From contig CAXXVO010000004.1 of the NCBI GenBank assembly GCA_963422645.2, forward strand, positions 320,001 to 384,000: a stretch of 64,000 nt of DNA. The letters are read 5' to 3'. Positions 1 to 64,000 of the stretch are shown here, piece after piece. The notes beneath the pieces were generated by a model, which saw only the letters and a list, made by a program, of their open reading frames with translations, made no database searches and was not told the DNA's origin. Made by a program: the position numbers and the translations under genes. The stretch comes from Alphaproteobacteria bacterium (GTDB lineage Bacteria > Pseudomonadota > Alphaproteobacteria > UBA828). How positions within the stretch are numbered: the stretch's first letter is position 1; each line of letters opens with the position of its first letter.

Positions 1-113
1 AGGGGCATCGTGAGCTGTGAAACCCGGCGACCCCAGAGGAGCACACGGGCGTCGCGTGGGTAGCGTTGTGCCGAATCCCAGAGAATTTTCACAGCAAGAA
101 CCTGGGCAGTTAC
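1..113 (+). mobile_element. Right end of an IS66-family element (copy 1; rest lies upstream of the window)
   Basis: Matches 11509-11621 and the reverse complement of the 38393 end; ends in ACCTGGGCAGTTAC. The predicted 8-bp TSD is CAAAAATA (114-121); its partner is outside the window. Confidence 0.93.
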
Positions 114-184
114 CAAAAATAAGGGGAGGCGACCGCAATCGTCGGGCCTCGGCGGCAGCGACGGAGGAAGGGGAGGAGAGCAGG

Positions 185-1459
185 ATGGCGCGAACTCTCA
201 TTGCCGATGTGACGATCTTTGACGGCTCCGGCCGCGAGCCCTTCGCGGGCGAGGTCCTGGTGCAGGGCAACCGCATCGCCAAGGTGGCGGCCGGCGGCTT
301 CCCCAGCGGCACGGCGGCCGACCGGGTCATCGACGGCGGCGGCGCCACGCTGATGCCGGGCCTGGTCAACTGCCACGGGCACCCGACCTATCCCAACATG
401 GGCGCGGACTTCTACGGCACCGGCGAGCTCCCGGTGGAGGAGCACGTCTACCGCACCATGCACAACGTGAAGGCGATGCTGGACGCGGGCTTCACCGCCT
501 CGGTCAACGGCTCTTCGGCCAAGGCCCGGCTCGATATCGCGACCCGCAACGAGATTAACGCCGGCGGCATCCCCGGCCCCCGGATGCGTGCGGCCACGCC
601 TGAGATCACGGTCACCGGCGGGCTCGGCGACCTGCGCCAGTACCACATGTACCACGAGGGCTTCGCGGTGGTCTGCGACGGGCCGGAGGAAATCCGCAAG
701 TTCTCCCGCCTGATGATTCGCGAGGGCGCGGACAGCCTCAAGCTGATGATCTCCGGCGACTTCTTCGTTCACGACACCGCCACCGGCGACATGACCGTGA
801 TGCAGGAGGACGAGATCGTCGCCTGCACCAGCATCGCTCACATCCACAAGCGGCGCGTCATCGCGCATGCGCGCACGGCTGAGGCGGTGAAGCGCTGCGT
901 GAGGCACGGGATCGACCTGATTTACCACGCCAACTTCTGCGACGAGGAGGCGCTGGACCTGCTGGAGGCGAACAAGGACCGCGTCTTCGTCAATCCGGCC
1001 ATCGGCCTCACCTACACCACCCTCTACGAGATGGCGGACTACGGGATGCCGCAGGAGAAGGCGGAGGAATGGGGCTTCAAGCGCGAGCTCGACGGTGCCA
1101 TCGCGGTCACCAGGGAGCTGCACCGGCGCGGCGTGCGCGTGCTGCCCTTCGGCGATTACGGCTTCGAGTGGAACCCGGTGGGCCGCGACGCCCGCGACCT
1201 GGAGCTCTGGCAGGAGCTCATGGGCTTCTCGTCCATCGACCTTCTCACCATGGCGACGCGCTACGGCGGCGAGTGCTTCGGCGATGCCGTGGGCCTGGTC
1301 GAGGAGGGCTATCTCGCCGACCTGATCATGGTCGACGGCGATCCGCTCGCGGACGTTCGGATTCTGCAGGATACCGACCGCATCGTCATGATCATGAAGG
1401 ACGGCGCCCTCCACAAGGAACCGGGTGCCCGCCAGCGCCAACAGGCCGCGGCCGAGTAG
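185..1459 (+). CDS. Metal-dependent amidohydrolase family protein
   Basis: GGAG-rich RBS before ATG185; TLMPGLVNCHGH metal-binding motif, AHA and HA histidine motifs, C-terminal GLVEEGYLADLIMVDGDPL. Confidence 0.9.
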   Translation: MARTLIADVTIFDGSGREPFAGEVLVQGNRIAKVAAGGFPSGTAADRVIDGGGATLMPGLVNCHGHPTYPNMGADFYGTGELPVEEHVYRTMHNVKAMLDAGFTASVNGSSAKARLDIATRNEINAGGIPGPRMRAATPEITVTGGLGDLRQYHMYHEGFAVVCDGPEEIRKFSRLMIREGADSLKLMISGDFFVHDTATGDMTVMQEDEIVACTSIAHIHKRRVIAHARTAEAVKRCVRHGIDLIYHANFCDEEALDLLEANKDRVFVNPAIGLTYTTLYEMADYGMPQEKAEEWGFKRELDGAIAVTRELHRRGVRVLPFGDYGFEWNPVGRDARDLELWQELMGFSSIDLLTMATRYGGECFGDAVGLVEEGYLADLIMVDGDPLADVRILQDTDRIVMIMKDGALHKEPGARQRQQAAAE

Positions 1460-1608
1460 GCGACGGCGTTCCCGGCCCAATCCCATCCCGGCCGGCGGCG
1501 GTTCCACGCCCAGTCAACGATCGGTCTTGAAGCGAGCCCCACTTGCTTCTATATCCGGGCCGCACGCCCGTTCAGGGCCGGATGTTGAGACCTTGTCGAG
1601 CGAGAGAG

Positions 1609-2166
1609 ATGAGCGAAGCGAAGAGCAGCAAGAAGGCAGTGAAGCCCAAGGCCGAATCGGCGCCCAAGGCCAAGGCCGAGAGCAAGAGTGCCGACACCAA
1701 GACCAAGGCGAAGGACGACGCAGGCAGCGCGGCCTCCGCGGCGCCCTCCACCGAGGCGAAGTCATCGGATGGCGCCAAGGACTCTGGCAAGGATGCCGGC
1801 AAGTCCGCCCGCGAGTCCGCCGGCGGCAAAGCCGAGGCTCACTACGGCTACTTCTCCAGCGTGAGGACGCCCGAGTACCGCAGCGGCTGGGACTCGATCT
1901 GGGGCAGCAAGAACGGCGATGATGCCGAGAATGGCGAGGAGGCGCCGCGCCAGCCGGGGGCGGCACGCGCAAGCCGGTCCGCGAAGAAGGCGCGGAAGCG
2001 CCGCGATCCCGTCACCGTCACCCTCGACCTCGACACGCTGCCGCCCGAGCTCAAGGAGGGCCTGGTCGAGCTCGCGAGCGCCGAGCTCAAGAAGTCCCGC
2101 GTGAGCTACGCCCGGCGCGACAAGGCCGGCGCCATCGACTGGCGCATCACCTGCCGCGTGGACTGA
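1609..2166 (+). CDS. Hypothetical protein with Lys/Ala/Ser-rich low-complexity N-terminus
   Basis: Strong GC3 codon bias; purine-rich leader; internal YGYFSSVRTPEYRSGWDSIW segment; no family recognised. Confidence 0.7.
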   Translation: MSEAKSSKKAVKPKAESAPKAKAESKSADTKTKAKDDAGSAASAAPSTEAKSSDGAKDSGKDAGKSARESAGGKAEAHYGYFSSVRTPEYRSGWDSIWGSKNGDDAENGEEAPRQPGAARASRSAKKARKRRDPVTVTLDLDTLPPELKEGLVELASAELKKSRVSYARRDKAGAIDWRITCRVD

Positions 2167-2239
2167 TCGCACAACCCGAGATCGCAGTACTTACGGTTAG
2201 GAGGGACCGGGCCGCGCAGCGGGCCGGAGCGCGCAACGG

Positions 2240-2336
2240 CGCGCCGCGCGAAGCGCGGAGCCAAGCGAGCGGAGCGAGCGCCCGGCGATTGAGGGAAAGG
2301 GTTAAACAAAGCGCCCGCCGCCTGAGGGCAATGATC
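2240..2336. repeat. Dispersed intergenic REP/MITE-like repeat (copy 1, with a second partial unit)
   Basis: Core AGCCAAGCGAGCGGAGCGAGCGCCCGGCG..TGAGGGAAA is shared with 13587-13627 and, inverted and partial, with 36110-36135. Confidence 0.75.
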
Positions 2337-2410
2337 GGGCGCGCGCGATATTCGTTGCAAACCGGGGCAAGTCGGTTCATCTGTAGGGAGACCACGTGGG
2401 GGCTCGGGCA

Positions 2411-2821
2411 ATGCTGAGGGTTGTCGTTTTCTGTGCCTTGCTGGTCGTTGGCGCCATGCCGCTTCATGCGGACGTCATCGACGTGGACGGCGCCGAGCTT
2501 GAGCGGTTGCGGGCGGAGGGGGTCGCCGTCATCGACGTCCGCAGGCCGGAGGAGTGGCGCAAGACCGGCGTCATCGAGGGCAGCCACCTGCTGACCTTCT
2601 TCGACAAGAAGGGGCGCTACGATTTGGACCGGTGGCTGCCGGCGCTCGCCGCGATCGCGGAGTCCGACCGACCCGTCGCGCTCATCTGCCGTAGCGGCAA
2701 TCGCAGCGGCAGGGTCGCGCACCTGCTGGACGAGCAGTTCGGATACCGGCACGTCTACAATGTGCGCGGCGGCATCCTGGGATGGCTCGACGAGGGGCGC
2801 TCCACCGTGGATCGTCAGTAG
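2411..2821 (+). CDS. Exported rhodanese-like domain protein
   Basis: Signal-peptide-like N-terminus; IDVRRPEEW..TGVIEGS, active-site loop ICRSGNRS, GGILGW. Confidence 0.88.
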   Translation: MLRVVVFCALLVVGAMPLHADVIDVDGAELERLRAEGVAVIDVRRPEEWRKTGVIEGSHLLTFFDKKGRYDLDRWLPALAAIAESDRPVALICRSGNRSGRVAHLLDEQFGYRHVYNVRGGILGWLDEGRSTVDRQ

Positions 2822-2953
2822 CGGCGGCTGATTGCGGGCTGCGAATTCCGCGGCCCGCTGGCTTTTCTGGTAGCCAGATGGAAAAAACCCGCTATATGTA
2901 GCGGGTTGGACTCGTTCGAGTCGCAACAGGGAACGACAGAGGGGCTTCCGACC

Positions 2954-3241
2954 ATGAGCAGAGCCGCATTCATCGAGAACGTCGCCAAGAAGGGCAAGAT
3001 GAGCAAGGCCGAGGCCAAGCGCACCGTAGACCTGGTGCTGGGCGAGATCGAGGCCGGGATCAAGAAGTCGAAGAAGGAAGGCCGCTACACCATCGGCAAC
3101 TTCGGCACGTTCACCATCGTCAAGCGCAAGGGGCGCAAGGGCCGCAACCCGCAGACCGGCGAAGCGATCCGCATCCGGGCCTCCAAGGCCCTCCGCTTCC
3201 GCGCCTCGGCCCAGCTTCGGAGAGCCGCCGGGGCGAAGTGA
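2954..3241 (+). CDS. HU family DNA-binding protein
   Basis: 95 aa; NFGTF...RKGRNPQTGEAIRI...FRAS HU/IHF signature. Confidence 0.95.
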   Translation: MSRAAFIENVAKKGKMSKAEAKRTVDLVLGEIEAGIKKSKKEGRYTIGNFGTFTIVKRKGRKGRNPQTGEAIRIRASKALRFRASAQLRRAAGAK

Positions 3242-3784
3242 CGACACCCCGACCGCCCCGCGACGTGAGGAGCGTCTCCCATGACAAGCTCATCCACAGG
3301 ATCCGGCGCTTCGCGGCTGCGCGAAGCTGCGAACGAGGCCGTTGCCTCTCTTCCGCGCTCCGCACCGCATGGTGCGGCCCTGGCCGGCATGTGTTTCGCG
3401 GCTCTGCTGATGGCCTCCAGCTGCGCAGTGCAGCGAGACCTTTCGGCCTTTGCTCCGGTGGAGAGTGCTGTAGCCGTGAGGGCCGGTTCGACCGATTCAC
3501 TGATCGGCAAGACCATCATCGTGGCATGGAGGGAGCGGACGGAAGTGTGTTCTCTGGGCCAAGAGTCGGCATCCGAACGGTGTGAGAGTGACGAGAGCGT
3601 CAACGAGAGGATAATTGCCGTAACTGCCCAGGTACCCCCTCTCTCTTATGGAACAAGCCAGTTCCTTTTGCGTCAACGCCCCCACGCCGCGGGGGTGCCT
3701 ACTCTCTTGAGCGCGAGAGGATGATGAACGCCGCGTCGCGAACAAGATGAGAGGACAGCGATACTCAGGATGAGCCGGAGAAGT

Positions 3785-5323
3785 TCAGGAGCGCAGTATA
3801 GGGATCAGCTGCATCGGTTCCGGGTGCGCCAGGATTTGCAGGATGTTCCAGCCTTGCTTTCGAGCGGTGACGATGACGCTGCGCATTCCGGCGAAGTTGC
3901 AGGCGCCTTGCAGGGAGCGGAAGCCGCCTGAGATCTTCTCATGCACTTTGTTCATACGGATGTCACGCTCCGCCTCGTTATTCGTGAACGGCGTGCGCAG
4001 GTCGGTGAGGAAGCGCAGGCAGCCCTCCTTATGCTTTTGAAGGCGGCGCGCGAGGTTGTGGCCGATGCGGCGTTTCTTTCGCCCTCGCTTTGCGATCTGG
4101 AGCGGCGGTTGGGCCTCATGGAAGGCGATGGCTTCTTCGAGGATACGGTCCCATGCCCTTGAGATGCGGGCCACCAGGGAGGCGGGGACTTGACGGTCTT
4201 TCTCACGGGCGAAGCGGGCGGCCCTGCGCGCGCGCTGAAGCAGGCGGTGCATGCTCGCCGCCCATTCCTCCTTCTCGATGTCGATCAGGGCCTGGAGTTC
4301 GCGCAGGTGATGTGCGTTGCAGGCGCCGTGGCGGACGCCCTTGATGGTGAAGTAGGGGGCGAAGTCGTCGTGGACGAGGATGCCTTTCAGGTTCTTTTCG
4401 ACATCGCCGCGTCCCTCGCCGATGCGCAGGACGGTGAGCAACGGGGTGCACAGCACATGGAGCCAGCGGGTACGGGCGGCGATACGCAGGCCGGTCTCGT
4501 CGAGGTGCTTGACCGGCGCCTGCGTGCGGATCAGATCGGCGACATGGTCGAGGAAGCCCTCGAAGCGCTGCGCTGTGCGCCGGCCCATGGCGGCGATCGT
4601 GGCAGTGGAGATGGACACCGCGAAGATGTCGCTCATGAGTTCGGCCAGACGCTTCTCGGGCACGAACTGGGCGTACAGCAGGTAACTCACCCAAGCGGTG
4701 ATGCGAGGGCCGTACTGGACCGGGGCGGTGACGCCCGGCGGGAAGGCGGCTCGTGTCAGCGTGCCGCATGCGCCGCAGAGGCAGCGATGGGCGCGGTGTT
4801 CGGTGACCTCGAGAGGCTGCGGCTCGGGTACGTCGAAGACCTGCCGACAGGCGGGCGCGCCTTGCCGGTCGGCGTCCGAGAGCTCGACGCCACAGCCGGA
4901 ACAGGTGGAGGGGTGGTGATCGACGACACGGTCCGGGCTGTCGCTCCGCGCGAGGGTGGTTCCCTTGTGGCCGGGCTGGCCGCCACTGGGCCCGCCGGAC
5001 TTTCCGCGCTGGCTTTGGGTGCGCCTCTGGGCTCCGCTTTTCTTCTTGAGCCCGTCGCTGGCGGGGGGCTTGCTGCTTGTGGTGCTGTTGAGGGCCGCGC
5101 TGCGCTCGAGTTCGGCGATGCGCTCGCGCAGGGCCGCGTTCTCCTGCTCGAGTGCGGCATTTTCCCGGGCGAGCGCGGTGGCTGATCGCAGCAGCCCCTG
5201 CCCCCATTCCCGGACGGCAACGACGACAGTGGTTGCGAGGGATGATGGCTCGAGAAGCTCCTTCAGGCAGCAGAAGGCCTCGTTACGGGCGGCGAGGTCT
5301 TCGTGCCAGTGCGACACCGTCAC
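3785..5323 (-). CDS. IS66 family DDE transposase (TnpC-like)
   Basis: Coiled coil, NSxxSSKPPASD, GGQPGHKG, two CxxC pairs, HLDETG, LVHDD, CNAHHLREL, FTNNEAERDIR. Likely GTG start at 5323 overlaps the MTase stop (GTGA). Confidence 0.95.
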   Translation of the reverse strand: MTVSHWHEDLAARNEAFCCLKELLEPSSLATTVVVAVREWGQGLLRSATALARENAALEQENAALRERIAELERSAALNSTTSSKPPASDGLKKKSGAQRRTQSQRGKSGGPSGGQPGHKGTTLARSDSPDRVVDHHPSTCSGCGVELSDADRQGAPACRQVFDVPEPQPLEVTEHRAHRCLCGACGTLTRAAFPPGVTAPVQYGPRITAWVSYLLYAQFVPEKRLAELMSDIFAVSISTATIAAMGRRTAQRFEGFLDHVADLIRTQAPVKHLDETGLRIAARTRWLHVLCTPLLTVLRIGEGRGDVEKNLKGILVHDDFAPYFTIKGVRHGACNAHHLRELQALIDIEKEEWAASMHRLLQRARRAARFAREKDRQVPASLVARISRAWDRILEEAIAFHEAQPPLQIAKRGRKKRRIGHNLARRLQKHKEGCLRFLTDLRTPFTNNEAERDIRMNKVHEKISGGFRSLQGACNFAGMRSVIVTARKQGWNILQILAHPEPMQLIPILRS

Positions 5324-5985
5324 GTGTCTTCGGCCTCGACGGCCATCATGGCGGCGAGCACGGCGAGGCGTTCGCCCGGCGGCAAGGCCTGGTAGCGCCG
5401 GCCCCAGTTGGCTGCCTTGCGCTTGATGCGCTGGCGGTCGGTGAAGTTCCGGCCTGCGTGGCTGGCCCAATGCATCCGGTCGGGGGCGTAGTTGAACCAG
5501 ACGACCTCGGTTCGCACCAGACCCTGGGTCGTGACCTGCAGCGCCAGCCGGCGCCATCCCGCCAGCACCTCGTCATAGAGCGCCGACGGATGGCCCGAGA
5601 TCATGACCTGGCAGGGCAGAGCCTTGAGCAGCGCGAGAAGCGCGACGTGGCCGGCCTCCTCGTACTCGAAGCGGTAGCGCTGCGCCGAGCGGCGGGTCGC
5701 GTGCAGATAGGGCGGATCGCTGTAAACTAGCTCCGGGCCCAGGAACGGGAACGAGGCCAGGAAGTCATGGGCACAGCCGTGAACCAGATCGACCGGGTAG
5801 TCGCAGACGAAGGCCTCGAGCGCCTGCGCATCGCGGTCGATGCCGATCGAACGCACGGCCGGCGGCTTGCGCTTCATCAGCGCCCCGCCCCCAAGGTGGC
5901 TTTCGATGTAGACGGAGTGCGGCGGCATCAGCGCAATCAGCGCTTGGCACAGACCTGCTGTCGCCTTCGAGCCGAAATACCCCAT
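5320..5985 (-). CDS. Dam/D12-like N6-adenine DNA methyltransferase
   Basis: N-terminal YFGSK, motif I variant ESHLGGGA, catalytic motif IV YSDPPY, later MISG..S.LY and RTEVVWFNY. Confidence 0.9.
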   Translation of the reverse strand: MGYFGSKATAGLCQALIALMPPHSVYIESHLGGGALMKRKPPAVRSIGIDRDAQALEAFVCDYPVDLVHGCAHDFLASFPFLGPELVYSDPPYLHATRRSAQRYRFEYEEAGHVALLALLKALPCQVMISGHPSALYDEVLAGWRRLALQVTTQGLVRTEVVWFNYAPDRMHWASHAGRNFTDRQRIKRKAANWGRRYQALPPGERLAVLAAMMAVEAEDT

Positions 5986-6013
5986 GGACCGCTCCCGTCA
6001 CGCGAGAGAGCAG

Positions 6014-6042
6014 TCCATAGTCCCGCAACTCTATGAGGTCAA
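6014..6042 (-). promoter_or_regulatory. Candidate sigma70 promoter for the MTase-transposase operon, overlapped by a CATAG-N10-CTATG inverted repeat
   Basis: Minus strand TTGACC-17 nt-TATGGA about 30 nt upstream of the MTase ATG, followed by a GGAG RBS; palindrome at 6016-6035. Confidence 0.45.
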
Positions 6043-6525
6043 GAACCAATCGCGGTGGCAGAACCAGACCGCGGCCGCCGCCATAATCACCGTCCTCAAC
6101 TCAGGATTGGGGTACCTGGGTAGTTACTAATTGCCATCGAGTCTGATGGGGCAACGTTTCTTTCTGACGATGGAGGCGTCATCGAGATGGCGGCTCACCA
6201 CAGCGTATCGTCCCCGTCCGAAGGTATTCGAAACAAGTCTTTCGTGCAGGGGAACCAGTATATAGCAGCGACATGGCTGGACATGTTCGACGTGCAGAAC
6301 CGATCCCGGACGATCTACGCAGTCTGGGGCGATACATGCACGGTCAAGAAGCCCGACACGCTGCGGTCCTCCGGCAGCGCGGGACAAACCCGGCGGTTCG
6401 AGGTCGAACTAATCTCGTGCGAGGTGATTTCCGGACCCTATTCGCCCTGAGGCGTGCGAGCCTGGGCGCCGGTCGCGGAAGAGGCAGCCGGGTGGCTGCC
6501 TCTCCGCGCAGACACTCCCGCGTCG

Positions 6526-7190
6526 CTACTGCCTGTGGGCGCCGAACGAGCCGGTGAGGCCACTGTCGCTGTGGTCGTCACCACTGGGTGACGAGACACC
6601 GAATATGCCAGCGACACCGGTCGGATGGTCGGTCGGCGACGCGCCGTTGCCGTAGAACGCGCCGTGCCACTGGCCATCCCAGTCCTCTCCGGCCACGCTG
6701 GCCTCTGTGTTGCCGTCGATGTGCCCTCTAGTGTTGGGCTCGTTGCCGCCATGGGACCCGACACGGATATTGGTCGACGTCAGAGTCACCGTCGAGGGCA
6801 GCAAGGACGCCACGCCGCCTTCGAAGACGAAGTTGCTCACCTCTCCGTCGATGACGCCGCTCGTGCCGAAATTAGCCTCCAGTTCGAGGTCGGCGGTGAA
6901 GGAACCGACCGTTGGGGCTCGACGTCCCGTTCGCATAGTACATGCCGACCGCTTCGCCTTCGTAAGTGGCTGTCGGTCCAGGCCCGGATGTTGGAGCTGT
7001 CGAACGGGTCACGGCCGCCTGCAAACACGCCGAAATTGTAGTTGACCGTGTCCGTCACGTCCTCCGGCACGTAGAGCCAGTGGCCGAACGCCAGGTAGTC
7101 GGCAGGCGGATCGGAACGCCACACTTGCGGGGCCACGTCCTGCGTTGTCCCGCCGTCCGGCGTAAAGGTGACGCCGGACGAGGTGGTGTG
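6526..7190 (-). pseudogene. Frameshifted C-terminal remnant of a TbpB-like beta-barrel surface lipoprotein
   Basis: DYLAFGHWLYVP, TATYEGEAVGMY, FTADLELEANF, WDGQWHGAFYG..PTGVAGIF, LTGSFGA occur in different frames (at least 2 frameshifts near 6910-6985); no N-terminus. Confidence 0.65.
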
Positions 7191-7330
7191 AGGTGGCCGC
7201 CCTACTAAGGACTTTAGTAACTGCCCAGGTCGTCTGATTTGTCATTTTGGGCCAGTGGATTGAGGCGTTTCTCGTTCGGAGTTGGTGGAAAGGGCTTGAC
7301 GGGAATTTCGGGAAATGACTCAACAACGAC

Positions 7331-8836
7331 ATGAGCAATCCCGAGTCGCCGCGCGGCCCTTCGACGGGAGCAGCGCCCGAAACGCCCGCGCAGAAGATCG
7401 CCCGCCTGGAGGAGGAGAACGCCCGGCTTCGGGAGGAAAATGCCTGGCTTCGGCAGCAGAACGCGCGGCTGGAAGAGCAAGTCGCGCGTCTCGTCGAGCG
7501 CATCGAGGAGTTGGAGCGCCGTCTCGGCCTCAACAGCGGCAACAGCGGCAAGCCGCCTTCGAGCGATGGGCTGAGGAAGCCGAATTCGAAGCGGCGAACC
7601 CGAAGCCTGCGCGGCAAATCGGGCCGCAAGCCCGGTGGCCAGCCCGGCCACAAGGGCAAGACGCTGCGCCGCGCCGATCACCCGGATCGGGTGAAGGATC
7701 ACGTCCCGGCTTCCTGCAAGGGATGCGGTTCGCCGCTTTCGGACGCGGCCAGGGCGGGAACGCCCGTCGCCCGCCAGGTGTTCGATCTGCCCGAGCCGAG
7801 CCCCCTGGAGGTGACCGAGCACCGGGCGCATGCCAAGTGCTGCGGGCATTGCGGGACGATGACCCGGGCGGCGTTCCCCGACGGGGTGTCGGCGCCGGTG
7901 CAGTACGGCCCGCGCATTGCCGGGGTGGCGGTCTACCTTCAGCACGCTCACTTCCTGCCGGAGGATCGGCTGTCGCAGGTGATGGCCGAGCTCTTCGGCG
8001 CGCCGGTGACGGCTGCGACGTTGGCGACGATGAGCGAGAGGGCGGCCGAGCGGCTGCGGGACGCGGCCTTGCACATACAGGACCTGGCGGCGGGCACGGC
8101 GCGGGTGAAACACATGGACGAGACCGGCTTGCGGATCGGCGGTCAGACGCAGTGGCTTCATGTGATCTGCACGCCGCTGCTGGCGGCGTACCGGGTCAGC
8201 GGCAAGCGCGGCGCCCTGCTCTCGGGTGTCTCCGGCATCGTCGTGCACGATCACTGGAAGCCGTACTTCGCGATGGAAGGGGTGGAGCACGGCCTGTGCA
8301 ACGCCCATCACCTGCGGGAGTTGCAGGCGCTGGTGGACATCGAAGGGGAGGCTTGGGCCCGGCGGATGCAGCAGCTCCTGCGCCGAGCCAATCGCGCCGC
8401 CCGCATCGCGCTGGACAAGGATATCGCCGTTCCGGCGAGGCTTGTGGCGCTGATCGAGCGCCGATACGACGAGATCATCGCCGATGCGCTGGCCTTTCAC
8501 GAGAGCCAACCACCGTTCTCGCCTGGCAAGAGGAAGAAGCGCCGGAAGCGAAGGATCGGTCACAATCTGGCCTTGAGGCTGCGCGACCACAAATGCGCGG
8601 TGCTCCGGTTCCTGATCGACCTCGAGGTCGGGTTCACGAACAACGAGGCCGAGCGCGACCTTCGGATGATGAAGCTGCGCCAGAAGATCTCCGGGGGCTT
8701 CCGGTCCGCGCAGGGGGCCGAGAACTTCGCCATCCTGCGCAGCGTCATCACCACCGCCAGAAAGCAGGGCTGGAATATCATCGAAGCCCTGACCAGCCCA
8801 TCGGATCGGCTCATCGCCACCGTCAAGTGCGCGTAA
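7331..8836 (+). CDS. IS66 family transposase (single-gene, ISBst12-like organisation, no tnpA/tnpB)
   Basis: Leucine-zipper N-terminus, NSGNSGKPPSSD, GGQPGHKG, zinc-finger CxxC pairs, HMDETG, VVHDHW, CNAHHLREL, FTNNEAERDLR. Confidence 0.96.
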   Translation: MSNPESPRGPSTGAAPETPAQKIARLEEENARLREENAWLRQQNARLEEQVARLVERIEELERRLGLNSGNSGKPPSSDGLRKPNSKRRTRSLRGKSGRKPGGQPGHKGKTLRRADHPDRVKDHVPASCKGCGSPLSDAARAGTPVARQVFDLPEPSPLEVTEHRAHAKCCGHCGTMTRAAFPDGVSAPVQYGPRIAGVAVYLQHAHFLPEDRLSQVMAELFGAPVTAATLATMSERAAERLRDAALHIQDLAAGTARVKHMDETGLRIGGQTQWLHVICTPLLAAYRVSGKRGALLSGVSGIVVHDHWKPYFAMEGVEHGLCNAHHLRELQALVDIEGEAWARRMQQLLRRANRAARIALDKDIAVPARLVALIERRYDEIIADALAFHESQPPFSPGKRKKRRKRRIGHNLALRLRDHKCAVLRFLIDLEVGFTNNEAERDLRMMKLRQKISGGFRSAQGAENFAILRSVITTARKQGWNIIEALTSPSDRLIATVKCA

Positions 8837-8971
8837 GCTCACCTGGCACGGGTTCTCCAACAGCGGAGCCATTCTCATAAACGATCATGGTCGACGCCGT
8901 GCTGGACCACCCCATAGAATGAAAATCGGTGCCCGTCGCGCGGGCGGACTTCGGGCCACATCGGGGTAGCT

Positions 8972-11330
8972 TCAGACTTCCTGACCTCTGCTGATTTTAG
9001 GTGACACGAGCCGCGCGGATTCCGAGGCCCCGTCGATGTCGTAGACTATGCGCAGACGGGTGCCGGGGAAGACCGTTTCGGTGGCGTTCAGGTCGCTCAG
9101 AACCGCATCGATCCAACGGTCGCAGGCGTCGTTTGCGAGGCCAAGAATGTGGACCCGCAGGAGGCCATTGCCAGGATCCGGCAGGATGTCGGCATCGGCG
9201 GTGAGCAGCGCTTGAAGCAGTTTCCGGGGATGGGGCTTGTGGCCCTGCGCCTGCATGACGGGAAGCATCATGCGGGTTTCGGCGCGGTAGGCGATCATCC
9301 GGATGACGTCGAGGAGGAGGCGCTCGCGCGCGGGCAAGGCATCGAGCTGCTCGGCTTCGTCGAGGTCGCCGGCCCGGCAGTGCTTGGGCGTCTCCCTGCG
9401 GCTGGCCCTGACGATGTCGCGGACATCCTGGAGGTCCCTGACTTCCCTCCTGAGTTCCGCCGTCGGCTGCTTCTTCCGGGCCGTGTCGGCGATGCGGTTG
9501 CGCAGGCGGCCAAGCTGGCGGTCGAGGCGATGGATTGCCTTGTCATAGGCCCGCCGCAGCGGGTTGACGACCATGGCGGCGGGATCGAGAGGCTCGAGCT
9601 CGTGGGTCGGCAGGGCGTCGAGATTGAACTCGTCACGCATGTACTTGAAGAAGTTCTCCTGCGACCAGCGCGAGAACATGGCGCCCGCAACCTCAGCCAT
9701 CGGCTTGTGCGGATCGGTGGTGATCAGCGGCACCTGACGGCCGTTGTCGAGCAGGCGGCGGATCTGGCGCACCCTGAAGCCGTTCGGCAACGTCACCGGC
9801 TTCTCAGCCAGCCGCATGGTGGCGCTGCCGTCCGCCGCCGGTCCGTGAATGGGAACGGTCATCGCGCCGAAGTCCTCGGCCGGCCAGTCCTCGCCCCTGA
9901 AGTTCTTGTGCCAGGTCAGGCAGGCGACGCCGCGCCTCGCCAGCCGGCGGAACAGATCCGGGCTCCAGCCCTCGCGGTCGAAGACCAGGGTGAGCGCCGG
10001 CTGGCCGGGATGCTCGGCGGTCAGGTCCGGCGCCCCGGCGCCAACGATCCCAAGCTCCTGCAGCGCCGGCACCACGTCGGCTTCGATGGCCGCGACCATC
10101 TTCGGGTCCAGCGGCTTGTGCAGACAGAGCAGCGGCTTGCCGCCCAGAGCGTTGATCCAGTAGCTGGCGCTCGCCGGCAGGCACAGCTTCTCGCGCGAGA
10201 CGAAGTGCTTGGGCAAGCGCCCCTTGCGGCCGGAGTAGACCTTGACGTGCCCGTCGATGGCCAGCGTCGCCCAGAGCTCCGGCTCGTCGGCCTTGCCAGC
10301 GCCTGGCAAGGGCGAGCTGCCACGCCCGCACGCCGGCCTCGTCGTCGGCGATGAGAGCGATCTTGCGGCGCAGCGTCTTGACCTCGGGGCAGCGATCGAG
10401 GCCGAGAATGGCGCCCCATTCGCCCGGCGCCTGGTAGCGCAGGCTCTCGGGGTTGCGCACCCGCGCCAAGGTCATGAAGGCCAGGAAGAGCAGGATCGTA
10501 GGCAAGCCGTAATAGCCCTTCGGCAGCAATGGCAGGAGACCGGTCTCGGAGAGAAGACCTTCCTTCAGCAGGGCCGGCAGGGCGGCGAGCACGCCGCCGA
10601 AGCGGACACCGCGGGCGGCGGCGGCGAACTGCGGTTCGACCGGCCCCGCCTGTCCACAACTGGCCAGAACCCGAGCCGGAACATCGCAAGTCGCACGCCC
10701 CATCGGCGCCTGCCGGTCCCGCCGATCGCGCGCGCTGCGATCCGTTTGCGGCTGCGCTTCCAGCCCCGGCGCCGTCTCCGGCCCCGGGGCACCGGTACTC
10801 TCTTCATCGACACGGCCTTCAGGAGCCGCACCCGCGTCAGGCGGCGCAGCCAGCGCTGAGCGTCCGGGCTCCCCATCCGCCTCCGTGTTGCCGATCAGTC
10901 CCTGACGGCGCCACTTGTTGACCGATGGCGCTGACACGCCGAGAACCCGGGCCGCCGCAGAGCCGCTCAGGCCCGATGCCAGCAACGCCGTCGCCTTCTC
11001 CGCCAACTCCGGAGTGAACACCGACGGCCCGCGACCGCGCCGGGGCTTCATGAACCCCGCTTCGCCCTCGGCCAGGTAGCGCCGTCGTGCGCGCTGCACC
11101 GTCGCGCGCGAGACAGCGAAAGCGTCAGCCAGTTCCTGCGGCGAGACCGCGCTGATCGCCGCGAGGCGGCCGATCCGCAAGAGCATGGCCGTGCGGTCAT
11201 CGGCGGCGTGGCTGTCAAAGGGAATGAGGTTGGAAAAGTAGGTGAAGGTGTCGTCCGAGATCAGGACGGCGAAGCAGCTGTTGCCGATCGAGACCGCCTC
11301 TGGAGGGCACATTGGGAGGGTACTGGGCAT
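8972..11330 (-). pseudogene. HTH-containing putative DDE-like transposase with one +1 frameshift near 10290
   Basis: Two N-terminal HTHs, then GEWGAILGLDRCPEVKTLRRK; continues in another frame as LAIDGHVKVYSG, LVFDREGWS, FSRWSQENFFKY; the stop lies at the TIR edge. Confidence 0.8.
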
Positions 11331-11484
11331 GGTTGAGACCGTGCAATTGGTATCAAATTATACTATCAGACCTCGGGCGCGACACCCAGCGAAAAACCGC
11401 CTGAAACAACCGAAATGTATCAGAATTCAAGGAGTTCCCGGCACGCTGCCCAGAACAGCCAGCATCACGAGGTCAGGAAGTCTG
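8973..11484 (-). mobile_element. Unclassified IS nested in the 3' non-coding tail of IS66 copy 2
   Basis: 16-bp perfect TIR CAGACTTCCTGACCTC; AGCTT repeated at 8968-8972 and 11485-11489; the empty site GGGGTAGCTTACCGG is present in copy 3 (about 38520-38534, reverse strand). Confidence 0.93.
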
Positions 11485-11629
11485 AGCTTACCGGTCGCAG
11501 TCCGCAAGAGGGGCATCGTGAGCTGTGAAACCCGGCGACCCCAGAGGAGCACACGGGCGTCGCGTGGGTAGCGTTGTGCCGAATCCCAGAGAATTTTCAC
11601 AGCAAGAACCTGGGCAGTTACGGACTTTA

Positions 11630-11847
11630 AGGATGTCCGACATCGGGAAGGAACTCACGGGCCAACTCCCTACATTCGATTGCTCGAAAGGCTGGAGACA
11701 CATCTTCCGATTGGAAGAATAATTGTAGGCCCATCAACAAGTCAGGAAAGGGTGACGGACATCGTTATGGATTTAGCGTAGGGCTTGGACATGGAGGTGC
11801 AAAAGTCAGAGATACCTCTTGTCGGGTCTTCCAGAACCAATCTCTAA
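11630..11847 (+). pseudogene. Low-GC gene remnant resembling the C-terminus of DUF2971-type proteins
   Basis: PTPYIRL...LPIGRIIVGPSTSQ...VQKSEIPLV with an in-frame TAG at 11779; family assignment is from memory only. Confidence 0.35.
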
Positions 11848-11952
11848 AATATTGCGCATGGTTCCAGTTGAAGCAAGCATATTGGCAAGACGCGCAAGTG
11901 AGCGGGAAAGTTGGATAGCCGTCTTTGTACGGATATGGACTTGGTTTCCGAA

Positions 11953-12678
11953 TTAGACTAGTTTGCTGGGCTGTTTGGTGGAGAGAGAATCACTCTCGAC
12001 AGCCTCCACACACTTCTCGTCATCATTCGCCGGCTTGTTCACCAGCGTGCTTACCGGGTGAAAGGTCATCGCGTCCGCAGGGTAGGGGGCGAGGGGGACG
12101 GCTTCGCCTGCGAGCCAGGGGGCGTAGGCGTGCGCCGGCAGGATCACGGGCATGCGGGGGTGGATCGGGGCGAGCGCCGGGTTGGCCTCGGTAGTGAGGA
12201 TGGTGCAGGTCTCCAGCACGTCGCCCGCTTCCAGCTCGGACAGCGAGCCGGTGAGAGCGAGGCCCGCCGGCACGCGCCAGCTTTCCCACAGCCCGGCGAA
12301 GACGAAGCCGGCGCCCTCCTTCAGCCCGATCAGATAGGGCTGCTTGGCCTTGCCCTCGCGCTGCCACTCGTAGAAGCCGTCAGCCGGAATCAGGCAGCGG
12401 CGCGCCTTGAAGGCGGCGCGGAAGGAGGGCTTCTGGTGCGCGGTCTCGGAGCGCGCGTTGATCATCTTGTAGCCGATGTTCGGCTCCCTGGCCCACGCGG
12501 GGACCAGCCCCCAGCGCAGCATGGAGAGGCGGCGGCCGCCCTCGCTCACGCGCACCGCCGCGATGGTCTGCCCCGGCGCCACGTTGTAGCGCGGCCGCAG
12601 GTTCTGGGCCGGGCCGATCAGCCCGAGGAGCTCGTGCAGCTCGCGCCAGGAGAGGCGCTGGGTGAAGCGTCCGCACAT
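11953..12678 (-). CDS. SOS response-associated peptidase (SRAP/YedK family)
   Basis: Starts MCGRF; PRYNVAPGQ, RWGLVP.W, INARSET, RCLIPADGFYEW, IHPRMPVIL. Confidence 0.95.
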   Translation of the reverse strand: MCGRFTQRLSWRELHELLGLIGPAQNLRPRYNVAPGQTIAAVRVSEGGRRLSMLRWGLVPAWAREPNIGYKMINARSETAHQKPSFRAAFKARRCLIPADGFYEWQREGKAKQPYLIGLKEGAGFVFAGLWESWRVPAGLALTGSLSELEAGDVLETCTILTTEANPALAPIHPRMPVILPAHAYAPWLAGEAVPLAPYPADAMTFHPVSTLVNKPANDDEKCVEAVESDSLSTKQPSKLV

Positions 12679-12707
12679 GGTGGTCGGGCGGGGGGCCGGC
12701 GCGCCGC

Positions 12708-13463
12708 CTACCAGGCGGTCCAGCCGAGGTCGATCATGAGGTGGGCGCCGTGCACCGCATCGGCCTCCGACGACGCGAGATAGGCCACGGCGCCCGAGAC
12801 GTCGTCGGCCTCCATCCAGTAGCGGCCCATCGGCGCGATGGCCGCCATTTTCTCCTCCTTGCCGGGCTGGGCGCGGATCGCCGCGTTCATGTCGGTTCTC
12901 GTGGCGCCGGGCCCCACGGCGTTGACGTTGATCCCGTGCGGCCCGAGCTCCAGGGCGAGCGCCTTGGTCAATTGCATCTGGCCGCCCTTCGACGCGCAGT
13001 AGGCGGCGCCGGCGCTCGAGCCGACGATGCCGAGCGTGGACGTGATGTTGACGATCTTGCCCGCGCCCTTGGCCTTCATCGCCGGCGCCACCGCCTTGGC
13101 CATGAAGAAGCTGCCCTTGAGGTTGATGTCGATCTGGGCGTCCCAGAGTTCCTCGGTGGTCTCCTCCATGGACAGCGGGTGGTAGACGCCGGCGTTGTTG
13201 ACGAGGATGTCGATGGTGCCGAAGGCGTCGGCCGCCTCCGCCGCCAGCCGCTCGCAATCGGCGACCCTGGAAACGTCCGCCTGGAAGGGCGCAGCCCGGC
13301 CGCCCCCGTCCACGATTTCCTGCGCCACGGCCTCCGCCTTGCCGCGCGCCGTGTGCGCAACCACCGCGATCACGGCGCCATCCGCGCCTAAGCGCCGCGC
13401 GATGCTGGCGCCGATCCCGCGCGAGCCCCCGGTGACGATCGCGACCTTGCCCTCAAGCCTCAT
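12708..13463 (-). CDS. SDR family NAD(P)-dependent oxidoreductase
   Basis: VTGGSRGIG, LVNNAG, YCASK catalytic motif, VNAVGPG. Confidence 0.95.
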   Translation of the reverse strand: MRLEGKVAIVTGGSRGIGASIARRLGADGAVIAVVAHTARGKAEAVAQEIVDGGGRAAPFQADVSRVADCERLAAEAADAFGTIDILVNNAGVYHPLSMEETTEELWDAQIDINLKGSFFMAKAVAPAMKAKGAGKIVNITSTLGIVGSSAGAAYCASKGGQMQLTKALALELGPHGINVNAVGPGATRTDMNAAIRAQPGKEEKMAAIAPMGRYWMEADDVSGAVAYLASSEADAVHGAHLMIDLGWTAW

Positions 13464-13544
13464 GCCCTGCCTCCCCATCATTCGAGGCCGGCACGATAGC
13501 ATGCGCGGCGCCCCCGGAATGGCAGACATGGGGCGAACCGGGCC

Positions 13545-13653
13545 GTCAGGCCCGGACGGCGCGACTGCGCCGCGCGCGAGGCGCGTAGCCAAGCGAGCGG
13601 AGCGAGCGCCCGGCGCCTGAGGGAAATGATTAAGTCAGGCCCGGACGGCGCGA
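13545..13653. repeat. Dispersed REP/MITE-like repeat (copy 2): one 89-bp unit plus the start of a second unit cut by IS4
   Basis: GTCAGGCCCGGACGGCGCGA at 13545 and 13634; core shared with 2260-2298. Confidence 0.75.
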
Positions 13654-15239
13654 CAATGGCATTCACTTAGCGGTTTTCGACTGTTCACTTAAGGAGTCGT
13701 GTTCTTGCGCTGTCGGTTGCGTGCGTTTCTGTCGTTCAGGTGTTCAGGCGACGGCCCGCTTTGCGCGTGCCCACTTGCCGCGGGGTTTGCGCGACCTGCG
13801 TTCGCAGGACCGGCCGGGGTGCGGGCGCTGACGCGCCTGGTTGATGCAGGAGAGGACATGGCTGAGGGTTTCGGCGACCATCGCCGTATGGCGCAGCAGC
13901 AGCGCTTCGAGGTTGCGCGCGACGGTGGCGAGGCCGTTGCTGAAGTTGGCTTTCATCGCCGGCTTGCCGTCGGCAGGGCGCTCGGCGTCGAGGCTTGCGT
14001 TGCTGCGGTTGGTGAAGAGCCGGGTCATGGCGATGAGGTTGAAGTGGGCGAAGAGCTCCTGGCGGACGCCGCGCTCGGTCTGGCTGTGGAAGGCCTCGAC
14101 GGCCATGGCCTGTTTCGAGGTCTTGTAGAGTTCCTCGATTCCCCAGCGCGCGTGATAGAGCTCGGCCAGTTCCGCGACGCTCCAGGCCTTGGGGTCGAGG
14201 AGGGTGGTGGCGAGGATGAAGACCGTGCTGCCGATGCGGTAGCGGACCAGTCGCAGGCGCAGCGGGGTGGCGTCGACGTGCGGCGTCTTGCGGCGCAGCT
14301 TTCTCAGGGTGTCCTTTCCGGGAGCGACGGTGATCGGCGCGTCCGTGCGGCCGTCGGCGATGAAGGCGTCGAGGGCGGCGCCTGCCTTCTTCTTGATCCG
14401 GAACACGGGGTGCAGGCCGCGGGCGACATGGGCGTGCAGCATCTCCCAAGAGTAGTAGCCGCGGTCATAGACCACGATGTCGTTGGCCGAGAGCGCCTTG
14501 AGGTGGGCGAGGGCGGCCCTTCTTTCGTCGCCGTGCGCGACCAGGTCGAAGTCCACCGGGATGTTCGCGTGCAGCCGGTAGAGGCAACTCAGCAGGCCCT
14601 GCGGGTAGTGGGCCGCCTCGGAGGGCGTGCGGTAGCCGGCCTTGAGCAGCGGCCGCGGCAGGTTGAGCTTGGAGCCGTCGACCGCGAACACGCGGTGGCC
14701 CTTCCAGGCCGGGCCGTCGGCGCGCTTGAGGATCTCGGCGTGCAGCGTCTTGAACACCGCCTCGTCGACCTTGGCCCGCGCCATGCACATCGCCGAGGCC
14801 GAGACCGGCGCCGGCTGCGGCAGTGCGACGCCCAGGACCCGGCACTGCTCCCACAGCCCGGCCAGCGTCGTGGCGTAGCCCGCGCGGCCGTTCGAGAACG
14901 CCAGCCGGAAGATGAAGAGCATGACGAGAAGGGTGTCGAGGACCCGCCGGCGGCTCTGCCACACCCGGTCGTGATCGGCGGCCACCGCCGCCAGTGCGCC
15001 GATCAGGTCCTGCCACAGCGCCACGAAGGGATCGTCCGGCGCCAGCGCTGCCGGCCGTGTCCTGTTCCCGCGCCGCGCCGGCCGCGGGCCTTCGAGCAGG
15101 ATCGAGCGGAAGTCCGGCGTCAGCGGGTAGACGTAGACGCTTTTGCGGGTCTTGCCCTTGCCGCCCCCGGTCTCGCCGAGACAGCGCCAGTTGGCCGCGC
15201 GGTAGCAGGCGCCGTCGAAGAGGCTGGGGTCCACGAAGG

Positions 15240-15698
15240 TCTCCACGAACGTCACAGACTACTATCTTGCAGGCTTCCGAGGCTCCTGAGCCCGTTCGCA
15301 TTCGACGCTACAAGCATCCTTTCGACGGTGAGGCGATCGAGATTCTCGATCGGCGCAAAGGAGGTTACGGGGGCCGGACTCTGAAGGTTCGGATGCCGGA
15401 CGGCAGCTGTTGTTGGATACCAGCGGCATGGACGAGCCTTGGAGCCCGTCCCGAGGATGCACCACGCCTGATCGGAGAGTTGTCTGATTTCCTCACCCTC
15501 CTTAATCTTCTGAATGACCTTGATGAGAGGGAACTCAGGCGCGATGGATGCGGAGCAGGAGTTGGCGCTGATCGCGCTGATGGAGTGGGAGGAGCGCCGG
15601 GACCGGTGGCTGGCGTTTCCGGCTCCGGACCGGGATCGCGTCGTGCAGGGTCTGGCCGATCTGATGGTTCGGATTGCGGATCGGGAGGCGGCCGATGA
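15240..15698 (+). CDS. DUF5372 / Y4bD-Y4pK-like small protein lacking a good start in the integrated state
   Basis: VRI....HPFDGE.IE........G......MPDGS..WIPAAWTS motif; only an RBS-less TTG (15267) lies upstream of the motif inside the element; stop TGA overlaps the LSR ATG. Confidence 0.65.
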   Translation, partial: SPRTSQTTILQASEAPEPVRIRRYKHPFDGEAIEILDRRKGGYGGRTLKVRMPDGSCCWIPAAWTSLGARPEDAPRLIGELSDFLTLLNLLNDLDERELRRDGCGAGVGADRADGVGGAPGPVAGVSGSGPGSRRAGSGRSDGSDCGSGGGR

Positions 15699-15735
15699 CG
15701 GTCGATCCGTCGAAGATCACCCAGCGTCATCTTGA
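15544..15735 (+). CDS. Small hypothetical protein overlapping the DUF5372-like ORF and the LSR start
   Basis: 63 aa with W.AFP..DRDRVVQGLADLM.R helix, of the kind seen upstream of such recombinases; purine-rich leader. Confidence 0.5.
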   Translation: MDAEQELALIALMEWEERRDRWLAFPAPDRDRVVQGLADLMVRIADREAADDGRSVEDHPASS

Positions 15736-17875
15736 GCGTCTTGCAGTTGTCTACGTTCGCCAGTCGACACCCTTGCAAGTGAACGCGCACCAGGAATCGC
15801 AGCTGCGCCAATACGCGCTTGGCGAGCGTGCCCGGGAGATTGGCTGGCCGGCCGAGCGGATACGGACGATCGACGCCGATCTTGGCGAGAGCGCAAGCGA
15901 GAAGGCGCGCGGCGAGCGTGGCGGCTTTCGGGAGATGTGCGACCTGATCGCCCGGGACCATGTCGGGGGCATCTTCGGGATTGAGGTTTCGCGGCTCGCC
16001 AGGAACACGATGGAATGGTTTCAGCTTCTCGATCTATGTCGCAGGCACGACACGGTTCTGGTTGAGGACTGCCACATCTACTGCCCGAGCCGGGACGACG
16101 ACTCCCTTGTCCTGGGGATCAAGGGAACCGTGAGCGCCGCTGAGCTGTCTCTTATTCGCGCCCGGATGGAGGGCGGAAAGCGGAACAAGGCGCTTCGTGG
16201 CGAGTTGTACTCGCGCGTTCCGATCGGATTTGTGCGGGATGGCTCGACTTTGCGGAAGGATCCGGATGCCCGGGTTCAGGCGGCGATTGCAACGGTCTTT
16301 GCGCGTTTTCGGCAAGCCGGTTCGGCCCGCCAGGCGACGATGCTGCTGCGTGAGGCGGGCGAGGATGTTCCCTCTCGCCGGCACCCGGGGGCAGCATTGG
16401 AATGGGGCCCGGCGCGCTATGAACGGGTGTACCGCATCCTCACCAACCCGGCGATGGGCGGCGCCTATGCCTACGGCTTCAAACGCGGCGTTGGTCACGG
16501 TGCGCCGCTGCGGCCGGTCCAGGAGCGCTGGGATATTCTTCAGCCGGAGAAGCATGAGGGATATGTCAGTTGGGCAGAATGGCTTGAAGTACAGGAGCAG
16601 CTGGCCCGCAACCACATGGCTCCGGACGGAGCCCGCGGCGCGGCGCGGGAAGGGTCGGCTCTGCTCCAGGGTCTCGCGGTCTGCGGCGGCTGCGGATTGC
16701 CGATGACCGTCTACTACAGCAAGACGGGCTGGGGGTATGAGTGCCGCAAGCGCGATGCTGCGCGCCGGCGCGGCGGTTGTTGGTCGACAGGCGGCAAGCG
16801 CGTTGATGCGGAAGTTGCCCGTCTGTTTCTCGATGCGGTCACGCCGGCGGGGGTGGAGGCGGCCCGGCAGGCGGCTTGTGATGTTGCTGAACGCGGCCTG
16901 CGCGCGTTGCGCCGTTGGGAGCTGGATCTTGAGCACTGCCGGTACGAGGCGCGGCTTGCCGAGCGGCGCTACAAGCAGGTCGATCCCGACAACCGTCTGA
17001 TTGCGGCAACGCTGGAGCGCGAGTGGGAGAAGGCGCTTCGCGCCGAGAAGGCTGCACAGGAAGCGCTTGAGGCGGCACGGGCGCGTCAGCCCGCGGCCCC
17101 TGCCCCGGCGGTTTTCGAGGGTCTCGGCGCGCGCCTGTCGCAGGTCTGGGGGGCGTCGTCGACGACCATGCGCGAGCGCAAGCGCCTGCTCGCCTGCCTC
17201 CTCGACGAGGTGACGATCGAGCTTGCGCGACAGGAGCGTGAGATCATGGCAACATTGCGCTGGCGTGGCGGGCAGATCGACGAGATCACTTTGCCGATGC
17301 TCGCGGGCTCTCCGACACCCCGGCGCGATGAGCGCAGCACGGTCGAGCTCGTGCGCAAGCTGTCATGCTTTTACAACGACCGGGAGACCGCGAAGGTTCT
17401 CACCCGCCAGGGACGGCGCACAGCACGGGGTCTGGATTTCACGGCCGAGCTTGTTGGCAGCCTGCGTCGCCGCCATGGCATTGCGCCCTACCAGCCCGAC
17501 GGGGACGAGCCGGTGCTCATGGGCGTTGCCGATGTGGCGAAGGAGATCGGAGTCTCGGATGACACCATCTATCGCTGGATCCGCGAGGGGCTGGTTCCGG
17601 TTGCCCAGCCCGATATCGAAGGTGCTCCTCTTCGGATCCGGATGACCCCGACCTTGCGCGAGCGCTTTCGTGAGGCGCCTCCGGAGGGGTTTGTTCCCCT
17701 CGCTGTGGCAATGGATCGTCTGGGTGTCACGCGGCAGACGGTCTGGGAACGGATCAAGGCGGGCAGGCTGGACAGCTGCCATGTGACCCGCGGCAAGACG
17801 CGCGGACTGTATGTGCGTTTGCCGGTCGAGGACGAACTGCCGCTGCTGCGCGGGCTCAACGGTGATGGGGGGTGA
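15695..17875 (+). CDS. Large serine recombinase (Y4bA-like) with C-terminal HTH domains
   Basis: GGAGG RBS; catalytic YVRQST, SRLAR, recombinase domain (ILTNPAMGGAY), zinc ribbon CGGC...YEC...C, coiled coil VDPDNRL, two C-terminal Xis/MerR-like HTHs. Confidence 0.95.
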   Translation: MTVDPSKITQRHLERLAVVYVRQSTPLQVNAHQESQLRQYALGERAREIGWPAERIRTIDADLGESASEKARGERGGFREMCDLIARDHVGGIFGIEVSRLARNTMEWFQLLDLCRRHDTVLVEDCHIYCPSRDDDSLVLGIKGTVSAAELSLIRARMEGGKRNKALRGELYSRVPIGFVRDGSTLRKDPDARVQAAIATVFARFRQAGSARQATMLLREAGEDVPSRRHPGAALEWGPARYERVYRILTNPAMGGAYAYGFKRGVGHGAPLRPVQERWDILQPEKHEGYVSWAEWLEVQEQLARNHMAPDGARGAAREGSALLQGLAVCGGCGLPMTVYYSKTGWGYECRKRDAARRRGGCWSTGGKRVDAEVARLFLDAVTPAGVEAARQAACDVAERGLRALRRWELDLEHCRYEARLAERRYKQVDPDNRLIAATLEREWEKALRAEKAAQEALEAARARQPAAPAPAVFEGLGARLSQVWGASSTTMRERKRLLACLLDEVTIELARQEREIMATLRWRGGQIDEITLPMLAGSPTPRRDERSTVELVRKLSCFYNDRETAKVLTRQGRRTARGLDFTAELVGSLRRRHGIAPYQPDGDEPVLMGVADVAKEIGVSDDTIYRWIREGLVPVAQPDIEGAPLRIRMTPTLRERFREAPPEGFVPLAVAMDRLGVTRQTVWERIKAGRLDSCHVTRGKTRGLYVRLPVEDELPLLRGLNGDGG

Positions 17876-18952
17876 CCATGCCCGGACCGTCAGGCAAAAC
17901 GCCCGATGCAGATCCGCACCTCCAACGTGCGATACTGGAAAATCACGTCCGGCACGATGTAAAGGTCGCCGCGGCGGCAACAACGGAATCCAAACCGCCT
18001 TTTCTATCAATGCGGTAGAAACGCCCGCCCACCTGCACAACGGAGAAGCATTATGAAGCCTTCATCTCCACCAGAACCGGGCGCGCTCCGAAGCGCGCCT
18101 CCCAGTCGCCGGGCAGCTGGCGCAGCGCCATCGACAGCGCTTTCGACGCCAGGTTGTCGACCCGGACCCAGGGAAAGATCAGGAAACGCGTGTGACCCAC
18201 GACCAGATCGAGGTGCTTGCGGAAGCCTTCCGCCGGCCACCCGATCCACTCGTCGCGGCAGGGCAGCGTGCGCGACGCCCGGGCAAACAGAAGGCAGCCC
18301 AGAGGCCGCCCGTGGCGGTCCAGGAGAAAATAGCGCAGATGCGCGCCGACCAGACGATGCAGCCCGAGATAGTGGTGGCGCGCGACGAACTCGTTCCACA
18401 GCCCGCCCTCCTCCTTGCCCGCCGCAATCGACAGGCGCAGCGGCATCAGCGCGGCCAGGTCCTCCGCGATCGCCGCGGCCGGCGCCGTCCGCTCGCTCCG
18501 GGCCATCGCCTCCTGCGGCCCCCGCACCTGCGCCTCGTCCCGCGCCGGCAGGGTCAGGATGCCCAGCCGCTCCAACTCCTCCAGCATCCGCAGGCAGACC
18601 GCGACACGGTTCCGCCCGCTCGGCGCGCGCCAGTTCAAATGCTCGCAGATCGTGTGCCCGAGCTCGTTGCGGCTGATCGCCGGAAACAGCGCCACCGTCT
18701 CCTGGATGTCGGCAATCTGCCGGCGGGTCAGACGTCTGCCGAAAAAGGTCGTCGACTTCAGCGCGGTGATGCGGGGGTCCATGGGCCGGCTCCACTGACA
18801 GGGGGACAGCCACAGTGTGCCAAAGCACACGCCGCCGGTCAATCCCCCTCGTGCGGGAAACGCCGAGACCGACAATCCACACAAGAAATCAACTCGTTAC
18901 GACACCACCAAAAAAACCCCGGAACAATCTTCGCGCCAAATGAATGCCATTG

Positions 18953-19271
18953 GGGCGCCGACGGCAGCCACTCGCCACGGATTAGCGTCGAGGCGGCGGC
19001 TGCGGTCGACCCCGACGCGATCGTGCTCATGCCCTGTGGCTACGACCTGCCGCGCACGGTAGAAGACGGCCGCGCGCTGCTGGCCGACCCCGCCTGGGGC
19101 GGCCTGCGCGCGACACAGGCCGGCGCGGTCTACGCCACCGACGGCAACGCCTACTTCAATCGGCCAGGGCCGCGGCTCGTCGAGTCCCTGGAAATTCTGG
19201 CCGAAATCCTCCACCCGGCGCACTTCGCCTTCGGACACGAGGGCACCGGGTGGGTTCGCCTGGACGTGTGA
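18953..19271 (+). pseudogene. 5'-truncated cobalamin-binding (BtuF-like) periplasmic binding protein
   Basis: DPDAIVLMPCGY..., VYATDGNAYFNRPGPRLVESLEILAEILHP; begins exactly at the IS4 end; N-terminal half absent from the other flank. Confidence 0.85.
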
Positions 19272-19277
19272 GGACCG

Positions 19278-20312
19278 ATGCAAGACCAGAAAATTCCCGC
19301 GACCGTGATCACCGGCTTCCTCGGTGCCGGCAAGACCAGCCTCATCCGCCACGCGCTGGGGGCCGCGAGCGGCCGGCGCATCGCGCTCATCATCAACGAG
19401 TTCGGCGATCTCGGGATCGATCAGGAGGTGCTGCAGGGTTGCGGCGACGAGTCCTGCGACGAGACCGATATCGTCGAGCTCGCCAACGGCTGCATCTGCT
19501 GCACCGTGGCCGACGACTTCGTGCCGGCGATCGAGGCGCTGCTCGCCCGCGAGCCCGCGCCCGAGCACATCCTGATCGAGACCTCGGGCCTCGCGCTGCC
19601 GAAGCCGCTCGTCGCCGCCTTCAATTGGCCCGAGATCCGCACCCGGCTCACCGTGGACGGCGTGGTCGCGGTGGTGGACGGCCCGGCGCTGGCGGAGGGC
19701 CGCTTCGCGGACGACGAAGACGCGCTGCAGGCCCACCGGGAGGCGGACGAGGCGCTGGATCATGAGTCGCCCTTAGCCGAGGTGTTCGAAGACCAGATCG
19801 GCTGCGCCGACATGGTGATCCTCAACAAGGCCGACCTGCTGGCCGCAAACGGCGCCGATGAGGGCGCGGCGCGCCTGACACCGCACCTCCGCCCCGGTGC
19901 CCGCGTGGTCAAGGCGGCCCACGGGCGCGTGCCGCCGGACCTGCTTCTCGGCCTCGATGCGGCAGCGGAAGCCGATCTCGCGAGCCGCCGCTCGCACCAC
20001 GACGACCTCGACGAGCCGCACGACCACGACGAGTTCGAGAGCTTCGTCATGGCGCCCGGCGTGATTGACGACCCGGCCGCCTTCGCCACCCGGCTCGGCG
20101 CCGCTGCGGACGCACATGGCCTGCTGCGCGCCAAGGGCTTCCTCGATGTCGCGGGGAAGCGCCGTCGCCTGGTGGTGCAGGCGGTCGGCACCCGCGTGGA
20201 CCGTCACTTCGACCGCGATTGGCGCGCGGGCGAGGTACGCGAGAGCCGTCTCGTCGTGATCGGCCTCGCGCCCCTGGATCGCGCGGCCGTCGAAGCGGCG
20301 ATCAGAGACTAG
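19278..20312 (+). CDS. cobW: Cobalamin biosynthesis GTPase CobW
   Basis: KIPATVITGFLGAGKT, INEFG, NGCICC, ETSGLALPKPL, His-rich patch; directly upstream of cobN. Confidence 0.95.
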   Translation: MQDQKIPATVITGFLGAGKTSLIRHALGAASGRRIALIINEFGDLGIDQEVLQGCGDESCDETDIVELANGCICCTVADDFVPAIEALLAREPAPEHILIETSGLALPKPLVAAFNWPEIRTRLTVDGVVAVVDGPALAEGRFADDEDALQAHREADEALDHESPLAEVFEDQIGCADMVILNKADLLAANGADEGAARLTPHLRPGARVVKAAHGRVPPDLLLGLDAAAEADLASRRSHHDDLDEPHDHDEFESFVMAPGVIDDPAAFATRLGAAADAHGLLRAKGFLDVAGKRRRLVVQAVGTRVDRHFDRDWRAGEVRESRLVVIGLAPLDRAAVEAAIRD

Positions 20313-20322
20313 GAGCTCAGTC

Positions 20323-23300
20323 TTGCACCTGCTTGCCGCGCAGCCCGGCGCCATCGAGGACGGCGCCGACGCGGTGGACCTCGGCCAGTCGCCGGGGGAC
20401 ATCGTGCTGCTCTCCGCCGCCGATACCGAGCTCGCCTGCTTCGCCCAGGCCCAGGCAAGGCTCGGCGCGGGCGCGCCCACGCTCCGCCTTGCGAACCTCA
20501 TGCAGCTCGGCCACAACCTCTCGGTCGACCGCTACGCCGACCACGTGATTGGCGGCGCCAGGCTGGTGATCGTGCGGCTCCTGGGCGGCGAGAGCTACTG
20601 GCCCTACGGCGTCGAGCGGCTGACCGAGGTCTGCACCGAGCGCGGCATTCCCGTCGCCTGGCTGCCGGGTGACGACAAGCCCGATGCCGGGCTCGCCGCG
20701 CGCGGCACCCTTGCGCCGGAGGCGGCCGAGATGCTCTGGCGCTACTGCACCCAGGGCGGCATCGACAATGCCGAGCACGCGCTGCGCTACGCTGCCGCGC
20801 TGATCGGGCACGACACGGCCTGGCGCCCGCCCCGTCCGGTGCCCCGCGCGGGCCTCTATTGGCCGGGCGACGGCGTACTCGCCCTTGAAGACCTGATGCA
20901 GCGCTGGCGCGACGGCGCGCCGAAGGCGTGCGTGGTCTTCTACCGGGCGCTGCTCCAAGCCGGCTCGCTCGCGCCAGTCGATGCGCTGGTGGCGGGGCTG
21001 CGCGAGGCGGGGCTCGACCCGCTGCCGATTTTCGTCACCAGCCTGCGCGATGCCCCGGCGGCGGAGCTGATCGGCACACTCATGCGCACGACGGAGCCCG
21101 CGATCGTGCTCAACGCGACGGGCTTCGCCGTCTCCCGCCCCGGCGCGCCCAAGGAAACCCCCTTCGCTCAAGCCGGCGTGCCCGTACTGCAAGCCATCTT
21201 CGCGGGCGCCACCGAGCGGCAATGGGCTGAGGCCACGCGCGGCCTCTCGCCCCGCGACATCGCCATGAACGTGGCGCTGCCCGAGGTGGACGGACGCATC
21301 CTCACCCGTGCGGTCGCGTTCAAGACCGAGGCCCGCTTCGACCAGGCCACGCAAGCGCCCATCGTGGTGTCGGAGGCGAACCAGGATCGCTGCCGCTTCG
21401 TCGCAGCCCTCGCCGCTGCCTGGGTGCGCCTCGCGCGCGCCGCGCCGGCGAAGCGCCGCGTCGCCCTGATCCTTGCCAACTATCCCAACCGCGACGGGCG
21501 CATCGGCAACGGCGTCGGTCTCGACACGCCAGCGAGCACGGTCCGCATCATGGACGCCCTCGCCGAGGCCGGCTACAGGGTGGAGCGCCCGCCGGCGGAC
21601 GGCGCCGCGTTGATGGCGCGTCTCACGGCAGGCCCTACCAACGCCGCCGACGCTGCGGAGCGTCCGGCCGAGACCACGCTCCCTCTCGCCGATTACGCGC
21701 GCTTCTTCACCGCGCTGCCCGAGCCTGTGCAGGCAACGGTCACCGAGCGCTGGGGCCAGCCCGAGGCAGACCCCTTCTTCCGTACGGCCGAGGGGTGCTT
21801 CGCTCTGCCTGCCGTGCGTTTCGGCAACGTGGTCGTCGCGATCCAGCCGGCACGGGGCTACAACATCGACCCGGAGAAGAGCTACCACGACCCCGGCCTG
21901 CCGCCGCCCCACGGCTATCTCGCCTTCTACGCTTGGCTGCGCACCGCCTTCGACGCCCATGCGGTGGTGCACGTGGGCAAGCACGGCAACGTGGAATGGC
22001 TGCCGGGCAAGGCGCTTGCGCTCTCCGCCGAGTGCTTTCCGGAAGCCGCGCTCGGCCCGCTCCCGCACGTCTATCCCTTCATCGTGAACGACCCCGGCGA
22101 GGGCAGTCAGGCCAAGCGGCGGGGCGCGGCCGTGATCGTCGACCATCTGACTCCGCCGCTCACCCGTGCCGGCAGCCACGGCGCGCTGGAGGAGCTGGAG
22201 CGGCTGGTTGACGAATTCTTCGACGCCGCCTCGGTCGATCCGCGCCGGTGTGCGCCCTTGAGCACGCGCATCCTGGAGCTTGCCGCGTCTGCCGGGCTCG
22301 ACCAGGATTGCGGCATCCGGGCTGCCGACGGCAGCGACGAGGCGCTCCGCAAGCTCGACGGCTATCTCTGCGAAATCAAGGAGATGCAGATCCGCGACGG
22401 CCTCCATGTCTTCGGCGAAGCGCCGGCGCCGGAGCGCCGCATCGAGCTCCTGCGTGCGATCGCGCGGAGCGTGCGCGGGCCCGGCGCAAGTGAGGCTTCC
22501 CTCTTGCGCGCGCTCGCCGACGATCTTGCCCTCGGCATCGACCCCCTCTCGGCTCCGCTCGGCGACCCGTGGCGTGGCCCGCGCCCCGAGGCCCTCGCCA
22601 ACGGCGCGTCCTGGCGCAGCACGGGAGACACGGTCGAGCGGCTGGAGACTCTGGCCGCCAGCCTGATCGCCGGCGCCTTTCGCCTGCCCGAGGAATGGGC
22701 TACCAGCGCCGCCGTGCTGCGCGAGGTTGAGGACACCATCGGGCCTGCGCTGGATGCGAGCGCGGAGGCGGAGACCGCAGGCCTGCTCACCGCGCTCGAC
22801 GGCCGCTTCGTGGCACCGGGCGCCGCCGGTGCGCCGACGCGCGGGCGGCCGGATGTGCTGCCCACGGGCCGGAACTTCTATTCGGTGGATACGCGCCAGG
22901 TGCCGACCGCCGCGGCCTGGCAACTCGGCTGGAAATCGGCGCAGCTTCTGGTGGAGCATTACGCCCAGACTCACGGCGACTGGCCGCGGGCGATGGCGCT
23001 CAGCGCCTGGGGCACGTCCAACATGCGCACGGGCGGGGACGATATCGCCCAGGCTTTGGCGCTCATCGGCGCGCGCCCGCGCTGGGAGGGGCCATCCGGC
23101 CGCGTCACCGGCTTCGAGATCATGCCGCTCGGCCTGCTGGATCGGCCCCGGGTGGACGTGACGCTCCGGGTCTCGGGCTTCTTCCGCGACGCCTTCCCCG
23201 GCCTGATCGACCTCTTCGATTCCGCCGTGCGCGCCGTCGCGGCCCTCGACGAGGGGCCGGAGGACAACCCGCTCGCCGCCAAGGTCGCCGCCGATGCCGC

Positions 23301-24063
23301 GACGCTCGCGCAGGAGGGCGCGCCGGAGGCACGGGCCCGGCGCCTGGCCTCCTACCGGGTCTTCGGCTCCAAGCCCGGTGCCTACGGCGCGGGCCTCCAG
23401 GCGCTGATCGACGAGCGCGGCTGGCAGGACGCGAGCGATTTCGCCCAGGCCTACGTCGCCTGGGGCGGCTGGGCCTACGGCGCGGGCGAAGGCGGCGCGG
23501 CCGAGCACAAGCTCTTCGAGCGCAGGCTCGGCGCGGTCGAGGCGGTAGTGCAGAACCAGGACAACCGCGAGCACGACCTCCTGGACAGCGACGACTACTA
23601 CCAGTTCGAGGGCGGCTTGGCCGCGGCGGTGACGGTCCATGCCGGCCGCGCGCCCGCGCTTTACCACAACGACCATTCGGTGCCCGACAATCCTCGCATC
23701 CGCACGCTTGCCGACGAGCTCGGCCGCGTGGTCCACGCGCGCGTGACCAACCCCAAGTGGATCCAGGGCGTCATGCGCCACGGCTACAAGGGCGCCTTCG
23801 AGATCGCGGCGACGGTGGACTACCTCTTCGCCTTCGCCGCCACCACCGGTGCGGTGAAGGACCACCATTTCGACGCGGTGTTCGACGCCTACGTAGCCGA
23901 CGACGATGTGCGGGGGTTCATGGAGGACGCGAACCCGGCGGCGCTGCGCGAGCTTGCCGAGCGACTGCTGGAGGCACAGGAGCGGAGCCTCTGGCGGCCT
24001 CGCGCGAACCACGCGCATGCGCTGCTCGCGGCGCTCCGCGACGGCAGGCAGGAGGTGCTTTGA
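20323..24063 (+). CDS. cobN: Cobaltochelatase subunit CobN
   Basis: 1,246 aa; MHLLAAQPG start (TTG), HVGKHGNVEWLPGK, DVLPTGRNFY, REHDLLDSDDYYQFEGG. Confidence 0.97.
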   Translation: MHLLAAQPGAIEDGADAVDLGQSPGDIVLLSAADTELACFAQAQARLGAGAPTLRLANLMQLGHNLSVDRYADHVIGGARLVIVRLLGGESYWPYGVERLTEVCTERGIPVAWLPGDDKPDAGLAARGTLAPEAAEMLWRYCTQGGIDNAEHALRYAAALIGHDTAWRPPRPVPRAGLYWPGDGVLALEDLMQRWRDGAPKACVVFYRALLQAGSLAPVDALVAGLREAGLDPLPIFVTSLRDAPAAELIGTLMRTTEPAIVLNATGFAVSRPGAPKETPFAQAGVPVLQAIFAGATERQWAEATRGLSPRDIAMNVALPEVDGRILTRAVAFKTEARFDQATQAPIVVSEANQDRCRFVAALAAAWVRLARAAPAKRRVALILANYPNRDGRIGNGVGLDTPASTVRIMDALAEAGYRVERPPADGAALMARLTAGPTNAADAAERPAETTLPLADYARFFTALPEPVQATVTERWGQPEADPFFRTAEGCFALPAVRFGNVVVAIQPARGYNIDPEKSYHDPGLPPPHGYLAFYAWLRTAFDAHAVVHVGKHGNVEWLPGKALALSAECFPEAALGPLPHVYPFIVNDPGEGSQAKRRGAAVIVDHLTPPLTRAGSHGALEELERLVDEFFDAASVDPRRCAPLSTRILELAASAGLDQDCGIRAADGSDEALRKLDGYLCEIKEMQIRDGLHVFGEAPAPERRIELLRAIARSVRGPGASEASLLRALADDLALGIDPLSAPLGDPWRGPRPEALANGASWRSTGDTVERLETLAASLIAGAFRLPEEWATSAAVLREVEDTIGPALDASAEAETAGLLTALDGRFVAPGAAGAPTRGRPDVLPTGRNFYSVDTRQVPTAAAWQLGWKSAQLLVEHYAQTHGDWPRAMALSAWGTSNMRTGGDDIAQALALIGARPRWEGPSGRVTGFEIMPLGLLDRPRVDVTLRVSGFFRDAFPGLIDLFDSAVRAVAALDEGPEDNPLAAKVAADAATLAQEGAPEARARRLASYRVFGSKPGAYGAGLQALIDERGWQDASDFAQAYVAWGGWAYGAGEGGAAEHKLFERRLGAVEAVVQNQDNREHDLLDSDDYYQFEGGLAAAVTVHAGRAPALYHNDHSVPDNPRIRTLADELGRVVHARVTNPKWIQGVMRHGYKGAFEIAATVDYLFAFAATTGAVKDHHFDAVFDAYVADDDVRGFMEDANPAALRELAERLLEAQERSLWRPRANHAHALLAALRDGRQEVL

Positions 24064-24686
24064 TGCCACGCGAGACCCAGACCGAGGCCGAGCTGGACCA
24101 ACGCCATGCCGAGAAGATGCGCAAGCGCAAGGCGGCGCGCGAGCGCATGCTGGCCACCAAGACCATCGAGAAGGGCCTGCTGATCGTCCACACCGGCAAG
24201 GGCAAGGGCAAGTCGACCGCCGCCTTCGGCCTCGCCGCACGCGCCATCGGCAACGGCATGAAGGTGGGCGTGGTGCAGTTCGTGAAGGGCAAGTGGGCGA
24301 CCGGCGAGCGCGTGGTGCTGGAGCGCTTCCCCGACCTCGTCACGGTTCGCGTGATGGGCGAGGGTTTCACCTGGGATACGCAGGACCGCCAGCGCGACAT
24401 CGCCGCCGCCAAGAGGGCGTGGGAGTCGGCCAAGGAGTTCCTCGCGGACCCCTCCTATCGCCTCGTGGTGCTCGACGAGCTCAACATCGTGCTGCGCTAT
24501 GACTATCTGGACCTCGACGAGGTGCTCGCCGGGCTCGCCGCGCGCGATCAGGGCCAGCACGTCGTGGTCACCGGCCGCAACGCCAAGCCCGCGCTGATCG
24601 AGCTGGCCGATCTCGTGACCGAGATGACACAGATCAAGCATCCCTTCCGCGCCGGCGTGAAGGCGCAGGTGGGCATCGAATTTTGA
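24063..24686 (+). CDS. cobO: Cob(I)yrinic acid a,c-diamide adenosyltransferase
   Basis: [47 protein letters not shown]. Confidence 0.96.
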
Positions 24687-26185
24687 TGACAGACGCTACC
24701 CGCAGGCCTCCGGCCCTGATGTTTCAGGGCACGGGCTCCAACGTCGGCAAGTCCCTGCTGGTCGCGGGCCTCTGCCGGGCTTACGCAGCGCACGGGCTCC
24801 AGGTGCGTCCCTTCAAGCCGCAGAACATGTCCAACAACGCCGCGGTCGCAGGCGACGGGCGCGAAATCGGCCGCGCCCAGGCGCTCCAGGCCCGCGCCGC
24901 CGGCATCGAGCCCTCGGTTGACATGAACCCGGTGCTGCTCAAGCCCGAAAGTGAGCACGGCGCCCAGGTGGTGGTGCAGGGCAGCGTCACCGGCACTGCC
25001 GACGCGCGGGGCTACCACGCGCTCAAGGCCGAGCTCATGCCGCGCGTACTGGAGAGCTTCGAGCGGCTCGGGCAGGACGCCGACCTGATCCTGGTGGAAG
25101 GCGCGGGCAGCCCGGCCGAGGTCAACCTGCGGGAAAACGACATCGCCAACATGGGCTTCGCCCTGGCCGCCGGCATGCCCGTGGCGCTGGTGGGCGATGT
25201 GGATCGGGGCGGCGTGATCGCGAGCCTGGTCGGCACGGCGGCATTGCTGCCGGCGGCGGAACGCGCACTCACCAAGGGCTTCATCATCAACAAGTTCCGG
25301 GGCGATGCCACGCTCTTCGACGATGCGAACGCGATCATCGAAGAGAAGACCGGATGGGCCGCACTCGGCCTCGTGCCCTGGTTCGAGGGCGCAAGGCTGC
25401 TCCCCGCCGAGGACAGCGTGGGCCTGGACTCCACACCGGCGGTACCGGCGGCGACGGCTCCGCGCGGCCGCGCGATCAAGATCGCCGTCCCCCGCCTGCC
25501 GCGCATCTCCAACACCGACGACCTCGATCCCCTTCGCGCCGAGCCCGATGCCATGCTCGACATCGTGCCGCCGGGCCGTGCGCTGCCGGGGGATGCCGAC
25601 CTCGTGCTGCTGCCGGGGAGCAAGGCCACCCGCAGCGACCTCGCGGCGCTGCACGCCGAGGGCTGGGCGCTCGACATCCAGGCGCACGTGCGGCGCGGCG
25701 GCTGGGTGGTGGGCCTCTGCGGCGGCTACCAGATGCTGGGCCAGCGCGTCGCCGATCCCGCCGGCGTCGAGGGGCCGCCGGGGGAGACCCCGGGTCTCGG
25801 CCTGCTCGATGTCGAGACGGTGATGAGCGCGGGCAAGCGCCTGGTCCGCACGTCGGGGCACGCGAGTGAGGGCGGCGAGGCAGTCGCGGGCTACGAAATG
25901 CACATGGGCCGCACCAGGGGACCCGACACCGCGCGTCCGCTAGTCACACTGGAAAGCGGCCCTGACGGTGCGCGGGCGGCGAACGGCCGGGTCATGGGCT
26001 GCTACCTGCACGGGCTCTTCGCCGCCGACGGCTTCCGCCGCGCCTTCCTCGGCCGGCTGCGGCGGCGGGAGACGACCGGCATCGCCTACGACGCCCTGGT
26101 GGAAGAGACGCTCGACGCCCTCGGCGCCCATCTGGAGGCCCATCTCGACCTCGACCGCCTGCTGGAGGTGGCCCGTGCGCGCTGA
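24686..26185 (+). CDS. cobQ: Cobyric acid synthase
   Basis: [49 protein letters not shown]. Confidence 0.97.
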
Positions 26186-26192
26186 GCCTCGG

Positions 26193-27191
26193 CTACGTCG
26201 TGCCGAGCACCATACCCGCGGCGATGGCGGCGGTAAGCACCGCCACCAGCGCGCAGGCCGCCGCGAAAACCCACACCGTGCGCCTGAGATCGCCCGCCGT
26301 TGCGTCCCGGCGCCCGTCGCCGAGCCAGGCTTCGTCCGCCGCTGCCTCGCCCTCGTAATTGCGCGGCCCCAGCAGCGCGAGGCCCAGTGCGCCTGCCATC
26401 GCGGCCTCGGGCCAGCCGGCGTTGGGCGAGCTGTGCCGGGGGGCGTCGCGCAGCATGGTGCGCCACGCCGTGCCCGGCGCGGCGCCGGGCACGGCGAGTG
26501 CCGCCAGCGCGACCAGCCCGCCCGCAATCCGCGCCGGCACCCAGTTCACCGCATCGTCGATGCGCGCCGCCGCGCGGCCGAAGGCATGGTGCCGGGGCGA
26601 GCGGTGGCCGATCATGCTGTCCATGGTGTTGATCGCCTTGTAGGCGAAGAGCCCCGGCAGGCCGAGCAGCAGGTACCAGAAGGCCGGCGCCACCACGCCG
26701 TCGGAATAGTTCTCGGCGCCGCTCTCGATCGCCGCGCGCGCGATGCCGTGCTCGTCAAGGGCGCGGAGGTCGCGGCCCACGATGTGCCGCACCGCCTCCC
26801 GCGCCGGTTCCGCGCCGCGATCCAGCGCCCGCGCCACCCGCATCAGGTGATCGGCCATGTCGCGCTGGGCGAGCAGCATCGCGACCAGCGCGAGCTCGGC
26901 GAGCCAGCCCCAGCCGAGGGCGGCCGCAGAATAGGCGACCGCCCAGCCGGCGGCGGCGCTCGCACCCACCACCAGCAGCACCGCGACCCCTCCGAGGAAC
27001 GCCCGGGCGCTCTCGCCGTGCCCCTCCCAATTGAGGGCACGGTCGAGGAGGCCGGTGAGCCAGCCCATCAGGCGGACCGGGTGCGGCAGCCAGCGCGGGT
27101 CGCCGATCAGCGCGTCGAGCGCGAGCGCGAGCAGCAGGATGAAGGGCGCCGCCGGGCCGATCGGCCAGTCGGGCGCGGCGAAGAGGAGCAT
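26193..27191 (-). CDS. cobD: Adenosylcobinamide-phosphate synthase CobD/CbiB
   Basis: GDP.WLPHPV, AAIESGAENYSDGVVAP, YKAINTMDSMIG, HSSPNAGWPEAAMAGAL. Confidence 0.95.
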   Translation of the reverse strand: MLLFAAPDWPIGPAAPFILLLALALDALIGDPRWLPHPVRLMGWLTGLLDRALNWEGHGESARAFLGGVAVLLVVGASAAAGWAVAYSAAALGWGWLAELALVAMLLAQRDMADHLMRVARALDRGAEPAREAVRHIVGRDLRALDEHGIARAAIESGAENYSDGVVAPAFWYLLLGLPGLFAYKAINTMDSMIGHRSPRHHAFGRAAARIDDAVNWVPARIAGGLVALAALAVPGAAPGTAWRTMLRDAPRHSSPNAGWPEAAMAGALGLALLGPRNYEGEAAADEAWLGDGRRDATAGDLRRTVWVFAAACALVAVLTAAIAAGMVLGTT

Positions 27192-27247
27192 CGGTCCACA
27201 ATGAAAAGCCTACGCATTGCGGTCAATGGACGGAAGGGAGGCAAGCA

Positions 27248-28201
27248 ATGAGCGCGCCGGCGGTGTTGCTCTGCGGCCACGGCAGCCGCGACGATGCGGC
27301 GGTGGCCGAGTTCGAGCACCTGGCCGAGGTGGTCGCCGCGCGCCTGCCGCATCGCCAGGTGCGCCACGGCTTCCTTGAATTCGCCAGGCCCACAATCGGC
27401 AGCACGCTGGAGGCGATGCGGGACTCGGGCGCCAGCGCCATCGATGCCGTGCCCGGCATGCTCTTCGCCGCCGGACACGCGAAGAACGACATCCCCTCGG
27501 TGCTCAACGGCTTCGCCGCCGCCAATCCCGATCTCACGGTCCGTTACGGCCGCGATCTCGCGGTCGATCCGCTGCTGCTCCGCGCCGCGGCGGAGCGCAT
27601 TGAGGCCACGCAGGAACCCGGTGACGCTCCGCCCGCCGACAGCCTCCTCGTCGTGGTCGGTCGTGGCACCTCCGACCCCGACGCCAACAGCAACATCGCC
27701 AAGGTCACCCGCATGCTGTGGGAAGGTCTGGGCTTCGGCTGGGCGGAAACCTGTTTCAGCGGCGTCACCACGCCTCTCGTGAGTCCTGCGCTCGAACGAA
27801 TCGCGGGCTTCGGCTTCCAGCGCATCGTTGTCTTCCCCTACTTCCTCTTCACCGGCGTTCTGGTGCGGCGCATCTACGACGCGGTGGACGAGGCAGCCCG
27901 CGCCCACCCGGCGATCGCCTTCCGCAAGGCCGCCTATCTCAACGACCACCCGCTGGTGGTGGACGCCTTCCTCGCCCGGATCGCCGAAATCCCCGAGGGC
28001 GACAACCGCATGAATTGCCAGCTCTGCAAGTATCGCGAGCAGATCATCGGCCACGAGGGCGATCTCGGCGCGCCCCAGGTGGGCCATCACCACCATGTCG
28101 AGGGCATCGGCACCGATGCGGACCACGCCGGCGGCCACGGGCACGGCCATCACCACCACGACCACGGATCGGACGGACATGGCGGTCACGGCCACGGCTG
28201 A
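27248..28201 (+). CDS. cbiX: CbiX-type sirohydrochlorin chelatase with MNCxLC motif and His-rich tail
   Basis: CGHGSRD, GFLEFARP, AGHAKNDIP, MNCQLCKYR, HHHHVEG and poly-His C-terminus. Confidence 0.92.
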   Translation: MSAPAVLLCGHGSRDDAAVAEFEHLAEVVAARLPHRQVRHGFLEFARPTIGSTLEAMRDSGASAIDAVPGMLFAAGHAKNDIPSVLNGFAAANPDLTVRYGRDLAVDPLLLRAAAERIEATQEPGDAPPADSLLVVVGRGTSDPDANSNIAKVTRMLWEGLGFGWAETCFSGVTTPLVSPALERIAGFGFQRIVVFPYFLFTGVLVRRIYDAVDEAARAHPAIAFRKAAYLNDHPLVVDAFLARIAEIPEGDNRMNCQLCKYREQIIGHEGDLGAPQVGHHHHVEGIGTDADHAGGHGHGHHHHDHGSDGHGGHGHG

Positions 28202-28835
28202 CTACCTGCGCGACCCGGACGGAATCACGCGGCGCTCCTTCGCCATCATCCGGCGGGAGACCGATGTCGCTGGCCTGCCGGCGGACCTGGTGGACGTCGC
28301 CTACCGCATGGTTCATGCCTCCGGCATGACCGATCTGGTGGCGGACCTCACCTTCTCGGCCAATGTGGCGGACGCGGCGCGCGCCGCGCTCGCCGCGGGC
28401 GCCCCCATCCTTGCGGACTGCCAGATGGTGGCGTCCGGCATCTCCCGCGGCCGGCTTGCGGCAGGCAACGAGGTGATCTGCACGCTTGGCGCAAAAGGCC
28501 TCGCCGAGCGCGCGGCGTCCGCCCGGACCACGCGCTCGGCGGCGGCGGTGGAGCTCTGGCAGCCACACGTTGCGGGCGCGCTCTGCGTGATCGGCAACGC
28601 GCCTACTGCGCTCTTCCGCCTGCTGGAGCTGCTGGCCGAAGGCGCGTCCCGGCCGGCTGCGATCATCGCGACACCCCCCGGCTTCGTCGGCGCGAGCGAA
28701 GCCAAGGCGGCGCTTGCGGAGGGGAGCCACGGCGTGCCCTTCCTCACCCTGCTGGGCCGGCGGGGCGGCAGCGCGGTCGCGGCGGCGGTGGTGAACGCGC
28801 TCGCGGCACCGCCCGAGGCCGAGCGCAATCCATGA
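28179..28835 (+). CDS. cobH: Precorrin-8X methylmutase
   Basis: YLRDP..I.RRSFAII, RMVHA, IGNAPTALF, GFVGA.E.K, GRRGGSA. Confidence 0.95.
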   Translation: MAVTATADYLRDPDGITRRSFAIIRRETDVAGLPADLVDVAYRMVHASGMTDLVADLTFSANVADAARAALAAGAPILADCQMVASGISRGRLAAGNEVICTLGAKGLAERAASARTTRSAAAVELWQPHVAGALCVIGNAPTALFRLLELLAEGASRPAAIIATPPGFVGASEAKAALAEGSHGVPFLTLLGRRGGSAVAAAVVNALAAPPEAERNP

Positions 28836-30040
28836 GCGGCTGGCTCACGGTCATCGGCCTCGGCGAGGACGGGCCGGATGCGCTCGCCCCCACCGCCCGC
28901 GCGCTGATCGACCGGGCAGAGGTGCTGATCGGCGGCGAACGGCATCTCGCCATGATCCCGGACGGCACGGCCCGCCGCCTGACGTGGCGCCGGCCGCTGT
29001 CGGAGGCCATGGACGATATCCGCGCCGTGAGCGGTCAGCAGGTCGTCGTGCTGGCGACCGGTGATCCCTTCTGCTTCGGCATCGGCACGACGCTTCGCCG
29101 CGCCTTCCCCGACGAGGAGATCGTGACCATCCCGGCACCGTCGGCCTTCAGTCTCGCCCGCGCCCGCCTCGGCTGGAGCGCCGATGAGACCGTGGGCGTG
29201 ACCCTGCACGGCCGCCCGCTGGAGACCATTCGCGCCTACCTCGCGCCCGGGCAGCGGCTGCTGGTGCTCTCCCACGACGGGGCGACGCCGGCCCAGGTTG
29301 CGGCGCAGCTCACCGTCGTTGGCTATGGCGCGAGCACGCTCACCGTCTTCGCCCACATGGGCGGGCCCGCCGAGGCCTGCGCCACCGAACGCGCCGAGTG
29401 CTGGGGTGAGACGCAGGTGCCGGACCTCAACACCATCGCCGTGGACTGCCGGGCGGAAGGCAAGGTGAAGCGCTTTCGCGGCGCACCCGGCCTGCCGGAC
29501 CGCGCGTTCGAGAACGACGGACAGCTCACCAAGCGCGAGATCCGGGTGCAGACGTTGAGCGCGCTCGATCCGCGACCGGGCGCTCTGCTCTGGGACGTGG
29601 GCGCGGGCTCCGGCTCGGTGGCGATCGAATGGCTCCTGAGCGAGCGCACTTGCAACGCCATCGCGATCGAGCGCGACGCTGACCGCTGCGCCCGCATCGC
29701 CCGCAACGCCGCGGCCCTCGGCGTGCCCCGCCTCCAGGTGCAGGAGGGAGCGGCGCCCGCGGCGCTGGAGCTCCTGCCGGAGCCCGACGCGCTCTTCATC
29801 GGCGGCGGGCTCACGGTCGGCGGCCTGATCGAGACCTGCTGGTCGAGGCTCGCGCCCGGCGGCATCTTGGTGGCCAACGCCGTTACCGTCGCCGGCGAGG
29901 CGGTGCTCGCCGACTGGTGCGCGCGCCACGAGGGCTTCATGGCACGCCTCGCGGTCTCCCGCGCACGCCCCGTGGGCCGCCACCTCGCCTGGCGCCCGCT
30001 GATGCCGGTGACGCAACTCACGCTGGTCAAGCCGCTATGA
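28832..30040 (+). CDS. cobL: Precorrin-6Y C5,15-methyltransferase (decarboxylating), CbiE/CbiT fusion
   Basis: WLTVIGLGEDG, LATGDP..FGIG, DGQLTKREIR, LWDVGAGSGSV. Confidence 0.95.
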   Translation: MSGWLTVIGLGEDGPDALAPTARALIDRAEVLIGGERHLAMIPDGTARRLTWRRPLSEAMDDIRAVSGQQVVVLATGDPFCFGIGTTLRRAFPDEEIVTIPAPSAFSLARARLGWSADETVGVTLHGRPLETIRAYLAPGQRLLVLSHDGATPAQVAAQLTVVGYGASTLTVFAHMGGPAEACATERAECWGETQVPDLNTIAVDCRAEGKVKRFRGAPGLPDRAFENDGQLTKREIRVQTLSALDPRPGALLWDVGAGSGSVAIEWLLSERTCNAIAIERDADRCARIARNAAALGVPRLQVQEGAAPAALELLPEPDALFIGGGLTVGGLIETCWSRLAPGGILVANAVTVAGEAVLADWCARHEGFMARLAVSRARPVGRHLAWRPLMPVTQLTLVKPL

Positions 30041-30738
30041 GCGGCCTGCTCAGCGGCATCGGCGTCGGCCCCGGCGACCCCGACCTGATCACGCTCAAGG
30101 CTCTAAAGGCGCTCCGGCAGGCCGGGGTCGTGGCTTATCCCGCGCCGCCGGAAGGTGAGAGCCTCGCGCGCAGCATCGCAGCACCGCACCTCCCCGGCGG
30201 GCAGGAGGAAATCGCCATCCGCATGCCGCTGGAGCCCAGCCGCTTTCCGGCGGCGGAGGTCTATGACGAGGCGGCGGCGACCCTCGGCGCGCGCCTTGAT
30301 GCGGGCCGCGACGTCGCGGTGCTCTGCGAGGGCGACCCCTTCGTCTACGGCTCCTTCCTCTACCTCTTCGAGCGCCTGGCCCGGCGCCACAGGGTGGAGG
30401 TGATTCCCGGCGTCTCCTCGCCCATGGCCTGCGCCGCCGCGCTCGGCCTGCCGCTGGCGGCGCGCAACGACGTACTTACGGTGATCCCGGCGACCCTCGA
30501 TGACCAGCGGCTTACCGCCCAACTCGCCAACTGTGATGCGGCGGCAATCGTCAAGGTCGGCCGCCACCTGGAGAAGGTGCGCCGCGTGCTCGATAACCTC
30601 GGGCTGCTCTCGCGCGCGCACTACGTCGAGCGCGCCTCCATGGCGGCGCAGAGGATATTGCCGCTGGCCGAGGTCGAGCCGCCCGCACCCTACTTCTCCA
30701 TGATCATCGTCCATAAGCGGGGCGCGGCATGGCGCTGA
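30037..30738 (+). CDS. cobI: Precorrin-2 C20-methyltransferase
   Basis: GIGVGPGDPDLITLKA, LCEGDPFVYGSF, VIPGVSS, PYFSMI. Confidence 0.95.
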   Translation: MSGLLSGIGVGPGDPDLITLKALKALRQAGVVAYPAPPEGESLARSIAAPHLPGGQEEIAIRMPLEPSRFPAAEVYDEAAATLGARLDAGRDVAVLCEGDPFVYGSFLYLFERLARRHRVEVIPGVSSPMACAAALGLPLAARNDVLTVIPATLDDQRLTAQLANCDAAAIVKVGRHLEKVRRVLDNLGLLSRAHYVERASMAAQRILPLAEVEPPAPYFSMIIVHKRGAAWR

Positions 30739-32582
30739 GCCCGCCAGCCGTGGTGATCCTCGATGCACGCCAGATGGCGCTGGCGCGGCGCATCGCGGCC
30801 GCTCTGCCCGGCGCGGCGATTCACGGTCCCGCGTCGCTCGAAGGCACCGCCGATGTCGCCTACGCGCGCCTCGCGCCCCATCTCGCCGCCCTGTTCCGCG
30901 CCGGGACACCCATCGTCGGCATCTGCGCATCAGGCATCCTCATCCGCCTGATTGCGCCGCATCTCGCGGACAAGGGCGCCGAGCCGCCGGTGCTCGCGGT
31001 CTCGGAGGACGGGCAGAGCGTTGTACCCCTGCTCGGCGGTCATCACGGCGCGAACCGCCTCGCCCGCGAAATTGCCGCCGCCTACGGCACCCATGCCGCA
31101 ATCACGACGGCAGGTGACACCGCCCTGGGCTTCGCCCTCGACGCGCCACCCGCGGGCTGGCGCCTCGGCGAAGGCGCGCGGGTGAAGGAAGTCACTGCCG
31201 CGCTGCTGGCCGGCGAGCCGGTGCGCCTCGTGACCGAGGCCGCATCGGCCGATTGGCTCACTGCCGGCGGGGCGCCGTTCGGGGACTGGGGCCGACTCAC
31301 GGTGCAGATTACCGAGCGGAGCGTCGTGCCGGGTGACGACGTGGCCGATGTCACGCTGCATCCCGCCGTGTTGGCCCTCGGCCTCGGCTGCGAGCGGGGC
31401 TGCAGGCCTGAGGAGCTTATCCTTCTGGCCAAACGCGTGCTCGTCGCTGGCGGGCTCGCGCCCGAAGCCGTGGCCTGCGTCGCCTCGCTCGACCTGAAGG
31501 CGGACGAGCCGGCGGTGAGCGCCGTTGCGGACTGGCTCGGTGTCCCGCTCCGCCTCTTCGACGCCCCGACCCTGGAGCGCGAGACCCCGAGGCTCACGGC
31601 ACCGTCCGAGGTCGTGTTTCGCGCGGTCGGCTGCCACGGCGTGGCAGAGGCCGCGGCGCTCGCCTGCGCCGGCGCGTTCGGCACGCTCACCATGCCCAAG
31701 GCACGGAGCGAACGGGGCACCTGCGCCATCGCCAGGGCGCCCGAAATCATCGAGCCCGAGCGCTGCGGGCGCGGGCGCGGGCGTGTCATCGTGGTGGGCA
31801 TCGGCCCCGGCGCCCGGACATGGCGGACTCCGGGGGCCGACGCTGCCATCACGGACGCCACCGACCTCGTGGGCTACGGCCGCTACCTTGACCTGCTCGG
31901 GCCGCTGCCGCCGGGCTCTGCGCGTCACGCCTATCCCATCGGCGCGGAGGAGGAGCGCTGCCGGGCCGCGCTCGCGCTCGCGGCAGAGGGCCGCCGCGTC
32001 GCCCTGGTCTCCTCGGGCGATGCCGGCGTCTACGGCATGGCCTCGCTCCTCTTCGAGCTGCTGGACGGAGCGGACGCCGATCCCCGATGGCGCGGCATCG
32101 AGCTTGTGGTAGAGCCCGGCATCAGCGCGCTCCAGGCCGCTGCGGCGCGCGCCGGCGCGCCGATCGGCCACGATTTCTGCGCCATCTCCCTCTCCGACCT
32201 GCTAACACCCTGGCCCGCGATCGCACGCAGGCTCCGGGCCGCCGCCGAGGCCGATTTCGTGGTAGCGCTCTACAACCCGGCGTCCGCGCGGCGGCGCATC
32301 CAGCTAACGCAAGCGCGGGCGATCCTCGCAGCTCACCGGCCAGCGGACTGCCCGGTGGTCGTCGCCCGCAATCTCGGGCGGGAGGGTGAAGCAGTCTCGG
32401 TCACCACCCTTGGCGGCCTCGATACCAACGCGGTCGACATGCTCACCGTCATCGTCGTCGGCAGTAGCCAGACGCGGCGCTTAGACCGCGGCGGCCGGGC
32501 GTGGCTCTACACCCCGCGCGGCTATGGGGCGGGCGACGTGGCGGCGCAGGACGCGGCGCCGCGCGCGGCAAAGCGCGCGTGA
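30729..32582 (+). CDS. cobJ: CbiG-CobJ fusion (precorrin-3B C17-methyltransferase)
   Basis: N-terminal CbiG motifs (DK..EPPVL, PLLGGHHGAN, LGLGCERG, HGVAEAAAL); C-terminal CobJ motifs (SSGDAGVYGMA, HDFCAISLSDLLTPW, YTPRGY). Confidence 0.93.
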   Translation: MALSPPAVVILDARQMALARRIAAALPGAAIHGPASLEGTADVAYARLAPHLAALFRAGTPIVGICASGILIRLIAPHLADKGAEPPVLAVSEDGQSVVPLLGGHHGANRLAREIAAAYGTHAAITTAGDTALGFALDAPPAGWRLGEGARVKEVTAALLAGEPVRLVTEAASADWLTAGGAPFGDWGRLTVQITERSVVPGDDVADVTLHPAVLALGLGCERGCRPEELILLAKRVLVAGGLAPEAVACVASLDLKADEPAVSAVADWLGVPLRLFDAPTLERETPRLTAPSEVVFRAVGCHGVAEAAALACAGAFGTLTMPKARSERGTCAIARAPEIIEPERCGRGRGRVIVVGIGPGARTWRTPGADAAITDATDLVGYGRYLDLLGPLPPGSARHAYPIGAEEERCRAALALAAEGRRVALVSSGDAGVYGMASLLFELLDGADADPRWRGIELVVEPGISALQAAAARAGAPIGHDFCAISLSDLLTPWPAIARRLRAAAEADFVVALYNPASARRRIQLTQARAILAAHRPADCPVVVARNLGREGEAVSVTTLGGLDTNAVDMLTVIVVGSSQTRRLDRGGRAWLYTPRGYGAGDVAAQDAAPRAAKRA

Positions 32583-33343
32583 CGGTCCACTTCATCGGCG
32601 CAGGCCCCGGCGCGCCGGATCTGATCACGGTACGGGGGCTCGCCTTGTTGCGACGCTGCCGGGTGGTGCTCTACGCGGGCTCCCTGGTGCCGCCGATGAT
32701 CCTCGAAGAGGCGCCGCCGGGAGCGCGCATCGTCGACACCGCGCCGCTTGATCTCGACGCGATCATCGCCGAGATGGAGCAGGCGGCGGCCGACGGCCAC
32801 GAGGTCGCGCGGCTGCATTCCGGCGATCCGTCGCTCTACGGCGCCATCGCCGAGCAGATGCGCCGTCTCGACCGCCTCGGCATTCCCTACGACGTGACCC
32901 CCGGCGTACCGGCCTATGCGGCGGCTGCGGCAGCGCTAAAGCAGGAGCTCACGCTACCCGGCATCGCGCAGACCGTGATCCTGACGCGGACCGCCGTGCG
33001 CGCGTCCTCCATGCCCGACGACGAGCAGTTGGATCGGCTCGCCGCAGGCGGCGGCACCCTCGCCATCCACCTCTCCATCAACAATCTCGCGAACGTGACC
33101 CGCGCGCTGACCCCCCATCGCGGGGCGGACTGCCCCACCATCGTCGCCTACCGTGTGACTTGGCCCGATGAGCGCATCGTGCGCGGCACCCTCGGCACGA
33201 TCCGAGACAAGGTGAAGGCCCTCGGTCTCACCCGCACGGCTCTGATCCTCGTCGGTCGGGCCCTGGACGCGCCCGACTTCGACGAAAGCCAGCTCTACGA
33301 CCCCACCCACCACCACGTGCTGAGGCCGCGGCGCAAGGCTTGA
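32579..33343 (+). CDS. cobM: Precorrin-4 C11-methyltransferase
   Basis: MTVHFIGAGPGAPDLITVRG, YAGSLV, ARLHSGDPSLYGA, SQLY; GTGA overlap with cobJ. Confidence 0.96.
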   Translation: MTVHFIGAGPGAPDLITVRGLALLRRCRVVLYAGSLVPPMILEEAPPGARIVDTAPLDLDAIIAEMEQAAADGHEVARLHSGDPSLYGAIAEQMRRLDRLGIPYDVTPGVPAYAAAAAALKQELTLPGIAQTVILTRTAVRASSMPDDEQLDRLAAGGGTLAIHLSINNLANVTRALTPHRGADCPTIVAYRVTWPDERIVRGTLGTIRDKVKALGLTRTALILVGRALDAPDFDESQLYDPTHHHVLRPRRKA

Positions 33344-34114
33344 CTACGCCTCCCCGAGGCGCTCATCGATCCAGGCCAGCGCCTCTTCGACTGAGGACGC
33401 GCTTGGGCCGGGCGGCGGCGCCGGCCGGCGCACCATCACCACGGGCAGCCCGAGCGCGCGTGCCGCAGCGAGCTTGGCCGCCGTCGCCTCGCCGCCGCTC
33501 GCGCGGGTAACCAGGCAGTCGATACCGTGGGTCTCCAGAAGCGCGCGCTCGTCGGCCTCCGCGAACGGCCCGCGCGCGCAGATCAGCCGGTGGCGGGCCA
33601 GCGGGATCGGCTCCGCCGGCTTGTCCACCAGCCGCACCAGGAACCAGAGGTCGGGCCGGCTCGCGAAGGGTGCGAGCGAGCGGACGCCCACGGTGAGAAA
33701 GACGCGCCTGGATTCTGCTGGGATCGCCCCGACCGCCTCCTCCACCGTGGCGACGTCGATCCAGTGATCGCCGGGCACGGCTTGCCAGGATGGTCGCACC
33801 AGCACCAGGTGTGTCGTTCCCGCCCGCGCCGCCGCCTCGCTCGCCTGCGCCGAGATGCGCGTGGCGTAGGGGTGGGTAGCGTCGACGAGCAGCCCGATCC
33901 GCTCCTCCCTCAGATACGCGGCCAGGCCGTCCGCTCCGCCGAAGCCGCCAATGCGGACCTCGCCTGCCGGCAGCAGCGGCGCGCGGGTGCGGCCGGCCAG
34001 CGTCGAGATCACCGTGAGGGACGAGCCGAAGCGAGCCTCCGCAGCCTCGGCCAGCGCGCGGCCCTCGGCCGTCCCGCCCAGGATCAGCAGCCGCTCAGGG
34101 GCCGGCGCGGCCAA
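33344..34114 (-). CDS. cobK: Precorrin-6A reductase
   Basis: LLILGGTAEG, LAGRT, RIGGFGG, VDATHPYA, KLAAARALGLPVVMV.RP; start approximate. Confidence 0.93.
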   Translation of the reverse strand: MAAPAPERLLILGGTAEGRALAEAAEARFGSSLTVISTLAGRTRAPLLPAGEVRIGGFGGADGLAAYLREERIGLLVDATHPYATRISAQASEAAARAGTTHLVLVRPSWQAVPGDHWIDVATVEEAVGAIPAESRRVFLTVGVRSLAPFASRPDLWFLVRLVDKPAEPIPLARHRLICARGPFAEADERALLETHGIDCLVTRASGGEATAAKLAAARALGLPVVMVRRPAPPPGPSASSVEEALAWIDERLGEA

Positions 34115-35195
34115 CGATGCAGCCTGTGCGGTCGACGATGAGCACGTCCACGTGGGGCACGGGTCGGGCGCCGGCGAGCACGTCCTCGGCCACGGCGCGG
34201 GCCTCGGCAGCGACCGCATCGGCAAGCGGGAGACCGGCCTCGCTCGCAACCTCCAAGATCGCGCCGGCCGAGCCGGCAGCCTCGGCTTGCGCCAGCGTCG
34301 CCTCGGCGGCGCCGAGGGCAGCGAGACGGCGGACGAGGCCCTCGCGATCGACGCTACTACGCCCCGAATGCAGGTCCATGTGGCCGTCGGCGAGCTTGCT
34401 GATCTTGCCGAAGCCGCCGGCGATGGTGAGTCGCGGCACCGGCTTGCGCCGAACCAACTTGAGCGTGGCGCCGACGAAATCGCCCATGTCGATCAGCGCC
34501 GCTTCGTCGAGGCCGTAGAACGCCTGCGCCGCCTGCTCCGAGACCCGGCCCGTCGCGGCCGCGAGGTGGGTGGTGCCGGCGGCGGCAGCCACGTCGATCC
34601 CCTGGCGGATCGAGGCGATCCACGCGGCGCAGGAGTAGGGCTTCACGATGCCCGATGTGCCCAGCACCGAGAGCCCGCCGACGATGCCAAGCCGGCCATT
34701 CATCGTCTGGCGCGCAAGCCGGCGCCCATCCGGGATCGCGATGGTGACGGAGACATCGGCAGGCCCGCCCAGCGCGGGCGCGAGGTCGCCCAACATCTCC
34801 GTGATCATCCGCCGCGGTGCCGGGTTGATCGCGGGCTCGCCCACCGCGAGGCTGAGGCCGGGCTTGGTCACGATGCCGACCCCCTCGCCCGCACGGAACA
34901 CGATGCCGGCACCCGCAGGTGCGAGCCTCACCCAGGATTCGACCAGCGCACCGTGAGTCACGTCCGGGTCGTCGCCGGCATCCTTGCGCACGCCGGCTCG
35001 CCCGTGCCCCGGTCCGCGCTCGGCCACCACCAGGGGAAAGGAAGGTTCCTGGCCGCCCGGCAGCATCACCGAGACCGGGTCGGGGAAGCGCCCGGTGACC
35101 AACGCCGTGAAGGCGGCGCGCGTCGCCGCTGCGGCGCAGGCACCGGTGGTCCAGCCCCGCCGAAGCTCGCCAGCTCTGCCCGACCGTTCCGTCAT
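34095..35195 (-). CDS. cbiD: Cobalt-precorrin-5B C1-methyltransferase
   Basis: LRRGWTTGACA, KDAGDDPDVTHG, GEPAINP.PR, LGIVGGLSVLGT, DLHS.RS. Confidence 0.96.
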   Translation of the reverse strand: MTERSGRAGELRRGWTTGACAAAATRAAFTALVTGRFPDPVSVMLPGGQEPSFPLVVAERGPGHGRAGVRKDAGDDPDVTHGALVESWVRLAPAGAGIVFRAGEGVGIVTKPGLSLAVGEPAINPAPRRMITEMLGDLAPALGGPADVSVTIAIPDGRRLARQTMNGRLGIVGGLSVLGTSGIVKPYSCAAWIASIRQGIDVAAAAGTTHLAAATGRVSEQAAQAFYGLDEAALIDMGDFVGATLKLVRRKPVPRLTIAGGFGKISKLADGHMDLHSGRSSVDREGLVRRLAALGAAEATLAQAEAAGSAGAILEVASEAGLPLADAVAAEARAVAEDVLAGARPVPHVDVLIVDRTGCIVGRAGP

Positions 35196-35242
35196 GCCGC
35201 TGGTTATACCGCGCAGGGTGCCGGCCGGTGTAGAGTGCGGCG

Positions 35243-36097
35243 ATGGACGACGCCTCCCCACCCCCGCGCAGACCCGCGCTGCCCACGATCGAGCCGGGCA
35301 CCGTCTGGCTCGTAGGCGCAGGCCCCGGCGATCCCGGCCTGCTCACGCTCCATGCGGCACATGCGCTGGCTGAGGCCGATTGTGTCGTCTACGACGCCTT
35401 GGTCTCGCTTGAGATTCTGGCACTGGCGCGGCCGGGGGCGGCACTCGAATATGCCGGCAAGCGGGGCGGCAAACCCTCTGCGCGCCAGCCGGACATCTGC
35501 GGCCGGTTGATACGGCTCGCCCGGCAGGGGCAGCGCGTGTTGCGCCTCAAGGGCGGCGACCCCTTTGTCTTCGGCCGGGGCGGGGAGGAGGCACTGGCGC
35601 TCGCCGCGGCTCGCATCCCCTTCCGTCTCGTGCCCGGCGTCACCGCCGCCGCCGGTGGCCTGGCTGCGGCCGGCATCCCCATGACCCATCGCACCACCAA
35701 CTCGGCAGTGACGCTGCTCACCGGCCACGACGCGGCGGGCGGTGTGCCGGACGGGCTGGACTGGCAGGCCATCGCGCAAGGTGCGCCGGTGCTGATCTTC
35801 TACATGGCGCTCCGCCAACTCGACACCATCGCCGAGCGACTGACCCGCGGCGGCCTTCCACGCGAGACGCCGGTGGCGCTCATCAGCCACGCCACTACGG
35901 GGGACGAGCGCATCGTGGAGACCCCGCTGGCCGAGGCGGCGGAAGCGGCCGAGCGCGCCGGGATCGAAGCGCCCTGCCTCGTCGTCGTGGGCGACGTTGT
36001 GCGGCTTCGGCGGGCGTTGGACCCGGCGGCGACGGTCGAGACACGGGCCGAGGCGGCCGAAGCGCTGGCCCAGCACTGGCGCCGCGCCGCCGGTTGA
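35243..36097 (+). CDS. cobA: Uroporphyrinogen-III C-methyltransferase
   Basis: VWLVGAGPGDPGLLT, YDALVS, RLKGGDPFVFGRGGEE, GIPMTHR. Confidence 0.96.
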   Translation: MDDASPPPRRPALPTIEPGTVWLVGAGPGDPGLLTLHAAHALAEADCVVYDALVSLEILALARPGAALEYAGKRGGKPSARQPDICGRLIRLARQGQRVLRLKGGDPFVFGRGGEEALALAAARIPFRLVPGVTAAAGGLAAAGIPMTHRTTNSAVTLLTGHDAAGGVPDGLDWQAIAQGAPVLIFYMALRQLDTIAERLTRGGLPRETPVALISHATTGDERIVETPLAEAAEAAERAGIEAPCLVVVGDVVRLRRALDPAATVETRAEAAEALAQHWRRAAG

Positions 36098-36109
36098 AGT
36101 CTTCCAAAT

Positions 36110-36135
36110 CCCTCAGGCGCCGGGCGCTCGCTCCG
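36110..36135. repeat. Dispersed repeat (copy 3, inverted, partial)
   Basis: 26-bp reverse complement of 13598-13623. Confidence 0.75.
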
Positions 36136-36244
36136 GACCTGCGGCCCGGCCTTCCTATCGTCCCATCTCTCGATTCCTTGCCGCACAGGCCGTACCGGGG
36201 CTAGTCTGGCGAAGAAAGGCTCTTCCACCACGCACCCGCAGCCC

Positions 36245-36937
36245 ATGTTGAAGAATTTCGGCTTCGGCCAGCAGCCCGGAGGCGGCGACCAGAAACCCGG
36301 GCGCGGCGGCCAGCGGTCTCCCTTGGGTCGCAACCCAGTGCTCTGGATCGTGGTGATCGGCGCGATCCTCATCTACACGCAGATGGATGGTTCAGGGTCG
36401 CTATTCGGTCCAGTCGACCAGGGCCACGTCTCCCGCATGGCCGTGGCGCCGGACCAGGTCACCGGCGACTTCGAGCTGGTCGATCACACCGGCACGCCGC
36501 GCACCGACGAGGACTTCCACAGCGCGCACTCGCTAATCTATTTCGGCTTCACCTGGTGCCCCGATGTCTGCCCGTCCGCCATGCTGGTCATGGTGCAGGT
36601 GATCGAGGATCTGAGGCTGCAGGACAGGGCGGTGCAGCCAATTTTCATCACCGTCGATCCGCAGCGCGACACGGTGGAGAAGCTTGCCAACTATGTCGCG
36701 CAGCTCCCCGGCCTGATCGGGCTCACCGGCTCGGAGGAGCAGGTGGCATCGGCACTTCAGTCCTTCGGCATCACCTGGCGCTCGCAGGCAGCGGGGCCGA
36801 CTGACACCAACTATCTCGTCGACCACACCGCGTTGTTCTACCTGATGGGACCGGACGGCGAGTTCCTCCAGCATTACGTGCCGACCCAGGGGCCCACCCA
36901 GATCGCTCTCGAGATCGAGCGCGAGTTCACGGGCTGA
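36245..36937 (+). CDS. SCO family (SenC/Sco1) copper chaperone
   Basis: N-terminal TM helix; YFGFTWCPDVCP, FITVDP.RDT, GLTG, YLVDHT. Confidence 0.93.
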   Translation: MLKNFGFGQQPGGGDQKPGRGGQRSPLGRNPVLWIVVIGAILIYTQMDGSGSLFGPVDQGHVSRMAVAPDQVTGDFELVDHTGTPRTDEDFHSAHSLIYFGFTWCPDVCPSAMLVMVQVIEDLRLQDRAVQPIFITVDPQRDTVEKLANYVAQLPGLIGLTGSEEQVASALQSFGITWRSQAAGPTDTNYLVDHTALFYLMGPDGEFLQHYVPTQGPTQIALEIEREFTG

Positions 36938-36943
36938 GCGTCC

Positions 36944-38242
36944 GTGGCCTCGGGCGTCATCCTCGCCGCGCCGGCGTCGGGCAGCGGCAAGACCGTGCTG
37001 TGCGCGGGGCTGCTGGCGCATTTTCGCGAACGCGGCCTAGCAGCCCGCGCCTTCAAGGCAGGCCCTGACTACATCGACCCCGGCTATCACCGCATGGCCA
37101 CCGGCCACGACTGCGTCAATCTCGATCCCTGGGGGATGCGGCCGGAGACCCTGTCGCGCAGGCTGACTGCGCTCGCCGCAGGTGCCGACCTGGTGATCGG
37201 CGAGGGCGCGATGGGCCTCTTCGACGGCGCCCGCGACGGCACCGGCTCCACCGCCGATCTTGCGGCCTGGCTGGACCTGCCCGTGGTGCTGGTGGTGGAC
37301 GCCCGCGGCCAAGGCGCCTCGGTCGCGGCGCTCGCGGAAGGCTTCGCGGGTCACCGCCCGGACGTGACGGTCGCCGGCATTATCCTCAACCGGGTGGCGG
37401 GCGCGGCGCACGAGGGGCTGCTGCGGGCTGCCCTCGACGCGCGATCCGTGCCGGTTCTCGGAGCGGTACCCCGAGACGAGGCGCTGAGCCTGCCTTCGCG
37501 CCACCTCGGCCTCGTGCAGGCCTGCGAGAGCGGCCGGCCCTGGCTGAACGACGCGGCGTCAGTCGTCGCGCGGTCGGTCGATACCGATGCCCTGGAAGCA
37601 CTCGCCCGCCCGCTTCGGGCTGCGCCGACGCAGACGGGCCCGGCGATCTCGCCCCTCGGGCAGCGAATCGCGGTCGCACGCGATGAGGCGTTCGGCTTCT
37701 GCTACGACGCACTGATGGAGGACTGGCGCGCCGCCGGCGCAGCGGTCATGCCTTTCTCGCCGCTCGCGGACGAGGCGCCCGACGGGTCAGCCGATGCGGT
37801 CTACCTGCCCGGCGGCTACCCCGAGTTGCACGCGGGGCACATCGCCGGGGCACAAGACTTTCTCGGCGGGTTGCGGGAGGCGGCGGAGGGGGGCGCCGCC
37901 GTCTTCGGCGAATGCGGGGGCTACATGGTGCTGGGCCGGGGCCTGACCGACGCCGACGGCCGCCGCCACGCCATGGCCGGGCTCCTGCCGCTGGAGACCA
38001 GCTTTCGCGAGCGCCGCCTTTCGCTCGGCTATCGCCACGCTCGTCTGGCCGCTGCTGGCCCCCTCGGCGCGGCCGGGACCAGCTTTCGCGGCCACGAGTT
38101 CCACTATTGCCGCGTGGTCTCAGAAGAGGCCGGCCGCCCCCTATTCGAGACCCGCGACGCGACAGGCGCATCGCTCGGCCACGCGGGCATGACCCGAGGC
38201 ACGGTTTCAGGCTCCTTCATCCACTTGATCGACCGGTCGTGA
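36944..38242 (+). CDS. cobB: Cobyrinate a,c-diamide synthase
   Basis: APASGSGKT, KAGPDYIDP, EGAMGLFDG, LPSRHLGLVQ, YLPGGYPELH, GECGGYM, RGHEFHY. Confidence 0.96.
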   Translation: MASGVILAAPASGSGKTVLCAGLLAHFRERGLAARAFKAGPDYIDPGYHRMATGHDCVNLDPWGMRPETLSRRLTALAAGADLVIGEGAMGLFDGARDGTGSTADLAAWLDLPVVLVVDARGQGASVAALAEGFAGHRPDVTVAGIILNRVAGAAHEGLLRAALDARSVPVLGAVPRDEALSLPSRHLGLVQACESGRPWLNDAASVVARSVDTDALEALARPLRAAPTQTGPAISPLGQRIAVARDEAFGFCYDALMEDWRAAGAAVMPFSPLADEAPDGSADAVYLPGGYPELHAGHIAGAQDFLGGLREAAEGGAAVFGECGGYMVLGRGLTDADGRRHAMAGLLPLETSFRERRLSLGYRHARLAAAGPLGAAGTSFRGHEFHYCRVVSEEAGRPLFETRDATGASLGHAGMTRGTVSGSFIHLIDRS

Positions 38243-38251
38243 GCGCGTGGA

Positions 38252-38277
38252 GCGAGCCCGTCCAATGACGGGCTCGC
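38252..38277 (+). terminator. Hairpin downstream of cobB (terminator-like)
   Basis: Perfect 11-bp stem GCGAGCCCGTC-CAAT-GACGGGCTCGC; no U-tract. Confidence 0.45.
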
Positions 38278-38392
38278 GATAGGCCGCGACTGCGGCCCGC
38301 CGCTTATGCGGCGCACATCGCGTGCCCCTGCGCGCGTGGACGCGCGACGCGGAGGCGCGGGCCGCAGGCCGGCTTCCGTGAGCGAAAAAAGC

Positions 38393-40307
38393 GTAACTGC
38401 CCAGGTTCTTGCTGTGAAAATTCTCTGGGATTCGGCACAACGCTACCCACGCGACGCCCGTGTGCTCCTCTGGGGTCGCCGGGTTTCACAGCTCACGATG
38501 CCCCTCTTGCGGACTGCGACCGGTAAGCTACCCCGATGTGGCCCGAAGTCCGCCCGCGCGACGGGCACCGATTTTCATTCTATGGGGTGGTCCAGCACGG
38601 CGTCGACCATGATCGTTTATGAGAATGGCTCCGCTGTTGGAGAACCCGTGCCAGGTGAGCTTACGCGCACTTGACGGTGGCGATGAGCCGATCCGATGGG
38701 CTGGTCAGGGCTTCGATGATATTCCAGCCCTGCTTTCTGGCGGTGGTGATGACGCTGCGCAGGATGGCGAAGTTCTCGGCCCCCTGCGCGGACCGGAAGC
38801 CCCCGGAGATCTTCTGGCGCAGCTTCATCATCCGAAGGTCGCGCTCGGCCTCGTTGTTCGTGAACCCGACCTCGAGGTCGATCAGGAACCGGAGCACCGC
38901 GCATTTGTGGTCGCGCAGCCTCAAGGCCAGATTGTGACCGATCCTTCGCTTCCGGCGCTTCTTCCTCTTGCCAGGCGAGAACGGTGGTTGGCTCTCGTGA
39001 AAGGCCAGCGCATCGGCGATGATCTCGTCGTATCGGCGCTCGATCAGCGCCACAAGCCTCGCCGGAACGGCGATATCCTTGTCCAGCGCGATGCGGGCGG
39101 CGCGATTGGCTCGGCGCAGGAGCTGCTGCATCCGCCGGGCCCAAGCCTCCCCTTCGATGTCCACCAGCGCCTGCAACTCCCGCAGGTGATGGGCGTTGCA
39201 CAGGCCGTGCTCCACCCCTTCCATCGCGAAGTACGGCTTCCAGTGATCGTGCACGACGATGCCGGAGACACCCGAGAGCAGGGCGCCGCGCTTGCCGCTG
39301 ACCCGGTACGCCGCCAGCAGCGGCGTGCAGATCACATGAAGCCACTGCGTCTGACCGCCGATCCGCAAGCCGGTCTCGTCCATGTGTTTCACCCGCGCCG
39401 TGCCCGCCGCCAGGTCCTGTATGTGCAAGGCCGCGTCCCGCAGCCGCTCGGCCGCCCTCTCGCTCATCGTCGCCAACGTCGCAGCCGTCACCGGCGCGCC
39501 GAAGAGCTCGGCCATCACCTGCGACAGCCGATCCTCCGGCAGGAAGTGAGCGTGCTGAAGGTAGACCGCCACCCCGGCAATGCGCGGGCCGTACTGCACC
39601 GGCGCCGACACCCCGTCGGGGAACGCCGCCCGGGTCACCGTCCCGCAATGCCCGCAGCACTTGGCATGCGCCCGGTGCTCGGTCACCTCCAGGGGGCTCG
39701 GCTCGGGCAGATCGAACACCTGGCGGGCGACGGGCGTTCCCGCCCTGGCCGCGTCCGAAAGCGGCGAACCGCATCCCTTGCAGGAAGCCGGGACGTGATC
39801 CTTCACCCGATCCGGGTGATCGGCGCGGCGCAGCGTCTTGCCCTTGTGGCCGGGCTGGCCACCGGGCTTGCGGCCCGATTTGCCGCGCAGGCTTCGGGTT
39901 CGCCGCTTCGAATTCGGCTTCCTCAGCCCATCGCTCGAAGGCGGCTTGCCGCTGTTGCCGCTGTTGAGGCCGAGACGGCGCTCCAACTCCTCGATGCGCT
40001 CGACGAGACGCGCGACTTGCTCTTCCAGCCGCGCGTTCTGCTGCCGAAGCCAGGCATTTTCCTCCCGAAGCCGGGCGTTCTCCTCCTCCAGGCGGGCGAT
40101 CTTCTGCGCGGGCGTTTCGGGCGCTGCTCCCGTCGAAGGGCCGCGCGGCGACTCGGGATTGCTCATGTCGTTGTTGAGTCATTTCCCGAAATTCCCGTCA
40201 AGCCCTTTCCACCAACTCCGAACGAGAAACGCCTCAATCCACTGGCCCAAAATGACAAATCAGACGACCTGGGCAGTTACGACAAATCAGACGACCTGGG
40301 CAGTTAC
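38393..40307 (-). mobile_element. IS66-family element copy 3 (intact 38393-40280, plus a duplicated 27-bp left end)
   Basis: TIR GTAACTGCCCAGGT; 8-bp TSD AAAAAAGC at 38385-38392 and 40308-40315. Confidence 0.97.
38661..40166 (-). CDS. IS66 family transposase
   Basis: Identical to the 7331-8836 protein except one residue (GTV vs GTM). Confidence 0.97.
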   Translation of the reverse strand: MSNPESPRGPSTGAAPETPAQKIARLEEENARLREENAWLRQQNARLEEQVARLVERIEELERRLGLNSGNSGKPPSSDGLRKPNSKRRTRSLRGKSGRKPGGQPGHKGKTLRRADHPDRVKDHVPASCKGCGSPLSDAARAGTPVARQVFDLPEPSPLEVTEHRAHAKCCGHCGTVTRAAFPDGVSAPVQYGPRIAGVAVYLQHAHFLPEDRLSQVMAELFGAPVTAATLATMSERAAERLRDAALHIQDLAAGTARVKHMDETGLRIGGQTQWLHVICTPLLAAYRVSGKRGALLSGVSGIVVHDHWKPYFAMEGVEHGLCNAHHLRELQALVDIEGEAWARRMQQLLRRANRAARIALDKDIAVPARLVALIERRYDEIIADALAFHESQPPFSPGKRKKRRKRRIGHNLALRLRDHKCAVLRFLIDLEVGFTNNEAERDLRMMKLRQKISGGFRSAQGAENFAILRSVITTARKQGWNIIEALTSPSDRLIATVKCA

Positions 40308-40314
40308 AAAAAAG

Positions 40315-42327
40315 CTACTGCAGAGCATCTGCCATGAAGCGGCGCCAAATCTCGGCCGGATAGCTGCCGCCGGTCACCTGGTCCATCGGGCTGCCGTCGT
40401 CGTTGCCGAGCCAGACTCCCGTAACCAGTCCCCCGGCCCAGCCCACGAACCACGCATCGCGGAACTTCTGGCTGGTGCCGGTCTTGCCATAGGCCGGGCC
40501 CAAGCCTTGCGGCAGCCGCGCCGCGCGCCCGGTGCCGGTGGCCACGGCGGCGCCGAGCAGGTCCCGCATTGCGGACACCGCAGCGTTATCCGCCGCGCGG
40601 CCGGCGCCGGAGCCTGTCCGGCTGTAGAGCGCGTCGCCCGCTCGGTTGCGGATCTCCGCGATGCCGTGGGGCAGCACCCGCGCCCCACCGTTGGCGAGCG
40701 CCGCATAGGCCGAGGTCAGCTCCAGCAGCGTGACCTCGCCGGTGCCGAGCGCGATGCTCGCATCGGCGGGCAGCGTGCTCTCGATCCCGAGTCTGCGCGC
40801 AGTCTCGTGGATTCGCTTCACGCCTGCGCGCAAGCCCACGCGCACGGCTACCGTGTTGATCGAGCGCGCAAAACCCTCCCGTACCGTCACCGGACCCCGG
40901 TATTCGTCGTCGTAGTTGCGGGGCGACCAGCCGGCAACGGTGATGGGTGCGTCCTCGATCCTGTCGTCCGGTGCAAGCCCCGCCTCGACGGCGGCGAGAT
41001 AGACCACGGTCTTGAAGGCCGAGCCCGGCTGCCGCCTGGCCTGTGTCGCCCGGTTGAACACGCTATTGCCATGATCGCGGCCGCCCACCATGGCACGCAC
41101 GGCACCGCTCTCATCCAGCGCGGCGAGGGCGCCCTGCCCGATCTTCCGGCTCATCCCGGCGTCGGCCAGCGTTTCGGCAAGCGCCGCCTGCGCCGCCCGC
41201 TGGCGCTTAGGCTCGAGGGTCGTGAACACCCGGAGCGCTCCGTGGTCGCGCCCGACATAGCCCGGCACCTGCTCGCGCACCCAATCGACGAAGTAGCCCG
41301 CCGCAGGGCCGCTTCGCGGGGCCACGGTGAGGGTCCGCGCGTGCTCGCTTGCGGCCACCCCTTCGCCTTCGCTGAGAAAGCCGGCATCGACCATGGCATC
41401 GACGACGACGCCCGCGCGCTTGCGCGCCAGCGCGAGGTCGTTGGCCGGGCTGTAGCGGGACGGCGCCTTCAGGAGGCCCGCGATCATCGCAGCCTGCGCC
41501 ACGTCGACATCGCGCGCCGAGCGGCCGAAATAGCGCCGCGCGGCCGCATCGACGCCGTAGGCGCCGGCGCCGAAGTAGGCGCGGTTGAGGTAGATCGTGA
41601 GGATTTCCTCCTTGCTGAACTCTCGCTCCAGCCAGAAGGCCAGCATCGCCTCCTGGATCTTGCGTCTGAGGGTACGCTCGGGCGTGAGGAACACCAGTTT
41701 CGCCACTTGTTGGGAGATCGTGCTGCCGCCCGCCACCACGCGGCCCTCGACCGCGTTCTGCCAGGCCGCGCGGATCACGCCGAAGGCGTCGATACCGCCG
41801 TGGGTGTAGAAGCGCCGGTCCTCGATCGCGAGAACCGCCTCGGGCAATACCGGCGCCATCTCCTGGACAGGCACGAGCTCGCCCCACATCTCGCCCACGG
41901 TGGCGACCTCGGAGCCGTCCGCCGCCAGCACGGTGATGGAAAGGGGCGTCTCGGGCCCGGTGAGGTGCTCGGTATCGGGCAGGTCGTGGGCGTAGTAGCC
42001 GACGAAGCCGGCGCCAAGCACCACGAGCCAAAGGACGAAGACGGCGCTCCACTTGGCGATGCGCCAGCCAAGCCACCGCCGGGCGGGCGACTTCGTACCA
42101 GCGCGCGGCTTGGCACCACCCGTCTTGCGCGCGGTGCCGCCCGATTTCGCTTTCCTGGGCGCTGCCCTGGGTGTTTTTGGCGCGGCCTTGGGTTTCTTGG
42201 GCGCTGCCTTAGACTTCTTGGGGGCTGCCTTGGCCTTGGCGCCGCTGGGCTTCTCGCGCGCCCGGGCCGGCTTCTTGGCCGGCGTGCGGGGCCGCTTCGG
42301 CGGCGGCGAGCGGCGGCGTGATGCCAT
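40315..42327 (-). CDS. Class A penicillin-binding protein (PBP1A family)
   Basis: TM anchor; EDRRFY.H.GID, GGSTISQQ, RKIQE; RQPGSAFK, SIN, GKTGT. Confidence 0.95.
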   Translation of the reverse strand: MASRRRSPPPKRPRTPAKKPARAREKPSGAKAKAAPKKSKAAPKKPKAAPKTPRAAPRKAKSGGTARKTGGAKPRAGTKSPARRWLGWRIAKWSAVFVLWLVVLGAGFVGYYAHDLPDTEHLTGPETPLSITVLAADGSEVATVGEMWGELVPVQEMAPVLPEAVLAIEDRRFYTHGGIDAFGVIRAAWQNAVEGRVVAGGSTISQQVAKLVFLTPERTLRRKIQEAMLAFWLEREFSKEEILTIYLNRAYFGAGAYGVDAAARRYFGRSARDVDVAQAAMIAGLLKAPSRYSPANDLALARKRAGVVVDAMVDAGFLSEGEGVAASEHARTLTVAPRSGPAAGYFVDWVREQVPGYVGRDHGALRVFTTLEPKRQRAAQAALAETLADAGMSRKIGQGALAALDESGAVRAMVGGRDHGNSVFNRATQARRQPGSAFKTVVYLAAVEAGLAPDDRIEDAPITVAGWSPRNYDDEYRGPVTVREGFARSINTVAVRVGLRAGVKRIHETARRLGIESTLPADASIALGTGEVTLLELTSAYAALANGGARVLPHGIAEIRNRAGDALYSRTGSGAGRAADNAAVSAMRDLLGAAVATGTGRAARLPQGLGPAYGKTGTSQKFRDAWFVGWAGGLVTGVWLGNDDGSPMDQVTGGSYPAEIWRRFMADALQ

Positions 42328-42348
42328 CAGCCGGCGAGGAGCGGGAAA

Positions 42349-45995
<3,647 letters not shown>

Positions 45996-47123
45996 TTAGA
46001 CGCGGAGCGGCATGATGACATGGAGCGCGCCGGAATCGCCGGTGTCCCGCACCAGCGAGGGCGAGCCGGCGTCGCCGAAGAAGAAGCGGATCGAGTCGCT
46101 CTCGATCTGCCCAGAGACATCGAGCACGTAGCGCGCGTTGAGGCCGATTTCGAGGGGTTCGGCGCCATACTCGGCATCGAGTTCCTCGGTCGCGGTCCCC
46201 GTATCGGGGCTGTTGGCCGTGAGCGTCACCGCGCCAGAGCGGATGGAGAGCTTGATCGCGTGCGAGCGGTCGGTGGAGATCGAGGAGACCCGGTCCACGG
46301 CCTCCGCGAAGCTGCCCTTCGCCACCGTCATCACGTTCTGGTTGCCGCGCGGAATCACCCGTTCGTAGTCCGGGAACGAGCCGTCGATCAGCTTCGAGGT
46401 GAGCTGGGCGGCGCCGACCTCGAAGCGGATCCTGGTCTCGGACAGCGCGACGGAGACCGGCTCGTCGCCGTCGTCGACCAGCTTGCGCACTTCGGCGACG
46501 GTCTTGCGCGGGACGATCACGGCCGGCACGTCCGCCGCTCCCTCGGGCAGCGGCGCGTCGGCGCAGGAGAGCCGGTGGCCGTCGGTGGCGACGGCGCGCA
46601 AGCGCGCGATGCCCTCCTGATCCTCCGCCTTATGCAGGTGGATACCGTTGAGATAGTAGCGGGTTTCCTCGGTCGAGATGGCGAAACGGGTCTTGTCGAT
46701 CAGCCGCCGGAGATGATCCCTCGGCAGCTCGAAAGAATGGGGCAGATCGTCGTCGGCCATCACCGGGAACTCGGCGATCGGCAGGCAGGAGAGACGGAAG
46801 CGCGAGCGCCCCGAAACCAAGTCGAGTTGCCCGCCGTCGCTCCCGTCCAACTTCATCGAGACCTGTGCGCCGTCCGGCAGCTTGCGCACGATGTCGTAGA
46901 GGGTGAGCGCGGTCGTGGTCACCGCGCCTTCCTGCTCGACCGCGGCATCGGCCTCGTCGACGACCGCGAGGTCCATGTCCGTCGCGGTAAGCCGCAGGCG
47001 GTCACTCCCCTGCGCATCGATGCGAACATTAGCGAGGATGGGGATCGTATTGCGCCGTTCGACGACACTTTGCACGTGCGCCAAGGAGCTCAGAAGCGTG
47101 GAGCGTTCGATCGTAAGTTTCAT
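45996..47123 (-). CDS. dnaN: DNA polymerase III beta clamp
   Basis: VVERRNTIPILANV, STEETRYYLNG, ATDGHRL, KLIDGSFPDY, VIMPLRV. Confidence 0.98.
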   Translation of the reverse strand: MKLTIERSTLLSSLAHVQSVVERRNTIPILANVRIDAQGSDRLRLTATDMDLAVVDEADAAVEQEGAVTTTALTLYDIVRKLPDGAQVSMKLDGSDGGQLDLVSGRSRFRLSCLPIAEFPVMADDDLPHSFELPRDHLRRLIDKTRFAISTEETRYYLNGIHLHKAEDQEGIARLRAVATDGHRLSCADAPLPEGAADVPAVIVPRKTVAEVRKLVDDGDEPVSVALSETRIRFEVGAAQLTSKLIDGSFPDYERVIPRGNQNVMTVAKGSFAEAVDRVSSISTDRSHAIKLSIRSGAVTLTANSPDTGTATEELDAEYGAEPLEIGLNARYVLDVSGQIESDSIRFFFGDAGSPSLVRDTGDSGALHVIMPLRV

Positions 47124-47252
47124 GCTCGCAATGGCCCCTGAATCGCCGTCGAATCAGCGCGTATTATAGCGGAGAAGTGGCGGATACCGCAGCACTATCG
47201 GCGCACCACACGTCCCGCGACGCGGCGACCAGCCGCTCGCGCGCATCAGCTG

Positions 47253-48656
47253 TCAGTCGCTCGGGTCTTCGAGGCTACGCCGGAGCCGCTCCACGTCTTC
47301 GTCGAGGGCAGGGTCCTTGGGCCTGAGCTCCTCGATACGGCGGATCGCGTACATCACCGTGGTGTGGTCGCGCTTGCCGAACTTGCGGCCGATCTCTGGC
47401 AGCGAGCGCGACGTGAGCTGCTTGGCGAGGTACATCGCCACGTGGCGCGGCCGGACCACAACCTGCGCGCGCCGGCTGGAGGACAATTCTGCCGCCTTGA
47501 TGTTGTAGTGCGCGGCGACTCGGTGCTGGATCTCCTCGATGGTAATGCGGCGCTCCTTCGCGACGAGCACGTCACGCAGCACCGACTGGGTCATCTGCAG
47601 CGTAATTGCGCCGCCGAGCAGCGCAGCGTGGGCGGCAATACGATGGAGCGCCATCTCCAGCTCGCGCCCGTTGGAGGTGATCTGCCGCGCCAGGAACGCC
47701 ATCACCTCGGTCGGCGCATCGGCGATCCCTAGCGGCCCCGCCTTCTCGCGCAGGATTCCGAGCCGGAGCTCGTAATTGGCAGGCAGGATGTCGACGGCAA
47801 GCCCGCCGGCAAGGCGGGATCTCAGCCGCTCTTCCATGCCCTCGAGGCGGGAGGGCGCGCGATCGGCGGAGACCACCACCTGGCAGCGATGGTCGAGCAA
47901 TGCGTTGAGCGTGTGGAGAAACTCCTCCTGGGTGCTTTCCTTGTCGCAGATGAACTGGATGTCGTCGATCAACAGCACGTCGGCGGAGCGCAGCCGCTCC
48001 TTGAACGCCACCGTGTCCTTTCGCCGGATCGCCTGGACGAACCGGTACATGAACCGTTCGGCAGAGAGGTAGAGGACGCGCCGCCCCGGCTCGCGGCCGC
48101 GGATGCACCACGCGATTGCGTGCAGGAGGTGGGTCTTGCCGAGGCCGACGCCGCCGTAGAGGTAGAGCGGGTTGAAGGGGAGATGATCGACACCCGCCAC
48201 CTGCTGCGCCGCGGCGTGGGCAAGCTCGTTGGTCTCGCCCACCACGAATTCGCGGAAGGTGAAGCGACCGTTGAGCGGCGAGCCGAGATCGGCCAGCGCC
48301 CCGTCCTTCCCCCGCCCGCGGGCGCCGCCGCGCGGGAGCGCGGGCGCCGGCGTGCTCGGCTCGGCCTCGCTGGCTGGCGGCTGCCCCGTGTGGATCGCGA
48401 TATGGGCGCTCTGGATGCCGGGCCGCTCCTCGGCCCAAAGGGCCGCGATGCGGTGCGCATAGTGCGACGCGACCCAGTCGCGCAGGAAGCGGGTGCCGAC
48501 GCCGAGGGTCACCTGATCGCCGTCTACTTCGACCAGGGTGAGCGGCGCCAGCCAGCTCGCGAAGGTGGCCTCGCCCAATTCGGCCCGAAGACGCGCCCGG
48601 ATTTGCTGCCAGGTGTCCTGCGCGTCTCGTGCCCGCGGCGGAGAGCTGTCCGTCAC
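47253..48656 (-). CDS. dnaA: Chromosomal replication initiator DnaA
   Basis: FNPLYLYGGVGLGKTHL, LLIDDIQF, TQEEF.H, SLPEIGRKFG.RDHTTV; GTG start approximate. Confidence 0.96.
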   Translation of the reverse strand: MTDSSPPRARDAQDTWQQIRARLRAELGEATFASWLAPLTLVEVDGDQVTLGVGTRFLRDWVASHYAHRIAALWAEERPGIQSAHIAIHTGQPPASEAEPSTPAPALPRGGARGRGKDGALADLGSPLNGRFTFREFVVGETNELAHAAAQQVAGVDHLPFNPLYLYGGVGLGKTHLLHAIAWCIRGREPGRRVLYLSAERFMYRFVQAIRRKDTVAFKERLRSADVLLIDDIQFICDKESTQEEFLHTLNALLDHRCQVVVSADRAPSRLEGMEERLRSRLAGGLAVDILPANYELRLGILREKAGPLGIADAPTEVMAFLARQITSNGRELEMALHRIAAHAALLGGAITLQMTQSVLRDVLVAKERRITIEEIQHRVAAHYNIKAAELSSSRRAQVVVRPRHVAMYLAKQLTSRSLPEIGRKFGKRDHTTVMYAIRRIEELRPKDPALDEDVERLRRSLEDPSD

Positions 48657-49239
48657 GGCTGACTCGCCTTCTGCACTCGGCGTGAGCCGATGCAACACGG
48701 CTGTTCACGGCGGCGAGCAATCTCAATGCAAGTATTGCAAAGGTGCATGCCGCTCTGTGATGAGCCGTTTGTTCTCGTAAGTTTCTCTCTTGATCCCATG
48801 TTTGTTCTGATATCGTGTCGCGTTTATCCGGGGCGGCGGTGGGGCTCCCTTCCCCGACAAGCTACGCTCGTCTCGCCGTCGTTACAGCCAGTGATTTTGG
48901 TTCTCATACCGCCGGCGCCTCCTCCAGACGATATGTGGCAACTAGGATAAGTCTCGAAAAAGCGGCTGGCAACGGGTCCGAAAGCGGAACCAGGGAAAAA
49001 TCCGACCTTCACACTTCTGCCGCAATCTTGGTTATGGGAGTGAGGGCAGAGCGCCAATCGGTTGGCGGCATAACCGGAATTCGAAGGGCATGTTCCGCGG
49101 CGCCCGTGTGGTCGGGTCGATGGACAGCCCTTCGGCCTAGCCATGAGCAAGAGTTAGAGACATGTCGTCTCGGCATTGGTCTTGTATCCGGTTCCGATGA
49201 CACCGACCTGGAGTTGGGGTTTTTGTTGTGCGCGGGGCA

Positions 49240-50052
49240 TCAGTAGATGCTCCCGGACTTGGGCTCGGTCTGGAGGTCTTGGCCTGTGAGGCTGCGCCAT
49301 GCGGCGACCGAGGCGCCTGCGGCGGCGGCGAGCAGGCGCGAGTCCGCTGCGACCGTGGTCCAGGCGTAGCCCCACTCGATGGCGCGGAGCGCATACTCCG
49401 GCGTGCCGCAATGGATGCCGGCCTTGATGCCCTTTTCCCGGCAGACGTCGGCGATGCGGCGGATGATGGCGATCATCTCCTCCTCCTCCCGGTCGAGCGC
49501 AGGCGGGAGCCGCCCCTCCTGGGTGCCAAGGGTGAGGTCGGCGGGGCCGACATAGACGCCGTCGAGGCCAGGCGTGGCACAGATCGCCTCGAGGTTGCGC
49601 ACACCGTCGGCGGTCTCGATCATCGCCATCGCCAGCACCTCGGCATTGGCGTCCACGCCGTAGCCCGGCATGGCGACGGCCGCGCGTGTCGGGCCGAAGC
49701 TGCGCTGGCCGAGCGGCGGGTAGCGCATGTAGGAGACCAACGCTTCCGCGTCGTCCCGGGTGTTGACCATGGGGCAGATGATACCCATGGCGCCGGCATC
49801 CAGCGCCTTCATGATCACCCCGGGCTCGAGCCAGGGGACGCGCGCCATGGGCACCACGTCAGAGGCGCGCACCGCCTGCAGCATGGGCAGGAGCGCGGCG
49901 TAGTCCAGCGCGCCGTGCTGGACGTCGACCGTGATCGCATCGTAGCCCTGCGATGCCATGATCTCGGCGGTGAAGGAATTGCCGATGGAGCACCAGCCGT
50001 TGAGCACCGGCGAGCCTGAGGCCCAGATCTCTTTCAGCGCGTTGTGTTGCAT
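49240..50052 (-). CDS. HpcH/HpaI aldolase family protein
   Basis: VDVQHG, LDAGAMGIICPMVN, RYPP.G.RSFG, MIET, GPADL. Confidence 0.93.
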   Translation of the reverse strand: MQHNALKEIWASGSPVLNGWCSIGNSFTAEIMASQGYDAITVDVQHGALDYAALLPMLQAVRASDVVPMARVPWLEPGVIMKALDAGAMGIICPMVNTRDDAEALVSYMRYPPLGQRSFGPTRAAVAMPGYGVDANAEVLAMAMIETADGVRNLEAICATPGLDGVYVGPADLTLGTQEGRLPPALDREEEEMIAIIRRIADVCREKGIKAGIHCGTPEYALRAIEWGYAWTTVAADSRLLAAAAGASVAAWRSLTGQDLQTEPKSGSIY

Positions 50053-50282
50053 GTCGTCTCCCTCGGCGTAGGGGCCGGACCGACGCGGCATCGGCGGGCC
50101 CGCCCCTCTCCTCGCTGCGCCCGCTTTCCTACCATCGCGCGCGCCGGAAGGCGATCTGCCCCTTCGCGTCTCCTGCGCACCTCACCGGCGCTCTGCCGAC
50201 AGCAGTCATTGCAACCGGCGCGCTCTGTCAATATGAGATCGTCAGTCATCGGGGATCACGCTTGCGCGGGGAGGGGACGACG

Positions 50283-52142
50283 ATGCCACGCGATACCGTA
50301 CGCCTGACGATGGCGCAGGCCCTGGTCCGCTATCTTTGCAGCCAGCACACCATCATCGACGCAGAGCAGGTTCCGCTCTTCGCCGGTGTGTTCGCGATCT
50401 TCGGCCACGGCAACGTCACCTGTCTCTCGGAGGCGCTGGAGCCGGTTCAGGACCGGCTGCCGACCTGGCGCGGGCAGAACGAGCAATCCATGGCGCTGGC
50501 GGCCATGGGCTACGCCAAGGCGAAGCGCCGGCGCCAGATCATGATCGCGACGTCCTCGATCGGCCCGGGCGCGCTCAACATGATGACGGCTGCGGGCGCG
50601 GCCCATGCCAACCGGCTGCCGATGCTGATCCTCGCGGGCGATACCTTCATGAACCGGCTGCCCGATCCGGTGCTGCAACAGGTGGAGCACTTCGGCGACC
50701 CCACCGTCACCGTGAACGACGCCTTCAAGGCGGTCTCGCGCTACTGGGACCGGATCGCGCACCCGGCGCAGCTGATGGCGTCGCTGCCGCAGGCCATCGC
50801 CACCATGCTCGACCCGGGCGACTGCGGCCCTGCCTTTATCGCGCTGCCCCAGGACACGCAGGAGATGGCCTTCGACTACCCGGAGGCGTTCTTCGAGGAG
50901 CGGGTCTGGACCATCCCCCGCCCGCGCCCGGACCGTGACCGCGTGGCCGAGGCTGCGGCGTTGCTGCAGACGGCGAAATCGCCGCTCATCATCTCGGGCG
51001 GCGGGGTGCGCTACTCCGGCGCCGAGGCGGCGGTGGCGGCCTTTGCCGCCGAGCGCGGGATTCCGGTGGTCGAGACGATTGCCGGCAAGGGTGCGTTCAG
51101 CCACGACGACCCGGTCCATTGCGGCCCGATCGGGGTGGTGGGCTCGACCTCGGCCAATACCCTCGCCGCAAGCGCCGACGTGATCCTCGCCATCGGCACC
51201 CGGCTGCAGGACTTCACCACCGGGTCGTGGACCGCGTTTGCGCACGATGCGGCCTTCATCTCGATCAACGCCGCGCGCTGGGACGCGACCAAGCACCGGG
51301 CGCTTGCGGTGGTGGGCGATGCGCTGGAGACGGTGCGGGAGCTGGACGCAGCACTCGGCGCCTGGAAGGTGGAGGGCGCCCACCTGGCCAAGGCTCAGGC
51401 ACTCTTCAAGGAGTGGGACGCGCTCCTGGACGAGCACCAGGCGCAGACCAACGCGCCGGTTCCCTCTTACGCGCAGGTGGTGGGTGTGGTGAACCGGGCT
51501 GCGGGCGAGGGCGACCACCTGATCGCCGCCGCCGGCGGGATTCCGGGCGAGGTCGCCAAGGGCTGGCGGGTCAAGCAGCGCAACACCTTCGACCTCGAGT
51601 TCGGCTTCTCCTGCATGGGCTACGAGGTCGCCGGCGGCTGGGGCAATGCCATGGCGACCGCGGGCTCATCCACGCCCATCGTCATGGTGGGCGACGGCAG
51701 CTACCTGATGTTGAACGCCGAGCTCTATTCCTCGGTCCTCACGGGCCACAAGATGATCGTGGTGATCTGCGACAATGGCGGCTACGCGGTCATCAACCGG
51801 CTGCAGGAGTTCAAGGGCACGCCCGGCTTCAACAACCTGTTCAAGGATTGCCGGCGGGCTACGACCGGCGACCCGCCGCTGGTGGATTTTGCGCAGCACG
51901 CGGGGTCCATGGGGGCCCATGCGCGCCACTGCGCGAGCCTCGCCGACCTCGAGGCCGCACTGGAGTGGGCCAAGGGGACCGACCGGACGACGGTCCTCTC
52001 GATCACCACGGAAGCCTACACCTGGACGCCGGGCGATGCCGCCTGGGATGTCGGCGTGCCCGAGGTCTCGGAGCGCGAGACGGTGCGGGCCGCCCGCGCC
52101 GATCACGAAGAGATCCGGGCGAAGCAGCGCGTGGGAGTGTGA
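50283..52142 (+). CDS. iolD: 3D-(3,5/4)-trihydroxycyclohexane-1,2-dione acylhydrolase
   Basis: TVRLTMAQAL, AIFGHGNV, NEQ.MA, PDPVLQQVE, EFGFSCMGYE, GDGSYLM (TPP-binding). Confidence 0.96.
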   Translation: MPRDTVRLTMAQALVRYLCSQHTIIDAEQVPLFAGVFAIFGHGNVTCLSEALEPVQDRLPTWRGQNEQSMALAAMGYAKAKRRRQIMIATSSIGPGALNMMTAAGAAHANRLPMLILAGDTFMNRLPDPVLQQVEHFGDPTVTVNDAFKAVSRYWDRIAHPAQLMASLPQAIATMLDPGDCGPAFIALPQDTQEMAFDYPEAFFEERVWTIPRPRPDRDRVAEAAALLQTAKSPLIISGGGVRYSGAEAAVAAFAAERGIPVVETIAGKGAFSHDDPVHCGPIGVVGSTSANTLAASADVILAIGTRLQDFTTGSWTAFAHDAAFISINAARWDATKHRALAVVGDALETVRELDAALGAWKVEGAHLAKAQALFKEWDALLDEHQAQTNAPVPSYAQVVGVVNRAAGEGDHLIAAAGGIPGEVAKGWRVKQRNTFDLEFGFSCMGYEVAGGWGNAMATAGSSTPIVMVGDGSYLMLNAELYSSVLTGHKMIVVICDNGGYAVINRLQEFKGTPGFNNLFKDCRRATTGDPPLVDFAQHAGSMGAHARHCASLADLEAALEWAKGTDRTTVLSITTEAYTWTPGDAAWDVGVPEVSERETVRAARADHEEIRAKQRVGV

Positions 52143-52145
52143 GGG

Positions 52146-53051
52146 ATGCTGGAAGCGAAGCTGGGCATCGCGCCCATCGCCTGGTGGAACGACGATCTGG
52201 TGGAGCTTTCCGACGACGTGAGCCTGGAGGAGTGTCTGCGCCAGGCCTCGGTGGCGGGGTTTAGCGGGATGGAGACCGGCCGGCGCTTTCCGATGGACAT
52301 GGACGAGCTCGGGCCGATCCTGAAGCGCTACGGGATCTCGGTCTGCGGCGGCTGGCATTCGGGCCGTCTGCTGGAGGGCGATATCGAGGCGGAGAAGGAG
52401 CGCATCCGGCCGATGATGGACTTCTTCATCGCGGCCGAGGCGCCCTGCATCGTCTATGGCGAGATCGCGGGCGCCATCCAGGGCGAGCGCAGCGCCCCGC
52501 TCGCGACCAAGCCCCGCATCGCCGACGACGACCGGATGAGGGCGTACGGCCGCAACATGACCGCGTTTGCGGAGTGGTGCGCGGAGGAGGGCATGCCGAT
52601 CGCCTATCACCACCACATGGGCGCCGTGATCGAGACCGAGGCGGAGCTCGACGGCCTGATGAGCCACAGCGGCGAGGCGCTTCGGCTGGCCTATGACACC
52701 GGCCACCTCGCGTTTGCGGGCGGCGACGGGCTGCGCGTCATCGAGCGCTACCGCCGCCGGCTCGGCCACATCCACACCAAGGACGTGCGCCGGGGCGTGG
52801 TGGACGGCCTCGACCGCAGCCGGGAGAGCTTTTTGGACGCGGTCATCAAGGGGGCGTTCACGGTGCCGGGCGACGGCGACCTCGACTTCGAGACCATCGT
52901 CCACCGCCTCGCCGAGGTCGGCTACGAGGGCTGGTTCGTGGTCGAGGCGGAACAGGACCCGGTGCCAAACCCGCCGCTCGAGATGGCCAAAAAAGGACAC
53001 GCCGAACTCCGCCGCGTCATGGCCAAAGCCGGATACAAGGTCACCCAATGA
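52146..53051 (+). CDS. iolE: Myo-inosose-2 dehydratase
   Basis: GIAPIAWWNDDL, YHHHMG, DTGH, HTKDVR, FTVPGDG, VVEAEQDP. Confidence 0.96.
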   Translation: MLEAKLGIAPIAWWNDDLVELSDDVSLEECLRQASVAGFSGMETGRRFPMDMDELGPILKRYGISVCGGWHSGRLLEGDIEAEKERIRPMMDFFIAAEAPCIVYGEIAGAIQGERSAPLATKPRIADDDRMRAYGRNMTAFAEWCAEEGMPIAYHHHMGAVIETEAELDGLMSHSGEALRLAYDTGHLAFAGGDGLRVIERYRRRLGHIHTKDVRRGVVDGLDRSRESFLDAVIKGAFTVPGDGDLDFETIVHRLAEVGYEGWFVVEAEQDPVPNPPLEMAKKGHAELRRVMAKAGYKVTQ

Positions 53052-53107
53052 ATAGAATCGGCGTCCCGCTCCGGACCTGAATCCCACGAGACCCGAAGGT
53101 ACGCCCG

Positions 53108-53416
53108 ATGCCTTGGATAGACGTCTGCTCGGCCGACGACATCGACCTTGAGGATGCCATGTCCTTCGATCACGGCGGGCGAGCGTTCGCCCTCTTCCGC
53201 AATCACGAGGGCGACTTCTTCTGCACCGACGGCCTGTGCACCCACGAGGACATCCACCTTGCCGACGGCATCGTGGAAGGAAATACGATCGAATGTCCGA
53301 GGCACGCGAGCGTCTTCGACTTCACCACCGGCGAAGTGGACTCGCCACCAGCCTTCGAGGACCTGCAAACCTATCCGGCAAGGGTCCGGGACGGTCGGGT
53401 CTTCGTCGAGATCTGA
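53108..53416 (+). CDS. MocE-like Rieske [2Fe-2S] ferredoxin
   Basis: CTHE.IHL.DG and ECPRH...FD Rieske motifs. Confidence 0.9.
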   Translation: MPWIDVCSADDIDLEDAMSFDHGGRAFALFRNHEGDFFCTDGLCTHEDIHLADGIVEGNTIECPRHASVFDFTTGEVDSPPAFEDLQTYPARVRDGRVFVEI

Positions 53417-53420
53417 CACC

Positions 53421-54200
53421 ATGACACAGCCCTTCGCGCTCGCGGCCTGCGCCGAGATGCTCTGGCCGGAGAAGCCCATCGAATGGCGCGTGCGCCGCTT
53501 GACCGAGCTCGGGTTCGGCGTCGGCCTCTGGAGCTGGCCGGATCTCGACCTGGATGCGCTGGAACGCTCGGGCGCGACCTTCACGATCATGAACGGCTAC
53601 TTGCAGGGCCGTCTCGCCGACGACGAGGGCACAGATGCGCTGCTCGCCAGCGCGCGGCAAACCGCGGCGGTCGGCAAGCGTCTCGGCGTCGCCCGGCTCA
53701 ACCTGCACGGAACCGCGCTGGGCGAGGGCGGGATTCCAATCCTCCAGTGCGATGCCGTCAGCGGCGCCATGTGGCTCAAGGCCCGCGACACGCTCAACCG
53801 GATCGCCGATCTCGGGGCGGAGCTGGGCGTGACCTTCACGCTCGAGAACCTGAACCCGACCGACCATCCGCGCTGCGCCTTTGGCGCCACGGCCGACGTG
53901 ATGGCGCTCGTCGCCTCGGTCGACAGGCCGGAGCTCAGGATCAACCTCGACCTCTATCACACGCAGATGGGCGAAGGAGACCTGATCGGCTGGTGCCGCC
54001 GCTGCCTGCCCTGGATCGGCGAGGTCCAGGTGGCCGATGTCCCCGGCCGCTGCGAGCCGGGGACCGGCGAAGTCAACTGGCCGGCCGTCGCGCGCGCGTT
54101 GAACGACATGGGCTATCGTGGCCCGGTCGGGATGGAGGCCTACGCCGCCGGCGATTCCGAGGCGGCGCTGGAGGCGTTCCGCCAGGCGTTCACGATCTGA
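53421..54200 (+). CDS. Hydroxypyruvate isomerase-like TIM-barrel protein
   Basis: LENLN..DHP, NLDLYH.Q.GEG, QVADVPGR.EPGTGE.NW, GY.G.VGME. Confidence 0.9.
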   Translation: MTQPFALAACAEMLWPEKPIEWRVRRLTELGFGVGLWSWPDLDLDALERSGATFTIMNGYLQGRLADDEGTDALLASARQTAAVGKRLGVARLNLHGTALGEGGIPILQCDAVSGAMWLKARDTLNRIADLGAELGVTFTLENLNPTDHPRCAFGATADVMALVASVDRPELRINLDLYHTQMGEGDLIGWCRRCLPWIGEVQVADVPGRCEPGTGEVNWPAVARALNDMGYRGPVGMEAYAAGDSEAALEAFRQAFTI

Positions 54201-54295
54201 GGCGTGCGGACCCGTCGGTCCGGTGGCGTTCGGCGCGTCATCCGCTAAGCTGAAGGAGGATTTGGGAGGTCGGACAGACAGGGAGGGTCTGAACC

Positions 54296-55111
54296 GTGGT
54301 GGATTTTATCGACAGAAATCGCAGGACAGTGGCCGACATGCGCGCGATGAAGGCCAGGGGCGAAAAGATCACGATGCTCTACGTCCAGACGCTGGAAGAG
54401 GCGGCGGCGGCGGACCAGGCCGGCATCGACATGCTCTCGATCGAAGAACGCTTCTTCTCGCCCGAAATGCGCGAGGCGGCGGGACGTTGCTTCGTACAAG
54501 TAGGCCTGCCCTACGGGCAGTTCGGCGACTACGTGACCGCCGAGGACTACTTGCGGGGGGCATTCCACCAAGTGCGCATGGGGGCCGATTGCATCTACTG
54601 CTCGGCGTCCTACGACATCCAGAAGCTCCTCTGCGACAACCACGTTCCGATCGTGGCCCACGTGGGCTTCGTCCCGGCCAACGTAACCTGGACCGGGTGG
54701 CGGGCCGTCGGCAAGACGGCAGCCGAGGCGCTGGCCGTCTGGAAGCACATCAAGCGGCTGGAGGCCGTTGGCGCCTTCGGCGCAGAACTCGAGGTTGTGC
54801 CGGACCGGGTCGGCGAGATGATTTCGAAGAACACCTCGATGCTCATGCTCGGCATGGGTGCGGGCCCCGGCGCGGACGCGCAGTACCTCTTCACCGAAGA
54901 CGTGCTGGGCCACACTTCCGGCCACAAGCCGCGCCACGCCAAGACCTACCGGAATTTCGCCGCCGAGTACGAACGGCTGCAGAACGAGCGCGTCGCCGCC
55001 TTCAAGGAGTTCATCGCCGACGTGCACTCCGGCGCCTACCCCGCGCCCGAGCACATCGTCCCCATCGCGGACGAGGAGTTCGAGGGGTTCCTCGCAGGCA
55101 TGGAGGACTGA
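54296..55111 (+). CDS. Divergent PanB-like (ketopantoate hydroxymethyltransferase family) protein
   Basis: K..GEKITML, AHVG..P, AVGK, GAF..ELEVVP, GMGAG..ADAQ.L...DVLG, PRHAK.Y; lacks the LVGDS metal-binding motif. Confidence 0.85.
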   Translation: MVDFIDRNRRTVADMRAMKARGEKITMLYVQTLEEAAAADQAGIDMLSIEERFFSPEMREAAGRCFVQVGLPYGQFGDYVTAEDYLRGAFHQVRMGADCIYCSASYDIQKLLCDNHVPIVAHVGFVPANVTWTGWRAVGKTAAEALAVWKHIKRLEAVGAFGAELEVVPDRVGEMISKNTSMLMLGMGAGPGADAQYLFTEDVLGHTSGHKPRHAKTYRNFAAEYERLQNERVAAFKEFIADVHSGAYPAPEHIVPIADEEFEGFLAGMED

Positions 55112-55374
55112 AGCTCGCGAGGACGCGCTCATCGATTGGGGAGAAAGCGTCCGAGGAAGACCTCGCCTGGCGGCTCCGGCCCGCACAAGCTCGAGGAAGC
55201 CGGGAAACCGCTGTCTCGGTGATCTTCTTGTGATGGACAGGCGCTTTCGATAGCTTGCTCGGCGGTACGGCGCGTGTCACGCCTTGCACGGCGGCCCTTG
55301 CCCGGCCCGGCCGGCGGAGCAGGAGGAAGGCGTGAGGCATGCAGCCTGCGCGCCGCCGATCCGGGAGAGAGACG

Positions 55375-56394
55375 ATGGCGGAGACAACCCTCGGCACTCG
55401 TGACAAGCGCGGCAACTGGCGGCCGCCCTACATCATCCAGAAGCCGATCTTCATGACCTGGCCGCTCAAGCCGGTCGAGGTCCTCAAGTTCTTCTTCGGA
55501 TGGCCGGGCTACCTCTGGCCGTGGAACCTCCTCTTCTTCGCGTTCCCCGCGGTGGCGTGGTTCTACATGACACCGCCGCTGGCCGACATGCAGACCTTCG
55601 AGGCGTGGTGGATCGCCATCATCTTCGCCCGCAACCTAGGGTTCACGGTGCTCCTCTTCGGTGCCTGGCACCTGTGGTTCTACGTCTTCAAGGCCCAGGG
55701 CACGCACACCAAGTACACGCTTCGCCCGTTCGCCAAGAAGAACAAGGTGTTCGCCTTCAACAATCAGCTCGCGGACAACATCTTCTGGTGCTTAGGCAGC
55801 GGCGTGCCGATCTGGACGGCCTACGAGGTCGTTTCTCTGTGGGCCTTCGCCAACGGCTACGTGCCCTTCGTTGAGTTGCGCACGGACCCGGTGTGGTTCG
55901 TCATCTTCATGCTGCTGATCCCGCTAATCCGGGAGTTTCACTTCTACTTCGTGCATCGCCTGCTGCACTGGCGGCCGCTCTATGAGCTGGCCCACAAGGT
56001 GCATCACCGCAACGTCAATGTCGGACCATGGGCCGGCATGTCGATGCACCCGGTGGAGCACGTGCTCTACTTCTCGGGCGCACTGCTGCACTGGGTCGTT
56101 CCCTCGCACCCGCTGCACATGATGTTCCACCTGCACCACGCCTCCCTCTCGTCGCCCCAGGGCCACCACGGATTCGAGAGCTTCGGGCCTGAGGGCAAGT
56201 CCGTGACCTTCGGCGCCTACGGCCACTACCTCCACCACAAGTATTTCGAGTGCAACTACGGTGGCGGTGACGGCCTGATGATCTGGGACGCGCTGTTCGG
56301 CACCTGGCACGACGGCTCCGACGAGGCCCACGAGCGCATGAAGCGGCGCCTGGCCGAACGTAGCTGGGCGGAGAAGGCGGCGGGAGCCGCATAG
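55375..56394 (+). CDS. Sterol desaturase / fatty-acid hydroxylase family membrane di-iron enzyme
   Basis: TM helices; His boxes HRLLH, HKVHH, MHPVEH, HYLHH...CNYG. Confidence 0.92.
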   Translation: MAETTLGTRDKRGNWRPPYIIQKPIFMTWPLKPVEVLKFFFGWPGYLWPWNLLFFAFPAVAWFYMTPPLADMQTFEAWWIAIIFARNLGFTVLLFGAWHLWFYVFKAQGTHTKYTLRPFAKKNKVFAFNNQLADNIFWCLGSGVPIWTAYEVVSLWAFANGYVPFVELRTDPVWFVIFMLLIPLIREFHFYFVHRLLHWRPLYELAHKVHHRNVNVGPWAGMSMHPVEHVLYFSGALLHWVVPSHPLHMMFHLHHASLSSPQGHHGFESFGPEGKSVTFGAYGHYLHHKYFECNYGGGDGLMIWDALFGTWHDGSDEAHERMKRRLAERSWAEKAAGAA

Positions 56395-56685
56395 ACCCGC
56401 GATCGCCGGGTTGCCGGGGACGTTCTCGGCGCACTATCCCGAGGGGCGGGAACCGTCCGCCCGCGCCCTGCACTGGCAGGTCGAGTTCGGTTGGCCACCG
56501 TCAGCCTGATCCGTTCCCACCTAGTTGCCTGCTCGGAATGCGGGTTACCTCGTCCCCGACACGCGCGGCATCGACGCCGACGGCTGCGCTGGGGAGGGTC
56601 GCGGGCGCAACGCGTGTGGAAACGCCTCACCTGGGTTGCTATTCTGGTCGAGGCTAATCACAAACCGACTCAAGGGAGGAATATC

Positions 56686-57678
56686 ATGAGGAAGATAGTC
56701 TGCGCCCTCGCCGCCGCCGGTCTCGCGACCGCTGGGCTCGCGGCTACCGACGCGCAAGCCGAGGACGAGAGCTACAACTTCATCTTGGTGCATCACGCCG
56801 CCCCCGGACACCAGTTCTGGGAGATCGAGAAGAACGGCATGGAGGAGGCCTGCGCGCTCATCAACGCCGACTGCCAGATGGTGTTCCTGCAGACCCAGGA
56901 CGGCAACATCGGCGAGGTTCTGCAGAACCTGGAGGCCGCGGTCGAGCAGCAGCCCGACGGCATCGCCACCACCATCATGGACCCCGAGGCCTTCGACGGC
57001 ACGATCCAGCGCGCCATGGACCTGGGCATTCCCGTGGTCTCCTACAACGTCGACGACGCGGACGGCGCGGCGGGCAGTGCGCGGATGGGCTACATGGGCT
57101 CCAACCTCATCAAAGCCGGTTACACATTGGGCCTCGGAATATCCAAGTTCTTCCCCGAGGAAGGCCCGATTCACGTCCTCATCGGCACCAACGATCCCGG
57201 GCAGCAGTGGTCGCAGCATCGGACCCTGGGCGCCGAGATGTTCATGGAAGAGTATGCGGCGGCCAATCCGGGCCGCGATATTACGTGGGCCAACATCGAT
57301 GCCGGCTATGACCTTGGCGTGACCGGCGCCCGCGTGAGCTCATACATCCAGACCAATCCCAACACGACCGCCTATCTGGACAACGGGTTCTGGGAGGTCG
57401 GCGTGGCCCGCGCGCTGCGTGATCTCGGCTACGAGCCCGGACAGGTGCTGCTCGGCGGGTTCGACCTCAATACCTTCAAGCTCGAAGAGATGAAGGAGAA
57501 CTGGATCCAAGTCACGGTCGATCAGCAGCCCTACCTACAGGCGTTCCTCTCCGTCATGCAGCTCTACCTGCACAACAAGTACGGGCTGGGACATTGGAGC
57601 GTCGACACGGGCGAGCTGATCGTCACGCCCCAGACCGCGGACCAGGTCCTCGGGCTGTCGGCGCAGAACAAGCGCTAG
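56686..57678 (+). CDS. Sugar/cyclitol ABC transporter substrate-binding protein
   Basis: GGAGG RBS, signal peptide, QPDGIA, GIPVVSYN, GGFDL, VDQQPYLQ. Confidence 0.93.
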   Translation: MRKIVCALAAAGLATAGLAATDAQAEDESYNFILVHHAAPGHQFWEIEKNGMEEACALINADCQMVFLQTQDGNIGEVLQNLEAAVEQQPDGIATTIMDPEAFDGTIQRAMDLGIPVVSYNVDDADGAAGSARMGYMGSNLIKAGYTLGLGISKFFPEEGPIHVLIGTNDPGQQWSQHRTLGAEMFMEEYAAANPGRDITWANIDAGYDLGVTGARVSSYIQTNPNTTAYLDNGFWEVGVARALRDLGYEPGQVLLGGFDLNTFKLEEMKENWIQVTVDQQPYLQAFLSVMQLYLHNKYGLGHWSVDTGELIVTPQTADQVLGLSAQNKR

Positions 57679-57824
57679 GTGCGACGACTCAGGTTACCGG
57701 GAGAACCGGCAAGGGTCCGGGCGCCGCGTGCGCTGCCCGGGCCGCCGGCCCGATCCGCTCGCCGGACCCCGGGCAGCGTGACCGCCCGCCGGGACGCAGG
57801 TGCCATGATGGTTGCGGGAGTCAC

Positions 57825-58853
57825 ATGAAGGGCCTCGCGAAGACGGTCCTGTCACGGCCCGAGATCACCGCCCTCATGGTGATGATCGTGCTGGGCGCCA
57901 TCTTCTTCATTAACACGCCCGTGTTCCTGAGCGCGGGCAATTGGCGTGTGCTCTTCGGCATCATCCCCGAACTCGGCCTGCTGGCGCTGGGCGTCACCAT
58001 CCTGATGATCGCGGGTGAGTTCGACCTTTCCGTCGGTTCGATGTTCGCCTTGGGCGGTATGCTCCCGGTCCTCCTCAACCAGATGGGGGTCGACCCGTGG
58101 GCGTGCCTCGTCATCGCCACCCTGGCCGGCGCAAGCGTCGGCTATATCAACGCCTCCGTTACGCTGACCTTCGGCATTCCCTCCTTCATAACGACGCTGG
58201 GCATGATGTTCGCCGCGCGCTCGGTCTCCGTGGTCATCTCGGGCGGTCACATGCCGGTGTGGACCCCCGATCTGCCCGACAAGCTGTTCACCGGGGTCAT
58301 CGTCGAGGGAGGATTGTTCAGGGCTTCGTTCGTCTGGTACGCGGGCATCGCCATCGTGCTGGGGTGGATGCTGCATCGCACCAACTTCGGCAACTGGATC
58401 TTCGCCACCGGCGCCCACGTCCAATCGGCCCGGGACATGGGCATCAATACCCGGCGTGTGAAGACCGTGTGCTTCATGATCTGCTCAATGTGCGCCACAT
58501 GGGCTGGCATCTTCGCCGTGATGCGCTCCCACATGGGATTGCCCAATCAGGGCGAGACCTTCGAGCTTCAGGCCATCGCCGCTTCGGTCATCGGCGGCGT
58601 AGCGCTGTTCGGCGGCTTCGGCTCGATCCTCGGGCCCATCGTCGGCGCCTTCGTCATTCGCATGCTTGACAGCGGGCTGGTCATGGCGGGTGTCGGCGCG
58701 GGCTGGTTCAAGTTCGCGATCGGCGTCTTTCTGATCGCCGCCGTGGTGTTCAACCTGTACCTCATGCGGATCGGCCAGGGGATGCGGCTGGCCGAGCAAG
58801 AGGAGCGTGATGCCGAATCCGAGGACTCGAACGAACCGGAGGAGCGATCATGA
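57825..58853 (+). CDS. Sugar ABC transporter permease
   Basis: GEFDLSVGS, IPSFITTLG, T.FG.WIFATG, IAASVIGG..L.GG.GS. Confidence 0.94.
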   Translation: MKGLAKTVLSRPEITALMVMIVLGAIFFINTPVFLSAGNWRVLFGIIPELGLLALGVTILMIAGEFDLSVGSMFALGGMLPVLLNQMGVDPWACLVIATLAGASVGYINASVTLTFGIPSFITTLGMMFAARSVSVVISGGHMPVWTPDLPDKLFTGVIVEGGLFRASFVWYAGIAIVLGWMLHRTNFGNWIFATGAHVQSARDMGINTRRVKTVCFMICSMCATWAGIFAVMRSHMGLPNQGETFELQAIAASVIGGVALFGGFGSILGPIVGAFVIRMLDSGLVMAGVGAGWFKFAIGVFLIAAVVFNLYLMRIGQGMRLAEQEERDAESEDSNEPEERS

Positions 58854-59647
58854 CCGCTGAGACGCACGTGGCCGATGCGGCTTCGGAGGCATCGCCCGCG
58901 CCTGCCGCCGAGACCGACGAGCCGCTGATCCGCTGCTCCGGGCTCCACAAGTGGTACGGCGGTGTCCACGCTCTCAAGAACGTGGATCTCGACTTCGGGT
59001 ACAACGAGGTTCTCGGGCTGGTGGGTGACAACGGCGCCGGCAAGTCGACCCTGATCAAGATCCTTTCCGGTGCCCACCGCCAGGATTCTGGCGATATCTT
59101 CTTTCAGGGAAAGCGCGTCAGCTTCGCCTCGCCGCGAGAGGCCATGGATCTCGGCATCGAGACCATCTACCAGTACAACGCGCTCGCGCCCACGCTCTCC
59201 ATAGAGCGCAACATTTTCATCGGCCGCGAACCAATCACCGCCCGCATCGGCCGCATCGGCAACATGGACTTCCGCAAGATGGGGCGGGAGGCGATGGAGG
59301 CTCTGCGGGATGTCGGCCTCCACCTGCGCTCGCCCTCGACCCCGGTCGAAGAGCTTTCGGGCGGCGAGCGCCAGGGCGTCACCATCGCCCGCGCGATGTA
59401 CTTCAAGACCAAAGTGCTGATTCTCGACGAGCCGACGAACCACTTGTCGATCAAGGAAACCAACAAGGTGCTGGGCTGGGTTGAGGGACTGAAGGCTCAA
59501 GGCATCACCTCGGTCTTCATCACGCACAACCTGCACCACGTTTACCCCATTGCTGACCGCCTGTGCGTGCTCTCGCGCGGAGAGAAGGCGGCCGAGATGC
59601 CGAAGTCCGAGACCTCCATCGAGGAGCTCACGGATCTCATCGTCTGA
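58850..59647 (+). CDS. Sugar ABC transporter ATP-binding protein
   Basis: GDNGAGKST, LSGGERQ, ILDEPT, ITHN. Confidence 0.96.
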   Translation: MTAETHVADAASEASPAPAAETDEPLIRCSGLHKWYGGVHALKNVDLDFGYNEVLGLVGDNGAGKSTLIKILSGAHRQDSGDIFFQGKRVSFASPREAMDLGIETIYQYNALAPTLSIERNIFIGREPITARIGRIGNMDFRKMGREAMEALRDVGLHLRSPSTPVEELSGGERQGVTIARAMYFKTKVLILDEPTNHLSIKETNKVLGWVEGLKAQGITSVFITHNLHHVYPIADRLCVLSRGEKAAEMPKSETSIEELTDLIV

Positions 59648-59683
59648 CATGAAGCGCTGCAGGACTCGCCCGGACGCGGAACC

Positions 59684-60703
59684 GTGAAAGCACTGACCAA
59701 GCTCCTGCTGTCGCGACCCGAGATCGCCTCGATCGTCGTCGCGATCGCGCTCGCCGTGGGGCTCGGCCTCAGCGGCGAGCGCTTCATGACCGAGGGGAAC
59801 ATGCGCGTGATCCTGGCCATCGTGCCGGAGCTCGGGCTGATCGCGCTCGGCGCAGCGCTCCTCATGATCTCGGGCGAGTTCGACCTGTCGGTAGGCTCGG
59901 TGTTTGCGCTGGGGACAGTGATGCCCGTGATCCTCGTCGCCCAGTACGGCTTCGACCCGTGGCTCGGTTTCGCCGTCGCCACCGGAGGGGCGCTCCTCAT
60001 CGGCTACTTCAACGCATTCGTGACTCTTACCTTCCGCATACCCTCCTTCATCACGACGCTCGGCACCCTCTTCATCGTCCGCTCTGCCACGGTCGTCTTT
60101 TCGGGGGGCTACCCGCCGCGCTGGCCCAAGCACATGCCCGATTGGGTGTTCGTCGGCTATCTCACCGAGGGCGGTGTCGTGCGCGCGTCGCTGATCTGGT
60201 ACCTGGGCGTCGCAATCGTGCTCGGCTGGGTGCTGCATCGGACCAATTTTGGCAGTTGGATCTATGCGACCGGCTCCCACAAACAATCGGCCCAGGACAT
60301 GGGCATCGACGTGAGGCGGGTGAAGATGACCTGCTTCATGATCTGTTCGACGCTCGCGACCTGGGCAGGCATCCTTCAGGCCCTGCGCAGCCACTCGGCG
60401 TACCCGGCGGTAGGCAGCGGCTACGAAATGCAGGCGATCGCGGCCTGCGTGATTGGCGGCGTCGCGCTCTTCGGCGGCTTCGGCTCGATCCTGGCCCCGA
60501 TCATCGGCATCATCATCATCCGCATGGTCGACAACGGCGTGGTCATGGCGCGGGTCGATTCGGGCTGGTTCAAGCTCGTCATCGGCGCCCTGACGGTGGG
60601 TGCAGTGGTCTTGAACGTCTCCTTGCGCCGCCGTGCCGAACGCATCCGGCTCGAGGATGAAGCGGCTGCCGAGACCGAGGAAGCGCGGGAAGACCGGGCC
60701 TGA
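59684..60703 (+). CDS. Sugar ABC transporter permease (second paralogue)
   Basis: Same motifs as, and closely similar to, 57825-58853. Confidence 0.94.
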   Translation: MKALTKLLLSRPEIASIVVAIALAVGLGLSGERFMTEGNMRVILAIVPELGLIALGAALLMISGEFDLSVGSVFALGTVMPVILVAQYGFDPWLGFAVATGGALLIGYFNAFVTLTFRIPSFITTLGTLFIVRSATVVFSGGYPPRWPKHMPDWVFVGYLTEGGVVRASLIWYLGVAIVLGWVLHRTNFGSWIYATGSHKQSAQDMGIDVRRVKMTCFMICSTLATWAGILQALRSHSAYPAVGSGYEMQAIAACVIGGVALFGGFGSILAPIIGIIIIRMVDNGVVMARVDSGWFKLVIGALTVGAVVLNVSLRRRAERIRLEDEAAAETEEAREDRA

Positions 60704-60804
60704 TACGCTTGGCCAGAGTCCGTCCGGCGGCGACTAAGCGCGGGAGCCGGCTTGCCGAGCACACTCCGAACCGACCGGTTCACCGCTGAGGTGAGGAACG
60801 AACC

Positions 60805-61809
60805 ATGACACAGAAGATCGGCTGGGGCCTGATCGGCGCCTCCCGCATCGCGGCGGATTGGATGATCGACGCGATCCGCGCCCAGGGAGACAGCGACGTC
60901 GTCGCGGTCATGAGCAGCGATCAGGAACGGGGCAATGCATACGCGCGCGAGCACGGCATCGAGCGCGCCTACGGCGATCTCGACGCGCTGCTCGCCGACC
61001 CCGACGTGGACGCGGTCTACATCAGCACCACCAACGAGCTCCACTGTTCGCAAACCGTCGCGGCCGCTGAAGCAGGCAAGCATGTGCTGTGCGAGAAGCC
61101 GCTCGCGCTTACCGTCGCCGACGGGCAGCGCATGGTGGACGCCTGCGCGGCGGCCGGCTTGCAGATGGGGACCAACCACCACCTGCGCAACACGGTGGGC
61201 CACCGCGCCATCCGCGACATCGTGAGGGAGGGACGCATCGGGCGCATTCTCTCGGCGCGCATCTGCTTCGCGGTCGTGCTGCCGGAGCGCTTCCACGACT
61301 GGCGCGTCCGCGATCGGGAGGGCGGCGGCCCGATCCTGGACCTCGGCGTGCACGTAGCCGACACGATGCGGTTCTTGCTCGACGACGAGCCCGGCGACGT
61401 CGTCGCCCAGTCGGTGAATCACGGCATGACCGTGGCGGGTCTGGAGGACGAGGCGATGTCGGTGGTGCGGCTGCGTGGCGGAGCGCTGGTCCATTTGTTT
61501 CAGTCCTGGGCGGCGACCTACACGGAGTCCGACATCGAGATCCTCGGCAGCGAGGGGTTCGTGCGCGCCCGGAACGCGATGATGCCGACCACGCGTGCCG
61601 AGGTGGTGCTCAGCACCGCGGCGGGCGAGACGACCCTCGATCTTGAGGACGAGCCCGTCTATGAGCGCGTCGTCCGCCTCTTCAACGGGGCGATTCGGGG
61701 CGACGGCGAGCCGTCCTGCACCGGTCGGGACGGCGTGCGCTCGCTTGCGCTCGCGCTCGCCACCCGCGAGGCGGCCGCAACCGGCACCCGCGTGGCGGTC
61801 GAGACCTGA
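60805..61809 (+). CDS. Gfo/Idh/MocA family oxidoreductase
   Basis: WGLIGAS.IA, DAVYIST, GKHVLCEKPLA, GGG.ILDLGVH..D. Confidence 0.94.
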   Translation: MTQKIGWGLIGASRIAADWMIDAIRAQGDSDVVAVMSSDQERGNAYAREHGIERAYGDLDALLADPDVDAVYISTTNELHCSQTVAAAEAGKHVLCEKPLALTVADGQRMVDACAAAGLQMGTNHHLRNTVGHRAIRDIVREGRIGRILSARICFAVVLPERFHDWRVRDREGGGPILDLGVHVADTMRFLLDDEPGDVVAQSVNHGMTVAGLEDEAMSVVRLRGGALVHLFQSWAATYTESDIEILGSEGFVRARNAMMPTTRAEVVLSTAAGETTLDLEDEPVYERVVRLFNGAIRGDGEPSCTGRDGVRSLALALATREAAATGTRVAVET

Positions 61810-61816
61810 AGGCGCG

Positions 61817-61897
61817 GCCCAGCGGCTCTTTGGCATCGTCCTGGGCTACGAGGACCTGACCGACCACGACGCGGTGTGTCGCGATCCTGTGCTTGGG
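61817..61897 (+). pseudogene. Short internal remnant of an IS1380-family transposase
   Basis: Translates QRLFGIVLGYEDLTDHDAVCRDPVL, resembling the conserved GYEDxNDHD..R.DP block; no TIRs seen. Confidence 0.65.
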
Positions 61898-61945
61898 CTA
61901 GAGTGGACAGGTCACGAACGCGGACCGGATCGAGGAGGACTCGCC

Positions 61946-62338
61946 ATGTTGAAACGGCACAACCCCGCCACCGTCGTCGAGGCCTTTGGCGGCGGCTACA
62001 GCCAAGCGCTCGAAATCCCCGCAGGCGCCCGGCTCCTCTATACCGCAGGCCAGGTGGGCGTGGCGCCTGACGGCACGACGGCAGACGGCTTCGCCGCCCA
62101 GGCCGATCAGACTTGGGCCAACGTCCTCGCGCTGCTCGCCGAGGGCGGCATGGGCGTCGAGGACATCGTCAAGATCACCGGCTACATCGTCGGCCACGAA
62201 AACTTCCCGGCCTACGCGGCAGCGCGCAAGAAAGCGCTCGGCGGCATCCGCCCGGCATCGACCGCAATCATCGTGCCGGCGCTCGCGCTCCCCGAATGGC
62301 TGGTGGAGATCGAGGCGGTGGCTGCGAAGGTGGACTGA
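61946..62338 (+). CDS. RidA (YjgF/YER057c/UK114) family protein
   Basis: GAGGAGG RBS; YSQA, AGQVG, PAST...V..L..PEWLVEIEAVA. Confidence 0.93.
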   Translation: MLKRHNPATVVEAFGGGYSQALEIPAGARLLYTAGQVGVAPDGTTADGFAAQADQTWANVLALLAEGGMGVEDIVKITGYIVGHENFPAYAAARKKALGGIRPASTAIIVPALALPEWLVEIEAVAAKVD

Positions 62339-62380
62339 GCGGGCGCGCTGCAGGGCGCTGGCTGCAGGAGGAGAGGGACC

Positions 62381-62755
62381 ATGGTAACGCCATCCATGCA
62401 ATTGATCGGCGAGGCGCTGGCCGAGATCGCCAGCATCTCGGTGGACGAGGCGCTGACGCTCGTGGACGGCGGGGATGCAGTCTTCGTCGATGTGCGCGAG
62501 CGGGCCGAGCACGATGCCGGCGCCATCGCCGGCGCCGTGGCCGCGCCGCGCGGCTTCCTGGAGTTCATCGCCGACCCCACCTCGCCGATGCATAGCGCCG
62601 CGCTCTCGTCGGGCAAGCGGCTGGTGATCTATTGCGCCTCCGGCGGGCGCTCCGCGCTCGCCGCCAAGACGTTGCAGGACATAGGGTATTCGGGGGTCGC
62701 GAACCTTAGCGGCGGCTTCCAGGCCTGGACCGAGGCCGGCGGCCCCACCGAATGA
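62381..62755 (+). CDS. Rhodanese-like domain protein
   Basis: VDVRE, PRGFLEF.ADP, YCASGGRSALA, L.GGF.AW. Confidence 0.93.
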   Translation: MVTPSMQLIGEALAEIASISVDEALTLVDGGDAVFVDVRERAEHDAGAIAGAVAAPRGFLEFIADPTSPMHSAALSSGKRLVIYCASGGRSALAAKTLQDIGYSGVANLSGGFQAWTEAGGPTE

Positions 62756-62770
62756 CGCCGGGAGCGTCGG

Positions 62771-62878
62771 GCGGAACGACCGCATCATGAATGAGTGCGG
62801 AACGACCGCATCATGAATGAGTGCGGAACGACCGCATCATGAATGAGTGCGGAACGACCGCATCATGACTGAGTGCGG
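62771..62878. repeat. 26-bp tandem repeat, 4 units plus a partial unit
   Basis: Unit GCGGAACGACCGCATCATGAATGAGT at 62771, 62797, 62823 and 62849 (last has one mismatch); no spacers. Confidence 0.95.
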
Positions 62879-64000
62879 CACGTCTCCGCCGCTCGATACC
62901 GCCTTCGCCCGCGCGCACTTTCCGGCGCTCGCGGGCCCCTGGGCGCTGTTCGAGAACGCGGGCGGCACTCTCGCCGCGGCGCAGGTGCTAGACCGCATCC
63001 GCACCTACATGGCCGAGTACCAGGTGCAGCCGGGCGCGGCCTATCCCGCGTCCGCCCGCGCCGCGGAAATGATCGCAGAAAGCCACCGGGCGATGGCGGC
63101 CATGATCAACGCCCAGCCCGAAGAGGTGGTGATCGGGCCCTCCACCTCCATGAACGTCTTCCTCCTCGCCCAGGCGCTCAGGCCCGGCTTCCGCGAGGGC
63201 GACGAGATCGTCGTCACCAACCTCGACCACGAGGCGAACGTCGGCGCCTGGCGCAAGCTCGCGGCGGCAGGCATGACGGTGCGCGAGTGGCGCTTCGACG
63301 AGGGCAGCATGGCGTTGGAGCCGGAAGGTCTCGCGATATTGCTGAACGAGCGCACCCGCCTTGTCTGCTTCGGCCATTGCTCCAACATCACCGGCGGCTT
63401 TACCGACGTGCCGGGGCTGGTGCGCATGATCCACGACGCGGGCGCGCTCGCCTGTGTGGACGGCGTCGCCTACGCGCCGCACCGCGCCATCGACGTGAAG
63501 GCGTGGGATGTCGATTTCTACCTCTGCTCCACCTACAAGCTCTACGGGCCGCACCTGGCACTCCTCTACGGCAAGCGCGCGCACTTCGAGCGAGCGGCGC
63601 CGCTCAACCATTTCTTCCTCGACGATGAGCTGCCGCTGAAGCTGAATCCAGGCGGTCCCAACCACGAGCTGAGCGCGGGCCTCGCCGGCGTCACCGCCTA
63701 TCTCGACGCGCTTCATGCCCACCATGAGGGGGAGACCAATCTCCCGCTCCACGCTCGCCTCGCCGCGATCTTCGAGCTCATCGCGGCGCATGAGGAGGCC
63801 CTGGTTGCACCGCTGCTGGACTTCCTCGCGGCGAAGCCCGGTGTCCGCCTGATCGGCAACCCGAGCGCCGACCGGTGCTTGCGGGCGCCCACGGTCGCCT
63901 TCGCGGTCGAGGGCCGGGATGCCGGCGCGATCGCCGGCGCGGTCGCATCGCACCGGGTCGCCATCGGCGCCGGCGACTTCTATGCCGCCCGCTGCATCGA
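62865..64000 (+). CDS. Class V aminotransferase / cysteine desulfurase-like PLP enzyme (runs off the window)
   Basis: Absent from the ORF track because no stop lies in the window. Reads MTECGTSPPLDTAFARAHFPAL..FENAGG, LDHEAN..W, VDGVAYAPH, STYKLYGPH. Confidence 0.9.
   Translation, partial: MTECGTSPPLDTAFARAHFPALAGPWALFENAGGTLAAAQVLDRIRTYMAEYQVQPGAAYPASARAAEMIAESHRAMAAMINAQPEEVVIGPSTSMNVFLLAQALRPGFREGDEIVVTNLDHEANVGAWRKLAAAGMTVREWRFDEGSMALEPEGLAILLNERTRLVCFGHCSNITGGFTDVPGLVRMIHDAGALACVDGVAYAPHRAIDVKAWDVDFYLCSTYKLYGPHLALLYGKRAHFERAAPLNHFFLDDELPLKLNPGGPNHELSAGLAGVTAYLDALHAHHEGETNLPLHARLAAIFELIAAHEEALVAPLLDFLAAKPGVRLIGNPSADRCLRAPTVAFAVEGRDAGAIAGAVASHRVAIGAGDFYAARCI

What the first reader, a model, noticed from the sequence alone, without database searches (positions are those of the whole stretch)
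15240..18071. Gene that appears to be assembled only on excision: RBS and ATG at the right end fuse in frame to a start-less ORF at the left end of the LSR element
Seen: the right end carries GGAG-7 nt-ATG (18042-18055) reading ATG AAG CCT TCA TCT CCA C into the TCTCCAC core. The left end reads TCT CCA CGA ACG TCA CAG... in the frame of the DUF5372/Y4bD-like ORF, which has no RBS-linked start of its own. The predicted circle junction encodes MKPSSPRTSQTTILQASEAPEPVRIRRYKHPF..., and its TGA overlaps the recombinase ATG (ATGA, 15695-15698). Known: Tn4451 (TnpX) and IS911/IS3 circles form a junction promoter. Inference: here the switch is translational, so the small protein and coupled recombinase would be made mainly from the circle, favouring re-integration and silencing the element once integrated. 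In-frame joining alone has a 1-in-3 chance, so the support rests on the well-spaced RBS, the missing start and the ATGA coupling.
Basis: partly seen in the sequence, partly recalled or inferred. Interest (0 to 1): 0.88.

Follow-up and report, generated by a model that had tools for sequence, protein, structure and literature searches.

The report
Gene completed only after element excision
A 2.8-kb jumping element keeps the ribosome-binding site and start codon of one of its genes at its far end, so that gene is whole only when the two ends are joined, and distant relatives in many bacteria share this layout.

Summary
Window 15240-18071 is a 2825-bp large-serine-recombinase (LSR) mini-element inserted in an IS transposase gene. 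The genome holds 10 left ends, 11 right ends and 13 empty sites, and copies in diverged IS relatives place the crossover inside TCTC. GGAG (18042-45) and ATG (18053-55) at the right end read across the joined ends, in frame, into the DUF5372-like ORF at the left end.

The same arrangement recurs in all 16 copies of 11 lineages checked, which fall into 7 LSR clades of at most 45% identity, from Alphaproteobacteria to Streptomyces. It also fits 18 of 20 metagenome loci of one clade. Five lineages have no in-frame ATG, GTG or TTG inside the left end. The internal candidates in the other six lack a Shine-Dalgarno match.

A complex model places the small protein at the zinc-domain/coiled-coil junction of the LSR, where directionality factors bind (score 0.68, best control 0.00). 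The best reading is a switch in which recombination state sets synthesis of an LSR cofactor.

Neither circles nor translation were observed. I rate this a new variant of known circle-dependent expression.

The parts
15240..15246 (.). Left junction (attL): 7 bases shared with the right junction. The crossover lies within 15240-15243 (TCTC); 15244-15246 (CAC) belongs to the element.
   Evidence: 13 empty sites overlap by these 7 bases. Copies in diverged IS relatives share only TCTC.
15244..15560 (+). Left-end leader (about 23 codons) and body of the DUF5372-like gene. It has no SD-linked start of its own. The frame stays open to 15698.
   Evidence: Pfam DUF5372, 19.7 bits, below cut-off; beta-barrel plus long helix, pLDDT 82.
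15267..15269 (+). TTG, the only in-frame canonical start inside the left end upstream of the domain. It has no SD.
15544..15735 (+). orf2: a conserved second small ORF in another frame, ending 41 nt inside the LSR gene. An earlier ATG at 15514 is also possible.
   Evidence: Homologous 52-60 aa 'hypothetical protein' CDSs lie directly before the LSR in plasmid records. No Pfam or NCBIfam hit.
15695..17875 (+). Large serine recombinase, 726 aa, with a C-terminal excisionase-like HTH.
   Evidence: Resolvase 62 bits, Recombinase 41 bits, HTH_17 39.9 bits, Zn_ribbon_recom 24.1 bits against a cut-off of 25.3..
17876..18041 (+). Spacer between the LSR stop and the RBS. It is present only in this lineage; in the others the ATG lies 0-25 nt after the LSR stop or overlaps it. 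It holds a 48-aa ORF (17872-18018) of unknown standing.
   Evidence: No promoter-like site by consensus scan. No Rfam match.
18042..18068 (+). Right-end translation start of the split gene: GGAG 18042-45, ATG 18053-55, then four codons plus one base running to the end of the TCTC core.
   Evidence: Conserved in L009 and L010.
18065..18071 (.). Right junction (attR): the 7 shared bases.
13744..15246 (-). C-terminal part of the interrupted target gene (IS transposase, DDE_Tnp_1 domain).
   Evidence: DDE_Tnp_1, 76.3 bits..
18065..18884 (-). N-terminal part of the interrupted target gene (DruA-like domain).
   Evidence: PF14236, 97.7 bits..

Best explanation
The element is a minimal, IS-like transposon driven by a large serine recombinase. 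Its gene order is DUF5372-like gene, orf2, LSR. Its attachment site lies inside the 5' coding region of the first gene.

The ribosome-binding site, the ATG and the first four to nine codons sit at the right end, just after the LSR stop. The rest of the gene begins at the left end. When the element is integrated, the body of the gene is cut off from its start. When the ends are joined, in the excised circle or in a head-to-tail tandem, the gene is complete and follows the LSR gene directly, so the circle carries one continuous cyclic operon.

The small protein is most likely a cofactor that binds the LSR at the zinc-domain/coiled-coil junction, the place where recombination directionality factors act. 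Its supply is therefore set by the recombination state itself: made from the circle, shut off by integration. I infer that it biases the LSR towards inserting the circle, or against re-excision.

Status of each step:
- Shown by computation: the ends, the in-frame split and its conservation.
- Supported by a model only: binding to the LSR.
- Inferred: the direction of the effect, the promoter, and how the first excision is triggered.
For: Ends:
- 10 left ends, 11 right ends and 13 empty sites in the window's genome.

Split start conserved:
- In all 16 copies of 11 lineages, an SD-linked ATG 13-27 nt before the end of the core reads in frame into the DUF5372-like ORF.
- Six lineages have ends fixed by two or more contexts, and four of these also by empty sites.
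- Five lineages are single copies whose ends I inferred from the rebuilt target gene or by homology.
- The LSRs fall into 7 clades of at most 45% identity.
- The leader from Met to the first domain motif varies from 21 to 32 codons, so several indels have kept the frame.
- The SD and spacer letters differ between lineages while the SD-ATG function is kept.
- In 18 of 20 metagenome loci of one clade, the dinucleotide at the predicted crossover is the same at both ends, including 4 loci where it is not the usual GC. The fixed 27-nt spacing is in frame.

No own start:
- 8 of 14 copies (5 of 11 lineages) have no in-frame ATG, GTG or TTG inside the left end.
- The candidates in the other six lineages all fail the SD rule that every right-end ATG passes.
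- The CDS tables of 14 annotated plasmid loci list the small ORF once, from an internal GTG in Streptomyces. The PLSDB tables are incomplete.
- Among 150 representatives of the family, called N-termini are erratic: some start at the domain, others carry 10-180 aa extensions.

Chance:
- About 0.018 for one element.

Cofactor:
- Complex model score 0.68, best of 3 controls 0.00.
- That mark was reached by 58 of 80 solved complexes and 2 of 110 mismatched pairs.
- The runs agree in at least 59% of contacts, and the partner's pLDDT is at least 61.
- My own alignments were used, so the calibration counts hold only roughly.
- The interface covers LSR residues 331-334, 381-394 and 466-528, which flank the coiled coil.
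- Passages of PMC12286644 place known RDFs at this junction.
Against: - There is no direct evidence that circles exist or that the joined ORF is translated.
- An in-frame TTG (15267) exists in the window element, and GTG, TTG or ATG candidates lie 2-7 codons before the domain in five other lineages. A shorter protein could therefore be made from integrated copies. PGAP annotates such a GTG start in Streptomyces.
- Part of the leader is also conserved as DNA at a fixed distance from the core in four lineages, as expected for an LSR binding site. Conservation there does not by itself prove translation.
- The lineages share ancestry, so the 11 cases are not 11 independent trials.
- For 5 lineages the ends rest on my own reconstruction of the target. 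For G038 no empty site was found.
- 2 of 20 metagenome loci failed the core-match test.
- In contig L139 an LSR-ATG-DUF5372 arrangement is out of frame.
- The window protein and most relatives score below Pfam's DUF5372 cut-off, and two clades give no hit.
- No promoter was found.
- Solved LSR-RDF complexes exist (PMC11722253, seen in a listing only), so the complex pass may reflect likeness to them.
- A cofactor made only after excision is the opposite of the classical RDF logic.
Confidence: 0.75

Rival explanations
1. The SD-ATG at the right end is incidental or is part of the recombinase binding site. On this view the small protein is made in the integrated state from an internal start (TTG 15267 here, GTG, TTG or ATG elsewhere), and the in-frame relation is inherited baggage.
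For: Internal in-frame candidates exist in 6 of 11 lineages. PGAP uses one in Streptomyces. Many database proteins of the family begin right at the domain. The ATG sits at a nearly fixed distance from the core, as a DNA-site feature would.
Against: Five lineages have no internal candidate at all, and none of the internal candidates has an SD. The SD and spacer letters vary while the function is kept. Leader length varies from 21 to 32 codons with the frame always preserved. A residue motif just upstream of the domain is conserved across very distant family members, so the protein starts upstream of the domain.
Confidence: 0.14
2. The right-end start serves the integrated state. It either translates outward into the flank, giving a fusion or leader peptide, or acts only as a re-initiation site that stabilises the 3' end of the LSR message.
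For: In most lineages the ATG overlaps or closely follows the LSR stop, which is typical of translational coupling. In the window the outward frame is open for 207 codons.
Against: The flanks differ between copies and lineages (IS of several families, group II intron genes, both orientations), so no outward product is conserved. In Mesorhizobium the outward frame stops after a few codons. This reading does not explain the conserved frame match with the left end.
Confidence: 0.04
3. The joined form that matters is not a free circle but a head-to-tail tandem, or an adjacent pair of related elements, in which the right end of one supplies the start for the next.
For: Two metagenome contigs (L127, L139) carry LSR1, then SD-ATG, then a DUF5372-like ORF, then LSR2, with two different LSRs. 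The arrangement is in frame in L127.
Against: It is out of frame in L139. No tandem copy occurs among the 10-11 ends in the window's genome. LSR transposons are known to move through circles (Tn4451; recalled, and listed as a reference in PMC13023037).
Confidence: 0.05

Closest known systems
[quoted passage not shown] Lyras and Rood 2000, seen only as an entry in the reference list of PMC13023037; content recalled.
   Same: A transposon moved by a large serine recombinase, with expression that depends on joining the two ends.
   Different: In Tn4451 a promoter is assembled and the recombinase gene is the target. Here a complete RBS and start codon on one end are joined to the coding body of an accessory gene on the other end. 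No junction promoter is needed or seen.
ICEclc Pcirc and ICEKp1 P3'end: state-dependent promoters at the far end of the excised element (PMC13023037, passages read).
   Same: A signal at the 3' end acts on a gene at the 5' end only in the excised circle.
   Different: These are tyrosine integrases on large conjugative elements with transcriptional control. Their attachment site is not inside a coding sequence.
Archaeal 'suicidal' SSV1-type, pTN3-type and pT26-2-type integrases (PMC8371274, passages read).
   Same: The attachment site lies inside a gene of the element, so integration splits that gene and only the circle carries it whole.
   Different: In those systems the recombinase's own gene is split, the recombinase is of the tyrosine type, and the review says such integrases are found only in Archaea. 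Here the LSR gene stays intact in integrated copies (open frames without stops), and only the start plus 4-9 codons of a cofactor gene are separated, in Bacteria.
Recombination directionality factors of large serine integrases, such as gp3 of phiC31 and SprB of SPbeta (PMC5814800 and PMC11722253 seen in a listing; PMC12286644 passages).
   Same: A small protein encoded beside the LSR, predicted to bind at the zinc-domain/coiled-coil junction.
   Different: No sequence or significant fold likeness to a solved protein. Supply is predicted to be highest after excision, which is the reverse of an excision factor. The activity is untested.
Pfam DUF5372 (PF17342).
   Same: The relatives in G042 (74.6 bits) and Pseudomonas (26.5 bits) pass the cut-off. 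The window protein aligns over profile positions 6-76.
   Different: The window protein scores 18-20 bits against a cut-off of 25. The G038 and S. meliloti/Polaromonas clades give no hit. No paper in the library mentions the family.
IS911/IS3-type junction promoters on transposon circles (recalled; no call).
   Same: Circle-specific boost of transposition functions.
   Different: These use a DDE transposase, and the junction assembles a promoter, not a gene.

Membership tests
Large serine recombinase | N-terminal resolvase catalytic domain with the nucleophile serine | tested here: met
   PF00239, 62 bits (cut-off 23.3); the conserved motif with the serine aligns in all 13 LSRs compared.
Large serine recombinase | Recombinase domain, zinc ribbon domain and embedded coiled coil | tested here: met
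   PF07508, 41 bits (cut-off 21.1); Zn_ribbon_recom 24.1 bits, just under its 25.3 cut-off. Cys pairs at 330-333 and 350/362, with a long helical stretch at about 395-465. The coiled coil is read from the sequence and was not computed.
Large serine recombinase | Conservative site-specific insertion with a short identical core at both junctions and no target duplication | tested here: met
   empty sites overlap the two flanks by the 7 shared bases, and by 4 (TCTC) in diverged targets. The exact 2-bp cut was not resolved.
DUF5372 (PF17342) | Score at or above Pfam's gathering cut-off (25 bits) | tested here: not met
   The window protein scores 18.3 and 19.7 bits. Relatives B (74.6) and E (26.5) pass. 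It is therefore filed as DUF5372-like, linked through alignment A2 and the profile search.
Recombination directionality factor | Binds its LSR at the zinc-domain/coiled-coil junction | tested here: inconclusive
   the model supports binding (0.68 against 0.00 in controls) at LSR residues 331-334, 381-394 and 466-528. This is a prediction, not a measurement.
Recombination directionality factor | Switches the LSR from attP x attB to attL x attR recombination | not testable with these tools
   This needs in vitro or in vivo recombination assays.
Junction-promoter transposons (Tn4451, IS911 type) | A promoter assembled from -35 and -10 elements on opposite ends | not tested
   Only integrated sequences were scanned, and no sigma-70-like site was found on the + strand. 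The RBS and ATG lie upstream of the core, so a promoter spanning the junction could not serve this ORF.
'Suicidal' integrase elements | The attachment site lies inside the recombinase gene | tested here: not met
   The LSR ORF is intact in integrated copies (6 copies with 736-codon open frames and no stop). The core lies 190 nt beyond its stop.

The most novel reading that the evidence does not exclude
A self-resetting directionality switch. A widespread family of LSR mini-transposons, which specialise in inserting into conserved coding motifs of other mobile elements (IS66, IS3, rve-type and DruA-DDE IS transposases, group II intron reverse transcriptases), embeds attP in the 5' coding region of an RDF-like cofactor. 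Recombination itself then turns cofactor synthesis on at excision and off at integration. This gives an LSR system whose direction is set by the topology of its own DNA and not by a regulator.
Probability: 0.4. Interest if true: 0.9.

Novelty: new variant of a known kind. Interest (0 to 1): 0.8.

Why it matters
Large serine recombinases are leading tools for genome insertion, and how their direction is controlled is an active question. A cofactor whose gene is made and unmade by the reaction it controls would be a compact natural toggle, and a new design principle for recombinase circuits.

The layout also accounts for how a very large protein family is called in databases: 3731 clusters at E of 0.001 or better, either left uncalled or called with erratic N-termini. 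It also defines an uncharacterised and widespread class of IS-like elements, with LSR hits in 456 plasmid records, that parasitise other mobile elements.

Every step can be tested with ordinary assays.

Tried and rejected
Reads. The look-up of sequencing runs listed 11 holders, none on record as RNA ('no RNA holder listed'). Read laying on four runs kept as contigs (X1, X2, X4, X5) showed the empty-site joint 15239 to 18065 in all four runs and no joint that goes back from the right end to the left end. Contigs drop rare forms, so this says nothing about circles.

Metagenome contigs. None of the 80 loci has overlapping termini. L127 and L139, which first looked like tandems, hold two different LSRs.

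Searches that gave nothing or nothing usable:
- The search for homologous proteins with the window protein found nothing.
- Foldseek against the PDB gave no significant match, best E 0.13, with SH3-, Tudor- and chromo-like barrels at the top.
- NCBIfam gave nothing for the small ORFs.
- Rfam gave only a chance-level match.
- Promoter scans found no + strand site inside the elements.
- In G038 no empty target copy was found.
- Within-record searches of the Pseudomonas, Mesorhizobium and Streptomyces plasmids gave only partial copies. Ends were then taken from cross-record searches. For Streptomyces they came from the rebuilt target gene only.
- The LSR repeats of G045 and G043 are 5-6 kb blocks without a DUF5372-like ORF, and their ends were not resolved. 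G046 elements have an HTH gene with its own ATG at the left end. These were left out of the junction count because they lack the gene in question.
- L015, L028 and L022 have the ORF but are single copies or truncated. Their ends were not determined, so they are not in the count.

Tests that were weak or superseded:
- My first join of the Mesorhizobium ends was wrong by one base and out of frame. The three contexts and the empty site corrected it.
- The third-position test for the tail of the small ORF gave no clear single-frame signal.
- A first guess for the crossover position in the metagenome loci matched in only 8 of 20. Shifting it by one base matched 18 of 20. This is a post-hoc choice.

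Literature. 'DUF5372' returned 0 papers. 'TRm30' and 'y4bA' returned nothing relevant. Combinations of serine recombinase with circular intermediate and start codon, with group II intron and IS66, or with hyperparasite terms returned nothing describing this layout. Subscription journals are not covered, and supplements were closed and not consulted.


Full report
**What is in the window.** Positions 15240-18071 hold a 2825-bp element. Its content is a DUF5372-like ORF, a second small ORF (orf2, 15544-15735) and a 726-aa large serine recombinase (15695-17875). The recombinase has Resolvase, Recombinase, zinc-ribbon and excisionase-like HTH domains. The element interrupts, in antisense, a transposase gene with a DruA-like N-terminal domain and a DDE_Tnp_1 domain.

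**The ends are real.**
- The window's genome (23 contigs) has 10 identical left ends and 11 identical right ends.
- Seven copies are uninterrupted.
- There are 13 empty copies of the target IS, in which the two flanks overlap by the 7 shared bases.
- Left ends occur in four flank types, counted 6, 2, 1 and 1.
- In the diverged IS relatives only TCTC is shared between the junctions. The crossover therefore lies in TCTC, and the sequence of the joined ends is fixed.

**The observation.** GGAG at 18042-45, seven bases, and ATG at 18053-55 lie 16 nt before the end of the core. Read across the joined ends, this ATG is in the frame of the DUF5372-like ORF, and the frame is open. Inside the left end the only in-frame canonical start before the domain is TTG 15267, and it has no SD. 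The four flank types give in-frame stops 27 to 321 nt upstream and only chance starts without an SD. By the same loose SD rule, such a start in the right place and frame has a chance of about 0.018. One copy alone therefore proves little.

**The test in relatives.** The LSR family is common:
- 10 of 49 genomes of the order have a match, all in one genus, often in several copies.
- 456 plasmid records have a match.

I defined ends from several contexts, and where possible from empty sites, for six lineages:

| Lineage | Contexts and empty sites |
|---|---|
| Window element | many copies and 13 empty sites |
| G042 | 3 contexts plus an empty paralogous site, core CG |
| G038 | 2 contexts, shared TTGTA, no empty site |
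| Mesorhizobium plasmids | 3 contexts plus an empty group II intron gene, core AA |
| Pseudomonas / Mycetohabitans plasmids | 4 contexts |
| Sinorhizobium meliloti plasmids | 3 contexts plus an empty ISRm2, core CA |

For five single copies (Bradyrhizobium, Polaromonas, Burkholderia savannae, Azospirillum oryzae, Streptomyces) I inferred the ends from homology or from the rebuilt target gene.

Results of the test:
- In all 16 copies of these 11 lineages, an ATG with an SD 13-27 nt before the end of the core reads in frame into the small ORF.
- The LSRs form 7 clades of at most 45% identity.
- The leader length varies from 21 to 32 codons, and the SD and spacer letters differ between lineages.
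- In most lineages the ATG follows the LSR stop by 0-25 nt or overlaps it. The window lineage has a 177-nt spacer instead.
- Eight of 14 copies (5 of 11 lineages) have no in-frame ATG, GTG or TTG in the left end. None of the internal candidates in the other six lineages has an SD.
- In 20 metagenome loci of the S. meliloti/Polaromonas clade with both ends present, all have an SD-ATG at -1 to +17 nt from the LSR stop. In 18 of the 20 the dinucleotide at the predicted crossover is the same at both ends, including four loci where it is not GC. The fixed 27-nt spacing is in frame. The crossover position for this test was chosen after a first guess matched only 8 of 20.

**Annotation and database calls.**
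- In 14 annotated plasmid loci the small ORF is listed once, from an internal GTG in Streptomyces. orf2 and the LSR are listed regularly. The PLSDB tables are incomplete.
- A profile of six of the proteins finds 3731 cluster representatives at E of 0.001 or better, and 689 at 1e-10 or better.
- The called N-termini of these representatives are erratic. A short residue motif just before the domain is conserved while everything upstream of it varies.

**What the small protein may do.**
- AlphaFold2 gives a small beta-barrel followed by a long helix (pLDDT 82). It has no significant PDB neighbour.
- A complex model with the LSR passed: score 0.68, best of 3 controls 0.00. The mark was reached by 58 of 80 solved complexes and 2 of 110 mismatched pairs. 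The runs agree in at least 59% of contacts, and the partner's pLDDT is at least 61. My own alignments were used, so the calibration counts hold only roughly.
- The interface covers the zinc ribbon (331-334) and the segments on either side of the coiled coil (381-394, 466-528) on the LSR. On the partner it covers the C-terminal helix.
- Passages of PMC12286644 state that RDFs bind the coiled coil and/or the second DNA-binding domain, and that structure prediction places known RDFs at that junction.
- Solved LSR-RDF complexes exist, so the pass may partly reflect likeness to them.

- The small ORF's frame does stay open to a TGA that overlaps the LSR ATG. It ends within 2 nt of the LSR start in 8 of 13 copies examined.
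- However, substitutions between Pseudomonas and Mycetohabitans copies show third-position excess in the domain (31 against 17 and 14; 28 against 18 and 9) and none in the tail (7-8 at the third position against 12-14). Two relatives also stop 30-80 nt earlier.
- The conserved orf2 lies in that stretch and overlaps the LSR start. Coupling to the recombinase therefore more likely runs through orf2.
- The DUF5372 label passes Pfam's cut-off only in two lineages.

**What is not shown.**
- No circle junction was seen in contigs of four runs or in 80 metagenome contigs (see Tried and rejected).
- No RNA data were available.
- No promoter was found.
- Part of the leader is conserved as DNA at a fixed distance from the core in four lineages, as an LSR site would be.
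- In contig L139 an LSR-ATG-DUF5372 arrangement is out of frame, while L127 is in frame.

**Comparison with what is known.**
- Circle-dependent expression is known as promoters: Tn4451 (reference list entry in PMC13023037; content recalled), ICEclc Pcirc and ICEKp1 P3'end (passages).
- A gene split by its own attachment site is known for the archaeal 'suicidal' tyrosine integrases. The review calls these exclusive to Archaea (PMC8371274, passages).
- Here the split gene is an accessory, RDF-like gene of a bacterial LSR transposon. What is separated is the translation start plus four to nine codons.
- My searches of the paper library found no description of this.

**Verdict.** The functional direction of the switch remains inference. 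I rate this a new variant of a known kind, with interest 0.8.

Noticed in passing
window 13744-15255 and 18051-18884 (- strand); G000 sites listed: The target is a multi-copy IS whose transposase joins a DruA-like (PF14236) N-terminal domain to DDE_Tnp_1. There are 13 intact copies, and at least 6 copies carry the LSR element at the same codon. The element also sits at the homologous place in three diverged relatives of this IS.
   Followed up: partly
L044, L043, L081, L045 (group II intron RT genes); L080, L083, L084 (IS66 transposases); L082 (IS3-type transposase); L020 (rve-type transposase): Every lineage examined inserts into a conserved coding motif of another mobile element. It usually sits antisense to the target gene, and sense in Streptomyces. 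The family looks like a parasite of mobile elements.
   Followed up: partly
window 15544-15735 (+): A conserved second small ORF (orf2) lies in another frame directly before the LSR. It has no Pfam or NCBIfam match and is annotated as a 52-60 aa hypothetical protein in many plasmid records. Here it runs 41 nt into the LSR gene.
   Followed up: partly
window 17876-18041 (+): A 177-nt spacer between the LSR stop and the RBS exists only in this lineage and is conserved in L009 and L010. It holds a 48-aa ORF (17872-18018) that starts at a GTG overlapping the LSR stop. It is a candidate site for the outward-reading promoter.
   Followed up: no
window 17409-17502: Contigs of runs X2 and X4 carry a variant of the LSR gene that skips 92 bases, together with a cluster of substitutions at 17282-17394. 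This is a second, diverged copy type in those samples.
   Followed up: no
G000:C5:27525-34201, C8:597481-601429, C5:441762-447299, C13:38950-41704: Several copies of the element are themselves interrupted or truncated by other insertions. Two copies (C5:428733, C8:743332) have the LSR split into two frames.
   Followed up: no
L127 2406-2705 and L139 2909-3208: Two metagenome contigs carry LSR1, then an SD-ATG, then a DUF5372-like ORF, orf2 and a different LSR2. This is either a two-recombinase element or one element inserted at the end of another. It is in frame in L127 and out of frame in L139.
   Followed up: partly
L166 ends (2830-nt contig): The 18 bases to the left of the element and the 18 bases to the right are exact reverse complements of each other. 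This points to a palindromic target, insertion in both orientations, or an assembly artefact.
   Followed up: no
L021, L029, L037 (G046); L019 693-1190 (G042): Related LSR elements without a DUF5372-like gene start with an HTH gene that has its own ATG inside the left end. The G042 element carries both genes. The split start goes with the DUF5372-like gene and not with the LSR as such.
   Followed up: partly
window 15695-17875, residues 608-649 of the LSR: The recombinase carries a C-terminal excisionase-type HTH (HTH_17, 39.9 bits; TIGR01764, 28.2 bits against a cut-off of 28.8). This is unusual for phage-type serine integrases.
   Followed up: no
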